From: a virus
Lineage: Duplodnaviria; Caudoviricetes
Length of the DNA stretch: 64,000 nucleotides
Strand: one strand, 5' to 3'
Virus record (IMG/VR): IMGVR_UViG_3300028832_000112
Coordinates: 1-64,000 of that record
Part shown: piece after piece, positions 1-64,000 of the stretch
Layout of the letters: every line of letters begins with the position of its first letter
Position numbering within the stretch: position 1 is the first letter of the stretch
Translations under genes and position numbers: made by a program
The notes under the pieces: model-generated
Seen by the model: the letters and a program-made list of their open reading frames with translations, nothing else
Database searches by the model: none
Told to the model about the DNA's origin: nothing

Positions 1-2
1 TT

Positions 3-3000
3 AGCAATGCACTATCAAAGCTCGAAGGAATTTCTGCTGGCGCAAATAAGGTCGAGGCGTCTGCGACCAACGGAAATATCAAGATCGACAATGTTGAGAC
101 AGAAGTTTACGCTCATCCGACGACGGACGCGAATGCGGCTGCCGCACGTACGGTAGGTAATGACGCTCTAGGACATGTGGTTCTTGGTGAGCCACTTACA
201 AAAGGTGATGTCGGCCTTGGTAATGTCGATAATACGAGCGACTTGAATAAGCCGATTTCTACGGATACGCAAGCCGCGTTGAATAATAAGGTTGATAAGG
301 TTGAAGGTAAGGGTCTTTCTACCGAAGACTATACAACCGACGAAAAAACGAAGCTTGGAAGTATCGACGCTGGTGCTCAAGTCAATGTCATTGAAACGGT
401 CAAGGTCAACGGAACTGCTCTGACGCCAGATAATAAGGCTGTCGATATTGACCTTAGTGATTACAAGACAAAGCAGACTGCCGTAGTTGATCCGTCGGCG
501 GACGGCGCTGGCTTGACCTTCATTGCTACCGCTGCTCAAGATGCCAATGGCGAAATGACCGTCACGAAGAAGACGGTACAAGATGGTACGACTTCGCAAA
601 AGGGCGTCGTGCAGCTCGTAGATTCTCACGAAAGTACGGATACTGATAAGGCCGCTACTCCGAAGAATGTGAAGGAAGCCTATGACTTGGCTAGCGGCAA
701 GCAAGACCCTATTGTGTTCGATGGTACTTATGATCCGGTTACGAACAAGGCTGCAACGGTATCTACAGTCACGAGCGCGGTCGCTGATAAAGCAAACAAG
801 GTTTCTGGTGCAACTGATGGAAATTTTGCTGGACTGGATTCCAACGGCGACTTGACAGACTCTGGCAAGAAGGCTTCGAATTTCGCGACTGCTGCACAAG
901 GCGAGAAGGCGGACTCCGCTATTCAAGGTGTCAAGCTGAACGGCTCTACACTTACGCCGGACAGTTCTAAGGTTGTTGACCTTGGTAATCTTAAAACCAA
1001 GCAACTGTTCCCAGTGAATGATCCTAACGAGGGTAATACCGACGGTCTTTCATTTATCAAGCATGTTGCGCAGAACGAAAATGGTAATTTGACTGTTCTT
1101 TCTAAGGCAACCGTTCAAGATGGCACTACTTCTCAGAAGGGTGTTGTCCAGCTGCAAGATAGCATCGCGTCTAACGAAACGAGTACTACGACGGCTCCCA
1201 CACCGAGGGCTGTTCGCGAAGCTATTGCCAACGCTGTTGCAAGTGCGTACCACCACGCTGGTACAAAAGTTGTAGCCGACCTTACAAGCTCGCTACTTGT
1301 TGCTGAAAACGAAGGTTGTGTGTACAACATGACGGACGCTGGTACGACTACGGCGGACTTTATCGAAGGTGCTGATAAGCCTATCCGTATTGGAGACAAC
1401 GTTGGCGTTTGCAAGGTCAGCTCAAATCCAGATACATACAAGTTTGACTTGTTGTCTGGCTTTGTTGATTTGAGTAATTATAAGACAAAGCAACAAGTTG
1501 TAAGTGACCCTACCAAGAACGGTGAATCGGTTGAGTATATTGATACTATTTCTCAAGACGCCAACGGTGAGATTACGGCAACCAAAAAGGGAATTCCGTT
1601 TGCCAGTACGTCCCAGAAAGGTATTGTGGATTTGAGCGATACGGTTGCCGAAAACCATACTAAGGCAGCTACGCCATATTGTGTCAAGCAAGCATACGAC
1701 CTTGCTGATTCTGCCGTAAAGGGTGTCCAGAAGAATGGAACCGATATCACTCTCGATGCAAACAAGAAGGCTAACGTCATCGTCAACAATGCGAAGCTCA
1801 AGATTCAGCTCGGTTCTGGTTCCGTAACAGAAACTGGTTTTACGGCTGATGCTGCTAGTGACGCTACTATTACGGTTCCTCTTGCTGACTATAGCGGTTC
1901 TACGTATACCGAAGGCTTGATGACTGGCCAAGAGAAGGAAAAACTCGCTGGAATCGCCTCTGGCGCTGAAGTCAACAGCATCGAGAGCATCACCATCGAA
2001 GATGATCAATCTGCCTTACCAATTAACCAAGAAAATGTCACGATTCCTAAAGCGGCTTATACGACTGGTGCCTCGCCGACTTATACGACTGGCGTGATTA
2101 CTGGTCAAGATAAGGAAAAGCTTGATGAAATCGAAGATGGTGCTCAAGTCAACGACATCGAGAATATCAAGATTGAAGGCGAGTCTAGCGACTTGACTAT
2201 TACGAGCAAGCGTGTCACGCTTCCGTTGGCTGCGTCGGCGACGACTTCTCCAGTCGCTGCGGCGAAGCCGGGTATCATGTCCGCCGCTGACAAGGACAAA
2301 CTTGACGGAATTGAAGCTAGCGCCGACGTGAACGTCATTGAAGGTGTGAAGCTCGAAGGCGACGCTGATGCGCTTACGCCAGACAGTTCTAAGGTTGTAA
2401 CGATTCCAGATGCCGCCGCAGATACAAGCGGGACTACTCCGGTGTATACCCACGGTCTGATGAGCGCTTCCGACAAGGAAAAGCTTGACACCCTCAAGAA
2501 CTTCTCCAAGGTTACGATCAGTGACGGGGCAACTCCTACGCCGTCTACAGAAGACTGTGATCCGTCAAACGACCACGATACGCTTACGTTCGAAGCTGGC
2601 CACAATATTACTCTGGCCAAGGCCGCAAACGCAAACAAGATTACAATTACCGCGTCTGCCGATCCAGTGACTGTGTCGGCTGGTGCTGGTATTGAAATTA
2701 ACCAGACACCGATTGTTGGTGGCGGCACTGACTATGAGGTTGGTGTCAAGGGCGGCCACATGGGCTATCTTATCGATACGTCCATTAGCCATTCCCACAT
2801 TAAGTCACTAGACGACATATTGCAGCCGGAATCTGCAGCGAACCCAATTAGCGATTCTGGGGACGATAGATTTGTTATCCAGCAAGACTCTGGACATACC
2901 TACTTGTGCGCATTGAAGCCGATTCCAGCATCTGGTAATGACCCGGCAGTCGCTGGTGTTGAACTGTTTACGTTGTCTGTTAACGCTAATGTAGAGTATT

Positions 3001-4742
3001 CTCCTCGCGGAAACGGCTACTACTACAAGGGCGGCATCAATGTTTATGATGTCGGCAACGGCGTGATTCTGTCTCAGTCAGTCGAGACTTATCCGTCTCA
3101 AGTTGGCGAATGCTCTATTGACCAGACCCTTACTATTAAGAATACTTCGACCAATACTGTTACGATCGACGGTAAGGAATATTGCCGTTATCGTGTCTAT
3201 TATTCTGGTGAAAGTGACACTACTCAAGATGATCCAGCCGGAAATATCCATGTTGCCCTTGTCGCGCATGTGTCGGCAATGGAAATCGCCGTCGGCATTA
3301 TCGAGCGCAACGGAAATACACTTGCCGCTGGTGAGGCTATTTCACTTGCTAATGACTTGGTGTCCGTGAAGTATGGTGATGGCCTTGGTCTCGATACCAA
3401 TGGTGAATTGGCCGTAAAGCTCGGTAACGGATTGATGTTCGATACTTCTGGCTCTGCTACGGTCATAGCGATTGACAATCCTACCGAGGAAGTTGTTCAA
3501 ACCGTCCAGAAGATGGAAGTTGACTTGGATTGCAAGCTCACTACGAACTTCGCGATGCCGCAGATTGTCGATGTGTACGACTTCGCCTCCAGATCGGTCT
3601 CTACGTTGTCGAGCGGCGCATGCATGCTTTGCCAAGCGTTCACTGTTCCTATCAATAACGGAATCCGTATTGAAAGCGGCACGGAGACGCCGACATTGTT
3701 CGGTATATATGCAAAGCAGAACTTTGGTCACAAGATAATGCTTGCTCTGTATGTGTATGACTTCGAAACTGGTTCTACGGACTACGTGGCCGATACTGGC
3801 CCAGTCGACGTTGTCGCTGGCCGTAACGAGTTCCCGATCAAGCACATCAATCCGGACATTACTGAATTGAAGTCCGACTGTGTCTACTACGCTACTTTGT
3901 ACTTGCCGAGCGCTGCGTGTGTGAACGGTTTGTTCCTTTGCGGATGTCCATCATATCAAGCTGCGTCCCATATAAATGCAATTCCGCGTTTCACTGTCGG
4001 CGTTGACAATATTACGTATAACGGCGCTGAAATCTCTATGGCTAGTGCTGATACTGGCCGTCTTGACTACAACGACGGTAACGGTCACTACTACATCGGC
4101 CCGTGGAGCAGTACATACAATGAACATCCGAATGCGCCGAGATTCTTCATGCAGATCCGTAATGCTGCTGGCGGCGGTAGCGTGGCTACTGATCCGTTTG
4201 TGAATATTACTGGCTTCAACCTTGAAGATACCAACGGTATTGTAGCGGTGTTCCAGAGTTCGACGATTACGTTGGAGCCGGACGGCAATGATCTCGTGAT
4301 GCAGTTGGTCAAGCCAGCGAAGAATGTAACCATCAAGTCTTGGACGTTCTATGACACTAATTCTGGCGACTCCAACAACTGGGGTGCTCGCGTGTACAAC
4401 TCCGGTCTCGGCACTAACGTCGCTGCGGCACAAGGCACCGGAACTATAACGGCTTCGCATAATGCAGTAAGCGGCACGAATTACTATGAGCATACTTACA
4501 GCTACGGAGCGAACGACCATGGACTTGACTTGACGGCTGGTAGCAGTTACTGGTTCCCGGCTGGAGTCGCCTTCGACGGTAATGATAAGCTTGTCCAGTA
4601 TACCAGCGCAACTACAGTCAAGAAAGACCTTATCGCATTCGATAACGGAGCAAACATTCCGTACAACTATGTCCGAGAGGACGATGTGCAGGGAACTTTC
4701 TTGCAGCTTGTTGATTCCAACGGAACCACTTGGACTATTTAA
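3..4742 (+). CDS. Large tail-fibre/virion fibre protein, 5'-truncated by the window edge
   Basis: The frame is open from base 3 (SNALSKLEGISAGANKV...), so the track start at 177 is not the real start. It carries several tail-fibre repeats (TTSQKGVVQL..S.....AATPK.VK.AYD) and GLM...DK.KLDGI.AGA.VN.IE repeats, followed by a distinct beta-rich C-terminal region. Confidence 0.8.
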   Translation, partial: SNALSKLEGISAGANKVEASATNGNIKIDNVETEVYAHPTTDANAAAARTVGNDALGHVVLGEPLTKGDVGLGNVDNTSDLNKPISTDTQAALNNKVDKVEGKGLSTEDYTTDEKTKLGSIDAGAQVNVIETVKVNGTALTPDNKAVDIDLSDYKTKQTAVVDPSADGAGLTFIATAAQDANGEMTVTKKTVQDGTTSQKGVVQLVDSHESTDTDKAATPKNVKEAYDLASGKQDPIVFDGTYDPVTNKAATVSTVTSAVADKANKVSGATDGNFAGLDSNGDLTDSGKKASNFATAAQGEKADSAIQGVKLNGSTLTPDSSKVVDLGNLKTKQLFPVNDPNEGNTDGLSFIKHVAQNENGNLTVLSKATVQDGTTSQKGVVQLQDSIASNETSTTTAPTPRAVREAIANAVASAYHHAGTKVVADLTSSLLVAENEGCVYNMTDAGTTTADFIEGADKPIRIGDNVGVCKVSSNPDTYKFDLLSGFVDLSNYKTKQQVVSDPTKNGESVEYIDTISQDANGEITATKKGIPFASTSQKGIVDLSDTVAENHTKAATPYCVKQAYDLADSAVKGVQKNGTDITLDANKKANVIVNNAKLKIQLGSGSVTETGFTADAASDATITVPLADYSGSTYTEGLMTGQEKEKLAGIASGAEVNSIESITIEDDQSALPINQENVTIPKAAYTTGASPTYTTGVITGQDKEKLDEIEDGAQVNDIENIKIEGESSDLTITSKRVTLPLAASATTSPVAAAKPGIMSAADKDKLDGIEASADVNVIEGVKLEGDADALTPDSSKVVTIPDAAADTSGTTPVYTHGLMSASDKEKLDTLKNFSKVTISDGATPTPSTEDCDPSNDHDTLTFEAGHNITLAKAANANKITITASADPVTVSAGAGIEINQTPIVGGGTDYEVGVKGGHMGYLIDTSISHSHIKSLDDILQPESAANPISDSGDDRFVIQQDSGHTYLCALKPIPASGNDPAVAGVELFTLSVNANVEYSPRGNGYYYKGGINVYDVGNGVILSQSVETYPSQVGECSIDQTLTIKNTSTNTVTIDGKEYCRYRVYYSGESDTTQDDPAGNIHVALVAHVSAMEIAVGIIERNGNTLAAGEAISLANDLVSVKYGDGLGLDTNGELAVKLGNGLMFDTSGSATVIAIDNPTEEVVQTVQKMEVDLDCKLTTNFAMPQIVDVYDFASRSVSTLSSGACMLCQAFTVPINNGIRIESGTETPTLFGIYAKQNFGHKIMLALYVYDFETGSTDYVADTGPVDVVAGRNEFPIKHINPDITELKSDCVYYATLYLPSAACVNGLFLCGCPSYQAASHINAIPRFTVGVDNITYNGAEISMASADTGRLDYNDGNGHYYIGPWSSTYNEHPNAPRFFMQIRNAAGGGSVATDPFVNITGFNLEDTNGIVAVFQSSTITLEPDGNDLVMQLVKPAKNVTIKSWTFYDTNSGDSNNWGARVYNSGLGTNVAAAQGTGTITASHNAVSGTNYYEHTYSYGANDHGLDLTAGSSYWFPAGVAFDGNDKLVQYTSATTVKKDLIAFDNGANIPYNYVREDDVQGTFLQLVDSNGTTWTI

Positions 4743-4757
4743 TTGAGGATAATGGCT

Positions 4758-6887
4758 ATGGCAACAGTAAATCCTAGTATTATTTTTGAACAGCAGACTC
4801 TTACCCAAGAGCAGAAAGATCAGGTACTGTCCAACATCGGCGCTATGAAGTCGTTCGATGGCGTACCATTTACCTCATCGGACAGGAACAAGCTGGACGG
4901 TATCGACAGCGGTGCGGAGGTCAACACTATCGAGACCGTCAAGGTCAACGGAAGCGCACTGAATCCGGACGCCAACCGGGCGGTAGACATCATCGTGCCA
5001 GAGGTTGACACGACGTATAATGCGTCATCTCTCAATCCGCAGAGTGGTACTGCGGTCGCAGCCGCAATTGCGGCGAGTGGTAACGTCCCAACGCCGTCCG
5101 CTAGTGACGATGGTAAAGTACTTAAAGCCTATGAGACAGACCCTACTACGCATGCGATGGCATACAAGTGGGACGTTGCCGACAGTGGCATTCCGTCACA
5201 TACGTCTGGCGACGACGGCAAGGTTCTTGGTGTTACTAATGAAGGTCAGACACTCGCTTGGGTCAGTCAGCCGACTGTAAACGACAGCACGGTTTCCGTC
5301 AAGATCGGAAGTTCGGCTGCGACTGCGGTTGGAACGATGACGACGAACCAGAGCGCAGCATCGGATATTGTCGTTCCTATGGCTTCGGCTACCGAATCTG
5401 GTGGTGACTGGACGTATGTTGACGGAGCGATGGCTGGTACTGATAAGAAAAAGCTTAATGGCATTTCCTCCGGTGCCGAAGTCAATACTATTCAATCGAT
5501 TACAGTTAACGGAACTGCTGTAACTCCAGACGCTAATAGGGTAGTCGCTATCTCTACTCCGGTCACGCATGTACTGGGTATCTATAAACAAAATGATCCT
5601 CCAAATGATGGTTATTACTTGGTTGATGTGGCTGACGAATCTTCGCCAGTATCATACATCACGTATACACAGCTGTCTGATTGGTTCGATAATGGTGATA
5701 CTATTTTATTGCGTGACAGCGATGGTTTCTATTGCTCGTTGGATTATCTTGAGAGCGACCAGATTTCTTTTTATGGGTCGAAAAACGGTTGCTATGCATT
5801 TAGCGACGATGATCATGACCATGTGTATTCAGCCGCCGATCCGTTTTCCTATGGTGGTATCAATGGTGTATCTGTCGATGGAATTGATTTGCCGCTAGAT
5901 GCTCATGGATGTGTCGATATCGAAATGCCGACTGTTGACCAGACTTATGATAGTGCTTCGGAGAATGCTCAGTCTGGTGTTGCAGTGGCATCGGCGGTAT
6001 CTGGCGTGAAGGCCGTTCCAGCGGTGACCAGTAGCGACAATGGCAAGGTTTTGATGGCGTCCTATAGTAATGGCGCTGGTACGTATTCATGGGATACTTG
6101 CGGTAATGAAAATGTTATTGAGTCCATTACTGTCAACAATGAATCGACTACAATCAGCAGCAAGACGGTGAATATTCCAGCGGCTGTAGCGTCCGTTAGT
6201 GGTGTTGGCGGTTCGTCCGGCGTATTGACTCCATCCGACAAGGAAAAGCTGGATGGCTTAGTATCTAACGTAAAAGCTGACTGGAATGCGGCATCTGGTT
6301 CGGCTGCTGAAATATTGAACAAGCCTACCATACCGACTGTTGACCAGACTTATGATAGTGCTTCGACGAATGCCCAGTCTGGTGTTGCAGTGGCATCGGC
6401 TGTGTCTGGTGTGAGGGCCGTTCCAGCGGTGACCAGTAGCCACGATGGTAAGGTACTGAAAGCTTCTTACAGCGGTGGTGTCGGGTCGTATTCATGGGAG
6501 ACCGACGGCGGTGGCGAAGCCAATGTCATCAATACGGTAAAGGTCAACGGAACGGCTCTTGTTCCGGATGCCAACAAGGCGGTTGACGTATCGGTTCCTG
6601 AAGTCAAGCTGGAAGGCGCGGCAAGCTCGTTGACGCCGTCTAGCAATGTCGTCACCATTCCGAATGCGATTGCTACTGGCGAGACTGGCGCATCGAACGG
6701 TTTGATGACTGCCGACGACAAGAAGACCGTGTCAGAGTCGGTCATCTACAAGGCCAATCCGACTAGCGGTGCCGAATACTTGTTGGCGCAGCGTCTCTAT
6801 GTTGTCCGTTCCGATCAAGAAATCATCAACATTATTAGTGGTGGCGGTGCGGACGGTCAAGGAACAATCCTCTTCAGAATAGGTTAA
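4758..6887 (+). CDS. Repeat-rich tail-fibre-like structural protein
   Basis: GAGGA at 4745 precedes ATG 4758. N-terminal QTLTQEQKDQVLSNIG motif; repeats KLDGIDSGAEVNTIETVKVNG, VDQTYDSASxNAQSGVAVASA (x3) and DDGKVL. Confidence 0.75.
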   Translation: MATVNPSIIFEQQTLTQEQKDQVLSNIGAMKSFDGVPFTSSDRNKLDGIDSGAEVNTIETVKVNGSALNPDANRAVDIIVPEVDTTYNASSLNPQSGTAVAAAIAASGNVPTPSASDDGKVLKAYETDPTTHAMAYKWDVADSGIPSHTSGDDGKVLGVTNEGQTLAWVSQPTVNDSTVSVKIGSSAATAVGTMTTNQSAASDIVVPMASATESGGDWTYVDGAMAGTDKKKLNGISSGAEVNTIQSITVNGTAVTPDANRVVAISTPVTHVLGIYKQNDPPNDGYYLVDVADESSPVSYITYTQLSDWFDNGDTILLRDSDGFYCSLDYLESDQISFYGSKNGCYAFSDDDHDHVYSAADPFSYGGINGVSVDGIDLPLDAHGCVDIEMPTVDQTYDSASENAQSGVAVASAVSGVKAVPAVTSSDNGKVLMASYSNGAGTYSWDTCGNENVIESITVNNESTTISSKTVNIPAAVASVSGVGGSSGVLTPSDKEKLDGLVSNVKADWNAASGSAAEILNKPTIPTVDQTYDSASTNAQSGVAVASAVSGVRAVPAVTSSHDGKVLKASYSGGVGSYSWETDGGGEANVINTVKVNGTALVPDANKAVDVSVPEVKLEGAASSLTPSSNVVTIPNAIATGETGASNGLMTADDKKTVSESVIYKANPTSGAEYLLAQRLYVVRSDQEIINIISGGGADGQGTILFRIG
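5928..6454 (+). repeat. Two near-identical ~122-nt intragenic direct repeats (5928-6049 and 6333-6454)
   Basis: Both copies read ccgactgttgaccagacttatgatagtgcttcg...cagtctggtgttgcagtggcatcggc...ccgttccagcggtgaccagtagc with few substitutions. Confidence 0.9.
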
Positions 6888-6888
6888 T

Positions 6889-8328
6889 ATGGCTCATAGA
6901 GGTAAAATAGCTTGTCACTTTCCTGGTATGGGAAACCCGAACCACGATGTCGAAGACATCAAGCTCCTTCCAGCTGGAACCGTTATTCCGGCTGGAGCGA
7001 CTGATGCCCAGATAGAAGCTCTGTTGGAACATGTCAACAAGGTCTATGCCATACCAGCTGGAGCGACGGTCAGCTCCGTCGCCGACTTGCAGCAGTATGT
7101 AGTGTGGGAATGGCTTAGTGAACTTGCCGCTGGTAGCGAGACAGTCGCGTTCGAGTATACGCCGTCTTCCGATGTATCGCTGAGTAGCATCGGTATCTTC
7201 ACTGATTCAAACGACACCAACACTACATGTAACGTTGCGGTATATCACGAGTCTGGACTTGTGGTGTATCGACATAACGTCGATACTGTCGATGCGGCAT
7301 CCACCAAGTACGAACTGACTGGTCGCCGTCGTCATATCGACGGAATATCGGGAGTTACGCTTAAAGCTGGTATGAAGTACTACATTCAGTATACGCAGAA
7401 GACCGACTATACTAGCGAGAACTTCTATCCGGCTTATTATGACGGTACTTCAGGAAATTACAAGGTGTGGTATTACGGTAACGTACAAAGTAAGCAGACC
7501 GTCAACATGGCGAATCTTAATACTTATCGTGGCGTCCTAAACGATAGTTCGTCTATTTTCCACATGAACGAAGGTGATTTCTTTATATGGGACGGAAGCT
7601 CTAATGTGGGTATGACTCCGGGTTATTGCTATGTCAGAAGCAATGTGGGACAGACATACATATTTACTGGAATTATCGGCGATCCGACAAGTGGTTACCG
7701 ACCAGTGTCGGTTGCTGATATGCAATCTGTACTTGCAAAACCCGTCAATGGTGAATTTATTTGGTATTGCCACAATCAGAGCGGCATGTCGTTCGGTCAG
7801 ATATGGGCAAAGACGGTGAATACGTCGTCGTGGGGTCAAATTGGTGCAACTACGCAAGAGTATATGCAAGATATATGCCCTATCTTGCATGCGCTCAACA
7901 CAAATTCAGTTGCAGTAATGTTGTCGACTCCGAATGACCAATGGTTTGGTACTGGCGACAAGATTACGTTGAAGTCTGGATACACGTCGCAAGTCACTTC
8001 GGATACTCCGCTGGAGAACATTCCTACGACGGCGCTTGTACCTAATGGGATATATTGCGTAATGCATAACGGTCATCCAACTCCGTTGCTTGCTACTGGA
8101 ACAGATCCAGCTACTGACCATGTTTGGCTTGATAGTAGGTCGGCGTTCAGACAGTACGTTGACGTTGTGGAAATGTACAACTGGCTCGACTACGTCGGCA
8201 ACAACTCCGACTTGATGTCTACGTACTACACCGACGGAAGCATTGTTGCCGCCGTCAGGGACAATACTACCTATCCGGTACAGAGCACAAAGAAGTATTA
8301 CCTTGAAATCAACGGAAACGAGGTCTAA
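6889..8328 (+). CDS. Putative virion/tail-tip associated protein
   Basis: 479-aa ORF closely coupled in the fibre operon; Tyr/Thr/Asn-rich, beta-type composition; no family recognised. Confidence 0.55.
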   Translation: MAHRGKIACHFPGMGNPNHDVEDIKLLPAGTVIPAGATDAQIEALLEHVNKVYAIPAGATVSSVADLQQYVVWEWLSELAAGSETVAFEYTPSSDVSLSSIGIFTDSNDTNTTCNVAVYHESGLVVYRHNVDTVDAASTKYELTGRRRHIDGISGVTLKAGMKYYIQYTQKTDYTSENFYPAYYDGTSGNYKVWYYGNVQSKQTVNMANLNTYRGVLNDSSSIFHMNEGDFFIWDGSSNVGMTPGYCYVRSNVGQTYIFTGIIGDPTSGYRPVSVADMQSVLAKPVNGEFIWYCHNQSGMSFGQIWAKTVNTSSWGQIGATTQEYMQDICPILHALNTNSVAVMLSTPNDQWFGTGDKITLKSGYTSQVTSDTPLENIPTTALVPNGIYCVMHNGHPTPLLATGTDPATDHVWLDSRSAFRQYVDVVEMYNWLDYVGNNSDLMSTYYTDGSIVAAVRDNTTYPVQSTKKYYLEINGNEV

Positions 8329-8329
8329 C

Positions 8330-8974
8330 ATGCACCAGTATTATGCAATCGACAAGAAGACTGAGAAGCTGGCTTTCATATCGGGAAGCCTTCTTCTGCT
8401 GTTCAATGCCATCAAGGCTGCAAAGAGGGAACAGAACGAATTTTATATCACGGAGGACTCTGGCGTGAAGTACATATCTACAATCGTGTATGTGGACGGT
8501 AAGTGCATATACAACAACATCGACTTCTGGGTAAACGGCGCTCCAGGAGTTCTGAAGGACTATGACGCGCACACCGTAATCGACGTGCTCGGAAACCCGG
8601 TCGACCGGAGTCGGTTCGAGATCGAATACCATTCCAATACGTCACGAGTCGCCGCCATGGACGGCGCGTACGGAGAAAGCGACTACAACATATCGGTTAG
8701 CCAAGAGTTCGTTTCCTTGTTCCATAGGGAATGCACATTGACGGACTTCCAGACGATCACTCCGATGGAAATCTTTGCCAAGCTGCATGAGGTGATTGCT
8801 GCCGTGCAGACTGGCTCGTTCCGCGAAGCTGCCGATCTGCTGAATGGAATCGAAAACGATCCGTTCCTTACCCCAGAACGTGTGAAAAAGTATGCCGACA
8901 TGCTGACTGCCGCCGACGCGATTACCTATGCAGATGACGGCGCGACGATTTTTACGGCTAGCGTAGGTTCGTAG
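8330..8974 (+). CDS. Hypothetical protein, possibly a fibre assembly/chaperone protein
   Basis: ATG 1 nt after the previous stop; last gene before a terminator. The function is inferred from position only. Confidence 0.5.
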   Translation: MHQYYAIDKKTEKLAFISGSLLLLFNAIKAAKREQNEFYITEDSGVKYISTIVYVDGKCIYNNIDFWVNGAPGVLKDYDAHTVIDVLGNPVDRSRFEIEYHSNTSRVAAMDGAYGESDYNISVSQEFVSLFHRECTLTDFQTITPMEIFAKLHEVIAAVQTGSFREAADLLNGIENDPFLTPERVKKYADMLTAADAITYADDGATIFTASVGS

Positions 8975-8990
8975 CTTTAAACGAATAAAA

Positions 8991-9018
8991 GAAAGGCCGC
9001 CTTACTGCGGTCTTTTTT
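8991..9018 (+). terminator. Intrinsic terminator
   Basis: aaaggccgc-cttact-gcggtcttt followed by a T tract. Confidence 0.85.
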
Positions 9019-9029
9019 GTATCCAAACC

Positions 9030-9037
9030 GATAAACT
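9030..9037 (+). promoter_or_regulatory. Putative late promoter motif GATAAACT
   Basis: Recurrent intergenic motif, here after a terminator and 24 nt before ATG 9062. Confidence 0.65.
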
Positions 9038-9061
9038 TATGCCAGCTACACGAGCTTGCGT

Positions 9062-9682
9062 ATGTCTAAGATTAAGGTCAGTTCAGTCACTAAGGGTCAA
9101 CCACCTTGTTCGGGGCCAGCTCCGCAGAAGAAGCCGATGCCTCGGCCAGCGCCGACGGATGCTCCGTTGCCGTTCCCGCCGCCTCCAGCGTTCTTCATGC
9201 CGGGGCCTTGCTGCCCAGGTACTACGCAAGTAGTGGACAATATTACGGTACAGTCGCTCGATCCAGAAAAGATAGAGGTGCTGGAAGGCACCTACATGGG
9301 CATGAAGGCGTTCGGTATCGACGCCAAGACGTTCCAAGGTATTGGGACTACTGGCATGGTTCCGAAGCCTACCGACGGCGACGAGGGTAAGGTGCTGACG
9401 TCCAGCGGCGAATGGGCTGAAATGGCCATAGAGCTTCCGCAGTCGGATTGGAACCAAGATGACGCCGAACAACCAGACTATATCAAGAACAAGCCGGGTG
9501 AGTATGCTGGCAGCGACGCTGGTCTCGTTCCTCACGGAACCCAAGACGACCAAGCGAAGTTCTTGCGAGGCGACGGCAGCTGGGCTGAAGTGACCAGCGG
9601 CGACAATACAAGGGAATGCACTGCAGAGGAAATGGATCAGTGGCTTGAAGAAGTTGACAGTGAGGATAACAGCAATGGCTAA
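9062..9682 (+). CDS. Structural protein with Pro/Cys-rich N-terminus and fibre modules
   Basis: PPPPAFFMPGPCCPG N-terminus, then QSDWNQ....DYIKNKP and KFLRGDGSW fibre motifs. Confidence 0.7.
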   Translation: MSKIKVSSVTKGQPPCSGPAPQKKPMPRPAPTDAPLPFPPPPAFFMPGPCCPGTTQVVDNITVQSLDPEKIEVLEGTYMGMKAFGIDAKTFQGIGTTGMVPKPTDGDEGKVLTSSGEWAEMAIELPQSDWNQDDAEQPDYIKNKPGEYAGSDAGLVPHGTQDDQAKFLRGDGSWAEVTSGDNTRECTAEEMDQWLEEVDSEDNSNG

Positions 9683-10544
9683 CGAGAAGATTTATGTAGG
9701 CGAAACTGGTGCCAAGGAACTTTACAGAAAAGTTAAGGCATTGATACCGACTGAAGTTCCGGGTAATGGCAAGTTGAAAGTACAGATTGGCAATGCGCAA
9801 TCTGTCGAAACTGGATTTACCGCCAATACTGATACTGACCATACGTTGGTTATTGAGTCTGCGTCTACGTCGGCTCAAGGCGTTGTCCAGTTGTCTAATG
9901 CCATCGATAGTGTGTCCGAGACGAATGCGGCGACATCGAAGGCCGTCAAGGATGCATACGATGCGCTAGACGCTAAAATGAAGGCTCGCGCCGTATTCTT
10001 TGGATCTGTGGAGGAATGGAACACATACAAGGTCGCACACCCAGAAGGTGATCCGAGCAAGGTCTACTATGTACAGACTGGCTCTGGCGAGGACAAGTAC
10101 ACGGTCTATGTATGGAAGGTTGTTCCTGATGGAGTAAGTTTTTATGAGGAGACTGACGAGTCGTCCATTTCGCTGGAAGGTTATTGGCATGATTCTCCGA
10201 CCGTAGTTGATGATCCGAACAATACGGATACCTTCGTATCCGGTATCGCATTGAACCAGAATGGCACTGTGTCGGTTACTCGTAAGTCTGTACAAGATGT
10301 GACGGCATCAGTAAGCGGATCTGGTGGGCATCATGGATTGATGACGGCTACCGACAAGGAAAAGCTGGACGGCATCGAGGCTGGTGCGCAAGTCAATGTG
10401 AAATCTGACTGGACGGCTGCTGCTGGCTCGGCTAGCGAAATTTTGCATAAGCCGGGCGAGTATGCTGGCAGCGATGCTGGTCTCGTTCCTCACGGAACAC
10501 AATACGACCAAACGAAGTTCTTGCGAGGCGACGGCAGTTGGGCT
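9491..10544 (+). repeat. 96-nt module shared by two adjacent genes (9491-9586 and 10449-10544)
   Basis: Encodes KPGEYAGSDAGLVPHGTQxDQxKFLRGDGSWA; about 6 mismatches in 96 nt. Confidence 0.9.
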
Positions 10545-13028
10545 AATTTGGTCAATATCAACCGTGTAATCTATGGTGAAACGACGTATGATCAAGTTAT
10601 GGACATGCTTGACGTAGGCGAACCAATTATATGTATAATGCCGTCCGATACGGACGTTCCGTACTATAATCGTTCGTATGGTACAATAACTCAGGGTTCG
10701 ACGCTTGTGTACACAGGCCAAGACTACGACGGTTTTCACTTCGGTCATGAAATCAGTCACAGCACAAGCTCTGGCAATCCACCCGTTACGCTATATACAG
10801 AAGCAACACTTAGCAGTCAAGACGTATGGTCTCTAAAACTAAGAAATGCGTTTCAAATTGCTGGACTGAACGTGAACAACGACAGCGCTGATATCTCTAT
10901 TACGCCGTGGATGTCCACTACAGCAGCGCTGACTATCAATGGCGGTTCCACCGGAGAAACTGCAAAACGCTATATGCTTTTGCCTACTTCCGTAACGTCG
11001 TCTCCGGGACGTGTTGCTAATATGAACTTTGTCGGCTTCGACACCATGAGTGGAATGACACCGTGCATGACCGCTCTACTCAATTTTGCTGGCATGACCG
11101 TTGCTGGGGTCGAATATCCATACCAAACTGTACAGACTCAACGCCTATATGTTTCTAATTCGTCTGGTGACGCAGGGCTTGCGAGCCTAGATTTTACTGT
11201 AAATAACGCCTCGTCTAGTTATACGCTTCGAGTAGGCACCGAGTATATGGCTATCACCAAGCCGTACGACCGAACCAAGACGTACACAGAAGGCGATTTT
11301 TGTATAACCAAAGACGGCTTATGGCGACTGGATACACCATATACCCCGCCAGCCAATTTTACGCAAGCTAATTGGGAGAAGGTAACCATAATCGACTTGC
11401 TCGCTGAGAAACTGTCCGGCGTGGCACATGATAGTTCCCTTACTGGAGACGGCACAGCGAACAGCCCGTTGAGCGTTGTAGGGGGCGGCGGTGACTCGTG
11501 GAAGCAATGGTCGATAGACCATGACTCGTCCGGTACTTCTGACTCAGTATATATCGGAAAGAATAATTCTCTAACGGCACTCGATTCAATAGTCGTGGGC
11601 CATTCGAACAGCATTATAGGTACGAGCGAGGTATCTGTTTACGGCTACCACAATACGTTGACAAACAGTAACCAAAATTTATTTGTGACTGGTCGGTATA
11701 ATACACTCGATAGGATCATCCAAGGTGTAATTGTCGGCTCGGAGAATAAATTTACTGGTGTGTCAAACAATAGTCAGATAGTCGTGGTTGGAAACTCCAA
11801 CACGGGCGTAGGTACTACGTCTGGCGGACTACCAACGGCTGGCACCGCCTATCAAGCCGCAATAATCGGTATGCTGAACAAAACTACCGATGTCGATCTG
11901 GCAGCATCCTTCGGATACAACAACTCATTATCTCATTCTCGCCAATGTGCCGTATTCGGTTATTCCAACGACGTGAGCATATATGACTATAGCAGTCAGG
12001 CACAAACTACGGAAAACATTGTCGTAGGTACGTATGCAACTGTTAGAGGATATCGAGACGCAGTCTTGTCATCCTATGGATCAGTCGTGGGTGACCGTAA
12101 TGCCATAGTTACCGTATATGGTAGAGTAGGAAAAACTGGGCAAACTGGTGATGCCGGAAATGCCAACGAGAACATCGGCTTTATTGGATATCAAGGTGCA
12201 ATCGAAGCAGGGTCTAGCTGGAACTTTGCGATGTGCGAATATCATACTATAACAGGTTCCAATAACCGCGTGATATCAGCATACGGACACACGACTGGTA
12301 ATGATAACATTGACATCGGTTTAGCGAATGAGATCAATGGAACTTTATCCATGACGATAGGTGAACATAATACGGTGACCTCGGCATACAACGCTTTCAT
12401 ATTCGGCCATGCAAACACTTCTTCTTATGGAAACTCAACTGGTACACAGATCAGTATTGGACGATTGAACACTGTATCGTCATCAACGCTCGCCATTAAC
12501 ATTGGTCAAGAGAATACGATACAATATGGTAGCAGTATTACCGTTGGTCAAAACAATACGGCTCAAAATGGAAATAACGTCGTAATAGGTTTTGATAACC
12601 GAGCTGAATATGGATCATTCGTGATAGGTAATAGCATCCAACGAGGCAATACATCCGGAACATATTTCGCATTCGGTAATAACCTTATCGCTAATTACAA
12701 CCAAGTAGTTCTTGGGTATTATAATGAAGCGATTGGCGGTTATTCTTCAAACGCTACATTAATAGTAGGATGCGGAACCGACGCTGACCATCGAGCAAAC
12801 GCGATGGTTGTATACAAGGACGGAACGGTCAAGGCAAAGCGGTTCGTTTCCGATGACCCAGATATGACTCTGACTGCTGGAAACGGTATCGATATTGACA
12901 CCAACGTAAGTTCAGAAACGATTACGATTTCATCGAAAATCCCAGAACCACCGACAACCAACGGTACATATATGTTAAAATGCGAAGTATCAGATGGCGT
13001 AACAACATATAGTTGGATTACTGAATAA
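9675..13028 (+). CDS. Tail fibre/adhesin with tail-fibre repeat, CBM-like motif and YadA-head-like beta-roll repeats
   Basis: SAQGVVQLSNAIDSVSETNAATSKAVKDAYD repeat; YDRTKTYTEGDFC...LWR...NWEKV (CBM5/12-like); a long array of ~14-aa (V/I)G..N repeats ending in NATLIVGCGT...RANAMVVYKDG. Confidence 0.75.
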   Translation: MANEKIYVGETGAKELYRKVKALIPTEVPGNGKLKVQIGNAQSVETGFTANTDTDHTLVIESASTSAQGVVQLSNAIDSVSETNAATSKAVKDAYDALDAKMKARAVFFGSVEEWNTYKVAHPEGDPSKVYYVQTGSGEDKYTVYVWKVVPDGVSFYEETDESSISLEGYWHDSPTVVDDPNNTDTFVSGIALNQNGTVSVTRKSVQDVTASVSGSGGHHGLMTATDKEKLDGIEAGAQVNVKSDWTAAAGSASEILHKPGEYAGSDAGLVPHGTQYDQTKFLRGDGSWANLVNINRVIYGETTYDQVMDMLDVGEPIICIMPSDTDVPYYNRSYGTITQGSTLVYTGQDYDGFHFGHEISHSTSSGNPPVTLYTEATLSSQDVWSLKLRNAFQIAGLNVNNDSADISITPWMSTTAALTINGGSTGETAKRYMLLPTSVTSSPGRVANMNFVGFDTMSGMTPCMTALLNFAGMTVAGVEYPYQTVQTQRLYVSNSSGDAGLASLDFTVNNASSSYTLRVGTEYMAITKPYDRTKTYTEGDFCITKDGLWRLDTPYTPPANFTQANWEKVTIIDLLAEKLSGVAHDSSLTGDGTANSPLSVVGGGGDSWKQWSIDHDSSGTSDSVYIGKNNSLTALDSIVVGHSNSIIGTSEVSVYGYHNTLTNSNQNLFVTGRYNTLDRIIQGVIVGSENKFTGVSNNSQIVVVGNSNTGVGTTSGGLPTAGTAYQAAIIGMLNKTTDVDLAASFGYNNSLSHSRQCAVFGYSNDVSIYDYSSQAQTTENIVVGTYATVRGYRDAVLSSYGSVVGDRNAIVTVYGRVGKTGQTGDAGNANENIGFIGYQGAIEAGSSWNFAMCEYHTITGSNNRVISAYGHTTGNDNIDIGLANEINGTLSMTIGEHNTVTSAYNAFIFGHANTSSYGNSTGTQISIGRLNTVSSSTLAINIGQENTIQYGSSITVGQNNTAQNGNNVVIGFDNRAEYGSFVIGNSIQRGNTSGTYFAFGNNLIANYNQVVLGYYNEAIGGYSSNATLIVGCGTDADHRANAMVVYKDGTVKAKRFVSDDPDMTLTAGNGIDIDTNVSSETITISSKIPEPPTTNGTYMLKCEVSDGVTTYSWITE

Positions 13029-13040
13029 GGAGACTTACAG

Positions 13041-14330
13041 ATGGCTTTATGCAACATAAAAATCAATGTGGATTACGTACGTATCTACATTAAAAACAAC
13101 AGTTCGGCATTGGTTTCGAAAACACTGTACTTTGCCGAACCGAATTCGACTATTGAAATCCCGATTGAATTCACCACACCCATCATTACCGATGTAGGAA
13201 CTGTTTCGGATGGAAAGTTAATCATTTCGACGGCAACCACTGATATTACGGTTACAATAATCGATAATCCAGAAGTCGACATTACAATAACTAACAACAG
13301 CAGCTACATCTCCGTTCCGTCCGTGTATACGGCAACCGTGAATACGACTGCCGCTATTCCATTTGAATATATAAACGGCGGTAACCAACGGATGGTGTAT
13401 ATTGAAGGCGGACGCATTGATGGAAATACAATTTTAGTCGACGTTCACTCAGAACCAGTTTCCATTAACGTTGTAAACACAACAAGTATTACGGTGTCGG
13501 TTAGAAATAATGCACAATATCACGTCACGCCAGAGCAATTCACTGCACAGACCATATACTCTGGCGAGACAGCCGTCTTTGACGTAATCCTCGCCGACGA
13601 GTTTGATGCAAGTAATTTAGCGATTTCACCTATCGGATATATAGAAAACAGTAAACTATATGTACCAACAACAATCGCGAATAAGTCAAATATATCGGTT
13701 TCTATATATCGTACAACAAGCGACATAGTTGTGGTAGGTAGCACGGCGTCGGCAACAACATCGAAATACACCCCATTTTACTGCAATGGCAATTACAATA
13801 CGCTCAGCCAATTTTTGTATTCATCCAACACGATGATTAACCCATTACAATCAGGTGACATCATTAGCAAAATTGCGTTTAAGAAAAACAGTGGATCCGC
13901 ACAAAATATCGATGCCGACATATATATGCTTAACTCAAAGAAGTTGACTTATGGAAGCAGCGGAACAACGCCAATCCCAGATACATTTACATCCACAAAC
14001 AAAGTGTTCTCTGGTACAATAAGTATCCCCGAAGAAAATGATTGGATTGAGATCCCATTAGATACACCGTTCGCTGTGTCGCCAGCTAATCCATCCGCGT
14101 GGGGTGTCGCAGTCGGAATCTACATACATAGCGGTGGAAATCTAACTGAATTGCGATTCGATATCAACACGACCACAAATGTTAATAGTCTTGCATATCG
14201 TTCTAGCTCATCCACATTTAGTCCAGAGGAAACATATACAGGTTGGTCTAGTTCCAACGGACGCGCCGAATTACCTATTATGAAGGTTTGGCGTACTACT
14301 AGGATATCACCAGATACACCAGATGCATAA
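13041..14330 (+). CDS. Putative virion protein with Ig-like N-terminal repeats and a bacterial surface-protein-like C-terminal domain
   Basis: AAGGAG RBS; Ile/Thr-rich beta segments; C-terminal YNTLSQFLY...ISKIAF...DIYM...VFSG...DWIEIPLDTPF pattern. Confidence 0.6.
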   Translation: MALCNIKINVDYVRIYIKNNSSALVSKTLYFAEPNSTIEIPIEFTTPIITDVGTVSDGKLIISTATTDITVTIIDNPEVDITITNNSSYISVPSVYTATVNTTAAIPFEYINGGNQRMVYIEGGRIDGNTILVDVHSEPVSINVVNTTSITVSVRNNAQYHVTPEQFTAQTIYSGETAVFDVILADEFDASNLAISPIGYIENSKLYVPTTIANKSNISVSIYRTTSDIVVVGSTASATTSKYTPFYCNGNYNTLSQFLYSSNTMINPLQSGDIISKIAFKKNSGSAQNIDADIYMLNSKKLTYGSSGTTPIPDTFTSTNKVFSGTISIPEENDWIEIPLDTPFAVSPANPSAWGVAVGIYIHSGGNLTELRFDINTTTNVNSLAYRSSSSTFSPEETYTGWSSSNGRAELPIMKVWRTTRISPDTPDA

Positions 14331-14347
14331 TTTCAATACGATTAAAT

Positions 14348-14370
14348 AAGCCGCTGTAAAGCGGCTTTTT
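14348..14370 (+). terminator. Intrinsic terminator
   Basis: aagccgct-gtaa-agcggctt followed by a T tract. Confidence 0.85.
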
Positions 14371-14392
14371 ATGTATAAAATTATGCAAAACA

Positions 14393-14400
14393 AATAAACT
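14393..14400 (+). promoter_or_regulatory. Putative late promoter motif AATAAACT
   Basis: After a terminator and upstream of the holin-like gene. Confidence 0.6.
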
Positions 14401-14434
14401 ATCATACAAGGAAATTTCAGAAAGGTCTCCCACT

Positions 14435-14920
14435 ATGGATCTCTCTCAAATCACAGCGAATCTGCAGATTATATCGTCTTTTTTGGTCACGGTCACGGCC
14501 TTGCTGACAGCCATCATCGGACTTATAAAGCCAGTCCGTAAGTGGTTCATCAACCAGTTCCGCGCATACAGCAACAAGGAGACGAACGAGCGCATCGACA
14601 AGATCGAAGTCAATGTGGACAAGATCAGCACGTTCATCGACACCGTCGGCGAGAAGCTTACAGCGAAGTTCGCTCGCGACGCCGCCGAACAGCAGTTGAC
14701 CAAGGAAGCCATCAAGGCGATCCTCCGTAACCAGATGCTCGCCAGCTACAACCGTTCAGAGGAACGCGGATACATCGGAGACTGGGATCGAGACAACTTC
14801 GAACAGCTGTTCAACATCTACACCGAACTCGGCGGAAATTCCTACATGCATACGGTGCATGAGAAGGTCTTGCTCATGCCGCGTGTGCCAAAGGCAAAGA
14901 AGAAGACCAAGAAGAAATAG
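14435..14920 (+). CDS. Holin-like membrane protein
   Basis: Single N-terminal TM helix, coiled coil, and C-terminal AILRNQM...RGYI...NFEQLFNIYTELGGNS pattern seen in holin-annotated proteins of gut phages; basic tail. Confidence 0.6.
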   Translation: MDLSQITANLQIISSFLVTVTALLTAIIGLIKPVRKWFINQFRAYSNKETNERIDKIEVNVDKISTFIDTVGEKLTAKFARDAAEQQLTKEAIKAILRNQMLASYNRSEERGYIGDWDRDNFEQLFNIYTELGGNSYMHTVHEKVLLMPRVPKAKKKTKKK

Positions 14921-14931
14921 GAGGATTGCAC

Positions 14932-15282
14932 ATGGGTTGCCGTTGCAAACATCACGTTCCGCCTCGTCCGGTTCCGAGACCGCCTGTAGTGCCGTTTCCG
15001 CCGTTCATGCACCAGACACCGACATACGTCGGCCCAGGCTGCTGTTGCTGGCCGCTGCCTCCTCACTACTGGCATCCGTTCATGTACGGCCCTTGCGGAT
15101 GCTTCCCTCACTTTCCGCCGCATGGCCCTTCGCAGTACACGCCGTCGCACCTCTATCCGAACTTCTTCAACGTATGCGGTTGGCCGAGGTTCATTCCGCC
15201 GTTTCCCATCTTCATGCCGAGCCAGCCAGTGCCTAGACCGTTCACGCCTTGCATTCCGTTCGACCCAAGACTGAGGTGGTAG
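14932..15282 (+). CDS. Extremely Pro/Cys/His/Phe-rich small protein
   Basis: AGGAGG RBS at 14919; about one third Pro; GCCCWP and GPCGCFP motifs. Confidence 0.65.
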   Translation: MGCRCKHHVPPRPVPRPPVVPFPPFMHQTPTYVGPGCCCWPLPPHYWHPFMYGPCGCFPHFPPHGPSQYTPSHLYPNFFNVCGWPRFIPPFPIFMPSQPVPRPFTPCIPFDPRLRW

Positions 15283-15283
15283 T

Positions 15284-15631
15284 ATGTATCGCTATAACGA
15301 CCCAGTATTCCCTTGCTGCGGACTTCCGGATCCACAAAGTCCTAGCTATCCGTCTCCAGGCATCGCTCCGCCTCGTCCAGAGCCTTACTACGGCACTTTG
15401 AAGATCGTGGAGCACCATCCTACCGACGACGGCAAGTCGACCGCCGTACGCTATGCAGATGGCCGCTACGACGTTCTTCCGAACGCTTGCCTACTTGAAC
15501 CTGGCACCGGAATAAATGACGGCCCACGGTGTCAACCGTGGGACGATATTAGGGGAGATATTTCTGATTCCGAAGGGATGGACTTTCCGAACTTCGCCTT
15601 CAACAACTCCGACTGCGGCGCGACCTTCTAG
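15284..15631 (+). CDS. Pro/Cys-rich small protein
   Basis: GAGGTGG RBS, starts 1 nt after the previous stop; FPCCGLP N-terminus. Confidence 0.65.
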   Translation: MYRYNDPVFPCCGLPDPQSPSYPSPGIAPPRPEPYYGTLKIVEHHPTDDGKSTAVRYADGRYDVLPNACLLEPGTGINDGPRCQPWDDIRGDISDSEGMDFPNFAFNNSDCGATF

Positions 15632-16443
15632 TTCGGCGTAAATATCGAGTCGAATGCTTCCACGTACCCCGGTTCTTCAGCCGGGGTTTCCTTTACTACG
15701 GCTGGAAGGTTGGGGCGAGCGGCTACTCCGTGTGACACTGGGCCGAGGTCTACGTCCTCGCCAGCGCGGATCTTGTCGAGTACTCGGTATGGGTTCTCTC
15801 CGTTGACCGTGAAGGCTTCTGGGCCCATGTCGCCGAGGAATACCGTGTCGACGTACTTGTCGAGTTCTGGGTTTGGGTCTGCCTTGTACTTGGATGCGTT
15901 GTTGAATTCGAACTGCTGGGTTCTGGAAAGCACTGGGTTGATCTGTCCGGTGTACGGATCGTTCATTGCGGCCATGCTGTTGAAACGTGCGATGACGCTG
16001 GTGTCCATCGGGTTGGAGTTCTCTCCGTAGCCTCTTCCGAAGCATATCATTGTGGGTAGCTCTACGCCCTCGTTCAGGGCCTTCTTGGGCGACTTTACAC
16101 CCTCGAAGCACTGCATGCCCATGACCTCGTTGTACTTGGCCTTGGCCGCGTTAATGCGTTCGTCTATCTGTGCCAGCTGCTGTGGATCTGTGACCGAGCG
16201 CTTCTTGATGGAGAGCTGCTGTATCTCGTCGAGAAGCGGACGGCGTACAAGGGACATAGCGACGAAGTCAGCCGCCTTGCCCGGTTCTACGCCTTGTTCG
16301 AACATGTCGTCGGCACACTGGGTACTGTACTGGCTGAGCACGTCCGAGTTCGAAGGAATCTGTTTCGTTGCATGGAGTTCGTCTACCTTGGCCTGAAGGG
16401 CCTTGTTGTACTCGTCCATCCAGTTCTGTTGCTTGATCGTCAT
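15628..16443 (-). CDS. Hypothetical late protein (possible internal head protein)
   Basis: AAGGA RBS before ATG 16443; GATAAACT upstream; CFEG and LNEG sites resembling prohead-protease sites. Confidence 0.65.
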   Translation of the reverse strand: MTIKQQNWMDEYNKALQAKVDELHATKQIPSNSDVLSQYSTQCADDMFEQGVEPGKAADFVAMSLVRRPLLDEIQQLSIKKRSVTDPQQLAQIDERINAAKAKYNEVMGMQCFEGVKSPKKALNEGVELPTMICFGRGYGENSNPMDTSVIARFNSMAAMNDPYTGQINPVLSRTQQFEFNNASKYKADPNPELDKYVDTVFLGDMGPEAFTVNGENPYRVLDKIRAGEDVDLGPVSHGVAARPNLPAVVKETPAEEPGYVEAFDSIFTPN

Positions 16444-16468
16444 AGGGAGTCCTTGATGATACATGCAT

Positions 16469-16476
16469 AGTTTATC
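16469..16476 (-). promoter_or_regulatory. Putative late promoter motif GATAAACT
   Basis: agtttatc on the + strand, 25 nt upstream of ATG 16443. Confidence 0.6.
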
Positions 16477-16507
16477 GGTGCGGTGGAAAGATAGTAATTT
16501 TAGTTCT

Positions 16508-17488
16508 ATGGGCAAGAAATTCTGCATATATCCGCTGACGACTCTGAACGTTACGGTTCCACAGATTACGCCGTGCTGCTCGTCCATGCTTCGTGACGAT
16601 GTTCATGCATTGGTATCGTACGAATACCGTACACCGCTTGTATTGGTATGGAATTCCGATACGTGGAAATGGTGGCGCGACAAGATAGCGTCCGACAATT
16701 ACGAGCTTTGCGACAAGTGCTCGCAGAAGTCAGAGTTCGTTACCGAGGATGAACTACGCGCTATCGATCCGGATGTCGCCGACGAGGTTATCAGGTTCCG
16801 AAACGGAGACCGTACAGCGCTGTCTTCACCGTCAACCATGGTGCTGTCATTCGACCACTCGTGCAACTTGAGGTGCGTTACTTGCCGTCCGTCCGACAAG
16901 CCCTTGAGCAAGTGGCACTTGGATATGTTGTCCGAGTCCGTACTCTCCTATGTACGGACGATGAAGCGCGTGGTTATCGCCGGGGATGGCGAGGTCGCCG
17001 TGTCTCCGATCTACCGCAAGGTTCTCTCCGCCGTTGACGGGGATACCAAGATTACCCTGATGAGCAACGGAACCTTGCTGGACATGGATTTCTGGGGTTC
17101 GCTCGACGAAAGGGTGCTGCGCCATATCGACCGTGTGCATATATCGTGCGACGGAACCACGAAGGATGTGTACGAATCTGTCCGGCTGTACGGCTCGTTC
17201 GACAGATGGCTGGAGAACATGGCGGTCTTGATGGGATTGAAGGCCCAGTATGGCTGGACTACGAAACTGATGTACACGGTGAGCAAGAACAATTACGATG
17301 ATTTCCGCAACGTCGGCGAGTTCGCGCACCGCATCGGATTCGACGAGCTGTACATTGGCGTTGCCGCTCCGTGGTGCCGACCTACCGACGACGGAATCTG
17401 GATGACCGATAAAGTCCTTGGCCGTTACGAGCAACGTCTTGTAGGCGTTGTGGCCAAGCGTATGATGGAAGAATATCGCCGAAAATGA
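16508..17488 (+). CDS. Radical SAM protein with N-terminal SPASM/twitch-like Cys domain
   Basis: CNLRCVTC (CX3CX2C); AGDGE, MSNGT and ISCDG...YESVR motifs; N-terminal C.YP...PCC...WNS...CDKC. Confidence 0.85.
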   Translation: MGKKFCIYPLTTLNVTVPQITPCCSSMLRDDVHALVSYEYRTPLVLVWNSDTWKWWRDKIASDNYELCDKCSQKSEFVTEDELRAIDPDVADEVIRFRNGDRTALSSPSTMVLSFDHSCNLRCVTCRPSDKPLSKWHLDMLSESVLSYVRTMKRVVIAGDGEVAVSPIYRKVLSAVDGDTKITLMSNGTLLDMDFWGSLDERVLRHIDRVHISCDGTTKDVYESVRLYGSFDRWLENMAVLMGLKAQYGWTTKLMYTVSKNNYDDFRNVGEFAHRIGFDELYIGVAAPWCRPTDDGIWMTDKVLGRYEQRLVGVVAKRMMEEYRRK

Positions 17489-17494
17489 TAAACT
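17487..17494 (+). promoter_or_regulatory. Putative late promoter motif GATAAACT
   Basis: Overlaps the stop of the radical SAM gene, 26 nt before ATG 17521. Confidence 0.65.
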
Positions 17495-17520
17495 AGCCGT
17501 AGTAACGTTTAGGTTTCGCT

Positions 17521-20103
17521 ATGGCCAAGAAAAATTCATCTGTACTATGGACAGTCCAGCAATCGTTGGAGAAGACCGACAAGGAGTTGGCTCGTAAGAA
17601 TATTGGTTTCGATACTTTCCAGACGCCGAAGTCGGACTCCGGCAACGCATTGAAGTTTGTGACCGATATTGTTGAAGAATCCAACGGCGACTTGAAATAC
17701 AATACCAAGAGTGTCGAGGTGCTTGAGACCTATGACAGTACTTCAGGGAAGCCAGCTAGTGGTAAGTCGATCAAGGCCGCGATTGATACGTTGACTTCTT
17801 CCAGTACGCTGACTGGCGGCAACTACTATACCGGAATGACGGAAACTGCTGGCATTGTTACGTTGACTCAAGCGGCCATGGATACTTCGCCGACTCAGAA
17901 TAGCACAAAACCAGTGACCTCTGGTGGCGTCTTTACTGTCACAAATTCGTTAAGCAATTCAATCGATACTATCAATCAGACCATCAGCAACATGGATTAT
18001 ACGGACTCTGCTGTAGCTAATCAGTTTGTCACGTCCGTATCGGAAACCGATGGCGTCATATCCGTATCTAGGGCGCAGCCGACTGCGGCTGGCATCTCTG
18101 GATTGAAGGCGTTCTCTACAGTATCCGACGGTACATATTCGTTTGAAGCCGCCGCATACAATTCTACGTTGACGTTCGCGGCTGGTATGGCGATAGATCC
18201 TGTAGTCGATGCTACGAACAAGGTAGTGAAGTTTAACCACAAGGATTATAGGTCTGCCGAAGGCACGATTCTTCCGTCTAACGTTTCTCTAACTGGCTAT
18301 GACATCAAATTGCCGTGGGCGGTTTACAATAGGCAAGGACATATTACTGATAGCGGACAATATATCTTCAACGTAACGCATCCGGGCGCTGGCGAACTTC
18401 AGTTTAAGTTTGGGTCTGCGTCGGCAGTTTCTACTGGATTCAATGCTAATAGTGGATCCAACGTAACGTATACGTTCCCTAATGCTGATAAATCGGCTTA
18501 CGGCGTCACTAAGTTGTACAAATATGGTTCAACGGATCCGACGGATTGGAGCAGCTTTTCCACGCTGGACGATACTGCAGCTACGCCGAAGTCGGTTGCG
18601 CAGTATTTTTCTGATAATGACGACAAACAAATGGTTGGTACTGGGTCGCATGCTCCTACGACTGGTTATCCAGAGAGTCTGTATGTTCCATTTACGGTAT
18701 CATCCGTCGGTAACTATCAGCACTCTTATGTTAGCGTATCCAATACACCGCTCTTTGTAATCGACAAAGATACCAGTGATTATTACTCGGCAAAACTTAA
18801 TGGCAATACGTTGGCACAATATCAACCAGTTACTGGCACACCAGGCCAGCTGGCGAATCAAGTGATCGTTGCGAATGATAATGACCACGAAATGGTAACT
18901 CCGTTGACGGATACGATTGGTGATTCGTGCGATACCGATGTTGGCAATGGAAATTATATGCCAGTATTTATTAAGCAAGGTAAAATAACTGCATTGCCAC
19001 GATTGGAACCAGATTATCAGACTACTCCAACTAATTTACAAGGCATTACGATGCGTCTTGACTCGCAAGGCTGGTATTGTATTGGAACGCTTTCTTTGCA
19101 ATCGGTCTATAAGTATGTTGCTGGGACACCAGCATCTGGCGCTGATCCGGCGGTCGCTGCTAGATTTAATTTGACATCTAGTCGAGGTGTTTTGTATGGT
19201 GATGGTTTTGGATATAGCACGGACTTGGGATCATACTGGGATGTATCTGATTTGAATAAGGATAACCGCACCCCAGTTGTTGTCGAGGCTCCGTCGGTTA
19301 CGTATGCGGTGACGGTATTGGCTAGTAGTTGGAATAGTGGTTTTGAATACGAAGTATGGAATAAACACCGCTGGACTGACTATACTGATTGTGTGCGCTG
19401 CCGATTGGGTACTGATAATCCGGCATCGACTTCTAAATACGTTGCTACAAAAGCAATCGTTGGCAGCGGAGATATATGTATATTACCTCCGCACCATTGG
19501 GGCTTATTCTATGTAACTGTTGATGGCCATGGTTCATTAAGACTCGCTAGTGACGTATCTATGCTTGCGGAGTCTGGTTCACAAAATTTGTATTGCGTCA
19601 GTCCTGACTTATGTTCTCGGTGTCGTGTAGGCGATAACGTGGAAATCAAATATAATAATATCTCACAAATGGTTACAATTGCTAGCTTTGGAAGCGGTAA
19701 CGAGGTGCATTTTGACCGATCAGATAGTCGATTCGTCAATCATTCGTGTTCTATCACCTACCGAGAATCGTATGGTAAAGGTAGTGCTACTACGCTATCG
19801 TTCGGCATTCATGATACCGCTGGTGTCGGTGGCATAGACAGCGAGGGCGATCCCGACTGTTTGTACCACCAAAACGGTATTGTATGGACAGAATCAGATC
19901 CCCCGTACGGCGGCGAAAATAGTGTCAATAAGATGCCGCTTCATCATGCGTCGTTCATGTGTTATAATCCTAGCAATTCTGAAAAATACGTGACGTTTGC
20001 TACAGCTGGCCCGTCTGACGCTGAGTATACAATTTACAAGCAAATGCTCATTTTCAAAACGCCAGAACATGGTGGATTTAATATGCCGACTGTGTCGTCC
20101 TAA
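17521..20103 (+). CDS. Tail-fibre-like structural protein
   Basis: N-terminal VLWTVQQSL...ELARKNIG motif; DTSPTQNSTKPVTSGGV, NQFVTSVSETDGVISVSRA, and YGVTKL...DTAATPKSV fibre modules. Confidence 0.7.
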   Translation: MAKKNSSVLWTVQQSLEKTDKELARKNIGFDTFQTPKSDSGNALKFVTDIVEESNGDLKYNTKSVEVLETYDSTSGKPASGKSIKAAIDTLTSSSTLTGGNYYTGMTETAGIVTLTQAAMDTSPTQNSTKPVTSGGVFTVTNSLSNSIDTINQTISNMDYTDSAVANQFVTSVSETDGVISVSRAQPTAAGISGLKAFSTVSDGTYSFEAAAYNSTLTFAAGMAIDPVVDATNKVVKFNHKDYRSAEGTILPSNVSLTGYDIKLPWAVYNRQGHITDSGQYIFNVTHPGAGELQFKFGSASAVSTGFNANSGSNVTYTFPNADKSAYGVTKLYKYGSTDPTDWSSFSTLDDTAATPKSVAQYFSDNDDKQMVGTGSHAPTTGYPESLYVPFTVSSVGNYQHSYVSVSNTPLFVIDKDTSDYYSAKLNGNTLAQYQPVTGTPGQLANQVIVANDNDHEMVTPLTDTIGDSCDTDVGNGNYMPVFIKQGKITALPRLEPDYQTTPTNLQGITMRLDSQGWYCIGTLSLQSVYKYVAGTPASGADPAVAARFNLTSSRGVLYGDGFGYSTDLGSYWDVSDLNKDNRTPVVVEAPSVTYAVTVLASSWNSGFEYEVWNKHRWTDYTDCVRCRLGTDNPASTSKYVATKAIVGSGDICILPPHHWGLFYVTVDGHGSLRLASDVSMLAESGSQNLYCVSPDLCSRCRVGDNVEIKYNNISQMVTIASFGSGNEVHFDRSDSRFVNHSCSITYRESYGKGSATTLSFGIHDTAGVGGIDSEGDPDCLYHQNGIVWTESDPPYGGENSVNKMPLHHASFMCYNPSNSEKYVTFATAGPSDAEYTIYKQMLIFKTPEHGGFNMPTVSS

Positions 20104-20129
20104 AAAAGTCCGCCGTGAGGCGGACTTTT
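20104..20129. terminator. Bidirectional intrinsic terminator
   Basis: aaaagtccgcc-gtga-ggcggactttt between convergent genes. Confidence 0.85.
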
Positions 20130-20148
20130 CCATATATACCAGTTCCGA

Positions 20149-20709
20149 CTAGAAGCCGCCTTCCTCAAAGAACGCGGATGCGTCCAAGGTCGGTTCGACT
20201 TCGTCTTTGACGAAGCGGAGCTGTTCGAGCCATTCGGTGAACTGTTCCTTTGTCGGTTCTATGTCGAAACCGAATTCGTCGAAGTCGTAGCAGTGTTCAC
20301 CGCTGCCGATTTCGCCGTCGCAGAAGTCGGTCAGTCGTTCCAAGACTTCGTCGAACGTGACGTCGCAGAGTTCTTCCATTTCGCGCAAGGATACGAGTTC
20401 CTTGTCCTTGGGAAGCTGGTTGAAATTCTTTTCTGAGCTGCTTGGATCGTAGAACGTGATCGGTATGTACTCACTGCATTTGCCGTTGAATGACGTCGTA
20501 CCGTAGAAGTTCTCTCCGCTCAGTTCGTAGCAGTACCTTGTGTAATGCCCTTCCCATTTGAAACAACGGTCTCCGATGGGTTCTTCCTTTGCCTTCTTGA
20601 TGGCTTCTGCAGTCTTCATCTTGCAGAATTCCTCGCATTCCTTGGTCAAGCCGACGGAACCGATGAACGCCCATAGTAAGTCGGCGCTGTATTCTTCGTT
20701 TACATCCAT
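20149..20709 (-). CDS. Hypothetical acidic protein
   Basis: GAGGA RBS before ATG 20709; phage-like codon use. Confidence 0.65.
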   Translation of the reverse strand: MDVNEEYSADLLWAFIGSVGLTKECEEFCKMKTAEAIKKAKEEPIGDRCFKWEGHYTRYCYELSGENFYGTTSFNGKCSEYIPITFYDPSSSEKNFNQLPKDKELVSLREMEELCDVTFDEVLERLTDFCDGEIGSGEHCYDFDEFGFDIEPTKEQFTEWLEQLRFVKDEVEPTLDASAFFEEGGF

Positions 20710-20710
20710 A

Positions 20711-21013
20711 TTAGTCCTCGCATTGTTCTTTGTAGGTAATAACGGAATCCATGGGGAAGGAGACGACGTCGTGCGCATTGTTCTTGTGCATGATGACGAT
20801 GCGGTCAGCGCCGCCGTCTTGTCCCCTGGACTTTTTCTGATAGCTGTATTGATGTAGGTCGAAGTCCATGCACTTCGGCACGTTGATATTTCCGCTGTCG
20901 CCGACGCACACGGTCAGCTTCCCGGCTTCGCAGTCATCCATGCAGCACTTGAGGAACAAGACCAACATGAGGATGACGACAATGAATATGAGTGTCGGAT
21001 TGGCTTCGTCCAT
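20711..21013 (-). CDS. Membrane-anchored small protein (paralogue of 21016-21336)
   Basis: N-terminal TM; GKLTVCVGD....VPKCMDFDL. Confidence 0.7.
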   Translation of the reverse strand: MDEANPTLIFIVVILMLVLFLKCCMDDCEAGKLTVCVGDSGNINVPKCMDFDLHQYSYQKKSRGQDGGADRIVIMHKNNAHDVVSFPMDSVITYKEQCED

Positions 21014-21015
21014 GA

Positions 21016-21336
21016 TCAGTCCTTGCAGCCAGATTTTGCTGCAGAAATGAGTTGCTTGTTTGGGTAGTTCACTACGTCGGTGGAGACTTCCTTGTTGATG
21101 ACTACCAAGTGGTCGTCGTACCGCTTGTACTTGTATTTATCCAGAGGGAAGTCGTAGCACGTAGGGACGCCGAACTTCTCGGTGTCGCCAACGCATACGG
21201 TGAATTTGCCCTTGACGCAGCTGATTTGTTCTTCCTTGTTGCTGATCAGCCATTTTGCTCCGAAGAACAGGGCGAGTCCTATCACGATGATGAATAGGAC
21301 TTCCCACCAAGATAATTCGTCTGATGAACTTGCCAT
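21016..21336 (-). CDS. Membrane-anchored small protein (paralogue of 20711-21013)
   Basis: N-terminal TM; GKFTVCVGD....VPTCYDFPL. Confidence 0.7.
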   Translation of the reverse strand: MASSSDELSWWEVLFIIVIGLALFFGAKWLISNKEEQISCVKGKFTVCVGDTEKFGVPTCYDFPLDKYKYKRYDDHLVVINKEVSTDVVNYPNKQLISAAKSGCKD

Positions 21337-21337
21337 G

Positions 21338-22063
21338 TTATTTCTTCTTTCTCGGCATGCACTGGATGGTATAGGTGCCGCCATCGGTGGAACGTGTTTC
21401 CTTGACGACCGTGCCGTCTACGATACCCACGCGGATTTCCTCGCGGAGACGATCCATAGCGCCTTCGGCATGGGAGATTTCGCGGCCACGGAAGCGGATG
21501 TTGAGCTTGACCGGGTGGCCTTCGACGAGGAAGTCGTTAGCTTGCTTGAGGATACGGGCGCGGTCTGCCTTGGACGAGTCTGTCGTGTCGGAAGTGAGCT
21601 TCAGCATCTTTTCTTCGGACGCCTTTGCTGCGGCACGGTTCTTCTTGTCAAGTTCCTTGGCCTTCTTCTTCTGGTCGTAGATGTACTTGCTGAGGTTGCC
21701 GAGCTCTGCGATGGGCGGATCGATGCGGTTGTTGACGGCGATGAGGTCGAGACCTCGTTCGTCGGCCATCTTCTGTGCTTCTGCCGTGGACATCACGCCG
21801 AGAGACTGGCCGTTCTCGTCCTTGAGGCGCACGGAAGCCGCCGTGACTGTGTACTGGGCCTTGGCCTCGTCCATCGGGCTCTTCGGAACGAATCGCTGGC
21901 GCGGCTTGACCGTGTAGATGGGCGGATTTACCTTCTCGTCCACCGCCACCAGATCGAATCCGCGCTTGCGAGCGTACTCCTTGGCCTGTCCGGTGGCCAT
22001 GGAACCGAGATCTTTACCGTTTTCATCCCTCATTTGGAGGAAACTTGCTTGAATGTATGCCAT
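21338..22063 (-). CDS. infC: Translation initiation factor IF-3 homologue with tandem duplicated N-terminal domain
   Basis: Two IF3-N units (DENGKDLGSM...RGFDLVAV....PP and DENGQSLGVM...RGLDLIAV....PP), linker KYIYDQKKKAKE, and C-domain FLVEGHPVKLNIRFRGRE; AAGGAG RBS and ATG start. Confidence 0.9.
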   Translation of the reverse strand: MAYIQASFLQMRDENGKDLGSMATGQAKEYARKRGFDLVAVDEKVNPPIYTVKPRQRFVPKSPMDEAKAQYTVTAASVRLKDENGQSLGVMSTAEAQKMADERGLDLIAVNNRIDPPIAELGNLSKYIYDQKKKAKELDKKNRAAAKASEEKMLKLTSDTTDSSKADRARILKQANDFLVEGHPVKLNIRFRGREISHAEGAMDRLREEIRVGIVDGTVVKETRSTDGGTYTIQCMPRKKK

Positions 22064-22095
22064 TTTTAACTCCTTTTGTTTGTACAATACACCGA

Positions 22096-22124
22096 AATAT
22101 AGTACATTCTAGCCATTTTGGCAA
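22096..22124 (-). promoter_or_regulatory. Sigma70-type early promoter for the IF3 operon
   Basis: TTGCCA-N17-TATATT on the minus strand. Confidence 0.7.
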
Positions 22125-22756
22125 ACGTCGACCTCTTCGGAGTCGTCTTTTTTGGCATTTTCGAGCGCTTCTGCCCTAATTTTGTCAAAAATGGCGCTTT
22201 CGACACGTCTGAACGGCTTGTAGTCGCGGTCGCAACCGTAATCCACGTACAGAAGTCCGTCCTTTCCGACCATGTACATACTTTCCGAGTGGATGTTCAT
22301 TTCCGTATAGGGAGTCAGACACCACTTCTTGTACTTATTGCGCTCTTCTTCGCTGTTGTAGTCCGCATTTGCTTGGTCTTGAAGCCAGCTGTCGTCTTTG
22401 ACTCGCCAATTACCACGGTAGTCCTTCCAGAATTCCTCGTACAAGAACTCGTCGATTTCTTCCTTGTGGTACTTGCTGTCGTAGTCGCCCCGTACTCCGA
22501 TGATCTTGACGACCTGGTCGGACTCTAGGGACATGTAGCAGTTGCCAACCAAAGATTCCATGAACTCGTCCGTCGGCGTGAAGTAGTCGCGGATTGCGTC
22601 CATGTGCATGTCGTCGAAGTCGTCGTAGGTCTTTCCGTGCCAAGTGAACGTGATCTTGGAGTCCATCCCCTTCGGCATGTTCTCCAGTGCGCAGCCCAGC
22701 TCGAAGAAGTCGGCCAGGGTCAGCTCGTCTAGTGTCTTGTTTGAGAAGTCTTTCAT
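22109..22756 (-). CDS. Hypothetical protein
   Basis: 215-aa ORF with RBS and an upstream TTGCTATATT element (22778-22787, minus strand). Confidence 0.65.
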   Translation of the reverse strand: MKDFSNKTLDELTLADFFELGCALENMPKGMDSKITFTWHGKTYDDFDDMHMDAIRDYFTPTDEFMESLVGNCYMSLESDQVVKIIGVRGDYDSKYHKEEIDEFLYEEFWKDYRGNWRVKDDSWLQDQANADYNSEEERNKYKKWCLTPYTEMNIHSESMYMVGKDGLLYVDYGCDRDYKPFRRVESAIFDKIRAEALENAKKDDSEEVDVCQNG

Positions 22757-22802
22757 ACGGATTCCTTTCTTTCTGCCAATATAGCAAAGATGCCCGGTTT
22801 CG

Positions 22803-24200
22803 TCATACGAGGACGTGCAGTTCCTTCGCGGCTCTCGTGAACGCGGTGTACTTTAGCTTGTTGCGAAGCTCGTGCTCTTGGATTCGGTTGATGTTCCTCT
22901 CGACGACGAACACGTTCTGTATGGTGGAACCCTGCGACTTGTGTGCGGTGAGCGCGTAGATGTAGCCTACCCACATGTAGTAGTGGTTGAGCGCGGCGTA
23001 GTCCTTCCACGCTTCCTTCGGCGTGTAGATCTTGTGGCCGTTCTTGTCTTCCTTCTCAAGTCGTTCCTTGGCCTCTATGGCCAGTTCCTCGCGGAGCTTG
23101 TAGAAGTCTTCGAGGCCGTCCGGACGGATGATGTACGCCGTGGCGTTTGTCTTGCGCTTCTTGCGCTTCACGACGTTCGACACCTCGACCTTGAAGCACT
23201 TGATGTGGTAGCAGGGGTCTTCGACATCCTCGATGGAGTTGATTATCAAGTGCTCCTCGATGTTGTAGATGACGCTGAACATCAGGTTCCTTCCCACATG
23301 CACGTCGTTGCCGTACGTGCGCACTACGCGCACTTCCTCGCCCACTTCGTACATTCGGGTACTGTCTGGATAGATTGCCGCACGGACACGCTCGTTGATG
23401 GCGTCCACAGCCGCGTTGGTGTACGCGACTGCCATCGCGTGGCTGGAGTCGTTCTTGAACTCTTCTGACGTGAAGTACGGCATCATCGTGGACATGAACT
23501 CGCGCTCGAAGTGGTGGAAGTAGATGCCAGTGCCGTCTTCGGAGACCTTCGTGTCGTGAGCGAACAAGTCGACCGGGCTCGTCATGTCCTCGCGCATCTT
23601 GGTGACTACGCCGAGGATTGGGTTCTGGTCTGCAGTGCGCATTACCTTCGTGAGTTCCACCTTCATCGGGAGCTGGAAAATGACGGACTCCATGTAGCCC
23701 TTGTTGGCGTCGTCCACCGGGGGAATCTGGCAGCGGTCGCCGACATAGATCACCTTGATTGCCGTAAAGGTGCGGAGCTGCTTCTGTATCTCGTTCAGTA
23801 ATGCGTTGGACACCATCGAGGCTTCGTCGATGATGACGACCTCGTATTCGCAGAGGTGCGACTCGTGTTCCTTCTTGAGTTTCGGCTTGCCGTCGGAGAA
23901 GTCTAGTAAGACTAGGCCGAGCAGCGAGTAGATGGTCTTGTCGTAGTCTCGTCCGGTCGCTTGCGCGATGACTTCCACTGCCTTGTTCGTAGGCGCGGTA
24001 CACACGCAGCGCGGCATTTCCTCGTTGTCGCCGCTTTCCAGTTCGTCGAGAAGTACGTTGATTAGCGAGGTCTTTCCAGTACCAGCCGCGCCGTACAGAA
24101 CCATCTGCCTACGGTCTGGTGCCTTCAAAAACTTGTGTATGATTTCCAGCGCGTTGAGCTGGTCTTCGTTCAGATCGGATTTCTTTAATCGTTTGGCCAT
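22803..24200 (-). CDS. dda: SF1B DNA helicase, T4 Dda-like
   Basis: GAAGTGKT, TAPTNKA, IIDEASM, VGDRCQIPPV, AYTNAAV, TAHKSQGST and YTAFTRA motifs. Confidence 0.9.
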   Translation of the reverse strand: MAKRLKKSDLNEDQLNALEIIHKFLKAPDRRQMVLYGAAGTGKTSLINVLLDELESGDNEEMPRCVCTAPTNKAVEVIAQATGRDYDKTIYSLLGLVLLDFSDGKPKLKKEHESHLCEYEVVIIDEASMVSNALLNEIQKQLRTFTAIKVIYVGDRCQIPPVDDANKGYMESVIFQLPMKVELTKVMRTADQNPILGVVTKMREDMTSPVDLFAHDTKVSEDGTGIYFHHFEREFMSTMMPYFTSEEFKNDSSHAMAVAYTNAAVDAINERVRAAIYPDSTRMYEVGEEVRVVRTYGNDVHVGRNLMFSVIYNIEEHLIINSIEDVEDPCYHIKCFKVEVSNVVKRKKRKTNATAYIIRPDGLEDFYKLREELAIEAKERLEKEDKNGHKIYTPKEAWKDYAALNHYYMWVGYIYALTAHKSQGSTIQNVFVVERNINRIQEHELRNKLKYTAFTRAAKELHVLV

Positions 24201-24224
24201 GGGGTTAAATTTAGAAAGAAAAAT

Positions 24225-24232
24225 TATAAACT
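24225..24232 (+). promoter_or_regulatory. Putative late promoter motif TATAAACT
   Basis: 27 nt before ATG 24260. Confidence 0.6.
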
Positions 24233-24259
24233 CAAATTAAAGGCAAAATCGGGTCTTCT

Positions 24260-24706
24260 ATGCTCAAAACAATCGAAAAAATCGCTGGCAAGGGCACTCC
24301 TCTCTGTGAGTCGCTTCAGAAACTTTACACTCTCTGCGAAGGCGTCACGCAGCCTACGCAGCAGTCGTTCACATTCTTGAACCAGCGTTTTGGTGACGGC
24401 AACCGACCGGATCCGAACAAGATTACGGACATCGTCGATGTGATGGTGGACAATGACCGAGAACTTTATGACTTGATGCACAATACTCGTTCGCCGTCTC
24501 GTGCAGTCGCATGGGCTACTTGGATGAAGGCCGCCAATGCGTTCTTGGAATACCACGAGGCCAAGCCGCTTTCGTCTAAGCAATTCAAGCGCTGGTTCCT
24601 TGCTGGCGGCATGACTCTCGACGAGGCTATGAAGGGTGCCGTCGCCAAGATCGACAGCAAGCGAGCAGAACACAAGGCGGTACTCGCGGAAAAACAAGGA
24701 GTCTAG
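24260..24706 (+). CDS. Putative internal head protein
   Basis: N-terminal TPLCESLQKLYTLCEG module shared with other late-motif genes. Confidence 0.55.
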   Translation: MLKTIEKIAGKGTPLCESLQKLYTLCEGVTQPTQQSFTFLNQRFGDGNRPDPNKITDIVDVMVDNDRELYDLMHNTRSPSRAVAWATWMKAANAFLEYHEAKPLSSKQFKRWFLAGGMTLDEAMKGAVAKIDSKRAEHKAVLAEKQGV

Positions 24707-24707
24707 C

Positions 24708-25547
24708 ATGGCCGAGAAGCACCAGATTTTCATCGAGTCGATGGTCAAGATGAGCAAGGTTTCACCCGACTACGTGGAACCTCTGAAGGCCATTACGAAG
24801 TGCTACGTCATCAACGAAGGTCTTGACTTCAGCGACATCAAGGCGAAGGCCAAGGGCTATGCGGACAAGATGCGCACGTTCGCCGATGCGGCGAAGGAAC
24901 GCCTCATGAAGGATCCGGCGAAGATCGATGTTCCAGACCAGAACGGCATTACGAAGGTTGATGAAGCTCTTCTCGAAATCGACAAGCGCGACTTCAACAA
25001 GGACTATGGCGAATTTCTGAATGTCACGAACAAGCTAACTACGTTCCTACGCATTCACGGAACGCAGCTGTTTCACCGACTGATTTCTTCGCCGGAGTTC
25101 AAGACTGCATTGAAGCGCGGCGAATACCTTGACACGTTGAAACAGAAGACGAAGGCCGACGTCGCTCTTGCCGAATCCGTCAACAAGGCGATGCAGTTTG
25201 TCGCCGTCCTTGAGAGCGTTGCCAACATGGGCTACCGTACTCTCGCAAAGGGCGTCTACGATGCATATTGCCTTACCGAAAGCACCTTCGGCGTGAATAC
25301 AAAGAACTTGTTCGAGTCTTCGTTCTCCGCGATGGAAGCTGTAGAACTGGCCGAGCAAGCCGTTGACGTGTCTCCGGACGAGGTCGAACACAAGTTTTTC
25401 CCGTTCATCGAGAAGTGCATCATCAAGCATGGCCGCAGTCTCTGGGAACGTTATCTAAAATCCGAAAATTTCAAGTGGGCTGTCGCATGGGGCAACATCA
25501 TGGACGGCGATGATCACATGAGGACTGACGATTATGGTAGTGTATAA
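24708..25547 (+). CDS. Putative internal head protein
   Basis: AAGGAG RBS; multiple xxE(S/G/A) sites (FIES, INEG, LAES, VLES, LTES, LFES). Confidence 0.55.
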   Translation: MAEKHQIFIESMVKMSKVSPDYVEPLKAITKCYVINEGLDFSDIKAKAKGYADKMRTFADAAKERLMKDPAKIDVPDQNGITKVDEALLEIDKRDFNKDYGEFLNVTNKLTTFLRIHGTQLFHRLISSPEFKTALKRGEYLDTLKQKTKADVALAESVNKAMQFVAVLESVANMGYRTLAKGVYDAYCLTESTFGVNTKNLFESSFSAMEAVELAEQAVDVSPDEVEHKFFPFIEKCIIKHGRSLWERYLKSENFKWAVAWGNIMDGDDHMRTDDYGSV

Positions 25548-26214
25548 GAAGGGTCACAAGAATTCCGAGGGCGAAGACGCTCCTTGGACGATTGTTTCGC
25601 ACAAGACTGGCGAGATTTTGTCGTCTCACAAGTCCAAGACTGCCGCAGATAAGCACTTGCAGCAGATGGAGTATTACAAGAACAAGGACGCGCAGACGGA
25701 AGGCGTGAAGGATTTCGCTCTCGCTGGCGCTCTGGCCATGTCTCCGCTGACCGCAGTCGATGTCGACGCAGCGCCTCACCGCGAAATCGTGGAGGCTCCG
25801 GTCGTCAAGGACTATTCCAAGGTGCAGTTCAACAAGAACGTCACTTACAAGCTCACTCCAGACCAGTACAAAAAGCTTGCCGCATGCAAGAATCTTCCTC
25901 CTGATTACATTGTTCCGAGACCGGGAAAGGATGTAAAGGCTGCTGCGGCTCCGAAGTCAGCTCCCACACAGACGACGCAAGCTCCGAAGCAAGGCGGTTC
26001 GGAATGCGGTACTATGTGCAAGCTCGGAAACGCAGTCGGTTCTGGCATAAAGTCCGCTTGGAACGGCATCAAGGACTTCGGAAAGGGCATTTATGACGGC
26101 TGGAACAGCCAGAACGAGGCGGTGGACGATTTCAACCGCTGGCTGGGAGAGCAACCCAAGACACCGATGATGGAAGCGGTACAGCAAATGTACGACGTTC
26201 TGTTCGAAAAATGA
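25534..26214 (+). CDS. Putative internal head/ejected protein
   Basis: WTIVSHK.G.ILSSH.SK..A.KHLQQMEYYK domain; internal TEG-VKDFALAGALAMSPL signal-like segment; C-terminal TPMMEAVQQMYDVLFE. Confidence 0.55.
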   Translation: MVVYKKGHKNSEGEDAPWTIVSHKTGEILSSHKSKTAADKHLQQMEYYKNKDAQTEGVKDFALAGALAMSPLTAVDVDAAPHREIVEAPVVKDYSKVQFNKNVTYKLTPDQYKKLAACKNLPPDYIVPRPGKDVKAAAAPKSAPTQTTQAPKQGGSECGTMCKLGNAVGSGIKSAWNGIKDFGKGIYDGWNSQNEAVDDFNRWLGEQPKTPMMEAVQQMYDVLFEK

Positions 26215-26225
26215 AAAATAAAGTA

Positions 26226-26253
26226 AAATGCCGCTTACAAAGCGGCATTTCTT
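26226..26253 (+). terminator. Intrinsic terminator
   Basis: aaatgccgctt-aca-aagcggcattt-ctt. Confidence 0.8.
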
Positions 26254-26280
26254 GCATTTCAAATTCGATAAACGTATATT
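26252..26280 (+). promoter_or_regulatory. Nested early (TTGCAT-N17-TATATT) and late-like (GATAAACG) promoter for phoH
   Basis: -35 at 26252-26257, -10 at 26275-26280, GATAAAC at 26267 inside the spacer. Confidence 0.55.
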
Positions 26281-26315
26281 AAGAAGCAACACCGCTTCCC
26301 ATACAAGGATTCTAC

Positions 26316-27296
26316 ATGAGTTTTTGCGGAACCGAGATCATTCGTGATCGACACGACAAGCCCATCTACACCAAGACTGCTGGCCAACAACGCCTAGTCG
26401 ACGCTATCAACTCCAATGACATTATCTTCGTGAACGGCCCTTCTGGAACTGGAAAGACTGCCATCGCTACGTGGGTCGGCATTTCCGGCCTCGACGACGG
26501 AATTTACGAACGTCTTGTCTTGACACGCCCAGTCGTGACTGGCGGCGAGGAACTTGGTTTCTTGCCAGGTGGTCTCGACGAGAAGATAGCCCCATACATG
26601 CAACCTTTGTACGACGCGATTTCGCTCATCAAGGGACGCCGAGAGAAGCCGGAGGACGCCATCAAGAAGATGCCAGTCCTTACGGACAAGGAAAAGCGTT
26701 CCAAGAAGAAGTCGAAGAAGAACGTAGAGGAAGCATTCTCCAATAACGACTTCTATTCGAAGATTCAAGTGTGCCCGTTGGCATACATCCGTGGTTCTAC
26801 GCTTGCGAAGAGCTTCATTGTCTGTGACGAGTTCCAGAACACGACCATCGCGCAGATGAAGATGATGCTCACACGTCTCGGCAGAGATTCCAAGATGGTG
26901 ATTTGCGGCGACTCGAACCAGACTGACTTGCCGGAAAAGGTAGAGTCTGGCTTCATGCATGCGCAGAATCTATTGAAAGGCGTTCCTCGCATCGGATACG
27001 TCACGCTTGGCGTCGACGACATCGTGCGTCACCGCTTGATCAAGGAAATCATCTTGCGCTATGAAAGGCCGGACTACAAGCCGAATTCCGCTACGTACGA
27101 GGACGACTTCCGCAAGTTCCCGTCCCACACTTGGGATCGCGACCGCGAAGGCTACGACTTCTCGCCTACTGACGAAGATGACCGTCCTGATGACGATGAT
27201 GACCTGTGCAAGGCATGCGGCGGCACCGGGTATGACGACAACGGTGACGTGTGCAAATATTGCAAGGGGACTGGTCTCGAACCTATCGAAAAATAA
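26316..27296 (+). CDS. phoH: PhoH family ATPase with C-terminal CxxCxGxG zinc finger
   Basis: GPSGTGKT, LTRP, LGFLPG, PLAYIRG, DEFQN, LTRLG, GDSNQTDL and DIVRH motifs; tail CKACGGTG...CKYCKGTG. Confidence 0.92.
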   Translation: MSFCGTEIIRDRHDKPIYTKTAGQQRLVDAINSNDIIFVNGPSGTGKTAIATWVGISGLDDGIYERLVLTRPVVTGGEELGFLPGGLDEKIAPYMQPLYDAISLIKGRREKPEDAIKKMPVLTDKEKRSKKKSKKNVEEAFSNNDFYSKIQVCPLAYIRGSTLAKSFIVCDEFQNTTIAQMKMMLTRLGRDSKMVICGDSNQTDLPEKVESGFMHAQNLLKGVPRIGYVTLGVDDIVRHRLIKEIILRYERPDYKPNSATYEDDFRKFPSHTWDRDREGYDFSPTDEDDRPDDDDDLCKACGGTGYDDNGDVCKYCKGTGLEPIEK

Positions 27297-27300
27297 AAGA

Positions 27301-27325
27301 AAGGCTTGCTCATTGAGCAAGCCTT
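27301..27325. terminator. Bidirectional terminator
   Basis: aaggcttgctc-att-gagcaagcctt between convergent genes. Confidence 0.8.
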
Positions 27326-27344
27326 ATTCGTATTTGCAAAGTAA

Positions 27345-28430
27345 TTAAATTCCGTCGTAACGGCAGACGAGTTGTTCTTCTTCGTTTTCGATGGCGCGGA
27401 CGACTTCTCTTGGGTCGTTGTTTGCGTTCCATGCGTCGAGTACGGTGTCAGCATGTTCTTCGAGCCAATCCCAGGTTTCTTCAAATTCGCGTTCGGCGGT
27501 TTCTGGACGCCAGCCGTAGTCTTCGGCTTGTGCAGCGTTCACGGCCTTTGCGATTTCTTCTGGAATGACGCGGTGATTGGCTTCGACAGCTTCTAGCGCT
27601 GGCTTGTACACGTTGAACAACTTAATGACGGCTTCTGCTAGAGCTGGCTTTCCGGCCTTGCCGCAGAGAGTCTTTACGGACGATTCGAAGATGTCTCCGA
27701 TGTCTCCGTTCATCATGTCGTAGTGATCCATCATGGCAGTGTCGATGTTGTCGGCTACTTGACGCTCGATGTCGTTGTTTGTCTGAACATTGGCATCGCT
27801 TTCGCCTTCGTCGTTGTATTTGATCGTTGGGACACTCTGGAACTTGTACATAGCACCTTGCACACGAGAGTCTAGTGCGGACAAGCTGATAGAAATGTTC
27901 ATATTCATCACGATCTGGTATGTGCATCCGCCACGGTTGTCATTCATGTTATCCATTGGCGAGAGATATTCCGTTTCGATTTCACCCGGCTTGAACTGTT
28001 TTTCGATTTCCGCCGCGAGGTCGATTGCTAATTCTTCCGTCCATCCATCCTTGGAATATACTTCGGCAAAGAACTGGGTAGAGAAATCGCCAGCATATAG
28101 TTCCAGCTTTCCTACCGCAGTAATGGATGTTTTCTTCTTGTTGCTGTTCACCGCCTCGGTAATGGCTGGCTGTGCGCCTTGCGAGTTACAGAGACCTTGG
28201 ATGCCGTCAACGGTGTACTGGAGAGAGTCGAATTCGGTCTTGTCGTCGCCGTTGTACAGAACGATGGAACCTTGGGAGTCGCCTTCGCCGTCAAAACTGT
28301 TGTGTACGTAGACCGCCTTGGCTTCAGCGCCGTTGGGGAGCTTGAACTTGATCATGACGGACGGATTTGCGTCCGGATCGATTTCCTTGACTGCGTTGAG
28401 CAGGGAACCTAGTTGCTTGAGAAAAAACAT
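27345..28430 (-). CDS. Putative internal head protein (multi-domain)
   Basis: GATAAACT upstream; contains IFESSVKTLCGKAGKPALAEAVIKLFNVYKPALEA module. Confidence 0.55.
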   Translation of the reverse strand: MFFLKQLGSLLNAVKEIDPDANPSVMIKFKLPNGAEAKAVYVHNSFDGEGDSQGSIVLYNGDDKTEFDSLQYTVDGIQGLCNSQGAQPAITEAVNSNKKKTSITAVGKLELYAGDFSTQFFAEVYSKDGWTEELAIDLAAEIEKQFKPGEIETEYLSPMDNMNDNRGGCTYQIVMNMNISISLSALDSRVQGAMYKFQSVPTIKYNDEGESDANVQTNNDIERQVADNIDTAMMDHYDMMNGDIGDIFESSVKTLCGKAGKPALAEAVIKLFNVYKPALEAVEANHRVIPEEIAKAVNAAQAEDYGWRPETAEREFEETWDWLEEHADTVLDAWNANNDPREVVRAIENEEEQLVCRYDGI

Positions 28431-28450
28431 GGTCAACCTTAATGGTAATT

Positions 28451-28466
28451 TAATCGCAGTTTATCA
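28451..28466 (-). promoter_or_regulatory. Putative late promoter TGATAAACTGCGATTA
   Basis: Identical 16-mer to 51812-51827; immediately follows a terminator. Confidence 0.7.
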
Positions 28467-28468
28467 GA

Positions 28469-28491
28469 AAGGCCGCTTGTTCAGCGGCCTT
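28469..28491 (-). terminator. Intrinsic terminator
   Basis: aaggccgct-N5-agcggcctt, with TTTCT on the minus strand. Confidence 0.75.
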
Positions 28492-28508
28492 GTCTCATCT
28501 ATTTCGGT

Positions 28509-29300
28509 CTATCGCAGTCCGCTTCTGAAGCGGTTGCTGCAGTGGATCTTGTAGGTGTCTGGAGCATTCAACCCAACCTTCTCCCAGTCACCGGACTTTA
28601 GTAACGCCTTGAGCGTACTGTTGATGTGTCTGGTGCTGGATTCCACGATCGCCGTAGAGAACTCGTTGCGCGAACTCTGTTCAGACACGACGCAGCATCC
28701 GTTGATGACAGGGACAAAGATACGGACTTGTTCTTGTCTGTAGGAGTTGTCGAACGCATGCAAGTTCAAGATGATCTTGGAACGGTGGATGTAATGCTCA
28801 AGGAGCTTACCGCTAATGCCAGTGGCGACCATCGTCACGGCATGGTGCTGGCTCATTCCCATCCAGCTCTGGAGAATCTTCAAGCGACGGTCTGTAGGTG
28901 CGCCGTAGAACAGCACGTCAATATCCTTCTGTCCGTTGTAGACGGAAGTGTACTTCAGTGCGTCCACGTATTCCATCGGGACGTAGCTTGCGCGGATGCC
29001 GTTGGCGTAGAGGAAGTTGATGTTCTCGACATCGTAGTCCCACACTTCGTCGGCGGCCTTGAGCCAAGCGAGCACCTTGTTGTTCAGCCACGGACTGCCC
29101 TTGAAGAGCTGTTCGAGGTTGTACACGACCACTCGCATTCCCATGTGCTGTTGTCTGAACTGTTCCGGGGTAAGCTTGGATATCCCGGAACCGAGGACAA
29201 CGACGGTGTTCTCCAAGCCAGCGACATTGTCGAACTTGGCGTGGAGCATCGTCTCGACATCGGCGAACACGAACGGGTTATAGTTTTCGACTGTAAACAT
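28509..29300 (-). CDS. Glycosyltransferase (GT-B, family 1-like)
   Basis: DEVWDY...N, DIDVLFYG...RR, SKIILNLH...EQVRI....NG.CVVSE. Confidence 0.75.
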   Translation of the reverse strand: MFTVENYNPFVFADVETMLHAKFDNVAGLENTVVVLGSGISKLTPEQFRQQHMGMRVVVYNLEQLFKGSPWLNNKVLAWLKAADEVWDYDVENINFLYANGIRASYVPMEYVDALKYTSVYNGQKDIDVLFYGAPTDRRLKILQSWMGMSQHHAVTMVATGISGKLLEHYIHRSKIILNLHAFDNSYRQEQVRIFVPVINGCCVVSEQSSRNEFSTAIVESSTRHINSTLKALLKSGDWEKVGLNAPDTYKIHCSNRFRSGLR

Positions 29301-29301
29301 A

Positions 29302-30678
29302 TTATCCTTGAATATCGGACAAGTCCACTTCGATCTTCGACGTGATCTTGTTGCCGTCTGTAATGAAAACGTTGGACTCTGCCGGATAGAAGGCGTGAAG
29401 CGTGGTCACGGCGAAGTTGTCCGGGCCGACCATGCTGGGGTTGATGAACACCTTAGTCATGCGACCGTCTTCACGAGCGTCGATAGCGCCAGCGGCTCCA
29501 GTGTGCCAGTGACCCATGATGGCCACGTCGGCGTGGTTGCGGCGGATGTCGTTGCCGATGTTGCGGAGCACGGTGTTGATTGCGCCAGCAGCAGCCGTAG
29601 AACCCTTGTAGCGGTCGCCGTGTTCGAGCATCCATACTTGGTTGCCGATATTGGTGACTGCGAACGGTGCCTCGTCGTTGAACTCGACCGTGATGTTCTT
29701 GGCTTCGGCCTCGCAGCGATCCTTGATGGTGCTGTAGATGATGTGCTCGTAGTTGTCCATCGAGCGGTTGTGGGCCTGGAGCTTCTTTCCAGTGCGAGAG
29801 TGGTTGCCCACGACGCAAGAAATGGTCACGGACTTGAAGAGCTTCGCGTACTGGAGGATGAGACCGATCAAGATGGAGTTGAGTACGCTCACGCACTTGG
29901 GAGCCGTGAAGGCGTTGGTCTCGCGGAGTTCGTCGTGGATTTCGCCAGATATTAAGTCACCGAGCAAGAGCATGTGGAGCTTGTCGCAGCCTTCTGCCTT
30001 GGCGTGACGGTAGGTTTCCTCGAAGAACTTGACGAGGCGCTTCTGGGCGATTTCCGGGTTGTACTTGTTGTAGCAGTATGTGGCGTCTGGCTGAACCACT
30101 TCGCCGAAATGCACGTCGGAGATAGGCATGACGCAGTAGTTCGTTCCCTTCACCTTGGCGTCGATGAGGTTGAGCTTGATTTCGGCTGGCTTCACGGAAG
30201 CCGCAGCTTCGGCCATGCGGTTCACCTTCTGCTTGCCGATAAATGCTTCCTCGCGGATGATCCTCAATGCCCTTTCCGTCTTCTTCATTTCGCGCTTGTA
30301 GCGGGTTTCTGCACCGATGCGTTCGTCATCGGTATATGCGAACATCGGGTCTTCCTCGAACACCGTATCTTCCGGCTCATCCGTCGGAGAGAGTCTTTCC
30401 CTCGGATTCTTCGGCGGCTTCACGGTGCCTTCTTCGGACACCGGAGTCGTGATGTACTTGTGGGTCTGTTCAATGTTTTCCTTGAACTTGGCCTCGGTGA
30501 GATTTGGAGGAAGCCATCCAGCCTCGGTGAGCTCGTGCTGGTATGCGGCTACACGTGCCTCGTCGAAGTTGAAGTGCATGAGGAGATTGGCAATACCGAG
30601 GTTCTGTCCAAACTTCTTGGACTCGGTGTTGGAGGGCTTGCCTATGACGTGTGCAAGCTTGTTCGATTTTCTTGGCAT
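29302..30678 (-). CDS. Calcineurin-like metallophosphoesterase/nuclease with N-terminal extension
   Basis: SDVHFGE, LGDLISG, GNH, EHGD and GHWH motifs. Confidence 0.85.
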   Translation of the reverse strand: MPRKSNKLAHVIGKPSNTESKKFGQNLGIANLLMHFNFDEARVAAYQHELTEAGWLPPNLTEAKFKENIEQTHKYITTPVSEEGTVKPPKNPRERLSPTDEPEDTVFEEDPMFAYTDDERIGAETRYKREMKKTERALRIIREEAFIGKQKVNRMAEAAASVKPAEIKLNLIDAKVKGTNYCVMPISDVHFGEVVQPDATYCYNKYNPEIAQKRLVKFFEETYRHAKAEGCDKLHMLLLGDLISGEIHDELRETNAFTAPKCVSVLNSILIGLILQYAKLFKSVTISCVVGNHSRTGKKLQAHNRSMDNYEHIIYSTIKDRCEAEAKNITVEFNDEAPFAVTNIGNQVWMLEHGDRYKGSTAAAGAINTVLRNIGNDIRRNHADVAIMGHWHTGAAGAIDAREDGRMTKVFINPSMVGPDNFAVTTLHAFYPAESNVFITDGNKITSKIEVDLSDIQG

Positions 30679-30763
30679 AAGTGTATACCCTGTCGATTTG
30701 TAGTTGAAATTATCTTATTTCACCACAAGATGTTGTGGAAAAGGTAATAAATGCAAATTTGAA

Positions 30764-30792
30764 TTGCAAATTGACCGGGAATTTGCTATATT
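30764..30792 (+). promoter_or_regulatory. Sigma70-type early promoter
   Basis: TTGCAA-N17-TATATT with extended TG. Confidence 0.75.
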
Positions 30793-30808
30793 GGAGGCAG
30801 TTTTATCC

Positions 30809-31063
30809 ATGGAAAACATTATGAACGAACGAAACACTCCCCCTAACGTAGAGGAAAATGAGTCCTCGCAAAAGCCAATGTGCCCCAAATGTCCCAAGTG
30901 TCCAAAGGGCTGTACGCTTCATTTCCCTATCGCCGGGCTTACCATCGCCGTGTGCATGTCGTGGATATTCAACCATTCCGTACTGTGGGCCATTTTCCAC
31001 GGAATCCTCAACTGGTTCTACGTGGCATACAAGACCATCTGGTACGTTGTCAAGCATTATTAA
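30809..31063 (+). CDS. Small membrane protein
   Basis: IAVCMSWIFNHSVLWAIFHGILNWFYVAY hydrophobic hairpin. Confidence 0.65.
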   Translation: MENIMNERNTPPNVEENESSQKPMCPKCPKCPKGCTLHFPIAGLTIAVCMSWIFNHSVLWAIFHGILNWFYVAYKTIWYVVKHY

Positions 31064-31072
31064 GGAACCGAT

Positions 31073-31783
31073 ATGTCAGTCGAGCTTTTGAACATTACCC
31101 ACAATCCGCTTCAGTTCATCGGCAAGTGTGCTGGTGTCTGCTGGAACGCACCCATTGACGATGCGGAAAAGAACCGCAAACGTGCAATCTCTTGTATAAC
31201 GTCTGGCCATGGCCGTGTCATCGAGTTTCCCGATATTACTTTGGTCATCGACAACTATTCCGCCAGAATGATGCGTGAACTATACACCCATATCGGTGGC
31301 GCACCTACTCGTGTACAGTCGTCCACTCGCTATGTGGATGCCGAAAACTTCCAGTATTATACTCCGCCCAGTGTCGAGAGGAGCGACCTCGTCAAGTCCA
31401 TCTATCAGGTCGGCATGTCCAGCGCCGCGTCCACATACAAGGCTTTGACCGACATGGGAATTCCGAAGGAAGACGCTGCTAACCAGCTTCCGCTCGGCAT
31501 GGAATCCAAGATGGTCTGGAAGATCAACGTCCGTACGCTCATCAATTTCATGAACAAGCGTCTCTGCTCTCGCGCCTTGAAGGAAATCCGTGACTTCGCC
31601 AAGGAACTCAAGAACCTTCTGGCGAGCGTGGACGACGAATGGAAGTGGATCTGCGATAACTTGTTCGTACCTACTTGCGAACAGTACAAGTATCTGAATC
31701 CGGATGCATGCTTCTGCCTTGAAAAGCAGTGCTGTGGCCGTCATCCGCATATCACCAATCTTAATTTCACTAAAAAGAGGTAG
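31073..31783 (+). CDS. thyX: FAD-dependent thymidylate synthase
   Basis: SGHGRVIEF, RELYTH...VQSSTRY (variant ThyX motif), EDAANQLP, KRLCSRA. Confidence 0.85.
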   Translation: MSVELLNITHNPLQFIGKCAGVCWNAPIDDAEKNRKRAISCITSGHGRVIEFPDITLVIDNYSARMMRELYTHIGGAPTRVQSSTRYVDAENFQYYTPPSVERSDLVKSIYQVGMSSAASTYKALTDMGIPKEDAANQLPLGMESKMVWKINVRTLINFMNKRLCSRALKEIRDFAKELKNLLASVDDEWKWICDNLFVPTCEQYKYLNPDACFCLEKQCCGRHPHITNLNFTKKR

Positions 31784-31787
31784 ACAA

Positions 31788-32543
31788 ATGAAACTCAACT
31801 TAGAAAATCCCGTCAAACAGCTGGCATACTTGCGTTATGTGAAGGAATGGCAGCCCGAAGAAGACAACAAGGCTAGGAACCCCGGCGAAGCCGCCGTGTT
31901 CAAGGCTGGCAAGATCCGTGAACTCCTTGCCAATGACAAGTCCCAGTGCGACGCACTGAAGAAGCTCATGGATAGCGACGTGAAGATCAATCCGCGTGTC
32001 AAGAACTTGCCGCCGATCGACCGTCTTTACAAGCTTCTGTGCCAAGACAATACGGAAAAGGCGGATCGCTATGGACGCATGCTCCGCAAGTTCCGTGAAG
32101 TGAACAACATCTGGAACGAAGTGAACATCATCGACGGCCACATGTATGCCGCAACGACTGAAGAACCGTGGAAGCTCAAGCACTACGAACCGGGCATCGA
32201 AAGCGACAAGTGGCTCGTGATCGACGAAAAGCGTGGCGGCGAGTGCCTTGCCAAGCTCAATAAGAACAACAAGGACTATGGTGACTATCTTGTCAAGCGA
32301 TTCATGAAGCATCCGAAGCTCGGCGATGACGGCCTCGATATCCAGCCGAACCAGCCGTACCGCATGCTTACCTACGTGGGCAAGACCAAGCACGGCAATC
32401 GTCCGCTGTTCGTCGTGGTGTACATCGTACATTCATCCGGCGACTTCAAGAAGGACTTGTCCAAGCTTCCGCAAGAATGGGTTCCGCTCTACGTGAACGT
32501 GATGAGCATGCCCAACCGCAAGCCACCTGTAGAGGCAAAATAA
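31788..32543 (+). CDS. Hypothetical protein
   Basis: GAGG RBS; in operon between thyX and ligase. Confidence 0.7.
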   Translation: MKLNLENPVKQLAYLRYVKEWQPEEDNKARNPGEAAVFKAGKIRELLANDKSQCDALKKLMDSDVKINPRVKNLPPIDRLYKLLCQDNTEKADRYGRMLRKFREVNNIWNEVNIIDGHMYAATTEEPWKLKHYEPGIESDKWLVIDEKRGGECLAKLNKNNKDYGDYLVKRFMKHPKLGDDGLDIQPNQPYRMLTYVGKTKHGNRPLFVVVYIVHSSGDFKKDLSKLPQEWVPLYVNVMSMPNRKPPVEAK

Positions 32544-34664
<2,121 letters not shown>

Positions 34665-34673
34665 CGGTTCCAG

Positions 34674-34702
34674 TTGACAGAATCGACCTCGCTTGCTATA
34701 TT
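34674..34702 (+). promoter_or_regulatory. Sigma70-type early promoter
   Basis: TTGACA-N17-TATATT. Confidence 0.8.
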
Positions 34703-34721
34703 TGCGAGCGAGGTTTTTCTT

Positions 34722-34976
34722 ATGGAATGGATACTTGTTTTGTACTTTGCGTTTAATACTGGTGGCTATCATCAGGGCGGCGGTGGCGGAATTGCGCTTG
34801 ACCACATCGAGTTCCATACCGAAGAGCAATGCAAATCGGCTGGTGAACAGATTTTGGCAAATTTCAATTCGATAAACGGTTATACCTCGGTCTACAAAGA
34901 TGGAGGCAACAAGACGAACCGCAAGTATCTCTGTATCCACCGAGAAGACCCTAACAAAACAAAGAGGAAGAAATGA
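34722..34976 (+). CDS. Small secreted/membrane-anchored hypothetical protein
   Basis: GAGG RBS; MEWILVLYF start; F.TEEQC..AG...YLC pattern. Confidence 0.65.
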   Translation: MEWILVLYFAFNTGGYHQGGGGGIALDHIEFHTEEQCKSAGEQILANFNSINGYTSVYKDGGNKTNRKYLCIHREDPNKTKRKK

Positions 34977-35131
34977 CTAAGAAATCATACGTAAAGCCGA
35001 ATATGGAAATTATGGATATGCCAGTTGAATGCGCCTTGCTCGCTGGTTCTGGCGAAGAAGGCAATCCGTACTGGGAAGGCCCCGGAGAAGTTCCGGAAGG
35101 CTGCCAGTCCAACTGGTGGTGTGGCAAATGA
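34973..35131 (+). CDS. 52-aa RiPP-precursor-like peptide (not in the ORF track)
   Basis: MTKKSYVKPNMEIMDMPVECALLAGS-GEEGNPYWEGPGEVPEGCQSNWWCGK; GAGGA RBS; ATGA overlap with the upstream gene; fills the gap to the next gene. Confidence 0.75.
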   Translation: MTKKSYVKPNMEIMDMPVECALLAGSGEEGNPYWEGPGEVPEGCQSNWWCGK

Positions 35132-35139
35132 GGTAACTG

Positions 35140-36315
35140 ATGACAAATACTGAACAGCTTGTACGAATGAACGGAACCTTGATCATCAAGGTCATTTCCG
35201 GTTCTACTTCATTCGGTCTTAACACGCCTACGTCCGACCAAGACATCCGTGGTGTCTACATCATGCCTTGGGAAGACCGTGTAAGACAAGGTATTACAGA
35301 CCAGTACGCCGACAAGACGAACGACGAAACCTACTGGGAAATTACAAAGTTCTTCAAGGAACTGTCTAGGGCGAATCCGCAAGCCCTCGAAATGCTGTAT
35401 TCTCCGGATCGCTGCATTCTCGAAGGCAAGGAATACCTCTACAAGATCCGTAGGGAGATGGACTTCGTCACTCGCCGTTGCGAGAAGACCTTTGTCGAAT
35501 ACGCGAAGGGACAGATCTCTCGTGCGCGTGGCATGAACAAGAAGGTCTTCAAGCCGAAGCCGGAGGAACCGCCACAGGTTCTCGACTACTGCTACGTTCC
35601 GATGCCGAATGGCGGCGCGGTCAAGGTCAAGGACTGGCTCGCAACCCACAAGGACGACGAATACGGTTCAGACCAGAAATGGTACTCCATTGCGGCCATC
35701 GACCATATCGACAACGGCTTCGCTATTTACGGACAACCTAAGTCCGAGCGTGACGTGCCGGGTCAGACCGAGCACGAATGGCGCTGGGCGTACGGTATCG
35801 TTCGTAACGAGGTCACGAGCGGCGATGTCCAGCTGAACTCCATTCCGAAGGGCAAGCCAGTCCTCGGTTTCATGGTGTTCAACCGCAATGCCTACTCCAA
35901 GGAGTTCAAGGAACGCGCCGAGTACAAGGAATGGGTCGCGAAGCGCAACCCGGAAAGGTACAACACGACCATCGAGCATGGCCAAGGCTATGACGCCAAG
36001 AACATGATGCACTGCGTCCGCTTGCTGTTCACGGCTCGCGACATCGCAATGATGCACAAGGTCGTCGTCGACCGTTCTAACGAACGCGACTTCTTGCTCA
36101 ATATCAAGCAAGGCGGCTGGAAGTATGACGATATCTTGGAGTATTCCGAGAATCTGGTGAAAGAAGTCACACGTCTGTTTGCGACCTCCGACTTGTGCGA
36201 GGACGACTATTCGACTCTTGAGGTCGACAACTACGTTATCGATTTTATCAAGTATGTCGAGAAGATGGAATCTAATCCTCTAGTTCGGTTCGTTCGACGA
36301 TTGCTGAAACGCTAG
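35140..36315 (+). CDS. Pol-beta superfamily nucleotidyltransferase (RlaP / T4 NrdC.11-like)
   Basis: SGSTSFGLNTPTSDQDIRGV, KFF..L...NP..LE.L, YDAKNMMHCVRL, FLLNIK.G. Confidence 0.85.
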   Translation: MTNTEQLVRMNGTLIIKVISGSTSFGLNTPTSDQDIRGVYIMPWEDRVRQGITDQYADKTNDETYWEITKFFKELSRANPQALEMLYSPDRCILEGKEYLYKIRREMDFVTRRCEKTFVEYAKGQISRARGMNKKVFKPKPEEPPQVLDYCYVPMPNGGAVKVKDWLATHKDDEYGSDQKWYSIAAIDHIDNGFAIYGQPKSERDVPGQTEHEWRWAYGIVRNEVTSGDVQLNSIPKGKPVLGFMVFNRNAYSKEFKERAEYKEWVAKRNPERYNTTIEHGQGYDAKNMMHCVRLLFTARDIAMMHKVVVDRSNERDFLLNIKQGGWKYDDILEYSENLVKEVTRLFATSDLCEDDYSTLEVDNYVIDFIKYVEKMESNPLVRFVRRLLKR

Positions 36316-36338
36316 CTACCATGAACCAAGTTGATCCG

Positions 36339-36367
36339 TTGACGGCAGTCGACGGATTTGCTATATT
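36339..36367 (+). promoter_or_regulatory. Sigma70-type early promoter (probably leaderless transcript)
   Basis: TTGACG-N17-TATATT with ATG 6 nt downstream. Confidence 0.75.
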
Positions 36368-36373
36368 GGTGGC

Positions 36374-36580
36374 ATGTCTGAAGAAAAGAAGAAACAAGTA
36401 AGAAAGGTTTCCGTAGATATTCTGAACAACGGAAACATCGTCGGTGAAGAGGTGTACAAAGTGGTTGTCGCCCCAGATTCTACCGTAGACAAGGAAATTG
36501 CTTGGCGTCTTGCACACTTGAAGGACGAACAAGGCATGTCATGGAAAATCGACTCCGACGATTTGATTAGGGAGGTCTAA
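36374..36580 (+). CDS. Hypothetical protein
   Basis: 68-aa ORF directly after the promoter. Confidence 0.6.
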   Translation: MSEEKKKQVRKVSVDILNNGNIVGEEVYKVVVAPDSTVDKEIAWRLAHLKDEQGMSWKIDSDDLIREV

Positions 36581-37276
36581 ATGATCAACAATTACGAAGC
36601 CATCAAGAACTTGATGCATTTTGAAATGGAAGGTGACGTTTACTTCGTCCAAGTCATGCAGCGTGGCAAGGACAAGGGGAACAACAGAGACCGCATCATT
36701 CGTGACTACCATATCCACTCGTTCGTCCAGTTCGAAAAGGATTTCAAGGATATGGTCGAGATGTGCGAGAAGTACAATGCTCGTGCGATGATTCGATTGA
36801 ACCAGCGCAGCACCCTTGACGCCAACATCCAGACACAGATTGAATGCTTGAGACAGCAGCTCGAAGCGAACCGCGTCATGCGCAAGATGATCCGCACTGG
36901 CAACACCAATGCCGGATTCCCTACACTGTTGTCTGCACAGAAGTTCTACAGCAGCGCACTCGGCACGATCTGCACCGAAGCGTCCGAAACGAAGAAGTGG
37001 ATTGTCGATATCGACCCAGCCATGGTCAATGAACTCGATCCGTGCTTCCACGACGTCGAGGCTATCGCCGACTTGTTCGAAAAGTTCATCGTCGGCGAGT
37101 GCGGCATGCGTGACAATGTTCCCAAGATTTACTGCCGTCTTCCGTCCAAGCACGGTATCCACTTGGTCACGTCCACGTTCCGCAAGGACGTGTTCAACAA
37201 CCGATTCGGAAAACCGGGCAACCAAGACCAGTACATCATGACAGACGCTAACACTAACCTCTACATTCCGGACTAA
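36581..37276 (+). CDS. Conserved-looking phage hypothetical protein
   Basis: GGAGG RBS; [16 protein letters not shown] and PSKHGIHLV motifs (acidic DID plus His, possibly primase-polymerase-like). Confidence 0.65.
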
Positions 37277-37278
37277 TT

Positions 37279-37548
37279 ATGTACAGAACGATCACTCCAG
37301 GCAGCGTATGGCGTCACTTCAAGGGTACTACGGCCAAGGTAATCACCGTGGCCAAGCACTCCGAGACTGGCGAGGAACTTGTTATCTATCAGTGCTCCGG
37401 CAACGCGGGCAAGACTAACCATACGGACGGCACGTACGCTCGTCCGAAGGATATGTTCTTGTCCGAAGTCGACCACGAGAAGTATCCGGATGTCAAGCAG
37501 AAGTACCGACTTGAGAAGGTTGAAGATGAAACTCTCGACATTAAGTAA
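37279..37548 (+). CDS. DUF1653 family protein
   Basis: WRHFKG...[14 protein letters not shown]...[16 protein letters not shown]...QKYR. Confidence 0.9.
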
Positions 37549-37717
37549 GATTTGCGCGTTCGAGCAGCTTTTGCTGCTCCTTATCAAGGAAGCCGAGAAG
37601 AAGGCGACCAGCAAGTGGAAGTCCTTCGTGAGGGGCGTGAAGACGGTTATCTACACGTTCATGGTTATCCGAATCTTGGTTGCAATTTATCTCAAGGTGA
37701 AGAACAAAGATGCCTAA
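37526..37717 (+). CDS. Small membrane protein
   Basis: 63 aa with a C-terminal hydrophobic helix; overlaps both neighbours. Confidence 0.5.
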
Positions 37718-39440
37718 GAAGCCCATCGAAGACGCAGCTGATACAGTGGTGAAAGAAGTGTCGCCGGAAGTTGCCGAAGAGGGCAACAAGAAGTCCGACG
37801 CCGATGCAATCCGCAAGGTGAAGGACGAAATTTCCAAGCTTCCGTCCATCTGGATTGCGCATCCGACGCTGAAAGAATTTTTCACCGAAATGTTCGCGCT
37901 GGATAATTTGAAAGATCGCGTGAAGCAGTATGGTATCAAGACGCTTGTCGATAATACGGTCATTCCGCGTGTTGCTCGCGAGTACATATACACGACCGAT
38001 ACGGTATTGTCCTTGCTTGCACCCAATACGGTATTCACCAAGGCGTCCAACATGATCCGCAACCTAGCGCTGATGGATTCGCTAGTCGATGACATCACTG
38101 GCAAAATTGAACGCAGCAGCGAACTGGATTGCTACAATACCATCGCGGCTGTGCTGAAGAATGTCAAGGACTGCCCGATCCGACTGAGTGAATATTACAT
38201 CGACTACTTCCATGAAGTTCCTATGGGCGGCATGTTCTTGGTGTCTATGGCAGCATATCCGGTAGGGTCTGTAGTCGAGCTTCGTTCTCGCATGTTCAAG
38301 CGCAATAAGGGTGAAACGGATACAATTCATTGCAAGCTGCTTTACCGTACGGCGATTATCGAGGAAGACAAGTATGGCTATATTATCCATGGAACTGCTT
38401 CACAATTCGCCGTTATCGTCGAAATCCAAGAATACAACATGTTGGTGTTCTTGTATTTGAATACCAGCAACGACCGCTATGACTTGTCTATCCGTCGTCT
38501 TTTCCCCGGCGCATTGCCGATCTATGGTCTGTATCGTAAGAAAGAAGACTTTTTGGGCAACAACATGAGCTGGTGTCGCGCCTTGCCGTTCTCCATGGTC
38601 GATTTCACACAGTACGTCTGCCATATTGGCCATGGCGGTATCGGTGTGTACAAACGAGAAGAACTCGAATACAAGACCCGTCATGAGGTATTCGACAAGA
38701 AGACTGAACAGCTTGTACAGCGAATCGTGAACGCCGACAAGATGGGCTGTTCTCGTTCGTATGCGCTCGTCGGAATTCCCGGTACTGGCAAGTCCTTCAT
38801 CATGAACAAGATTGTCAAGGACAACAAGGACGCTGCCGTGATTATCCCTTGCTTGCCTGACGACGGCTTGAACTGGGATTACCGTCAATATCTGCAGAAC
38901 GCCATAACGGCAATTTCGAACTCGCACATCTACATCATGCTTGACGACTTCGACAAGTGCATGTCCGATGACGAGAAGAGCGGCAAGTCGAGCCAAGAGC
39001 TTATCTTCTTCTTCGACTTCCTCCACACGGAATGCCCCGGCGGCGTTGATGCGGACGGCAATCCGAGGAAGACGTTTACCTTGGTCGCAACGATGAACAA
39101 CCCGAAGACGCTGGCCAATGCCATCATCAAGCGTTCTGAACGATTCGACGAAGTCATCGAGATCGGTCTTCCGCAGTCGTTCATTTACGGAAAGCGTCTG
39201 AACATAATCAAGGACGAGGGCGACCGTACGAACTTCGACTCGATCAAGTTCCGCCCGGTCTACTGGTACATGCGCCGCAAGGTCATCACGCTTGCCGATA
39301 TCGGAAACATCTACGCCATCATGAAGACGCACCGCAACAAGGAATGCATCAACTGCACCTATGGCGTACGCGACTTGATGTACGCGATCCGTTTTATCCA
39401 GAAGAACCGCAAGTCCGCTTCGAAGGAGTATGCTATATGA
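37710..39440 (+). CDS. AAA+ ATPase with large N-terminal domain
   Basis: GIPGTGKS, IMLDDFD, ATMNNP, KRSERFD. Confidence 0.85.
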   Translation: MPKKPIEDAADTVVKEVSPEVAEEGNKKSDADAIRKVKDEISKLPSIWIAHPTLKEFFTEMFALDNLKDRVKQYGIKTLVDNTVIPRVAREYIYTTDTVLSLLAPNTVFTKASNMIRNLALMDSLVDDITGKIERSSELDCYNTIAAVLKNVKDCPIRLSEYYIDYFHEVPMGGMFLVSMAAYPVGSVVELRSRMFKRNKGETDTIHCKLLYRTAIIEEDKYGYIIHGTASQFAVIVEIQEYNMLVFLYLNTSNDRYDLSIRRLFPGALPIYGLYRKKEDFLGNNMSWCRALPFSMVDFTQYVCHIGHGGIGVYKREELEYKTRHEVFDKKTEQLVQRIVNADKMGCSRSYALVGIPGTGKSFIMNKIVKDNKDAAVIIPCLPDDGLNWDYRQYLQNAITAISNSHIYIMLDDFDKCMSDDEKSGKSSQELIFFFDFLHTECPGGVDADGNPRKTFTLVATMNNPKTLANAIIKRSERFDEVIEIGLPQSFIYGKRLNIIKDEGDRTNFDSIKFRPVYWYMRRKVITLADIGNIYAIMKTHRNKECINCTYGVRDLMYAIRFIQKNRKSASKEYAI

Positions 39441-39904
39441 TGATGTTTTCTTCATGCTGCGACAAGTGCGCCACTTGCGCGTTGGGTGCTGGCCATGGTT
39501 GCTTGGCTGGCCACGGCGACGACGACTACGTACCAGCCACAAAGCAAGAGGTTATCGACCGTCTTGACGCTGGCGATTATTGCAACGACCGTCAAGCGAT
39601 GATCGATTACTTGCAGAAGCGTTATAAATACGTGTACAGACTTCCTTGTGGCGACGCTGTCAAGTATCGGAATGCGGTGATCTCGTTGCTCAAGGCCCAG
39701 TACCAGTATGAAATAAGCAGTCCGTTCGCTCTGGTCGGTTATTTCTTGGAAAATCCGACATACTTCTATTCCAAGGCATTCATGCAGCAGCACTGGCCTG
39801 ATTACAGGTCGAGACCGTTTACTGAAGCCGAACGACGCTACAATGGACTGTCTCGTGCCGATCGTCGCTATGTATTTGAACAAGTTTGGGGAAAGAACAG
39901 ATAA
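39437..39904 (+). CDS. Hypothetical protein with Cys-rich N-terminus
   Basis: AAGGAG RBS; ATGA overlap; CCDKCATC...CLAGHGDDDY. Confidence 0.65.
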   Translation: MMMFSSCCDKCATCALGAGHGCLAGHGDDDYVPATKQEVIDRLDAGDYCNDRQAMIDYLQKRYKYVYRLPCGDAVKYRNAVISLLKAQYQYEISSPFALVGYFLENPTYFYSKAFMQQHWPDYRSRPFTEAERRYNGLSRADRRYVFEQVWGKNR

Positions 39905-39907
39905 ACT
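39900..39907 (+). promoter_or_regulatory. Putative late promoter motif GATAAACT
   Basis: 30 nt before ATG 39938. Confidence 0.6.
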
Positions 39908-39937
39908 CTATATATCACCAATAAAAAGGATTGATAT

Positions 39938-40141
39938 ATGGAAGATCAGAAGGTCTGCAACATTCTCACGAAGGTTCGTGGCATGAGCGTCAACGGACAG
40001 TCCCCAGTGGACTACATCGACGGCGTTCTCGACACGATCCCCAGCCATCACAACTTTACGCCGGAAGCTGCAGCTTGCCCTCGCAAGACGCCGATTCTGG
40101 GAGCCGATTACGGCCCTACCGACGCGAAGCCGTGCTTCTAA
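39938..40141 (+). CDS. 67-aa hypothetical protein, monocistronic late-type cassette
   Basis: AAGGA RBS; flanked by GATAAACT and a terminator. Confidence 0.65.
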   Translation: MEDQKVCNILTKVRGMSVNGQSPVDYIDGVLDTIPSHHNFTPEAAACPRKTPILGADYGPTDAKPCF

Positions 40142-40145
40142 TGAC

Positions 40146-40169
40146 AAGCCCCTCAACCGAGGGGCTTTT
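40146..40169 (+). terminator. Intrinsic terminator
   Basis: aagcccctc-aacc-gaggggctttt. Confidence 0.8.
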
Positions 40170-40186
40170 AATATAATTTCATTTGC

Positions 40187-40732
40187 ATGAATACAAATGT
40201 AGATTTTAACTTGTGGTTTAGCGATGAAAACTCCGAAGGCGCTCGTCGCAAGACCGTCCTAGATGAAGAACCAGCACCAAGGCTGCCGAGCATTCCGATG
40301 CATCCAAATAGCATCCTTGTTAGCAATAGGTTCACCGTGAAGTTCATCCCAGAAAAAACTTCGGCGTGGTCGATTGACAACCTTGGTAACTACATCAAGG
40401 ATATCGACTTCAAACCGAAGGAGATTCTGTTTTCGTTCTATAACACGAAGGACTTTCAGTTCTACCGAGAGGCGAATAAGTTTGGCTGTACTGGCATAAT
40501 TGTAGTTGACATCACGTCCTATGACGGCGTCACTCCAGTAGAAACGACTCGCTACCGTGTCCGTATATCCGAACCGCCTTGGCGTTCAACTTTGTCTGCA
40601 TCTGACGAGGAATCGTTCTCGCTCACTTATGTCAAGGGAACCATTATGGCCGTCGGAGAACCGGACGAAGTCGAATGGCATGACCATACCGATATATCGG
40701 TCGGTGCCGAACGGTTCGATTCTGCATGGTAA
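40187..40732 (+). CDS. Hypothetical protein
   Basis: 181-aa ORF. Confidence 0.6.
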   Translation: MNTNVDFNLWFSDENSEGARRKTVLDEEPAPRLPSIPMHPNSILVSNRFTVKFIPEKTSAWSIDNLGNYIKDIDFKPKEILFSFYNTKDFQFYREANKFGCTGIIVVDITSYDGVTPVETTRYRVRISEPPWRSTLSASDEESFSLTYVKGTIMAVGEPDEVEWHDHTDISVGAERFDSAW

Positions 40733-41299
40733 TCAGCGAGCCCTCAAGGCTTTCCAGTCACTTCTAGCCCTTTCCAAGGCCGAGTCGAATTCAGACTTGG
40801 CCTTTTCCATATAGGCGGCGATGTGCTTCGATAGAAGCGCCTTGGCAACTGTCTCGTAGTCTTCGGTGTAGTAGACGTTGCATCCGTCGTCGCAGAAGCC
40901 GTAGTCGTCCACTTGGCGCAAGGACACCTCGTCCACGTCCTCCGGCATGTCGTGGGTTATTCCGTTAACCAGATCCCAGTGTAGGCAGAGTATCGTGTTG
41001 CTGGGCGTAGTGTCGAAGTCGACCGAGTGCTCGTTGCCCTGCATGTCCTCGAAAATGACGCACTTTCCACGGTTCGTGTTCGTGACGAGCTTGACTATCA
41101 TCGAATCCGGGTGCTTTTCGGAATGCTGCCCAGCGGTAGCGTCCTCGTGGTAGATCAAGTTGTGGTGGATAGGGCACAACGGAATAGTCACCTTCTTGCC
41201 GAGGCGGTTTCCGGCCTCTCTGAGGTGGATATGGTGGTATTCTATAAGCGAACGCTTGTCTGTTTCGTAATTACAGCCTGGAAAGCAGCACTTGTACAT
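40733..41299 (-). CDS. HNH endonuclease domain protein
   Basis: CCFPGC...IEYHHIH...TIPLCPIHHNLI. Confidence 0.7.
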   Translation of the reverse strand: MYKCCFPGCNYETDKRSLIEYHHIHLREAGNRLGKKVTIPLCPIHHNLIYHEDATAGQHSEKHPDSMIVKLVTNTNRGKCVIFEDMQGNEHSVDFDTTPSNTILCLHWDLVNGITHDMPEDVDEVSLRQVDDYGFCDDGCNVYYTEDYETVAKALLSKHIAAYMEKAKSEFDSALERARSDWKALRAR

Positions 41300-41309
41300 G
41301 GCACCAAAC

Positions 41310-41354
41310 TTGATTGTTTGAACGAAATATACTATATTTCAAGTCATGATTCAA
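41310..41354. promoter_or_regulatory. Overlapping divergent early promoters
   Basis: + strand TTGATT(41310)-N17-TATATT(41333); minus strand TTGAAT(41354)-N17-TATATT(41331); palindrome gaaatat-act-atatttc. Confidence 0.65.
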
Positions 41355-42575
41355 ATTCCGCACATGTCGCGCTTTTACGAGGCGGCCAATGCTGGTCGTC
41401 TCATGTCAGATACCAGTGACGACGGTCGCTTGGTATGCTTCAAGTACACCGAGGCAACTGCCGCCAATGCGGACTGGGACGAAGTCACGCTCAATGCGCG
41501 TGGCATCGTGTTCGAGACGGCGACTGGTAAGGTGGTCGCCCGTCCGTGGCACAAGTTCTTCAACTACCATGAGCTGTTCGGCGAACACGAACTGGCCAAG
41601 AAGACTCTGGAAGCGGTCAAGAAGGCTGGCCTTCCCCTTGGCATGGACGGAATTCCGCTGATGTTCGACAAGATCGACGGCTCGCTCGGCATCGTATTCT
41701 GGTATGGCGGCAAGTGGAACGTGACCACTGGCTGCAGCTTCCATTCTCCGCAAGTCCTCTGGGGCCGCATGTGGCTCAACGACCACATGAGGAAGCTCAA
41801 GTGTCCAATCGCCGACGACGCCTACAACAAGGTCATCAAGTCGCAGACGCACTTGTTCGAAATCGTCTGGCACCTTGACAAGCATCCTATTCGTTATCCG
41901 AAGGACGAAATGGTGTACTTGGGCGCGATCGAGACCAGCACTGGCGAAGAACTTCGCTCGGTATCCATTCGCAGCGCGTTCGCGGCAATGTTCGGCACCC
42001 ACATGCCGGAAAAGTTCGATTTCTCGTCCATTGAGAAGGTCGCGGAAATCTGCAAGACGCTTCCGGCTGACCACGAAGGCTTCGTCATCACGTGGCCTAG
42101 CGGATTCAAGCTGAAGATGAAGGGCGACGCATACTTGATGATGATGGGCTACTACGACAAGTGTACCGACAAGTATTTCTGGCGAGCCTACGACCCTAAT
42201 CTCAACATCTTCCATGCGAACCTCGACGCCGAACATAACTACGCCTATATCGACGACGAACCGCTGGTCATTCCAGAGGAACTGTTCGATATCCGTAACC
42301 GCATGGAGCTGTACGTGACTCGTTTCAGCGAGGCGCTGGACTACGTCATTTCCACTGGCGACTTCATCAAGATGACGCAGCATACGATGAAGGAACGCGC
42401 CTTGTACATCCAAGAGCATTTTGGCGAGGCGCAGCAAGCTCCGTTGCTCTCCTATGTTCGCGGAGACCGCATGGAGAATGTCAAGCGCATCGTCAACAAG
42501 ACGATGATGCGTCCGGAAAAGGGCGCGTCCGACAAGAATCCTTACATCGGCTATCACGAGGACAAAGATGACTGA
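41346..42575 (+). CDS. T4 Rnl1-like RNA ligase
   Basis: ARGIVF..., ARPWHKFFNY.E, KIDGSLG (motif I), LFEIV, HEGFVI, KLKMK. Confidence 0.88.
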   Translation: MIQIPHMSRFYEAANAGRLMSDTSDDGRLVCFKYTEATAANADWDEVTLNARGIVFETATGKVVARPWHKFFNYHELFGEHELAKKTLEAVKKAGLPLGMDGIPLMFDKIDGSLGIVFWYGGKWNVTTGCSFHSPQVLWGRMWLNDHMRKLKCPIADDAYNKVIKSQTHLFEIVWHLDKHPIRYPKDEMVYLGAIETSTGEELRSVSIRSAFAAMFGTHMPEKFDFSSIEKVAEICKTLPADHEGFVITWPSGFKLKMKGDAYLMMMGYYDKCTDKYFWRAYDPNLNIFHANLDAEHNYAYIDDEPLVIPEELFDIRNRMELYVTRFSEALDYVISTGDFIKMTQHTMKERALYIQEHFGEAQQAPLLSYVRGDRMENVKRIVNKTMMRPEKGASDKNPYIGYHEDKDD

Positions 42576-43041
42576 AGAAAAATTCATTTCCATTCTGCCG
42601 CTGTTCCGTGGAACGACTAAGCAAGCGAAGGCGGCGTTGGCGGCATACCCAGAAATCCAGCGCATCGACATCGGTGTAATCCGTAAGATCCTGGGATACA
42701 GCGGTACGCCTACGAAGGTACACGCCACGCCAGAACTTCTTGACAAAATGGTGGACAGATATCGCAACGGCGAGGGTACTTTGCGCGGTCTCGCCAAGGA
42801 GTACCGGGTTGCGCCCAAAACGTTCCAGCGAGCCTTGCATAAGGCTGGTTTCGACACGTCTAGGCAAGATACTTGGACGACCATCAAGGAAAAGCGTCTG
42901 CTGAACTACATTTCGCAAGGAATGACCTATACCGAGATAGCAAAGCTGTTCAACATCAGCGTATCCGCTGTCTCCCAAAAGGCTCACCGACTCGGTGTAC
43001 CCAATGTCAAACCGGGCCACCCAAACCCAAATCGCCATTAA
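42568..43041 (+). CDS. Helix-turn-helix DNA-binding protein
   Basis: TLRGLAKEYRVAPKT and QGMTYTEIAKLFNISVSAVSQKAHRLG. Confidence 0.75.
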   Translation: MTEEKFISILPLFRGTTKQAKAALAAYPEIQRIDIGVIRKILGYSGTPTKVHATPELLDKMVDRYRNGEGTLRGLAKEYRVAPKTFQRALHKAGFDTSRQDTWTTIKEKRLLNYISQGMTYTEIAKLFNISVSAVSQKAHRLGVPNVKPGHPNPNRH

Positions 43042-43052
43042 TGAGGTAAAAA

Positions 43053-43373
43053 ATGAACGAAGAAATTAGCATCTGCAATCCGAAACTCACCGAGTTCGAT
43101 ATCTGGAATGCCCAGCCGAGAAAGGTTGTGTGTACAACTACCGACAAATCTCCGATGAGCGCTGGGGATGAACCGACGAGTCTTGTTGCTGGTAACGAAT
43201 ACGAAGTCGAGCGTGTACAAGTGGAAAGCTGGTATACGCTCGTAAAGCTTGCTGGCGTGGACGGCTGGTACAACTCCGTGCTGTTCTCGGAACTCGATGG
43301 ATATGAACCAGTGAAAGACAGTCCGAGCAAGCGAGCTTGGCTTGGAACGCCGCAGCCGGGAGACTGGGATTAG
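43053..43373 (+). CDS. Hypothetical protein
   Basis: GAGG RBS; LVAGNEYEV...V..WYT.V.L....GWYNSVLF. Confidence 0.65.
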   Translation: MNEEISICNPKLTEFDIWNAQPRKVVCTTTDKSPMSAGDEPTSLVAGNEYEVERVQVESWYTLVKLAGVDGWYNSVLFSELDGYEPVKDSPSKRAWLGTPQPGDWD

Positions 43374-43375
43374 TC

Positions 43376-43768
43376 ATGTGGGGTTTGCGCCTAGAATGCT
43401 GCAAGAAGTGCGGCTGTACGTTCCAGCTTCGTCAAGGCCAGTATGAAGGTTATGGCGGCTGGTATGATGAGGACGGCCTCTGCTATTGGTGCAAGCGCGA
43501 GAAAACCGTCGGCAAGGAGCAGACCGATGATGAGTTCGATGAATATTGCAAGTGCAACGACTTGGTCGGAGAAACTATAGAAGGAATGCATCATTGGTGG
43601 TGGTGGGTTCTCGTGATTATGGGTGCCGCTATATGGTGCGGTATGATCTCGACGCTATGCACTGGATGTCAAGAAATCCGCAAGGCTCAAGTAGAAAAAC
43701 TCCGGTGCGAGTCTCCAGCACCATCATGGGCTAAACCGACTGGATGTAATACAAAGGAAGCAAAATGA
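43376..43768 (+). CDS. Cys-rich membrane protein
   Basis: CKKC...CYWC plus one TM segment. Confidence 0.55.
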   Translation: MWGLRLECCKKCGCTFQLRQGQYEGYGGWYDEDGLCYWCKREKTVGKEQTDDEFDEYCKCNDLVGETIEGMHHWWWWVLVIMGAAIWCGMISTLCTGCQEIRKAQVEKLRCESPAPSWAKPTGCNTKEAK

Positions 43769-44361
43769 AAAATTTAATATTGGTTATTGGACGTTCTGGC
43801 GCTGGCAAGGATTCTCTCATCCGCCACGCCAAGGAAGTTTTCAAGGACGTGTACAACATCGTGTCCGTTCCGTCCTATACGGATAGGCCGATGCGACCGG
43901 GCGAGACCGACGGCGTGGAACATACCTTCCTCACCAAGGAAGCGTTCGACGACCTCATGAAGCGCGAGACGATGTTCGGTTACACGAAGATCGGAGAAAC
44001 TGGGTTCCGCTACTGCTCTACCGTTGAAATGCTCAACCGTCTCGAAGGCGACACCATCTTCTACACGATCGATCCGAACGGCTACGACTACTGTCTCCAG
44101 TTCAAGGACATGTTCAATTTGAAAGTAATTTATGTCACTGCGAGCGAAGATATCCGCCGGGAACGTGCGAACGCTCGCAACGGTGACACGAGTACTTGGG
44201 AAAAGCGCAAGTCCGACGAGGACGGCCAGTTCAACTGCTTCGAGGCGCGAAAGCCTTGGGACGCAATGATTACGAACGATGGCGAGCTTGTCGAAGCCGA
44301 AAACGAGTTCGTGTTCGCTGTGAGCAAACTTCTATCAGGAGACGAAGATGTCGGAAAATAG
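43765..44361 (+). CDS. gmk: Guanylate kinase-like nucleotide kinase
   Basis: GRSGAGKD, SYTDRPMRPGETDGVEHTF, IDPNG. Confidence 0.88.
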   Translation: MKNLILVIGRSGAGKDSLIRHAKEVFKDVYNIVSVPSYTDRPMRPGETDGVEHTFLTKEAFDDLMKRETMFGYTKIGETGFRYCSTVEMLNRLEGDTIFYTIDPNGYDYCLQFKDMFNLKVIYVTASEDIRRERANARNGDTSTWEKRKSDEDGQFNCFEARKPWDAMITNDGELVEAENEFVFAVSKLLSGDEDVGK

Positions 44362-44839
44362 TAAGACTCCTACGACAAATGAAATAGAACGCGAGTTCTA
44401 TTATGCAATGTTGCCAGCAAGTGGCAACGAAAGCGGCACTGGCGACCTCTATTTCTGGTTCAGCAATATGGCTCGCCGTGGAATTCCTAGTGACTACGGC
44501 TGGTCGACGATACCGGAAGATGTGAAGCATGGCTATTCGTCGTCCAAGGATTCCTTGATGGAGTTCCTTCACAATACGCTGGCTCTGGATATCGACCGAG
44601 GCACTTGGAGCATGGCGGAAGCTACTGCCGTGCAGATATTCAAGGTCACTGAAAAAGTCGTGACGACAACATCGGTAGAACCCTATCCTTCCCTCAAGGT
44701 CGAGGAGTCCGCCATAACTGAGGTCGGCGAGGAAAAGTACGGCTGGAACGACCATGAGGAAACCACCACTTGCCCAAGGTGCGGCGAAGAAGGCGTTCCG
44801 TACGGTAATTGCCCTCACTGCGGCTATGACATCCACTAA
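44348..44839 (+). CDS. Hypothetical protein with C-terminal zinc ribbon
   Basis: AGGAG RBS; CPRCG......CPHCG. Confidence 0.65.
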   Translation: MSENSKTPTTNEIEREFYYAMLPASGNESGTGDLYFWFSNMARRGIPSDYGWSTIPEDVKHGYSSSKDSLMEFLHNTLALDIDRGTWSMAEATAVQIFKVTEKVVTTTSVEPYPSLKVEESAITEVGEEKYGWNDHEETTTCPRCGEEGVPYGNCPHCGYDIH

Positions 44840-44880
44840 TTGCCGTTTTTGAGCGAATTTAGCGTTCCCCTTCTGAAAGG

Positions 44881-44912
44881 GCCCAGACTGGACATCCCGG
44901 TCTGGGCTTTTT
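44881..44912 (+). terminator. Intrinsic terminator
   Basis: gcccagactgg-N5-ccggtctgggc-ttttt. Confidence 0.85.
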
Positions 44913-44940
44913 GCATAAGCTCCTAGTAAGGAGGCTGGAT

Positions 44941-45465
44941 ATGGCGGAACCGATTGTTCGACTTGTGGGCGATATAGACGAGGAAGTGGTATCAGAGGTC
45001 ATCGAGAAGCTGGGTAGGCTCTCACATAACGTGGGGAAGGTCATTCTGCTTATCGACAGCGACGGCGGTTCCATAGAAGAAGGCTTCCGATTGATCGACA
45101 CCATCCGGATTCTCCAAGACAAAGGGATAACCGTCCACACGGTTGGGTCGGGAAAACTTTATTCAATGTCATTTTTTGTCTTCTGCTCAGGAAAGGAACG
45201 GACTGCCTATCCGAGCACTCGATTCATGTCGCATTGTGCTCGATATGATGGGTTGGGTGAGAACGAGGCGTATACGGCGTCTGACTTGCGCGTTTTGCTC
45301 CAGGAAATGGAATACTACGACCGCATGATGAAGTCTGTGCTGATGGACGCCGGAGTAAGTTCTGCAGATGCAGACCAGCTATTAACGAAAAAGGACGTGT
45401 ATTTCAACGTCCCTCAAGCAATACATCTTGGAATTGTCCAGAAAGAAGAACACGATATCGTCTAG
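44941..45465 (+). CDS. clpP: ClpP-like protease subunit
   Basis: IDSDGGS, G.LYSMS (catalytic Ser), R.AYPSTRFMSH (His), KDVYFNVPQA..LG (Asp); AAGGAGG RBS. Confidence 0.85.
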   Translation: MAEPIVRLVGDIDEEVVSEVIEKLGRLSHNVGKVILLIDSDGGSIEEGFRLIDTIRILQDKGITVHTVGSGKLYSMSFFVFCSGKERTAYPSTRFMSHCARYDGLGENEAYTASDLRVLLQEMEYYDRMMKSVLMDAGVSSADADQLLTKKDVYFNVPQAIHLGIVQKEEHDIV

Positions 45466-46208
45466 GACAGCTCCACCGACATCCAGTCGTCGAAGTCGAA
45501 GAATTCGAACGGCATTTTCTGGTCTTTCATGTGGAGCCAGACATCGGTCGTGATGACGTGCGAACCGTTGAGCGCGTCTTCCACTTTCTTGTTGAGAAGC
45601 GGAATGCGGTCATCTAGGCTGCCGTCTCTTGCCGACAGTCCGTGCATCTCGATCTTGGCTTCTGGACGGTACATACCCTTGTCGTACGCTTCTAGTAGTT
45701 TGTTCTGGATACGATTGAATCGTCCGGTCGGAATGTAATTGTCGAACACGGTTCCGTCGTAAGTTAGTTGCACGAGGCGCACCTTGTAACGGCGCTGCAG
45801 CTCGCGCATTATGTGCCTACGCATGTTCATGAAGAACTGGTCGCATCGGTCGGTGAGGATGAAGTGGTCTACTTCTTGTTTCACGTTGCCGAACGAGTCG
45901 ACGAAGGTCGAGTCGCAGCGAAGCGACTTGAGGTCGATATCCAGTTCCGTCGAGAACAAGTGCAGAGACTTCTTCGAGTTGTACGCGACGTGACCGATCT
46001 CGTGGATTTCTTGGTTGTCCGGCAAGACGATGCCAGTCTCCTCTTTCAGTTCACGCTTCGCCGCTTCGAGCGGAGTCTCGCCGTTCTCGATGTGGCCCTT
46101 CGGAATGTCGTAGGCGTAATTGTAGGTATAGGGACGTCCAGTCGGATGTCCTCCAAGCACCTTATGGGTGCTCTTGTCAATGATGATAAAACCAGCTGAT
46201 AGTTCCAT
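45462..46208 (-). CDS. NUDIX hydrolase with C-terminal extension
   Basis: IPKGHIENGETPLEAAKRELKEETG Nudix box. Confidence 0.9.
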   Translation of the reverse strand: MELSAGFIIIDKSTHKVLGGHPTGRPYTYNYAYDIPKGHIENGETPLEAAKRELKEETGIVLPDNQEIHEIGHVAYNSKKSLHLFSTELDIDLKSLRCDSTFVDSFGNVKQEVDHFILTDRCDQFFMNMRRHIMRELQRRYKVRLVQLTYDGTVFDNYIPTGRFNRIQNKLLEAYDKGMYRPEAKIEMHGLSARDGSLDDRIPLLNKKVEDALNGSHVITTDVWLHMKDQKMPFEFFDFDDWMSVELS

Positions 46209-46223
46209 GCCTATTAAATTAGC

Positions 46224-46427
46224 TTAATCGCAGTCCTTGTTGATTTCGTAGGGCTGCTGGGGTTCCGTTACGTCGATGCGCTTGACCGTGGTCGTCGGCG
46301 TCACCTTCTGGGCGTCCATGCCGAGGAGGACGATACGCTTCATTTCGTCATATTCCTCGTCCGTTGCGTTGTCCGGGACGAAGAACTTCTGGACTTGCTT
46401 GTATTCGCGAGTGACTTCGAACTGCAT
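46224..46427 (-). CDS. Hypothetical protein
   Basis: AAGGAG RBS; upstream TTGCTATATT (46468-46477, minus strand). Confidence 0.6.
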   Translation of the reverse strand: MQFEVTREYKQVQKFFVPDNATDEEYDEMKRIVLLGMDAQKVTPTTTVKRIDVTEPQQPYEINKDCD

Positions 46428-46525
46428 AAGAATCTCCTTGTTTCTTACTTTTTTCTTATTTATATAAAATATAGCAATTTTCCGTGTTCTCGTCACCTAA
46501 ACTGATTGGAAAAGGAAGAAATTTT

Positions 46526-47341
46526 ATGGGTTTCAATATGCCTAAGACCAAAACAGTAGAACACGGCGAGATTACCTTAGAACAGCTCAATGAAATCAAG
46601 CGATGCGCAAGTGACTTGTCTTATTTCGCCAAGTACATAAAGCTCGAAAAGAATGGATATCCGATCAACTGGAGAGACTACCAGCTTCGCGAGTTCGACA
46701 TTCTCCAGAAGTACAACAACGTCATCCACAACTGGTGTAGGCAAGCTGGCAACCGATGGATCGAGGCCGCCTATGTGTTGTGGTACGTGACGTTCAACTC
46801 GTCTCGCTGCTGTGTGCTGTTGGATGTCAAGCATAGCATGGCCAAGGAACAGCTCGCGCTTATCAAGACGATGTACTTGAACTTGCCGTGGTGGTTGAAG
46901 AAGGAAGCCGATTTCCATAAGATATACGCCACGTTCGGTTCTGGCATAGACAAATGCACCATATTCGTTGAGGCGTACGGCCTTGGTGGATTCCGTGGTA
47001 AGACGGTTAACTTGTTCATGTGTCGGAATTTTGCATTTGTCAAGGAATCCATAGCAAACGATTTCGCGGCTTCCGTATTTCCGGTACACATGTCAGGTAA
47101 TCCGAAGAATCACCGCATGCTGATATCCTCTTGTCCAAACGGCAAGGGCAACTTGTTCCATCATCTGTGGAATAGTTGCATCCAGCTGCCCAACGTGATT
47201 CAGCCGGAATCGACGTCGTTTGTCGGTACGGAAGTGACGTACAGCAAGCAAGTCAAGCCGTACGTGAAAAAGGACATGTCGAGCTTGCTTCCGCGCCACA
47301 TCTACCTCGCCGAGTATGAATGTAAATTCGTGGACAGATAA
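46526..47341 (+). CDS. Degenerate T4 gp17-like large-terminase ATPase domain (no nuclease domain)
   Basis: EIKRCASDLSYFAKY, RDYQ, CRQAGN (Walker A without Lys), YLNLPWWL, FRGKTVNLFMCRNFAFV (Walker B without DE), SSCPNG.GNLFHHLW, AEYECKF. Confidence 0.75.
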   Translation: MGFNMPKTKTVEHGEITLEQLNEIKRCASDLSYFAKYIKLEKNGYPINWRDYQLREFDILQKYNNVIHNWCRQAGNRWIEAAYVLWYVTFNSSRCCVLLDVKHSMAKEQLALIKTMYLNLPWWLKKEADFHKIYATFGSGIDKCTIFVEAYGLGGFRGKTVNLFMCRNFAFVKESIANDFAASVFPVHMSGNPKNHRMLISSCPNGKGNLFHHLWNSCIQLPNVIQPESTSFVGTEVTYSKQVKPYVKKDMSSLLPRHIYLAEYECKFVDR

Positions 47342-47347
47342 TAAACT
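47340..47347 (+). promoter_or_regulatory. Putative late promoter motif AATAAACT
   Basis: 27 nt before ATG 47375. Confidence 0.6.
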
Positions 47348-47374
47348 GTGGCTAAAGTCTCCTACGAGGAAACA

Positions 47375-47653
47375 ATGGCTAATATGAAATCTGTCGATGA
47401 AGTTATCGACGCCGAAATCGGCGGTTCTCCGATTTGCGAAGCCGTGAAGCAGATCGCTGGCACGTTGTTTGAGTCAATCGATTACAACAACGCAAGTGCC
47501 GTGTACAATGCTCTTGCAGAAGGCCAGTACTTTACTGACGCGGAACTTGAGCTTGTTACCAATGGCTGGGGCTTGAACACTGATACCTTGGACAGAATCT
47601 GCCAAGTCCGCTATGGCGGCGATGCAGACCAAGTTATTGAAGGACGTGTATGA
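47375..47653 (+). CDS. Small putative internal head protein
   Basis: SPICEAVKQIAGTLFES module followed by FTDAELELVTNGWGLN..TLD.I..VRYG. Confidence 0.6.
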   Translation: MANMKSVDEVIDAEIGGSPICEAVKQIAGTLFESIDYNNASAVYNALAEGQYFTDAELELVTNGWGLNTDTLDRICQVRYGGDADQVIEGRV

Positions 47654-48522
47654 GACCCTACCTAGCTATCAGTATCAACGGCGGCGGTGCCCTCGGCATC
47701 GGCCCTCTCGCGTTCATGGAACGTCTCGAAAGCGATGTCGGTAGAGGACTCAACGAAATCGGCGTTGCGTTTGCTGGAACTTCTACTGGCTCCATCATCG
47801 CTGGCGGTTTCGACGAAGGATATAACGCCCATGAATTACGTAAGCTGTACCGTGACAACTTGAAGAAGATTTTCACGAAGTATTCGTGGTACAAGCGCTT
47901 GCAGCCTTCTTGCCCGACCTACGACAACTCCTACTTGAAGGAACTCCTCAAGAAGAAGTTCAAGGGAAAGGTCAGCGACTGGAAGAAGCCCATTTACATT
48001 CCGACTACGCACACGAACGGTGAAAGCGTGGAGAAGGTTTGGGACTTGGGCGATACGAAGGTCGACAAGTGGTTCGCCATCTTGACAAGCACTGCGGCTC
48101 CTACATTCTTCGATGTTGTCGTTCAAGACGGCCAAAGTTTTTGTGACGGTGGTATGTGGGCGAACTCTCCGATTGCAGTCCTCAACGCTGGCTTGAAGCG
48201 TTCTGAGTACGTAGGCAAGCTCCGCATTCTTTCGTTCAACACTGGCATGGATACGCCGAACACGCTCAAGGGAAACCAGTCCCTCATCGGTTGGGCTACC
48301 TACCTCAAGGACGAATGGATCGCTCGCGCCGGAAAGAGCAACGACTACGAAGTCATCGCCGATCTCGGCGCAGAGAACGTGGCCATCGCCTCTCCGAAGC
48401 ACTCTTCAAAGATTGCGATGGACAAGACCGACGACGACACGCTCAATAAGATCGAGAAAATCTGGACGGACTACTACGATGCCAACCGTGAATATTTCAA
48501 GAAATTCGTGAAGTGCTACTAG
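47650..48522 (+). CDS. Patatin-like phospholipase
   Basis: NGGGALG, GTSTG, STAAPTFF, DGGMWAN; catalytic Ser and Asp intact. Confidence 0.92.
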   Translation: MRPYLAISINGGGALGIGPLAFMERLESDVGRGLNEIGVAFAGTSTGSIIAGGFDEGYNAHELRKLYRDNLKKIFTKYSWYKRLQPSCPTYDNSYLKELLKKKFKGKVSDWKKPIYIPTTHTNGESVEKVWDLGDTKVDKWFAILTSTAAPTFFDVVVQDGQSFCDGGMWANSPIAVLNAGLKRSEYVGKLRILSFNTGMDTPNTLKGNQSLIGWATYLKDEWIARAGKSNDYEVIADLGAENVAIASPKHSSKIAMDKTDDDTLNKIEKIWTDYYDANREYFKKFVKCY

Positions 48523-48542
48523 GAACGGCTGGAAATGGATAA

Positions 48543-48581
48543 AAAAGGGGATTTGCCAAGCAAATCCTCTTTTGCTATATT
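48543..48581 (+). promoter_or_regulatory. Terminator hairpin overlapping an early promoter
   Basis: aaaaggggatttgc-caa-gcaaatcctctttt contains TTGCCA(48553)-N17-TATATT(48576). Confidence 0.7.
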
Positions 48582-48607
48582 TAGGGCAACTTATCACTGG
48601 AATTCTC

Positions 48608-49372
48608 ATGGGAGAACTCAAACAAGCAGCTGGCATCAAGGTGGTACTCCAAGACCATTACGAAATGCCGAACCCACTTGAAACGACTTGCACCGTACTG
48701 TCATCGATCGGTATAAGCCCAGAATACTCACCGATGGCTGGCACGACGGAACTCTGGATCAACAGCGATGACGGTTCCTCGAAGTATGTTGGCTATCTTG
48801 ACTTTATCCACGATTTGCCGACTGGTCGACGTAATCTCTGGGGTCACACCGACGGCGGCAAGGCGATGCAACTCCTGACTGATAAGGACATCTTTGAATT
48901 CAAGGATATTCTCATGGCAGAAAACAACATCCAAGACAACGACGCACTCGAAATCATCGTACAGTACCAGCACGAAGACACCTACCGTCTCAAGGCTATC
49001 GAAAAGGGCAACTGGATCGACATGGCCGCCGACGAAGACGTGACTATCAAGGCTGGCGAACTCAAGCTCATCAACCTCGGAGTGGCTATGAAGCTTCCGG
49101 AAGGCTACGAAGGACACCTTGCCCCTCGTTCCTCCACGCTCAAGAAGTTCGGTGTGCTTCAGGCAAATTCAGTCGGCGTCGTCGACGATACATACTGTGG
49201 CCCTACAGACTGGTGGCGCTTCCCGGCATTCGCTACTCGCGATACCGAGATCAAGCGCGGCGAACGCATCTGCCAGTTCCGCATCATGGAAGTGCAGCCG
49301 AAGCTCCGCTTCACCGAAGGAAAGATGGTCGCCGAAGACCGAGGCGGATTCGGTTCCACCGGGACAAAGTAA
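48608..49372 (+). CDS. dut: Trimeric dUTPase with ~100-aa N-terminal extension (possible internal start at 48914)
   Basis: WIDM, APRSST, NSVGVVDDTYCG, GERICQ, RGGFGSTG. Confidence 0.9.
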   Translation: MGELKQAAGIKVVLQDHYEMPNPLETTCTVLSSIGISPEYSPMAGTTELWINSDDGSSKYVGYLDFIHDLPTGRRNLWGHTDGGKAMQLLTDKDIFEFKDILMAENNIQDNDALEIIVQYQHEDTYRLKAIEKGNWIDMAADEDVTIKAGELKLINLGVAMKLPEGYEGHLAPRSSTLKKFGVLQANSVGVVDDTYCGPTDWWRFPAFATRDTEIKRGERICQFRIMEVQPKLRFTEGKMVAEDRGGFGSTGTK

Positions 49373-49389
49373 TTGTTGTTAGTCCATAC

Positions 49390-49428
49390 AAGATCGCCAG
49401 CGTCTGCTGGCGGTCTTTTTCATAAACT
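49390..49428 (+). terminator. Terminator followed directly by late motif CATAAACT (49421-49428)
   Basis: aagatcgccagc-gtct-gctggcggtctt-ttt-cataaact. Confidence 0.8.
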
Positions 49429-49434
49429 AGGGTC

Positions 49435-49725
49435 ATGCAAGCATTTCTCCACTCGATAGCTCCTTTCCTTGGCGGTTTCGGCTCGTTTCTCTTTGCGATC
49501 GTCAACGTTCCTATCATCGTAAAAATTTATATGCAGAAGTCCACAGAAGGGACTTCTTTGCTGTTTGTGCTGATGTCGTTCTTTGCGAACATCTGCTGCG
49601 GCATGTTCGTGCTGGACAACAACCTCACTACGGGCGTATGGCAGATTCCGCTTTATTGCAACTACGGATTCGCGTTCTGCTGTTGCTGCTGGATTCTGTA
49701 CTTGTTCCATAAGTTCAAGAAATAG
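49435..49725 (+). CDS. PQ-loop / SemiSWEET-like three-helix membrane protein
   Basis: G..GS.LFA...VPIIVKIY..KSTEGTS..F; P....NY in helix 3. Confidence 0.7.
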   Translation: MQAFLHSIAPFLGGFGSFLFAIVNVPIIVKIYMQKSTEGTSLLFVLMSFFANICCGMFVLDNNLTTGVWQIPLYCNYGFAFCCCCWILYLFHKFKK

Positions 49726-49736
49726 AATAATTTATC

Positions 49737-51722
49737 ATGTGGAAATTCAAAACAAAAGGAACACTCCACATGTGTAATTATCCAGAAGAATCCTCACGTC
49801 CATTGTCCACGATGGAATGCCAGAACGCCTTTGACCAGCTCGTCTCTGAGACGGAACAGCCCAAGGCAGATGCTAACTATTCACCCGATCCTGAACGTAT
49901 TGCTGATATTACTAATCAGTACAAGCTGTTTGCAAAGACATTGGAACCGAAGAAGTCCGACGATATGACCGACAACGAGCCGCTGCGCATTGTCGAGCGC
50001 AAGCCTACCGCCGATCCCCACTTCGACGAGATCAAGTTCAACCGTGAACCGACATTTGCCGAAGTGAAGCAGATGTGCAGTGACGAAGGCATGTCTATCG
50101 CAGACGAGACGATTCCTACTCTCACCAAGGAAACAATCGAAAAGGCTACAGAAGCGTTTGACGACGTGCCGACGGACGAAGCTGTGGACGTAGATCTGGA
50201 CGAAGCTCCGGAAGAAGTCAACGAAGCTTCGAGCACCGAGTTCTTGGAAGAAGATGCGCCGGACGAAGGCGAAGAAGAACCCAATCCGGTCAAGGAAGCT
50301 TTCGCGAAGGTCGCCAAGGAAGTCGACCAGCAGCTGAAGGACGAATGCGAAGGCAACTGCATCAAGTGCGACAACCATTGCCACGACAAGGTTGATGTGA
50401 AGGTGCCGTCCGAAAACGACAAGTTCAGAGCGTCATGCGCGATTGAGTTCTTGCACAAAAAAGAAATTGGCCAAGACAATGTAGCTGACCACTTGGACGT
50501 TATTGACGATATCTATACGACGCTTACCGAAACACAGCTCAAGCTGGTAACGGATGAAGCTCCTTGGCTTACGGCGGTGTTCCAAGACGCCGATATTCGC
50601 AAGGCGGAACGCGAGAGCGCGGCGAGAAAAGAAGCCGAACTCGAAGCTGCCGATGAAAAGTCCAAGGCTCAAGCCGAACAGCTTACTAGCAAGCTCGAAG
50701 GAAAGACTGGCAACTGGGAAGCTGACGCACAGAAGGCCCAGTACGAGGCATGGACTGACCTAGTGAAGAAGTGGCCGACCTTGTCGAAGGATGTGCAAGA
50801 CGTTCTTGAACGCATCCCTGGGTTCACCGCATTCCGAAACTACACGCAGTCCCAGATGAATTCTGAAGCATTCAAGCAGAAGATCGACTACGATCCGGAA
50901 CAGACCGTGAAGGAAATGGCCAGAGCCCACGAGCTGGGAAACATTTCTGCCGCAGACGCCGCGAAGTTCATGGATGAACCAGACATGATCAGCAAGTTCG
51001 CTATGGGCAACAGTCCAGAATTCGACCAGCTGAACAAGGAACGCAACGAGTTCAGTACGAACAACTTCTCGAAGGCGACCAACATGTTCGAGAAGCTTCA
51101 GAATGACGGACATATTCCGCCGACGAACAAGGGTGCCGACCCTAGTCTGTTCTCAAATCAGACGTACCGCCAGTTCTGGAAGAATGCGCCTGAAGCTGAG
51201 CTCGGCAATACTCTTATCTTCGGCCCGACGCCTTGCATGTTCGATACGGTCAAGGACGGTAACGGTTTCGGAAAGGGTGACTGCACGGTTGGCGATATCT
51301 TTGAACAAGAATACGCTCGCTCCAGGAAGGTTAATGCTAGTCATCCGATCGTCCAGCCGAAGAAGCCGCTGACCCCGGAAGAGTCCTTGGCGAACCTCAT
51401 GACGGACTTGCCGAAGACGATGGTGAACAAGATTCTCGCCATTCCGAGTGACGACTGGAAGTTCAAGTTTGACGGTGAGGCGTTTGAACTTTGTTACAAT
51501 GTCGCTTCTCGTACAATCCGCTTGTCGATGTTCAAGAAGAAGCTGGTGGACAGCGACCACTTGGGTAGCGTGTTCTCGTTGAGCTTCGTCAACGATGGCC
51601 CCGGCAGCGTTCAGTACAACCGTTCTTTCAACGCATTGAAGGATATCTCCGCCGCTGGCCCCAACGCAAAGCGTCTTTACCAGTGGTTCGGTAAGATAAT
51701 TGCAACATTCTTCAGCAAATAA
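49737..51722 (+). CDS. Large acidic hypothetical protein
   Basis: 661-aa ORF; acidic low-complexity stretch and CEGNCIKCDNHC motif. Confidence 0.7.
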   Translation: MWKFKTKGTLHMCNYPEESSRPLSTMECQNAFDQLVSETEQPKADANYSPDPERIADITNQYKLFAKTLEPKKSDDMTDNEPLRIVERKPTADPHFDEIKFNREPTFAEVKQMCSDEGMSIADETIPTLTKETIEKATEAFDDVPTDEAVDVDLDEAPEEVNEASSTEFLEEDAPDEGEEEPNPVKEAFAKVAKEVDQQLKDECEGNCIKCDNHCHDKVDVKVPSENDKFRASCAIEFLHKKEIGQDNVADHLDVIDDIYTTLTETQLKLVTDEAPWLTAVFQDADIRKAERESAARKEAELEAADEKSKAQAEQLTSKLEGKTGNWEADAQKAQYEAWTDLVKKWPTLSKDVQDVLERIPGFTAFRNYTQSQMNSEAFKQKIDYDPEQTVKEMARAHELGNISAADAAKFMDEPDMISKFAMGNSPEFDQLNKERNEFSTNNFSKATNMFEKLQNDGHIPPTNKGADPSLFSNQTYRQFWKNAPEAELGNTLIFGPTPCMFDTVKDGNGFGKGDCTVGDIFEQEYARSRKVNASHPIVQPKKPLTPEESLANLMTDLPKTMVNKILAIPSDDWKFKFDGEAFELCYNVASRTIRLSMFKKKLVDSDHLGSVFSLSFVNDGPGSVQYNRSFNALKDISAAGPNAKRLYQWFGKIIATFFSK

Positions 51723-51777
51723 TGTAATTTAAAACATGGACGCGGTCTGTGGGAAGCCGTGTCCGGCATAGTGGAGT

Positions 51778-51812
51778 CGGCCACCGAGAGAAATCTTGGT
51801 GGCCGCTTTTTT
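51778..51812 (+). terminator. Intrinsic terminator
   Basis: cggccaccgaga-gaaa-tcttggtggccg-ctttttt. Confidence 0.85.
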
Positions 51813-51827
51813 GATAAACTGCGATTA
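51812..51827 (+). promoter_or_regulatory. Putative late promoter TGATAAACTGCGATTA
   Basis: Identical to the 16-mer at 28451-28466 (minus strand). Confidence 0.7.
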
Positions 51828-51847
51828 GCTTGAAACGATTGGCCACT

Positions 51848-53119
51848 ATGAACGAGATTGAACAGCTGAAAGAATTTTCGGCAATACTAGAATCCATCGA
51901 AATGCCGGAGCACTTGTCGACGGCGTTGATGGAAGCGTTCACGTTTACTCACCACGACTTTGTCATTCCGCCAGACCAGCCGCTGCCTCCAGAGATCGAG
52001 GCTGAAATTAAGCGTCGCTTGGAGAAGCTTGAACAAAAGAACAAGTCTTGGGGCATCCCGTTTGATCCGGTCGAGGCTCGCCGTAAACTGGAAACCCAAG
52101 CTCGAAAGTTCCCACAGAGTTTTTCGTTGGCTACTGACGCTGCGAAGAAAGGTCGTGAACGTTACGAGCAGTATTTGGACAACATCGTCGGCATGAACAT
52201 GCGCAACTCGTCCATCAGCGTACCGAATCCGCACGAAGCTCGCCAGAACTACTACAAGGCCGCAGTGGATGTCGTTGCGAGAACTTATCAGAAATATGGA
52301 ATTCCGTTCGACGCACAGAAGAATCTCGATTACGTTATGCGCCATGACCGTGACAGCGACCACCGCGAGTTCGACCGTACCACCGCGCAGAACCTCTCGT
52401 TCCCTACATTCGATGCGGCCAATACCAACAGAATCTTGAACATGCTCAAGCTTGAGAACTCCGCGCTCCGCACGGTGCTGCAGAAGTGCTACTGGTTCCT
52501 CGTAAACCTTCAGAAGGCCCAAGAGGAAGGTTCCGTCGGCGGATACTTGATGGTTCAGAAGATGAAGTATTCGACTGACGCTGTTCCTGAAGAAGCCAAG
52601 CCAGTCGCCAAGCTTACCGAGGAAGACCAAGCCGAGTTCGACCGCAAGGAAGCCGAACGCATCGCCAAGGAGAACGCTCCGAAGGGCTACCAGCCAGTCG
52701 CCTCTAGGGTGTCTTGCATCGGTGAACTCCGAAACGTGTTCAGCCGTCTTCCGTACTACAAGCTGTACCAGCGTTACGCCCAGTCCGCGAACCCAGCGCA
52801 GCTGGAGATGACTCCGAGACCGAACGAGAAGTTCTTCCAGTTCCTATGGCGAGTCAACCGTGGCGGCATTCCGGTAGGCGCTTTCGTAGACCACCTTGCG
52901 AAGGACATGAAGGCCGCATACCCAGAGATGGACTGGAACCGCACCCTCGAATACTACATGGACAAGGTAAAGGATTTCCGGGACTTCTCAAGGCTGTCGC
53001 AGCGCGATACCGAGAATGCATTGAAACAAGGTCTTATTACCCAAGACAATGCGGCGCTCTACAAGATCTGGTCGACCTTCCAATACATAAAGCAAGCGAA
53101 AGAAGAGCTCGGACGCTAG
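51848..53119 (+). CDS. Putative internal head protein
   Basis: N-terminal FSAILESIEMPEHLSTALMEAF; internal repeat (K.WGIPFD / KYGIPFD). Confidence 0.55.
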   Translation: MNEIEQLKEFSAILESIEMPEHLSTALMEAFTFTHHDFVIPPDQPLPPEIEAEIKRRLEKLEQKNKSWGIPFDPVEARRKLETQARKFPQSFSLATDAAKKGRERYEQYLDNIVGMNMRNSSISVPNPHEARQNYYKAAVDVVARTYQKYGIPFDAQKNLDYVMRHDRDSDHREFDRTTAQNLSFPTFDAANTNRILNMLKLENSALRTVLQKCYWFLVNLQKAQEEGSVGGYLMVQKMKYSTDAVPEEAKPVAKLTEEDQAEFDRKEAERIAKENAPKGYQPVASRVSCIGELRNVFSRLPYYKLYQRYAQSANPAQLEMTPRPNEKFFQFLWRVNRGGIPVGAFVDHLAKDMKAAYPEMDWNRTLEYYMDKVKDFRDFSRLSQRDTENALKQGLITQDNAALYKIWSTFQYIKQAKEELGR

Positions 53120-53126
53120 TCCTCGT

Positions 53127-53173
53127 TTGATTTTTGCTGAACTCCTTGCTATATTTATGGCAAGGAGTTTTTT
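53127..53173 (+). promoter_or_regulatory. Early promoter whose -10 and RBS lie inside a terminator-like hairpin
   Basis: TTGATT(53127)-N17-TATATT(53150); aactccttgct-N8-ggcaaggagtt-tttt. Confidence 0.7.
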
Positions 53174-53176
53174 ATT

Positions 53177-53347
53177 ATGAAAGTAATCATGCATCATCAG
53201 GTGACTGGCGGCGTCGAGAACGTCGACAAGTGGATCATGGAACAAGGACTTTCCTTGTCCGACGTCCAGATCGTGTTCATGTACAATCCGCGTGGAAGCC
53301 GCTACATGGTATTCTACGAAGCCGAAGTGGAAGACAAGAAGAAATGA
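53177..53347 (+). CDS. 56-aa hypothetical protein (not in the ORF track)
   Basis: MKVIMHHQVTGGVENVDKWIMEQG...EDKKK; AAGGAG RBS; ATGA overlap with the next gene. Confidence 0.7.
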   Translation: MKVIMHHQVTGGVENVDKWIMEQGLSLSDVQIVFMYNPRGSRYMVFYEAEVEDKKK

Positions 53348-53823
53348 GGAAATTGATGCCAGTCTTTTTCGCCGTCCTACTGGTGGTGTCCTTGGCCCGT
53401 GCGGTAAGGATGGTTAAAAAGATTGCCGCTGGCACGGCGGCTGGCATCGCTGACTTCTACTCCCAGATCAGCATAGCCGACAACTACTATGTCGGCGTTA
53501 TGGTAAATGCGTGGAGTAAAAACGGCCCGATTCGTGTCGCATATCTATGGCGAGAAACCGCCACTAGGGATCGGCAGCTCGCTGATAATGTCAAGAACTA
53601 TGTCGCTAGGCAGATTCCGTCGCTAAAGAGCGAACTGGTAGTCAAGAAGGCGTCACCAGTCAAGGATTCTGGCCGTGCGGATATGCATATAGGGTCGATG
53701 TCGATGACTCCGGGTGTAACCGCCCAAGAGAAATTTATGCTCAGGACGGCATCCGCCATATTGTCCGCTGGTAAGATACTGCGCGAGGCACTAAAGAGGA
53801 AACCGAAATGGGACGACTTGTAA
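53344..53823 (+). CDS. Hypothetical protein with N-terminal signal/TM segment
   Basis: MRKLMPVFFAVLLVVSLARA. Confidence 0.55.
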   Translation: MRKLMPVFFAVLLVVSLARAVRMVKKIAAGTAAGIADFYSQISIADNYYVGVMVNAWSKNGPIRVAYLWRETATRDRQLADNVKNYVARQIPSLKSELVVKKASPVKDSGRADMHIGSMSMTPGVTAQEKFMLRTASAILSAGKILREALKRKPKWDDL

Positions 53824-54494
53824 GCATGACATCGTGGCGTGGAAGAATCCACCGTGTCGCTGACACTGTGGCTACCATACGCGCACACGCGAAAAATGCG
53901 CACATCGTCCTTACTCTTGCCGAGGACGAGTTCGAAGGCGTCGGACTGCCTGAGCTGGGCGTGGACGAAGTCATCTGGTGCCCAAGGAACATAGGCCCAT
54001 TCAAGAAGGTGCTGTACACGATGCGGCGCTATCCCGGCTGTCCAGTGCTGTCGGTCGACGACGACATTAGTTACGGACAAGTTGTCGATGCAATGTATGG
54101 CATGCACGAACGATACCCAGATGATGTTGTCAGCAACTTCCCCAATGTCAAGACTGGCGGTATCAGTCTGCCAAACGGATACGCTACTCTGTATCCGCCG
54201 AACTGTCTGGACGGCGCACTGGAGCTTCTGACGGACAGAATTGTGGCGACCAAGAACGACGATGCGTTCTATGGGCTTATTTTAATGGAAAAAGGATACA
54301 AATTCCGTTACGCAATGCGCCACGATATTGCTATATTTGACAAAGACAACGACGGTTTGCACTTGCTGATGAAGTACCACGGCAACGAAGACATCAAGGT
54401 CATCGTATCCGAGCTGTACAAGTCAGGCAAGTTCAACCCGACCGACCCAACATTCATCAGCAAATACCCAAAGGAGAAATATGTCCTACAATAA
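53808..54494 (+). CDS. GT-A fold glycosyltransferase-like protein
   Basis: VSMTSW..RI, NIGPFKK, VLSVDDDI.Y (DxD), TLYPP, NDDAF. Confidence 0.75.
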   Translation: MGRLVSMTSWRGRIHRVADTVATIRAHAKNAHIVLTLAEDEFEGVGLPELGVDEVIWCPRNIGPFKKVLYTMRRYPGCPVLSVDDDISYGQVVDAMYGMHERYPDDVVSNFPNVKTGGISLPNGYATLYPPNCLDGALELLTDRIVATKNDDAFYGLILMEKGYKFRYAMRHDIAIFDKDNDGLHLLMKYHGNEDIKVIVSELYKSGKFNPTDPTFISKYPKEKYVLQ

Positions 54495-55320
54495 TTTCAA
54501 CATCGCCGTGTTCGAAAGCACGATGAAGAAAATCAATGACACGCCGTCCATCTACAAGGCGGTGGAAGCCGCTACGGCAGCCCAGAAGTATTACTTCGGC
54601 GACGCACCAGCACCCACGGTCGACCGTTTCGAAAAGCCGTGCGAACTCCGCTTGACGCGCAACCGCACCGTCGACGCTGGCCGCAAGGTGCTGAAGGACG
54701 ATCCGACCGCCAAGGTCGCCATTCTCAACTTCGCAAGCGCCACTCGACCGGGCGGCGGAGTCACCTCTGGTTCCTCTGCACAAGAAGAGTGCATCTGCCG
54801 CGTGTCTGGCCTCTACAAGTGCCTCACTACTCCGGAAGCCGTCAAGCGCTTCTACGACTACCACAAGACGAGCGTGGGCCCTCTGCACAACGATGACATC
54901 ATCTACACGCCGAACGTCCCCGTCTTGAAGACTGACGACTACGACTTCCTCGACGAGCCAGTCTACCTCGACGTGATCACTTGTGCAGCTCCTAACCTTC
55001 GCGAGAAGAACGTCTCCCAGTACAACCAAGAACGTGAACCCGCGCCGGACATTTCCGACGACGAACTCTACAAGCTCCACGTGAGCCGCGCTCGCCAGAT
55101 CCTCAACGTCGCTGCCGCCAACGGTGCGGACGTCGTTATCCTCGGTGCATTCGGCTGCGGTGCATTCCGCAACAAGCCGGAAGTCGTCGCCAAGGCTTAC
55201 GCCGACGTCGTGCCTGACTACCTCAAGCAGTTCAAGGCTATCGAGTTCGCCATCTTCTGTCCGAAGGGCAAGCCGACCGACAACTACGACGCCTTTAAGG
55301 CTGTCTTTGGGAGAAAGTAA
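54481..55320 (+). CDS. TIGR02452-family microbial PARG-like macrodomain protein
   Basis: LNFASATRPGGG...GSSAQEECICR, IYTPNV.V, VITCAAPN, ILGAFGCGAFRN. Confidence 0.9.
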   Translation: MSYNNFNIAVFESTMKKINDTPSIYKAVEAATAAQKYYFGDAPAPTVDRFEKPCELRLTRNRTVDAGRKVLKDDPTAKVAILNFASATRPGGGVTSGSSAQEECICRVSGLYKCLTTPEAVKRFYDYHKTSVGPLHNDDIIYTPNVPVLKTDDYDFLDEPVYLDVITCAAPNLREKNVSQYNQEREPAPDISDDELYKLHVSRARQILNVAAANGADVVILGAFGCGAFRNKPEVVAKAYADVVPDYLKQFKAIEFAIFCPKGKPTDNYDAFKAVFGRK

Positions 55321-55321
55321 T

Positions 55322-55774
55322 ATGGTCGAGTTCCATCCGATTGACATGTACTTGCATTGCATCGAGACTGCGCCGATATTCCTCAAGCTGTTCTTCATCG
55401 TTGGCGGTGCTTGTATCGTGCTTCTGCTTACTTCTTTGGCCCTCATGCTGATCAACATTGTTTTCGACTGTTTCTCCGTAGAACATTGCTGGGATCCGTT
55501 CAGGTTCGCCCATCTGGTGACAATCTTTCCAGTTATGCTTCTGTTCATCGTGTTCCGCTTCTACGTCCAGCGCCGCACTAAGATGACGTTCTACGTGTTC
55601 GCATTTACCCAATGGGAACGGCCAATCATCGAATGGCTTGGTTGGGGATTCTCGGAACATTACTGGACTGTTGAGTACCAGAACGCTTTCGGTGCCAAGT
55701 GGGAAGGCGCTGACCTCGATACGACCGTGTATCGCAGACCAGACGACGTAGGCGAAAAGACTATTTTTGATTGA
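55322..55774 (+). CDS. Membrane protein
   Basis: Two hydrophobic helices. Confidence 0.6.
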   Translation: MVEFHPIDMYLHCIETAPIFLKLFFIVGGACIVLLLTSLALMLINIVFDCFSVEHCWDPFRFAHLVTIFPVMLLFIVFRFYVQRRTKMTFYVFAFTQWERPIIEWLGWGFSEHYWTVEYQNAFGAKWEGADLDTTVYRRPDDVGEKTIFD

Positions 55775-55782
55775 GGTAGACA

Positions 55783-56577
55783 ATGAATATTACACTCCCC
55801 AAAGACCTTCAGAACACTACTGCCGTGTACAGCCATGTTCTGGATCTGTTCGACTCGATGGTTGCAGACCGAGCCGTTACTCTGTCCAAAACGGAAGAGT
55901 CTGTGACTCTGTTTGGCAAGGAACGCAAGTTTGTATTCAACATGGACTTCAGCGTAGAGCGCCGCGCCTCATTTCCGGTGCATCCAGAGGATGGCTTCAG
56001 TGGATCCCTTCCAGTCAGTTGTAGCATGCTGATGGAAGAATATGTCGCTAATTACGGCGACATTATCCAGCAAGCTATCGATTTTGTCGATCCGGACGGT
56101 GCTGGAAAGGTTCCTACAAGTGACCATGGCATCACCGAAGACGATATCCACAACTACCAGATCGACTGGAACAAGTGGCACGACACCGTCAAGGAATCCT
56201 TGGATGCGTTCGAGTTCGATAATGCCGCCGAGACTTGCAAGAAGCTTGGTCTGACTTGGTTCCAGGAATGTGACGAGGACGACCTCGAAGTGAAGGCTGG
56301 CTATCTTCGTGAAGACATCGAGCAGATTGTCGAGCGTCTGATTGCCTTGCACGAACTCAACTGGGACGGGAAGACTCTCGGCGAGGACGGCTACAAGATT
56401 TTCGACAAGTGTCACGCATATCGCGACACCGACGGGGAACTTTATGCCGGACTGAAGCTTCGCCAGACATCGAGCGAAAACTTCTTCGAGCCGCGCTTCG
56501 AAATCCGCTTGGTGAAATGCGAAAAGGACATTCCGTGGTTCAACATCAACCTGATTGCCGTAGGCCAGTTCTTTTAA
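55783..56577 (+). CDS. Hypothetical acidic protein
   Basis: GAGG RBS; 264 aa. Confidence 0.65.
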   Translation: MNITLPKDLQNTTAVYSHVLDLFDSMVADRAVTLSKTEESVTLFGKERKFVFNMDFSVERRASFPVHPEDGFSGSLPVSCSMLMEEYVANYGDIIQQAIDFVDPDGAGKVPTSDHGITEDDIHNYQIDWNKWHDTVKESLDAFEFDNAAETCKKLGLTWFQECDEDDLEVKAGYLREDIEQIVERLIALHELNWDGKTLGEDGYKIFDKCHAYRDTDGELYAGLKLRQTSSENFFEPRFEIRLVKCEKDIPWFNINLIAVGQFF

Positions 56578-56589
56578 AGGAGAGTATCT

Positions 56590-56934
56590 ATGACTCAAGT
56601 CCAATTCTACATGACTGTGCTTCAAGCGGTCAGCTTGATCCTTCTGTTATCTGCGGTACATGTATCCAACCTTTCCTTGAAGGAAGAAAACTTGGAGATG
56701 CGTCGTTTCCACTGTTTTGAAGTAATTTCGTTGGAAGCACTCGCAATCGCCGTGTCATTGATTTACACTATTGTAGAGTTCGCCGAAGGGTACATCGTAA
56801 TGCCGATTCTAGGTGTGCTAGAAATCGTGGCGGTGGCTGTCGGGATCTACTACATGGTTCGTTCGTATATCGGGTATGGCAAGACGATTGAGCTGATGAA
56901 GGAAGTTCCCAATGTCTCTAAGATGTCAAGCTGA
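56590..56934 (+). CDS. Membrane protein
   Basis: AAGGAG RBS; three hydrophobic helices. Confidence 0.65.
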   Translation: MTQVQFYMTVLQAVSLILLLSAVHVSNLSLKEENLEMRRFHCFEVISLEALAIAVSLIYTIVEFAEGYIVMPILGVLEIVAVAVGIYYMVRSYIGYGKTIELMKEVPNVSKMSS

Positions 56935-56935
56935 A

Positions 56936-57361
56936 ATGAACTGGTACGAGGTGGGCAAGGAAACGCCTCGTGAACATATCCTACTGTTTCTTGTTACCGA
57001 AGATGAGCCAGAAACTCTCTACACTGGTGTCTATACTGAAGGCGGGTTCCGTCTTAGTGGGCAACAGTGTGCGGTCTTGCCGCTTGCTGGCACGAAGTTC
57101 ACGCACTTTGCCTATGTGAATAGCAATATGCTGCCGAAGAACTGCAAGGAAGGCTGCGAAGGCAGCGGTTGGCACGTCACCAAGGACGATGTTCCTGAGA
57201 ACGACGAGCCAGTCGCCATCTATCCAAGCTTCCAAGGCCATCAGTTCGCCGTATGGAACAAGCACGAGCAGTGCTGGGATGACGAGTCTGGCGACGACTA
57301 CCTTTGCAAGAAAGACGAAGTCGCCAAGTGGTATCCAATCAACTGGGGAGGAGTCCTATGA
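56936..57361 (+). CDS. Protein with two DUF551-like repeats
   Basis: MNWYEVGKETP...FTHFAY and GWHVTKDDVPEND.PV...VAKWYPI. Confidence 0.55.
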   Translation: MNWYEVGKETPREHILLFLVTEDEPETLYTGVYTEGGFRLSGQQCAVLPLAGTKFTHFAYVNSNMLPKNCKEGCEGSGWHVTKDDVPENDEPVAIYPSFQGHQFAVWNKHEQCWDDESGDDYLCKKDEVAKWYPINWGGVL

Positions 57362-57708
57362 TGTTTTTGTCTGGATTGGCCGGGTTCGCCTTGGCTTGGA
57401 TTATCGTCGGTATAGTGCATGCGGTAAAGACTCGCAAGAGTAAGAAACGGTACGAGTGGCTTGCCGAGGTCGACGGCGTTACGTTCGTGATCGATACGTA
57501 TGTGGTTGAATTGCTGTCCAAGGGTACTTTCGACGACTACTGCGACCGCCGCATCATCTTGAACAACATGCTGCAGTATTGCTATGGCATGATGGATGGC
57601 GGATGGAAGTCCGAGCATAAGGAAAAGGCGGCTCGTTGTGGCATAACCGTCGATACGGAGAACGAATCGCTCTCGTTCACGCTTTCGCCGTTGAATTTGT
57701 CTGAATAA
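57358..57708 (+). CDS. Membrane-anchored hypothetical protein
   Basis: GGAGGAG RBS; N-terminal TM. Confidence 0.6.
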   Translation: MMFLSGLAGFALAWIIVGIVHAVKTRKSKKRYEWLAEVDGVTFVIDTYVVELLSKGTFDDYCDRRIILNNMLQYCYGMMDGGWKSEHKEKAARCGITVDTENESLSFTLSPLNLSE

Positions 57709-57727
57709 TATTTCGTCTCATAATAGG

Positions 57728-57756
57728 AAAGGGCCGGACAATGTCCGACCCTTTTT
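57728..57756. terminator. Bidirectional terminator
   Basis: aaagggccggaca-a-tgtccgaccctttt between convergent genes. Confidence 0.7.
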
Positions 57757-57774
57757 GTTTGATTCAAGAAGAAC

Positions 57775-58533
57775 TTACTTGAGATAACTCGACAAGAACT
57801 CGTTGTGTTCTTGTTCGATCTTGATGGTTTCGTTGTTCTGGTCGATCATCTTCTGGATTTCTTCCTTGTCGTATTCGAGGAAGGATTCTTCGATGAAGCG
57901 AGCAATAAAGCGGTCGATGGCGTCGCCGTCGAAATCTTCGATCTTGTCGGCAGTGAGAACCAGAAGTCCGTCGCAGATGTCCAAGTTCGTCGGATAGATG
58001 TCGATCGAGTAGACGAACTTGCGCATGTACTCGTTGTAGATAAGCGATTCGTACAACGATACCTTGTTGTAGTCTTTGGACATGTAGTCACCGAGCTTGG
58101 GGCTGCGTACGCAAAGTTCGGTCTCGTTGCTGTAGACCTTGTCGGAGAACCCGGCTTCCGGCTTGACGATGAACGGCATCTTCATGAAGTAGTTGGTGCC
58201 CTTGACTGGACGGAATCCGCCCTTGTTGTAGATGGACTGTCTGGTCTGCTCGTAGCATTCTTGCGTGTGCTTGCGCTTGGCGTCCATTTCTTCCTTCAGC
58301 TTGCCTTCCTTAGCCAGTTCGATCTTGTGTTCGATGTCGTTCACGATTTTGATCATTTCGGCCTCGTACTTGGCCTTCCATGTCTTCTCGCGCCAGAGGA
58401 AAAAGACCTCGTAAAGTTCGGAACAGACAGTGGAACAGCGGATAGCCGTGTCCATTCCCCATTGTCCGTCGGCGGCTCGTTCGTTGCACCATGCGCTGAA
58501 CTGCTTGAAGGTCATTGATTCGTATTTGCTCAT
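57775..58533 (-). CDS. Hypothetical protein
   Basis: MTFKQFSAWCNERAADGQWG N-terminal domain; AAGGAG RBS. Confidence 0.7.
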   Translation of the reverse strand: MSKYESMTFKQFSAWCNERAADGQWGMDTAIRCSTVCSELYEVFFLWREKTWKAKYEAEMIKIVNDIEHKIELAKEGKLKEEMDAKRKHTQECYEQTRQSIYNKGGFRPVKGTNYFMKMPFIVKPEAGFSDKVYSNETELCVRSPKLGDYMSKDYNKVSLYESLIYNEYMRKFVYSIDIYPTNLDICDGLLVLTADKIEDFDGDAIDRFIARFIEESFLEYDKEEIQKMIDQNNETIKIEQEHNEFLSSYLK

Positions 58534-59261
58534 TTGTTAGTCTCCTTGACTTTGTTGGGTTTCTTTTGGGCGAGTTTCTTCTTCGGCTTTTCGATGGCAT
58601 GCAGCTGCTCGTAGATTTCGTGGAGGAATCCCTTGATGGTATCCACGCAGCTCTGCTCGGTCATTAGGCCGAACTCCAGCGTAGTCGCGGTCTCGTCGCT
58701 GGAAAGGATGAAGTGCGAAGGGTCGTCGAGGTCGCGGAAGTGTATTCCGCGCAGCGATGTCTTGTAGGTGAACTGCGCCACGCCGCTGTGCGAATATGCG
58801 GCGAATGCGTCGCTGTTGCGCTGCATGTAGTTCGGATAAAGACCTTGGATGAAAAGACGGTCGTTGATGATTTCTACGGAAGTGACTACTCCGAAGAACG
58901 ACTTGCCGACGTTGAACGAGAACTTGACTGTCTTTCCGATGCCGTTGTCCTTGAGGTACTTCAGCTTGCCTTCAATGAACGCCTTTGCGGCCTTGTCAGC
59001 TTGCTCGATGGCCAAGTCGGAGATACGGCTGTCAAGCAAGGACAGCGTATTGGTTAGTTTGTCCTTGAGTATCTTCAGTCGTTCAAGGTCTAGTTCGCCA
59101 GTGCCTTCGGACAAGATGTTGTCGACGTTGCTCACCCAAGTAGTGGCGAGCTTTCCGTTGGCCATGGGGAACACGACCATTCCGTCGTCGCGCTGGATTT
59201 CCTTCCTCGCGTGTACCCGCTTGCCGAGTCTAACTGTTTTCTGTTTCGAGACTTGAGCCAC
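58530..59261 (-). CDS. Hypothetical protein
   Basis: GTG start with GGAGG RBS; ATGA overlap with the next gene. Confidence 0.6.
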   Translation of the reverse strand: MAQVSKQKTVRLGKRVHARKEIQRDDGMVVFPMANGKLATTWVSNVDNILSEGTGELDLERLKILKDKLTNTLSLLDSRISDLAIEQADKAAKAFIEGKLKYLKDNGIGKTVKFSFNVGKSFFGVVTSVEIINDRLFIQGLYPNYMQRNSDAFAAYSHSGVAQFTYKTSLRGIHFRDLDDPSHFILSSDETATTLEFGLMTEQSCVDTIKGFLHEIYEQLHAIEKPKKKLAQKKPNKVKETNK

Positions 59262-59299
59262 GTTGCATGCCTCCAAGTTAGTAAAGTTTAATTTGCATT

Positions 59300-59695
59300 T
59301 CAACCGAAGAAGGCGAGTAATGCGCCCACGCCGCAGCCAATCAGGAATGCGATGATGTACTGTCCGATATTCTTCCAGTCGAGCTTTTGTTTGTACGGCT
59401 CGGCTTCGTCACCAGCTCCCCAGTAGTCGAACGCGAGGATGACGCCGTCTGGGTTAGGGCCTTGCGCGACGATGGTCTGCACGGCAAATTCCATATCGTC
59501 CGCCGAGAAAGTCGCCTCGAAGATTTCATTCAACCAGCCAGCCTCGTCTTCGTGTGACTTGTTAAGAATGTCTTCGATCTGCGGAATGACTTGCGTACGG
59601 AACGCTGGTATTGCACGAGAAACGCCGGGTGTGGATTCGGCGTCGTCGATAAGGGTCGCGGTCTTTTTCTTGGGGTCGATTTTTACTTTCAGCAT
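59300..59695 (-). CDS. Hypothetical protein with C-terminal TM anchor
   Basis: GAGGA RBS before ATG 59695; the longer start in the track runs through promoter DNA. Confidence 0.65.
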   Translation of the reverse strand: MLKVKIDPKKKTATLIDDAESTPGVSRAIPAFRTQVIPQIEDILNKSHEDEAGWLNEIFEATFSADDMEFAVQTIVAQGPNPDGVILAFDYWGAGDEAEPYKQKLDWKNIGQYIIAFLIGCGVGALLAFFG

Positions 59696-59719
59696 AAGTG
59701 TCCTCGATAATTTGACCGA

Positions 59720-59782
59720 AATATAGCAATATAACGAAATTATGGCAAACGCATTGCCAACATTTTGCAATATTGCTATATT
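59720..59782. promoter_or_regulatory. Back-to-back divergent early promoters
   Basis: Minus strand TTGCCA(59748)-N17-TATATT(59725); plus strand TTGCCA(59754)-N17-TATATT(59777). Confidence 0.8.
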
Positions 59783-59788
59783 GAAGGC

Positions 59789-59936
59789 AAACTTTTCATA
59801 AACACAGCCGTCATTCAAGATACGAATGATAATAAACTTTATTATAGAATAAGTTAGTGGTATTTCTTGTTCTGATAAAAGAGTTTTTCGGTGCTCCGGT
59901 GACGTTAAATACCACAATAGGCGTTACCGGAGCACT
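59789..59936 (+). ncRNA. Putative structured RNA (kissing-loop double hairpin) upstream of tnpB
   Basis: Stem 59834-59886 with loop GTGGTATTT (59857-59865); stem 59890-59936 with loop AAATACCAC (59907-59915); the loops are exact reverse complements. Confidence 0.55.
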
Positions 59937-61067
59937 TCTTGTTTGTATGATAACGACCGCCCAGAAGATAATGTTGATAGTCGATAGCAAAACGGCAAGC
60001 GCGTTGAATCGCGCATGCGGCTGTGCTCGCTATGCATACAACTGGGCTAGGGATGCATGGTTTGCCAAGAAGGCCGCTGGGCAAAAAGTTGTGACGTGTG
60101 CAGAACTCCGCAAGGAGTTTAACGCACAGAAGTCTGACTGGATGTACGAGAGTCCAAAGGGCTCTATGGATCAAGCTATCAAGAACTTCGTTCTTGCCAA
60201 GAAACGGCATTACGAGAATCCAGAATTGTTCGGGTTTCCCAAGCGAAAGAAATACAAGTCAAACCGCTCATTCTACATAGAGAACGATAAAGCGAAGTTA
60301 ATGGATGAATACCACATCAAGCTTCCCAAAATACCGAATCCAGTTAGACTGGCAGAGTCAGTACGACCAGAATGCCTATCCGGTAAGATAAACAACTTCG
60401 TCGTATCTAAGGGAAGCAACGACCGTTGGTACATCTCGATATCCTATACTTACGATGACACAAATAGTTTGTACGGAACTGGTGAGAATGGCCTTGTTGG
60501 CATAGACATTGGCGTTAAGACGCTGATGCAACTATCTACCAGCGAATGCGTCTCCAACGAGCATATCAACAAACGGCATTATAAGCGACTTAAACGATAT
60601 CAAAGGATGATGTCCCGCCGTACATACAATTCAGTCCACTACAAGGACATCAAGAAGACTTTTAATAAGAAGAATACTTATATAAAGAACTACCGTAAGG
60701 ACTTGATACATAAGGCTACTACAGAGATAGTCAAGCATAATATGGTCGTGGCCATAGAAGACTTGAATGTAAAGGGTATGATGTCCAACCACAAGTTGGC
60801 GTCTGCAATTTCGGACTGCGGATTCGGCATGATCCGTAGGTTCCTAGAGTATAAAAGTGCCAAGTACGGAACGCTGCTCTTAAAAGTCGGGAGGTTCTTT
60901 CCGTCTTCAAAGAAATGTTCCGGATGCGGACATGTGAAAGAAAACCTTTCATTGTCCGAACGAGAGTTTATTTGCGAGGAATGCGGACTGGCTATCGACC
61001 GCGATACCAACGCCGCAATCAACATACTCGCCGAAGCCTTGTTCAATGAACTAAATAAGAGATTCAA

Positions 61068-61161
61068 TACCGACATTGCCCGTCGGAAATTCACGCCAGC
61101 GGACTTGGTAGCTCTGGCCTCTTCCCTTTCGGGAACTGGTGAACCTACCGAGGTCGATGCT
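61068..61161 (+). ncRNA. Putative omegaRNA (reRNA) scaffold overlapping the tnpB 3' end
   Basis: TACCGAC-N7-GTCGGAAATTCACGCCAGCGGAC start typical of TnpB right ends; stem GACTTGGTAG (61102) / CTACCGAGGTC (61145) enclosing ttccc-tttc-gggaa. Confidence 0.7.
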
Positions 61162-61231
61162 CATCGTCTACTTACCAGAGATGGTAGGACGGCTATGGTG
61201 GACGATTTCTTTAATCGTCTATGGAACCAAG

Positions 61232-61260
61232 TTGCCAACGCAACCATAAATTGCTATATT
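61232..61260 (+). promoter_or_regulatory. Sigma70-type early promoter
   Basis: TTGCCA-N17-TATATT. Confidence 0.75.
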
Positions 61261-61316
61261 TAAGACCTAGACAATACAGTCTATATCTTTATATACTTTT
61301 TAGGAGGCAGCCTATC

Positions 61317-61514
61317 ATGGGTGTTATTGAAATCTGGACTCTCGTATCCATCATCCTTCACTTCGCTGGCGTGGAAAACTTCAAGGACTGGCCAGTCATC
61401 GCATGGCCGACCACTTGGTCTTGCATGTGCCTTGAACTCTGGATGCTCATCGTCTACGCTGTAATCATCGTCGGCGTTGTCATTACGGCAATCTTCGCCG
61501 CGAGAAAGCGATAA
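61317..61514 (+). CDS. Small membrane protein
   Basis: AGGAGG RBS; two hydrophobic segments. Confidence 0.7.
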   Translation: MGVIEIWTLVSIILHFAGVENFKDWPVIAWPTTWSCMCLELWMLIVYAVIIVGVVITAIFAARKR

Positions 61515-61789
61515 TGGCTGATTACTTTAAGACATTTACTCCAGTTATCGACGGCAACTATACTGCGATTGTCGACGATAACGGAGTAGAAGTATTCCGC
61601 TATAATCATGTACAGGTGGCGATGATGCTTACCCCAGAGGAAATACAGCATGCCACAACACTTTGCCTCCAAGATCGCATACGCGGCGGCTGGAGAGGCG
61701 ATATCCTTCATCCGGAGCCTTACAATGTCACAGAAGCTAACGATGACGCTGTTCCGCGAATTCTTCCAGAACAAGGTCAAGAACATTGA
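61514..61789 (+). CDS. Hypothetical protein
   Basis: TAATG coupling with the upstream gene. Confidence 0.55.
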   Translation: MADYFKTFTPVIDGNYTAIVDDNGVEVFRYNHVQVAMMLTPEEIQHATTLCLQDRIRGGWRGDILHPEPYNVTEANDDAVPRILPEQGQEH

Positions 61790-62105
61790 GTGGCCGTCGT
61801 TCAACATGATGAAGTCCTCTGGACGAATCGTGGTGGACATCGCCGAGCCGCTTTCCTATGGTGCGACGGACGAGCCGTACCACGGAATGTTCACGATCAG
61901 CTATGACACGAAAACCAAGTATGCCAAAGTCGTAGGGGAAATGTCCGACCTTCCGGACAGTCCCAAGAACCTCGACACGGTTGAAGACCTCGACAACTTC
62001 TATACCGAGTTCTACAACAAGCTGAAGTCTCGCGTCGTAAGCGTCAACTGCCACCTCGAAATGGACACCTACTGCATGCACGGCGTCGAAAAGGACTACA
62101 CATGA
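61743..62105 (+). CDS. Hypothetical protein
   Basis: Codon usage becomes phage-typical from ATG 61743; the start is uncertain (61650 and 61725 possible). Confidence 0.55.
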   Translation: MTLFREFFQNKVKNIEWPSFNMMKSSGRIVVDIAEPLSYGATDEPYHGMFTISYDTKTKYAKVVGEMSDLPDSPKNLDTVEDLDNFYTEFYNKLKSRVVSVNCHLEMDTYCMHGVEKDYT

Positions 62106-62869
62106 TCATCCGATTCTACTCTCCGATGACGGTGAAGTGCGAAACTCCGCGCTACGTCATCCCTGGCGAACTGGTGTCCGTTCTGGACTCGCTTCCGGTC
62201 AAGTGCCAGAAGCATTTCGACGACATCGCCGAGTTTTTCGGCGAGCACTATCTCATGGAAACCCACGAGAAGAACTACGCAGTACATTCGGTAGTTCCGA
62301 TGCCTTGCATCCACAACGCGCTTCCGTACATCTGCTGGCTCGTCGCCGTCGAAGTCAAGTTCAATCCAGACTACAAGCCGTTCGACGTGCAGCAGTGCAT
62401 ATTGGAACTCCGAAAGGCCATCGACGGTCAGATCTCTGACGGCTGGGGAGAAGGCTTGGAACAGGAGCACATCAATCTTCAAGGCGACGTGTATTCCGTA
62501 CGCTGCAGCGCCGTCGACAGAGTCGCTTGGCCGGGAATCTGGTGTGACGGAACTACCTTGTTGCCGTGTACCGATACGCTGTATGGAAAGGCTGGCGTCC
62601 GTCCTACGATGATGCGCCACGGCTGGCTCGATCCGGAAGCGTTCGACTATCTCTGTGCCGACATTCTCCGCTGGGTTCAGTCTACGGATGCAGTACGCAA
62701 GTGCGTCAAGACCGTGGACTCGCTGATCGAGAACTACAAGGTCGACGCACCTTACATCCAGTCCACGATCGACTGGCTCCGCAAGCGGACTAATGACACT
62801 GATCGTATCAAACAATATACAAAGGTGTACGACAAGATGGAAAGGGTACGCCATGAAGGAATAAAGTAA
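62102..62869 (+). CDS. Hypothetical protein
   Basis: AAGGA RBS; I.GQISDGWGEGLEQ motif. Confidence 0.7.
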   Translation: MIIRFYSPMTVKCETPRYVIPGELVSVLDSLPVKCQKHFDDIAEFFGEHYLMETHEKNYAVHSVVPMPCIHNALPYICWLVAVEVKFNPDYKPFDVQQCILELRKAIDGQISDGWGEGLEQEHINLQGDVYSVRCSAVDRVAWPGIWCDGTTLLPCTDTLYGKAGVRPTMMRHGWLDPEAFDYLCADILRWVQSTDAVRKCVKTVDSLIENYKVDAPYIQSTIDWLRKRTNDTDRIKQYTKVYDKMERVRHEGIK

Positions 62870-62976
62870 TGTCAAAGAAAAAGATGATTTTGTGCGCCGC
62901 TGGCGTTGTCATCGGTGTCCTCGGTATCGGTTTGGCGAACGCCACCATGTACTGGATCACTGCCACTAAGGAGTAA
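62869..62976 (+). CDS. 35-aa membrane peptide (not in the ORF track)
   Basis: MSKKKMILCAAGVVIGVLGIGLANATMYWITATKE; TAATG coupling; AAGGA RBS. Confidence 0.55.
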   Translation: MSKKKMILCAAGVVIGVLGIGLANATMYWITATKE

Positions 62977-62978
62977 AC

Positions 62979-63416
62979 ATGTCTCGTAAACACATCTTCA
63001 CATACGTTATCGGAATCATTGTCGGTTTCCTCGTATTCTGCGCTGTCGATACGGCAATTCACTACAATTCGACGCTTGACGTAAACGTCCAGTGCTTCCA
63101 GCTCAAGGTTGACGAAGGCGCGAAGCCGAAGGCTGTCGTGTACGAGCCATCCAACGGCATCGCTGAAGTCTGGAAGGGCGTCTGCGAAACTGACGTGCTT
63201 CCCAAGGCAAGCAAGGAGAAGTGGACTAACTTGCATCCGCTAGAAACCCTCGTTGCTGGATTGCTGGCGGTCGCAGCGCTTTTCGTGGGCCTCATGGTTA
63301 TTTTGTTCTATTTAATCATTGGGGTTCTTGTTAGTTTGTACAGATGGGCGTTCAATCCGCTATATGACGACCAGTCTATTATCAGCGTCTACATCGACTT
63401 CGTCAAACACCCGTAG
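62979..63416 (+). CDS. Membrane protein
   Basis: AAGGAG RBS; N- and C-terminal TM helices. Confidence 0.65.
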   Translation: MSRKHIFTYVIGIIVGFLVFCAVDTAIHYNSTLDVNVQCFQLKVDEGAKPKAVVYEPSNGIAEVWKGVCETDVLPKASKEKWTNLHPLETLVAGLLAVAALFVGLMVILFYLIIGVLVSLYRWAFNPLYDDQSIISVYIDFVKHP

Positions 63417-63424
63417 GAGACAAA

Positions 63425-64000
63425 ATGGCCTATAAGATTTTGCAACTTTCTGATATCCACCTCGGTTCCGACTACGAAGGAAACTTGGACACCAAGAAGC
63501 AGTGGAAGGCTGTCCTCAAGGACGCCAAGATCACTGGCGGATATGATGCCGTCATCATCACTGGCGACTTGCTTGACGACAAGGTAAATGTCGATCCGGC
63601 TAACAACGCCAAAAGCGGCAAGGAACTTACTGACGAAGGTAAGCTCGGCAAGTACAAGGACATTCTCTACGATGCCAAGAGTTTGTGCGGATCTAGCGGC
63701 AAGCTGCTCGTGACACCGGGCAACCACGACAACCGCAAGCTTCTTGCGAAGGCCGCCGTCAGCATGGGCGTTGACAACGCTCGCGAGGATATGTTCGATA
63801 AACCGGGCGAGCACATCCAGTTTGCTCATATAGGTTCAAGAACCATCGTCTTGATTGACTCTGGCAACGGAGAACCGTACAAGGCCCTCGCCGAACTCGC
63901 ATATATGGCAAACCGCAACAAAGATTGGAAGCGTGACATGACGATGATCTTTACGCACAAGCCGTTCCAGTCTCCGAACTTGTACCACCGATTCATGAAG
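63425..64000 (+). CDS. CpdA/Icc-like metallophosphoesterase, 3'-truncated by the window edge
   Basis: AGGAG RBS; MAYKILQLSDIHLG, IITGDL, TPGNHD, LIDS, IFTHKP; frame open to the window end. Confidence 0.85.
   Translation, partial: MAYKILQLSDIHLGSDYEGNLDTKKQWKAVLKDAKITGGYDAVIITGDLLDDKVNVDPANNAKSGKELTDEGKLGKYKDILYDAKSLCGSSGKLLVTPGNHDNRKLLAKAAVSMGVDNAREDMFDKPGEHIQFAHIGSRTIVLIDSGNGEPYKALAELAYMANRNKDWKRDMTMIFTHKPFQSPNLYHRFMK

Follow-up and report, generated by a model that had tools for sequence, protein, structure and literature searches.

The protein encoded at positions 21,338 to 22,063 of the stretch of phage DNA analysed here (64,000 nucleotides, referred to hereafter as the window) is a 241-residue homologue of translation initiation factor IF3, arranged as N1, a short basic linker, N2, a Lys-rich helix and the C-domain. 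Judged by sequence and by a structural model, residues from about 55 to 241 constitute a complete IF3, in front of which stands an extra N-domain core, N1. The tandem-N layout marks out a family of IF3 proteins from giant, T4-like phages that inhabit the gut of ruminants. We consider it probable that the gene makes an intact, selected IF3 paralogue, with N1 added before a complete IF3, and that the product binds the host 30S subunit through N2 and the C-domain core, with N1 supplying a new contact. The coordinates of the features are collected in Table 1.

Table 1. Features of the IF3 locus in the window, and leaderless-type sites in the whole virus record (G000)
Feature	Position	Strand	Evidence
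Phage IF3 coding sequence, 241 aa	21338..22063	-	ATG 22063..22061, TAA 21340..21338
N1, extra IF3 N-domain core, residues 3-54	21902..22057	-	Pfam, models, PDB matches, dN/dS
Inter-domain linker, residues 55-71, basic motif RQRFVP(K/R) conserved	21851..21901	-	alignment, model
N2, canonical IF3 N-domain core, residues 72-123	21695..21850	-	Pfam, alignments
Lys-rich linker helix, residues 124-150	21614..21694	-	model, alignment
IF3 C-domain, residues 151-241	21341..21613	-	Pfam, alignments, Foldseek
-35 hexamer TTGCCA of sigma70-like promoter, within 3' end of upstream gene	22119..22124	-	motif search
-10 hexamer TATATT of IF3 gene promoter	22096..22101	-	motif search
Shine-Dalgarno AAGGAG, 6 nt ahead of IF3 ATG	22070..22075	-	sequence
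Small membrane protein gene, 106 aa, downstream of IF3	21016..21336	-	ORF; no Pfam match
Leaderless-type promoter-like site starts (G000)	36339, 69263, 73164, 79026, 84067, 89092, 97180, 103429	+	
Leaderless-type promoter-like site starts (G000)	97194, 73163	-	

When the whole protein was searched against Pfam, IF3_N was matched at 102.1 bits in two stretches and was accompanied by IF3_C. Each part was also recognised in isolation. Residues 1-63 alone scored 36.1 bits against IF3_N (E 7.4e-9, profile positions 5-51 of 70, cut-off 26.9), residues 64-142 alone scored 72.3 bits (profile positions 5-69 of 70) and residues 142-241 alone scored 36.5 bits against IF3_C. The C-domain is borderline by sequence, as IF3_C reached 34.1 bits in the full-length scan against a cut-off of 34.8. 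The original prediction of two IF3 N-domain units ahead of a linker and a C-domain was thus borne out, and the two-plus-one pattern of Pfam matches that it had expected was found, with IF3_C close to its cut-off. A six-frame search of the record likewise gave two IF3_N matches, at 21914-22054 and 21653-21847, and BLASTP aligned N1 with N2 at 36% identity over 56 residues (E 5e-17). The whole protein scored 122.7 bits with the NCBI infC equivalog TIGR00168 (cut-off 60). The phage profile PHROG 9787, 'translation initiation factor', covered residues 64-229 only (E 1.2e-29), so that N1 lies outside it.

An AlphaFold2 model of the whole protein, built from 25 family members, had a mean pLDDT of 82.8. 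The strand-strand-helix-strand-strand core of the IF3 N-domain is predicted twice, at residues 8-54 and 77-122, and N2 is followed by a long helix of 25 residues (124-148) and a beta-alpha-beta-alpha-beta-beta C-domain. The linker between N1 and N2 (residues 55-71) had a pLDDT of about 64-67. In Foldseek searches the whole model matched IF3 structures, and the fold of the C-domain fitted 1tig, 6vrj and 2m71. Modelled alone (pLDDT 79.0), N1 had IF3 N-domains as all nine of its best PDB matches, with a TM score of 0.71 to 1tif and about 0.7 to 6o6d. N1 lacks the first part of the linker helix, and the charge gap between N1 (about +1) and N2 (about -3) is small.

The gene was originally predicted to have its own promoter, a strong ribosome binding site and an ATG start, and all three were located. 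The promoter-like sequence TTGCCA-N17-TATATT spans 22124..22096 on the minus strand. With one mismatch allowed, this motif occurs seven times in the window, where 0.14 occurrences are expected, and the orthologues in L005 and L010 are preceded by a matching TTG(A/C)CA-N17-T(G)nTATATT motif. The promoter may be 'early', a reading that comes from its host-type consensus. The -10 hexamer is separated from the ATG by 32 nt; with a transcript start predicted about 7 nt past the -10, the leader would measure about 25-32 nt, and it carries the Shine-Dalgarno sequence. A second promoter-like site, ATGACG-N17-TG-TATATT, lies at 22778-22806 on the minus strand, before the upstream 215-aa gene, to which no function is assigned. 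Contigs from two bovine-gut metatranscriptome libraries (X22 record 7, X23 record 14) cover N1 and the IF3 start codon and extend beyond the predicted transcript start, which could reflect read-through from the second site. The contigs do not prove that the gene is transcribed or that the promoter is used, since contigs cannot show 5' ends and these may derive from DNA.

In the E. coli paradigm, infC starts at AUU, represses itself through this start codon and belongs to the infC-rpmI-rplT operon. The phage gene starts with ATG and lies outside any such operon; the genes for L35 and L20 are absent among the genes downstream. The AUU start and the operon are typical of the E. coli gene and do not define the IF3 protein family.

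The ATG of the downstream 106-aa gene begins 1 nt past the IF3 stop codon (TAA-C-ATG). From this arrangement the two genes are probably co-transcribed and translationally coupled. The 106-aa product and the product of the next gene in the same orientation (20711-21013, minus strand) are paralogous single-pass membrane proteins that share the motif TVCVGD...VP.C.DF; neither of these two small proteins after IF3 had a family match. On the other side of IF3 a Dda-like helicase was found in every relative for which the upstream region could be seen, and PHROG searches gave matches to tail-fibre and NAD-ligase proteins. Two further observations concern the region after IF3 in other contigs. In a near-identical phage, IF3 is directly followed by a gene for a 403-aa TnpB (OrfB_IS605 / Cas12f1-like; L001:4930-6141) that is missing at the corresponding site in the window, an insertion polymorphism between near-identical phages. 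In one relative's contig of 49.9 kb (L007:5196-8720), IF3 is followed by the bacterial housekeeping genes UppS, DUF6089, RadA and a POTRA-like gene; this phage-bacterial junction may point to the host or may be a chimera made in assembly.

The virus record from which the window was taken, G000, is 105,680 bp long and 26% complete by CheckV. Near-identical and related IF3 proteins were found on contigs of 392-468 kb, and the stretch occurs in sequencing runs of gut metagenomes from cattle or other animals. A related complete genome of 419 kb (G002) encodes a T4-type major capsid protein and an IF3 with a single N-domain, and the genome of a further relative with a tandem IF3 (G001) contains an IF1 gene as well.

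A homologue search that covered 5.8 billion proteins returned about 50 protein clusters at 64-100% identity and full coverage, mostly of 239-243 residues, together with remoter tandem-N members of the family at 42-53% identity. All members begin with MA(Y/F)I, slightly extended in some cases, and N1 is retained down to 37-42% identity within N1. In codon comparisons with two close relatives, dN/dS for N1 was 0.066 (dS 0.65) and 0.19 (dS 0.53); the values for N2 in the same two comparisons were higher (0.21 and 0.29). Met64, the internal start that the original prediction had named (PMDEAK) as the one that would yield a normal IF3, is kept only in relatives at least 77% identical and is replaced by N, Q, A or R, or is missing, in the others. 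The low dN/dS of N1, the conserved MA(Y/F)I start and the non-conserved Met64 together indicate that N1 is translated and is under purifying selection.

These results bear on two other readings of N1. Translation might begin mainly at Met64, to give an ordinary IF3 of 178 residues, or at both sites, to give long and short isoforms in the manner of IF2 alpha and beta. We regard this as quite unlikely. A weak GAAGAG-like purine run does precede Met64, the residue is conserved among the closest relatives, and residues 64-241 alone amount to a complete IF3, much of which the PHROG profile covers; however, the first ATG has the strong AAGGAG, the rest of the family lacks the internal Met, the N-terminus is conserved, and a short product alone leaves the conservation of N1 unexplained. 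The internal start is therefore largely excluded by the non-conservation of Met64 and the strong selection on N1, although a minor extra isoform may be made from it in the sub-clade at least 77% identical. It is hardly credible that N1 is a functionless leftover of a recent duplication. Such a leftover might be expected to lack the linker helix and the arginines that contact tRNA, as N1 does, and relatives with a single N-domain exist, but the retention of N1 at 37-42% identity and its dN/dS of 0.07-0.19 largely refute this reading, and in close relatives N1 is the more conserved of the two N-domains. A translated, selected N1 in front of a complete IF3 remains our preferred reading.

In the N-domain of bacterial IF3, R25 (invariant), Q33 and R66 contact the elbow of the initiator tRNA and tune fidelity (PMC9723500). 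Equivalents of E. coli residues were read from HMMER alignments. In N2, R79 corresponds to R25 and is invariant in the family, S87 corresponds to Q33, and position 120, corresponding to R66, is E in this protein, whereas most relatives have K or R there. In N1 the places of R25, Q33 and R66 are taken by Q10 (variable), D18 and T51, respectively. Since N1 has lost the equivalents of R25 and R66, it is unlikely to be a second reader of the tRNA elbow, and the second tRNA-contacting domain implied by the original prediction is not supported.

The linker helix retains Y129, the equivalent of the E. coli fidelity residue Y75, which is invariant in the family. The residues by which the C-domain of E. 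coli IF3 binds the 30S subunit are R99, R112, R116, R129, R131, R133, Y107 and K110. The RFRGRE core is kept in the phage protein, with R190, R192 and R194 equivalent to R129, R131 and R133, whereas the loop and helix that open the C-domain have been remodelled into a conserved, family-specific signature, LTSDTTDSSKADR. In this region T157, R168, I171, K173 and D177 replace R99, Y107, K110, R112 and R116 of E. coli. In work of Petrelli from 2003 and De Bellis from 1992, R99, Y107, K110 and R116 reportedly contribute to 30S binding; as the phage C-domain has no equivalents of these four, its binding to 30S may be altered or weak.

Relatives with a single N-domain are present in related rumen giant phages (P0052 at L010, P0127, P0133, and L012-L014 of G002). 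They share the KKNRAAAKA linker, the DT..SS..DR loop and the GHPVK motif with the tandem family, and P0052 is flanked by a helicase neighbourhood and a promoter type like those of the tandem-IF3 loci. The N-domain of the single-N proteins combines features that the tandem proteins divide between N1 and N2: those of P0127 and P0133 have YI.S, G.AK and PPVY as in N1, and VRL and MLGD as in N2. In a tree of the shared region from N2 to the C-domain, the single-N forms diverge ahead of the tandem clade (weak support). Both the mosaic domains and the early branching fit an origin of N1 by intragenic duplication in the phage lineage, after which the features would have been divided between the copies. 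N1 may have been lost in some lines. P0052 might be such a deletion, although the tree weakly favours a gain of N1 after the single-N forms had branched off. The mosaic N-domain of P0133 and P0127 could be the ancestral state or the result of repeat collapse by recombination. Since some phages of this group have an IF3 with only one N-domain, N1 is not indispensable.

If the preferred reading is right, the phage IF3 would bind the host 30S subunit through N2 and the conserved core of the C-domain, and would compete with or replace host IF3 during infection. N1, having lost the elbow arginines and the linker helix, would probably not serve as an additional sensor of tRNA. Held on a flexible basic linker, it could instead supply a new contact, with the 30S platform, the mRNA-exit side or a partner protein, and this contact might alter the residence time of the factor or the strictness with which start sites are checked. 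By starting at ATG and not at AUU, the gene would escape self-repression of the IF3 type. Plausible beneficiaries would be the mRNAs of the phage itself, a good many of which appear to lack leaders.

IF3 has been reported to antagonise leaderless initiation (PMC9031893; PMC9723500). At 10 of the 23 promoter-like sites of the form TTGaCA-N17-TATATT in G000, an ATG that opens an ORF lies exactly 6-7 nt after the -10 hexamer, so that the mRNAs are predicted to be leaderless. In the single-N phage G002, whose promoters are of the same type, such 6-7 nt starts number 6 of 75, and the tandem-IF3 phage G001 gave a weak leaderless-type signal only, in a comparison of three phages with one genome per state and with G000 a 26% fragment. 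The co-occurrence of a tandem IF3 with leaderless-type starts is no more than suggestive of a link between them.

A stronger form of this idea is that N1 has been neofunctionalised, so that the phage factor, on host 30S subunits from which host IF3 has been displaced, relaxes or redirects the checking of start sites, for example by tolerating or favouring leaderless phage transcripts. We hold this to be rather unlikely; if true, the virus would encode a switch of initiation mode that arose when a single domain of a universal factor was doubled. It is also unlikely, in our estimate, that the protein serves in host shut-off as a decoy that takes up the place of IF3 on 30S, or captures free host IF3 partners, and thereby blocks host initiation. 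The remodelled beginning of the C-domain (first loop and helix), where several basic and aromatic positions of E. coli are replaced, would suit a decoy, as would an N1 devoid of tRNA-elbow residues, an N2 that carries E120, and a host-type, presumably early, promoter. Nevertheless, the RFRGRE core, the linker helix and the equivalents of Y75 and R25 are conserved as in a working IF3, the phage must initiate on the same ribosomes, and the IF1 carried by a relative better fits a supportive role. We therefore favour a working initiation factor with a new N1 contact over a blocking one.

IF3 is universal among bacteria, and its two-domain plan hardly varies. The role of its N-domain is debated, as the C-domain alone can sustain E. 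coli (PMC9723500). A conserved second N-domain that has lost the tRNA contacts is a natural test of the functions open to the N-domain fold on the ribosome. The tandem-N IF3 is also a concrete candidate for the takeover of initiation by giant phages, for which only general proposals have been made so far (PMC7162821), and the leaderless-type starts in the same genome make for a specific, testable hypothesis.

The rarity of the layout was assessed in several collections. IF3 is carried by 41 of 50,697 deposited phage genomes, and among the matches listed all align from query residue 50-84 onward, indicating one N-domain in each of them. A scan of IMG/VR gave five loci, one of them tandem (L011). 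An N-domain-only profile, designed so that proteins with two N-domains rank first, was run against 1.84 billion representative proteins and the best 150 were examined; seven had two IF3_N stretches and five of the seven came from this phage family, a count that weaker tandem-N proteins below the best 150 escape. The other two are singletons with no apparent relation to the phage proteins. P0137 (249 aa, L016) is a bacterial infC paralogue with a canonical C-domain (107 bits) and a first N-domain that keeps the Arg; it is cellular, unlike the phage family, and is an independent case of the N-N-C order. At its locus (L016:5358-6750) the 249-aa two-N infC and a normal 198-aa infC are adjacent, between rpsF-ssb-rpsR and rpmI-rplT. 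P0233 (185 aa, L017 and L018) has two IF3_N domains and no C-domain and sits on a mobile element; its gene (L017:1976-2533) adjoins an FRG-domain gene and a phage-type integrase. No fused or longer IF3 form was found among proteins of 423-2000 aa, a weak negative. The original prediction had called the architecture novel. This stands insofar as we found no paper describing a duplicated IF3 N-domain and no such protein among the deposited phage matches listed, but the layout is family-wide in these phages and at least two cases occur elsewhere.

The presence of IF3 in phages is already known, and the N-N-C layout is rare, not unique. IF3 genes have been reported for huge phages (PMC7162821), and IF3 is annotated in Serratia phage BF, the Erwinia pEa_SNUABM phages, Vibrio phage 2.275.O and Xanthomonas XaC1. 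These other jumbo-phage proteins (PHROG 9787) likewise belong to very large genomes with other translation-related genes; they differ in having a single N-domain among the matches listed. Mitochondrial IF3 (6neq, 6rw4; PMC6352543) also joins an IF3 core to lineage-specific additions, in a system rich in leaderless messages, with weak similarity in sequence and fold; as its extensions are not duplicated N-domains, the likeness is one of analogy only. Identity to cellular IF3 is 29-37%, with matches scattered over phyla, and no host lineage could be recognised from these cellular relatives. A further comparison is with bacterial InfC (PF05198 + PF00707; 1tif, 1tig, 5lmn-5lmv, 8jsg), with which residues 64-241 share the basic tail, the R25-type Arg, the Lys-rich helix with Y75 and the RFRGRE C-domain, and from which the phage protein is set apart by its extra N core, ATG start, lack of an rpmI-rplT operon and remodelled start of the C-domain.

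Follow-up and report, generated by a model that had tools for sequence, protein, structure and literature searches.

Positions 59792-61310 of the window (the whole stretch of phage DNA analyzed here, 64,000 nucleotides long) are, judged by their sequence, a non-autonomous, tnpB-only member of a clade of IS607-family transposons, and the element carries ahead of tnpB a kissing-loop leader RNA that is a real, conserved structure belonging to this transposon group and is apparently undescribed. The kind of element is known and what is new is the RNA motif attached to it. We regard the identity of the element and of its RNA structures as very probably correct, and we favor, with less assurance but as a probable reading of the whole, an IS607-type tnpB-only element with GGAG as its target, an omegaRNA encoded in its right end and a leader that acts in cis. 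The features on which this reading is built are the following:

59720-59782, no strand assigned: phage intergenic palindrome with two divergent sigma-70-type promoters with extended -10, outside the mobile element
59792-59833, plus strand: remnant of the class A inner left-end region, by homology to L006 and L052-type copies
59810-59830, plus strand: small hairpin in the left-end remnant
59834-59886, plus strand: leader hairpin 1, a long imperfect stem with the kissing segment 59857-59865 in its loop
59890-59936, plus strand: leader hairpin 2, a 17-bp G+C-rich stem with the kissing segment 59907-59915 in its loop
59947-61263, plus strand: tnpB, RNA-guided endonuclease of 438 aa, by Pfam, NCBIfam and structure match
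61100-61310, plus strand: omegaRNA scaffold, which is the transposon right end, by the consensus fold of 33 right ends
61232-61260, plus strand: outward-facing promoter-like site, TTGCCA-17-TATATT with TG, inside the right end
61302-61310, plus strand: last bases of the right end, with a Shine-Dalgarno-like AGGAGG (61302-61307)
61311-61330, plus strand: candidate guide segment of the omegaRNA, in the flank after the right end
61318-61514, plus strand: downstream phage gene for a 65-aa hydrophobic protein

The window belongs to a 105.7-kb virus fragment (completeness estimate 26%) that contains one copy of the leader-tnpB element plus, beyond the window, a distant second tnpB, and in which no tnpA or IS607 transposase was found. 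Protein scans returned four close loci from IMG/VR and about 40 from metagenomes with TnpB proteins of 65-93% amino acid identity, mostly in rumen-type samples; the clade has so far been seen only in rumen-type phage and metagenome contigs. Among GTDB species genomes the best TnpB relative reached at most 48% identity in a partial match and 38% across most of the protein, which gave no clue to a host, and a megablast search of GenBank phages with a 7 kb query gave no match.

The TnpB protein contains the Pfam domains OrfB_IS605, Cas12f1-like TNB (zinc-ribbon) and HTH, scores 258.8 bits against NCBIfam guided_TnpB (cut-off 100) and has intact RuvC D/E/D motifs as read from the sequence, so that HTH/REC, the RuvC D-E-D triad and the zinc-ribbon (TNB) are all present and TnpB is predicted to be an intact nuclease. 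The closest natural, that is not AI-designed, solved protein is ISDra2 TnpB (PMC8612924; PDB 8bf8/8h1j), whose structures match at E 2e-41. The open reading frame extends about 75 codons beyond the nuclease core, across the DNA that encodes the omegaRNA. An earlier note on this DNA had described a solo TnpB with neither tnpA nor an obvious ribosome-binding site; this description holds, given that the entire 105.7-kb record lacks tnpA and that no Shine-Dalgarno sequence precedes tnpB.

The family is identified by a relative, L081 (= L005; TnpB 69% identical), in which an upstream open reading frame with the Pfam domains HTH_17 and Resolvase overlaps the start of tnpB. This gene passes the NCBIfam transpos_IS607 equivalog with 189 bits against a cut-off of 110, and the clade is therefore IS607-type; because tnpA is absent from the record of the window, the window copy is non-autonomous. 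The element moves as a whole, 5' module and 3' structures together with tnpB, and occupies more than 30 phage contexts that are unrelated to one another. The right boundary is precise: similarity among relatives stops sharply at 61310, and in 33 distinct loci a right end alike in kind is followed by unrelated flanks. Conservation thus continues 85 nt beyond the limit of 61225 given in the earlier note, and the "next promoter" that it had placed outside the unit (61232-61260) in fact lies inside the right end.

We compared the ends with the IS607 mode of insertion, i.e. at or after GG and with neither inverted terminal repeats nor a long target duplication. The left end directly follows GG in about 20 of 24 loci, and insertion at GG is thus seen in the relatives; the left junction of the window copy itself is lost. 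All right ends finish in ...GGCAG, with a GG 3 nt inside the end, and unlike known IS607 elements, which terminate in GG, those of the window clade stop in AG. In most copies the left terminus is conserved, and the distance from it to the start codon is 185 nt (class B) or about 215 nt (class A). The window copy is of class A, with similarity to L006 and L052-type copies beginning at 59792, and lacks the left terminus (about 63 nt), a motif present in about 25 relatives. In its place lies the phage intergenic palindrome with its two divergent promoters. The same truncation and arrangement recur in L089, which is from the same phage lineage as the window, and in L057, L063 and L082 the terminus is missing or varied while everything from the leader rightwards is kept.

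IS607 elements integrate at GG, and the TAMs of most IS607 TnpB proteins are AGGAG or GAGGG (review PMC13565253); the GG requirement of IS607 has been shown experimentally (Sternberg-lab preprint, bioRxiv 10.1101/2023.11.20.567912). In the clade studied here intact copies start right after GG and AG is common to both junctions, which points to GGAG, the core of a Shine-Dalgarno site, as the target and probable TAM. Two loci bear on the proposal that the AG is shared, and in a noisy test of open reading frames across the junctions they alone were clearly readable. In L067 the joined flanks match the window genome at 44393-44838 across the junction, where a gene for a small CxxC...CxxC protein is uninterrupted; this empty allele has two bases more than the left and right flanks of L067 together and the reading frame is kept, as fits one AG shared by both junctions. 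The empty allele in the window genome reads GGCG where GGAG is proposed. At the L060 junction, keeping the AG yields GGAG, a spacing of 8 nt and a GTG start whose GTGA overlaps the stop codon of the gene before it. At the window locus, where the left junction is missing, the element's own TAM is unreadable, and no tnpB-free allele was found either by BLAST against all fetched loci or with the upstream protein in IMG/VR.

That GGAG is a Shine-Dalgarno core explains why most copies lie 3-11 nt before a start codon. The start codon of an open reading frame of at least 40 codons lies at this distance past the right end in 19 of 33 distinct insertion sites, a three-fold enrichment over random positions in the same loci (20%). 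In the window the insertion target was probably the ribosome-binding site of the gene for the 65-aa protein, and the AGGAGG of the right end now lies 10 nt ahead of its start codon. The element thus has Shine-Dalgarno cores as its target, and its last bases stand in for the ribosome-binding site of the interrupted gene.

The right approximately 210 nt encode an ordinary omegaRNA scaffold, as predicted from their fold and position. The consensus fold of the 33 distinct right ends (235 nt) comprises 64 pairs, 27 of them with compensatory changes, and takes in the GAGA hairpin (~61171-61188), the hairpin at 61201-61219, a hairpin that includes the -35 box of the promoter-like site and a closing helix in which the final bases of the element take part. 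Like an omegaRNA, the region is structured, shares sequence with the 3' end of tnpB, ends where the transposon ends and is followed by a variable flank; no Rfam family including RAGATH-18 matched it at E<=10 for the window or E<=5 for seven relatives. On the basis of the right-end boundary and the established TnpB mechanism (PMC8612924), we infer that the flank from 61311 onwards is the guide, and the guide segment would then span the start of the downstream gene.

The promoter-like site at 61232-61260 is of the phage's own promoter type and has its -35 box within a covarying omegaRNA hairpin. Together with the Shine-Dalgarno-like sequence it may restart expression of the interrupted downstream gene. 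The site is kept in about 18 of the 33 distinct right ends, and seven have a 3-nt deletion in the -10 region; its degradation in about 40% of copies indicates that restarting the downstream gene is not universally needed.

The leader occupies about 110 nt between the left end and tnpB, from the conserved word AUAUAAAC at its 5' limit to a point 9-15 nt ahead of the tnpB start codon. Folding of the 5' region was far more stable than that of shuffled sequences (z = -6.15), and the loops of hairpins 1 and 2 contain exactly complementary 9-mers (59857-59865/59907-59915). The kissing hairpins proposed in the earlier note are borne out by covariation in a MAFFT alignment of 31 distinct copies. In hairpin 2 pairing reaches 99.6%, 10 of the 17 pairs are compensated and G.U pairs are numerous, which together argue that selection acts on the plus-strand RNA. 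In hairpin 1 pairing of the upper stem reaches 96.8% and four of its five pairs are compensated; the lower stem is only weakly supported in the MAFFT alignment, and hairpin 1 folds in every relative. The loop-loop helix is 98.9% paired with double changes in two columns, and an exact loop complement of 8-10 nt is present in 31 of 31 copies in six co-varying sequence versions, of which that of L082 has four consecutive positions altered on both sides. Given this covariation, and given that shuffle and slide controls gave far lower pairing than observed in the leader, the kissing loop is real.

The leader follows the transposon. It is kept next to at least five left sides that differ or are truncated; it is absent from L070 and L073 (80% aa identity) and from the group with 65-69% identity. 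A covariance model of the leader (R1) matched once in the 105.7-kb record and nowhere in 56 loci whose TnpBs are distant or lack a leader, and a degenerate DNA pattern for loop 1 retrieved from the 2.9 million viral contigs of IMG/VR only known tnpB loci and chance matches. The view that the leader RNA has no known family was also upheld by Rfam 15, a search that the earlier note had proposed, in which no relevant family was found at permissive thresholds (E<=10 for the window and E<=5 for seven relatives). Two further ideas were rejected: a three-way junction formed by pairing of the start-codon region with the conserved AUAUA ahead of hairpin 1, since both sides are invariant and minimum free energy folds have the start codon paired in few relatives, and homology of the leader to tnpA of the autonomous relative, for which the score was no better than for shuffles.

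Combining these data, we suggest that the TnpB-omegaRNA complex would cut element-free alleles at GGAG followed by the sequence from 61311 onwards and that repair of the cut by recombination during co-infection would restore or spread the element. Homing-type retention of this kind would explain the intact copies without a left terminus, and cutting of the empty site followed by restoration of the element is the established role of ISDra2 TnpB-omegaRNA (PMC8612924). The leader would act in cis on the tnpB message. Its very stable structure, the lack of a Shine-Dalgarno sequence and the U-rich tract suggest that it attenuates or insulates expression of tnpB and the omegaRNA from phage read-through transcription by (i) partial termination at hairpin 2 and the U-rich tract, (ii) hindered ribosome loading or (iii) both. 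In all variants hairpin 2 has a G+C-rich stem with a U-rich tail, the spacer to the tnpB start codon being U-rich throughout; it was not flagged by a terminator scan, the limit of which is exceeded by its loop of at least 13 nt, and its U-run is interrupted. A full terminator ahead of tnpB would silence tnpB as well and any termination would therefore be partial. Throttling or insulation of the input into tnpB by the leader is the weakest part of our explanation, and we advance it tentatively, somewhat short of even confidence.

A broader proposal, which we consider rather unlikely, is that the leader is a new functional RNA class peculiar to phage-borne IS607 TnpB elements, serving as a TnpB-sensing operator, a processing device or an attenuator, and that with the right-end promoter and ribosome-binding site the element lives at the ribosome-binding sites of phage operons and homes after its ends have decayed. 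If so, the element would occupy these sites without killing the phage, and RNA-guided homing would spread it even after decay of the transposon ends.

Alternatively, the leader could be an operator or cofactor RNA that is bound by TnpB, either for autoregulation by mimicry of the omegaRNA or as a second RNA of the nuclease complex. TnpB recognizes pseudoknotted structured RNA, the leader co-occurs strictly with the TnpB clade of the window and is retained in copies no longer able to transpose, and loop 1 has a short U-rich word in common with the loop of one omegaRNA stem. However, this shared word is short, with no co-variation between classes, pairing between leader and omegaRNA is not conserved, and L070 and L073 have the same TnpB type but no leader, and we judge binding by TnpB to be unlikely.

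Slightly less credible still is that the leader is an RNA-processing element, i.e. a self-cleaving ribozyme or an RNase III site that releases the tnpB message from the upstream phage transcript, in the way that R2 elements use a ribozyme at their 5' end. The elements apparently lack a promoter of their own and lie inside operons, and the stacked hairpin-kissing-hairpin helices would form a long double-stranded rod, as would suit processing; moreover, RAGATH-18, the IS607 omegaRNA, was first found via neighborhoods rich in self-cleaving ribozymes (in part, review PMC13565253). Against this, no Rfam 15 ribozyme family matches in the window (E<=10) or in seven relatives, core words of the hammerhead type are missing from the junctions, and the conservation of unpaired bases is within what shallow divergence explains.

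The earlier note had also considered that a single RNA brackets tnpB, and an IStron-like arrangement in which 5'-3' helices close such an RNA that may splice or circularize would be of value for insertions inside coding sequence, as in L067; IS607-group I intron fusions are known (bioRxiv 10.1101/2023.11.20.567912). The sequence features listed in that note (promoter, hairpins, loops, 7-mers and 3' hairpins) were all found in place, including the 7-nt complements AGCCGUC and GACGGCU (59806-59812/61188-61194) and the approximately 9-nt complements of a second helix (~59818-59829/61161-61169). However, neither long-range helix is conserved. A 7-nt complement between stretches of 160 nt and 65 nt is expected about 0.5 times by chance; the 5' 7-mer lies within a segment found only in class A and missing in most relatives, so that the 5' partner is absent in class B and other copies, and where it is present its changes are uncompensated. 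Both 3' partners pair locally with one another in a stem that covaries, and the 3' part is the omegaRNA scaffold. As to a group I core, its absence was noted earlier and agrees with the lack of an Rfam match; cmscan alone could miss a core split by the open reading frame, but an unbiased scan of column pairs between the 5' and 3' alignments likewise found no helix, and an intron core would not fit into the short 5' region. Finally, the left flanks end in G where U is expected before a group I 5' splice site. A bracketing RNA is thus very improbable.

No more credit can be given to the idea that the hairpins are structures for recognition by a transposase at the DNA level, as in the left ends of IS200/IS605 elements. 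Their position between the left end and the first gene would suit such a role, but this family uses a serine recombinase on double-stranded DNA and not a Y1 (HUH) enzyme, the numerous G.U pairs of the RNA would be mismatches in the DNA of the other strand, and the hairpins persist in copies without a terminus; the serine recombinase and the RNA-level G.U pairs likewise exclude the standard IS605 TnpA hairpin that the earlier note had raised. Least probable of all is the invasion by tnpB of a loop in a pre-existing phage ncRNA of about 220 nt, since, despite the phage promoter directly upstream in the window, both halves travel with tnpB through more than 30 unrelated contexts, the one empty site found, that of L067, consists of directly joined flanks and contains no RNA halves, the covariance model finds no other leader copy in the 105.7-kb record or the 56 other loci, and the loop 1 pattern occurs in the 2.9 million viral contigs only beside tnpB of the window type.

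The leader sets the window clade apart from the IS607 TnpB-omegaRNA transposons that it otherwise resembles, such as the Clostridium botulinum element (bioRxiv 10.1101/2023.11.20.567912; PMC13565253). As in those elements, the autonomous relative encodes a TnpA of the serine-recombinase type, the guide RNA behind tnpB is structured and finishes at the right end, the target or TAM is G-rich (GG, AGGAG-like), the site is scarless and copies without tnpA are frequent; by contrast, neither RAGATH-18 nor another Rfam model matches the omegaRNA of the window, a kissing-loop leader of 110 nt lies ahead of window-type tnpB and the clade has been seen in phage-type contigs only. In ISDra2, an IS200/IS605 element, the guide RNA likewise overlaps the 3' end of tnpB, but the transposase type and the TAM are different. 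We know of no structured 5' leader described for ISDra2. IStrons, in which a group I intron is fused to IS605 or IS607, also have structured RNA left of tnpB and RNA functions that compete on one transcript; the window element has neither a group I core nor splice-site features, and its 5' RNA is only about 110 nt long.

Parallels for the proposed function of the leader come from elements that shield their transposase gene from outside transcription, IS200 by a left-end terminator and a hairpin occluding the ribosome-binding site and IS10 by fold-back inhibition. As in these elements, the first gene is separated from the left end by a stable RNA structure, and the opposite end bears signals for outward expression. 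However, their single hairpins pair with the ribosome-binding site, whereas pairing of the start codon is inconsistent in the window clade, where a loop-loop helix holds two hairpins together. A further parallel is with the free-standing homing endonuclease genes of T4-like phages (in part, PMC13565253), in which a nuclease gene is wedged between phage genes, probably spreads by cutting element-free genomes in co-infection and has its expression damped by RNA structure; the difference is that the nuclease of the window element is RNA-guided and that the element can transpose when TnpA is supplied.

Cas12 descends from TnpB/omegaRNA systems, which serve as compact genome editors, and self-control of expression in TnpB elements is poorly known. 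The present analysis supplies a well-supported structured leader RNA that goes with one TnpB clade and has no Rfam entry. It also provides a clear case of an RNA-guided nuclease element at phage Shine-Dalgarno sites (GGAG) with what appear to be replacement expression signals inside its guide-RNA gene, and the copies that keep leader, nuclease and guide after loss of the terminus fit homing between co-infecting phages. Current understanding is not overturned by these data but gains concrete, testable parts.

The palindrome that took the place of the left terminus in the window copy carries a plus-strand promoter, TTGCCA-17-TATATT with an upstream TG, at 59754-59782 and a minus-strand promoter running from 59748 to 59720. 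The plus-strand phage promoter is predicted to drive the leader and tnpB now. In L003 and L052 a search of the left ends gave no sigma-70-like promoter, and such copies therefore probably rely on phage read-through transcription. The TTGCCA-17-TATATT type occurs at eight sites in the window against 0.03 expected. The palindrome was also the only source of Rfam matches, as spurious miRNA-like hairpins.

The last nuclease motif of TnpB is followed by about 75 further codons, and this part of the gene runs over the sequence encoding the omegaRNA scaffold. This and the other features considered here are the following:

61033-61263, tail of the tnpB open reading frame beyond the nuclease core
22096-61260, interval holding eight sites of an extended -10 promoter type (TTGCCA/TTGACA, 17 nt, TGCTATATT) found by a scan of the window
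44775-44790 (approximately), empty equivalent of the L067/L085 insertion site, within a match at 44393-44838
1-860 of locus L081, autonomous relative
91272-92285 of the contig of the phage's own record (G000), outside the window, a second, distant tnpB (L151; NCBIfam guided_TnpB, 107.8 bits)

Among close relatives the length of the tnpB product is kept at 436-438 aa, and the 61033-61263 stretch is therefore doubly constrained. The right ends of seven related loci (L003, L053, L059, L061, L068, L071 and L087) share a 3-nt deletion that removes the extended -10 of the outward right-end promoter and leaves the omegaRNA helices unharmed, suggesting that the predicted promoter activity may be dispensable or lineage-specific.

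The promoter type itself is recurrent in the phage (eight matches in the window versus 0.03 expected), and two of the eight sites make up a 63-nt palindrome at 59720-59782 in an arrangement for divergent transcription. These sites point to a host that uses promoters of the sigma-70/sigma-A type and Shine-Dalgarno sequences.

In the window, the unoccupied counterpart of the site at which the L067 and L085 copies reside falls within a gene for a small CxxC...CxxC protein. At this point GGAG must have been present in the occupied lineage; the window allele has GGCG instead and is thus without the presumed TAM.

In the autonomous relative, AAGG precedes the left end, tnpA has a perfect -35 box (TTGACA) upstream of it, and the tnpA and tnpB genes overlap; the kissing-loop leader is absent from L081 1-860. 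The second tnpB of the phage's own record lacks this leader. Two copies of the element, L056 and L060, reside on one 105.6-kb phage contig (Ga0310696_10000193, from a metagenome) and differ in leader class (A and B). Several relatives lie at the ends of their contigs, which is where they would be expected if assemblies broke at repeated copies.
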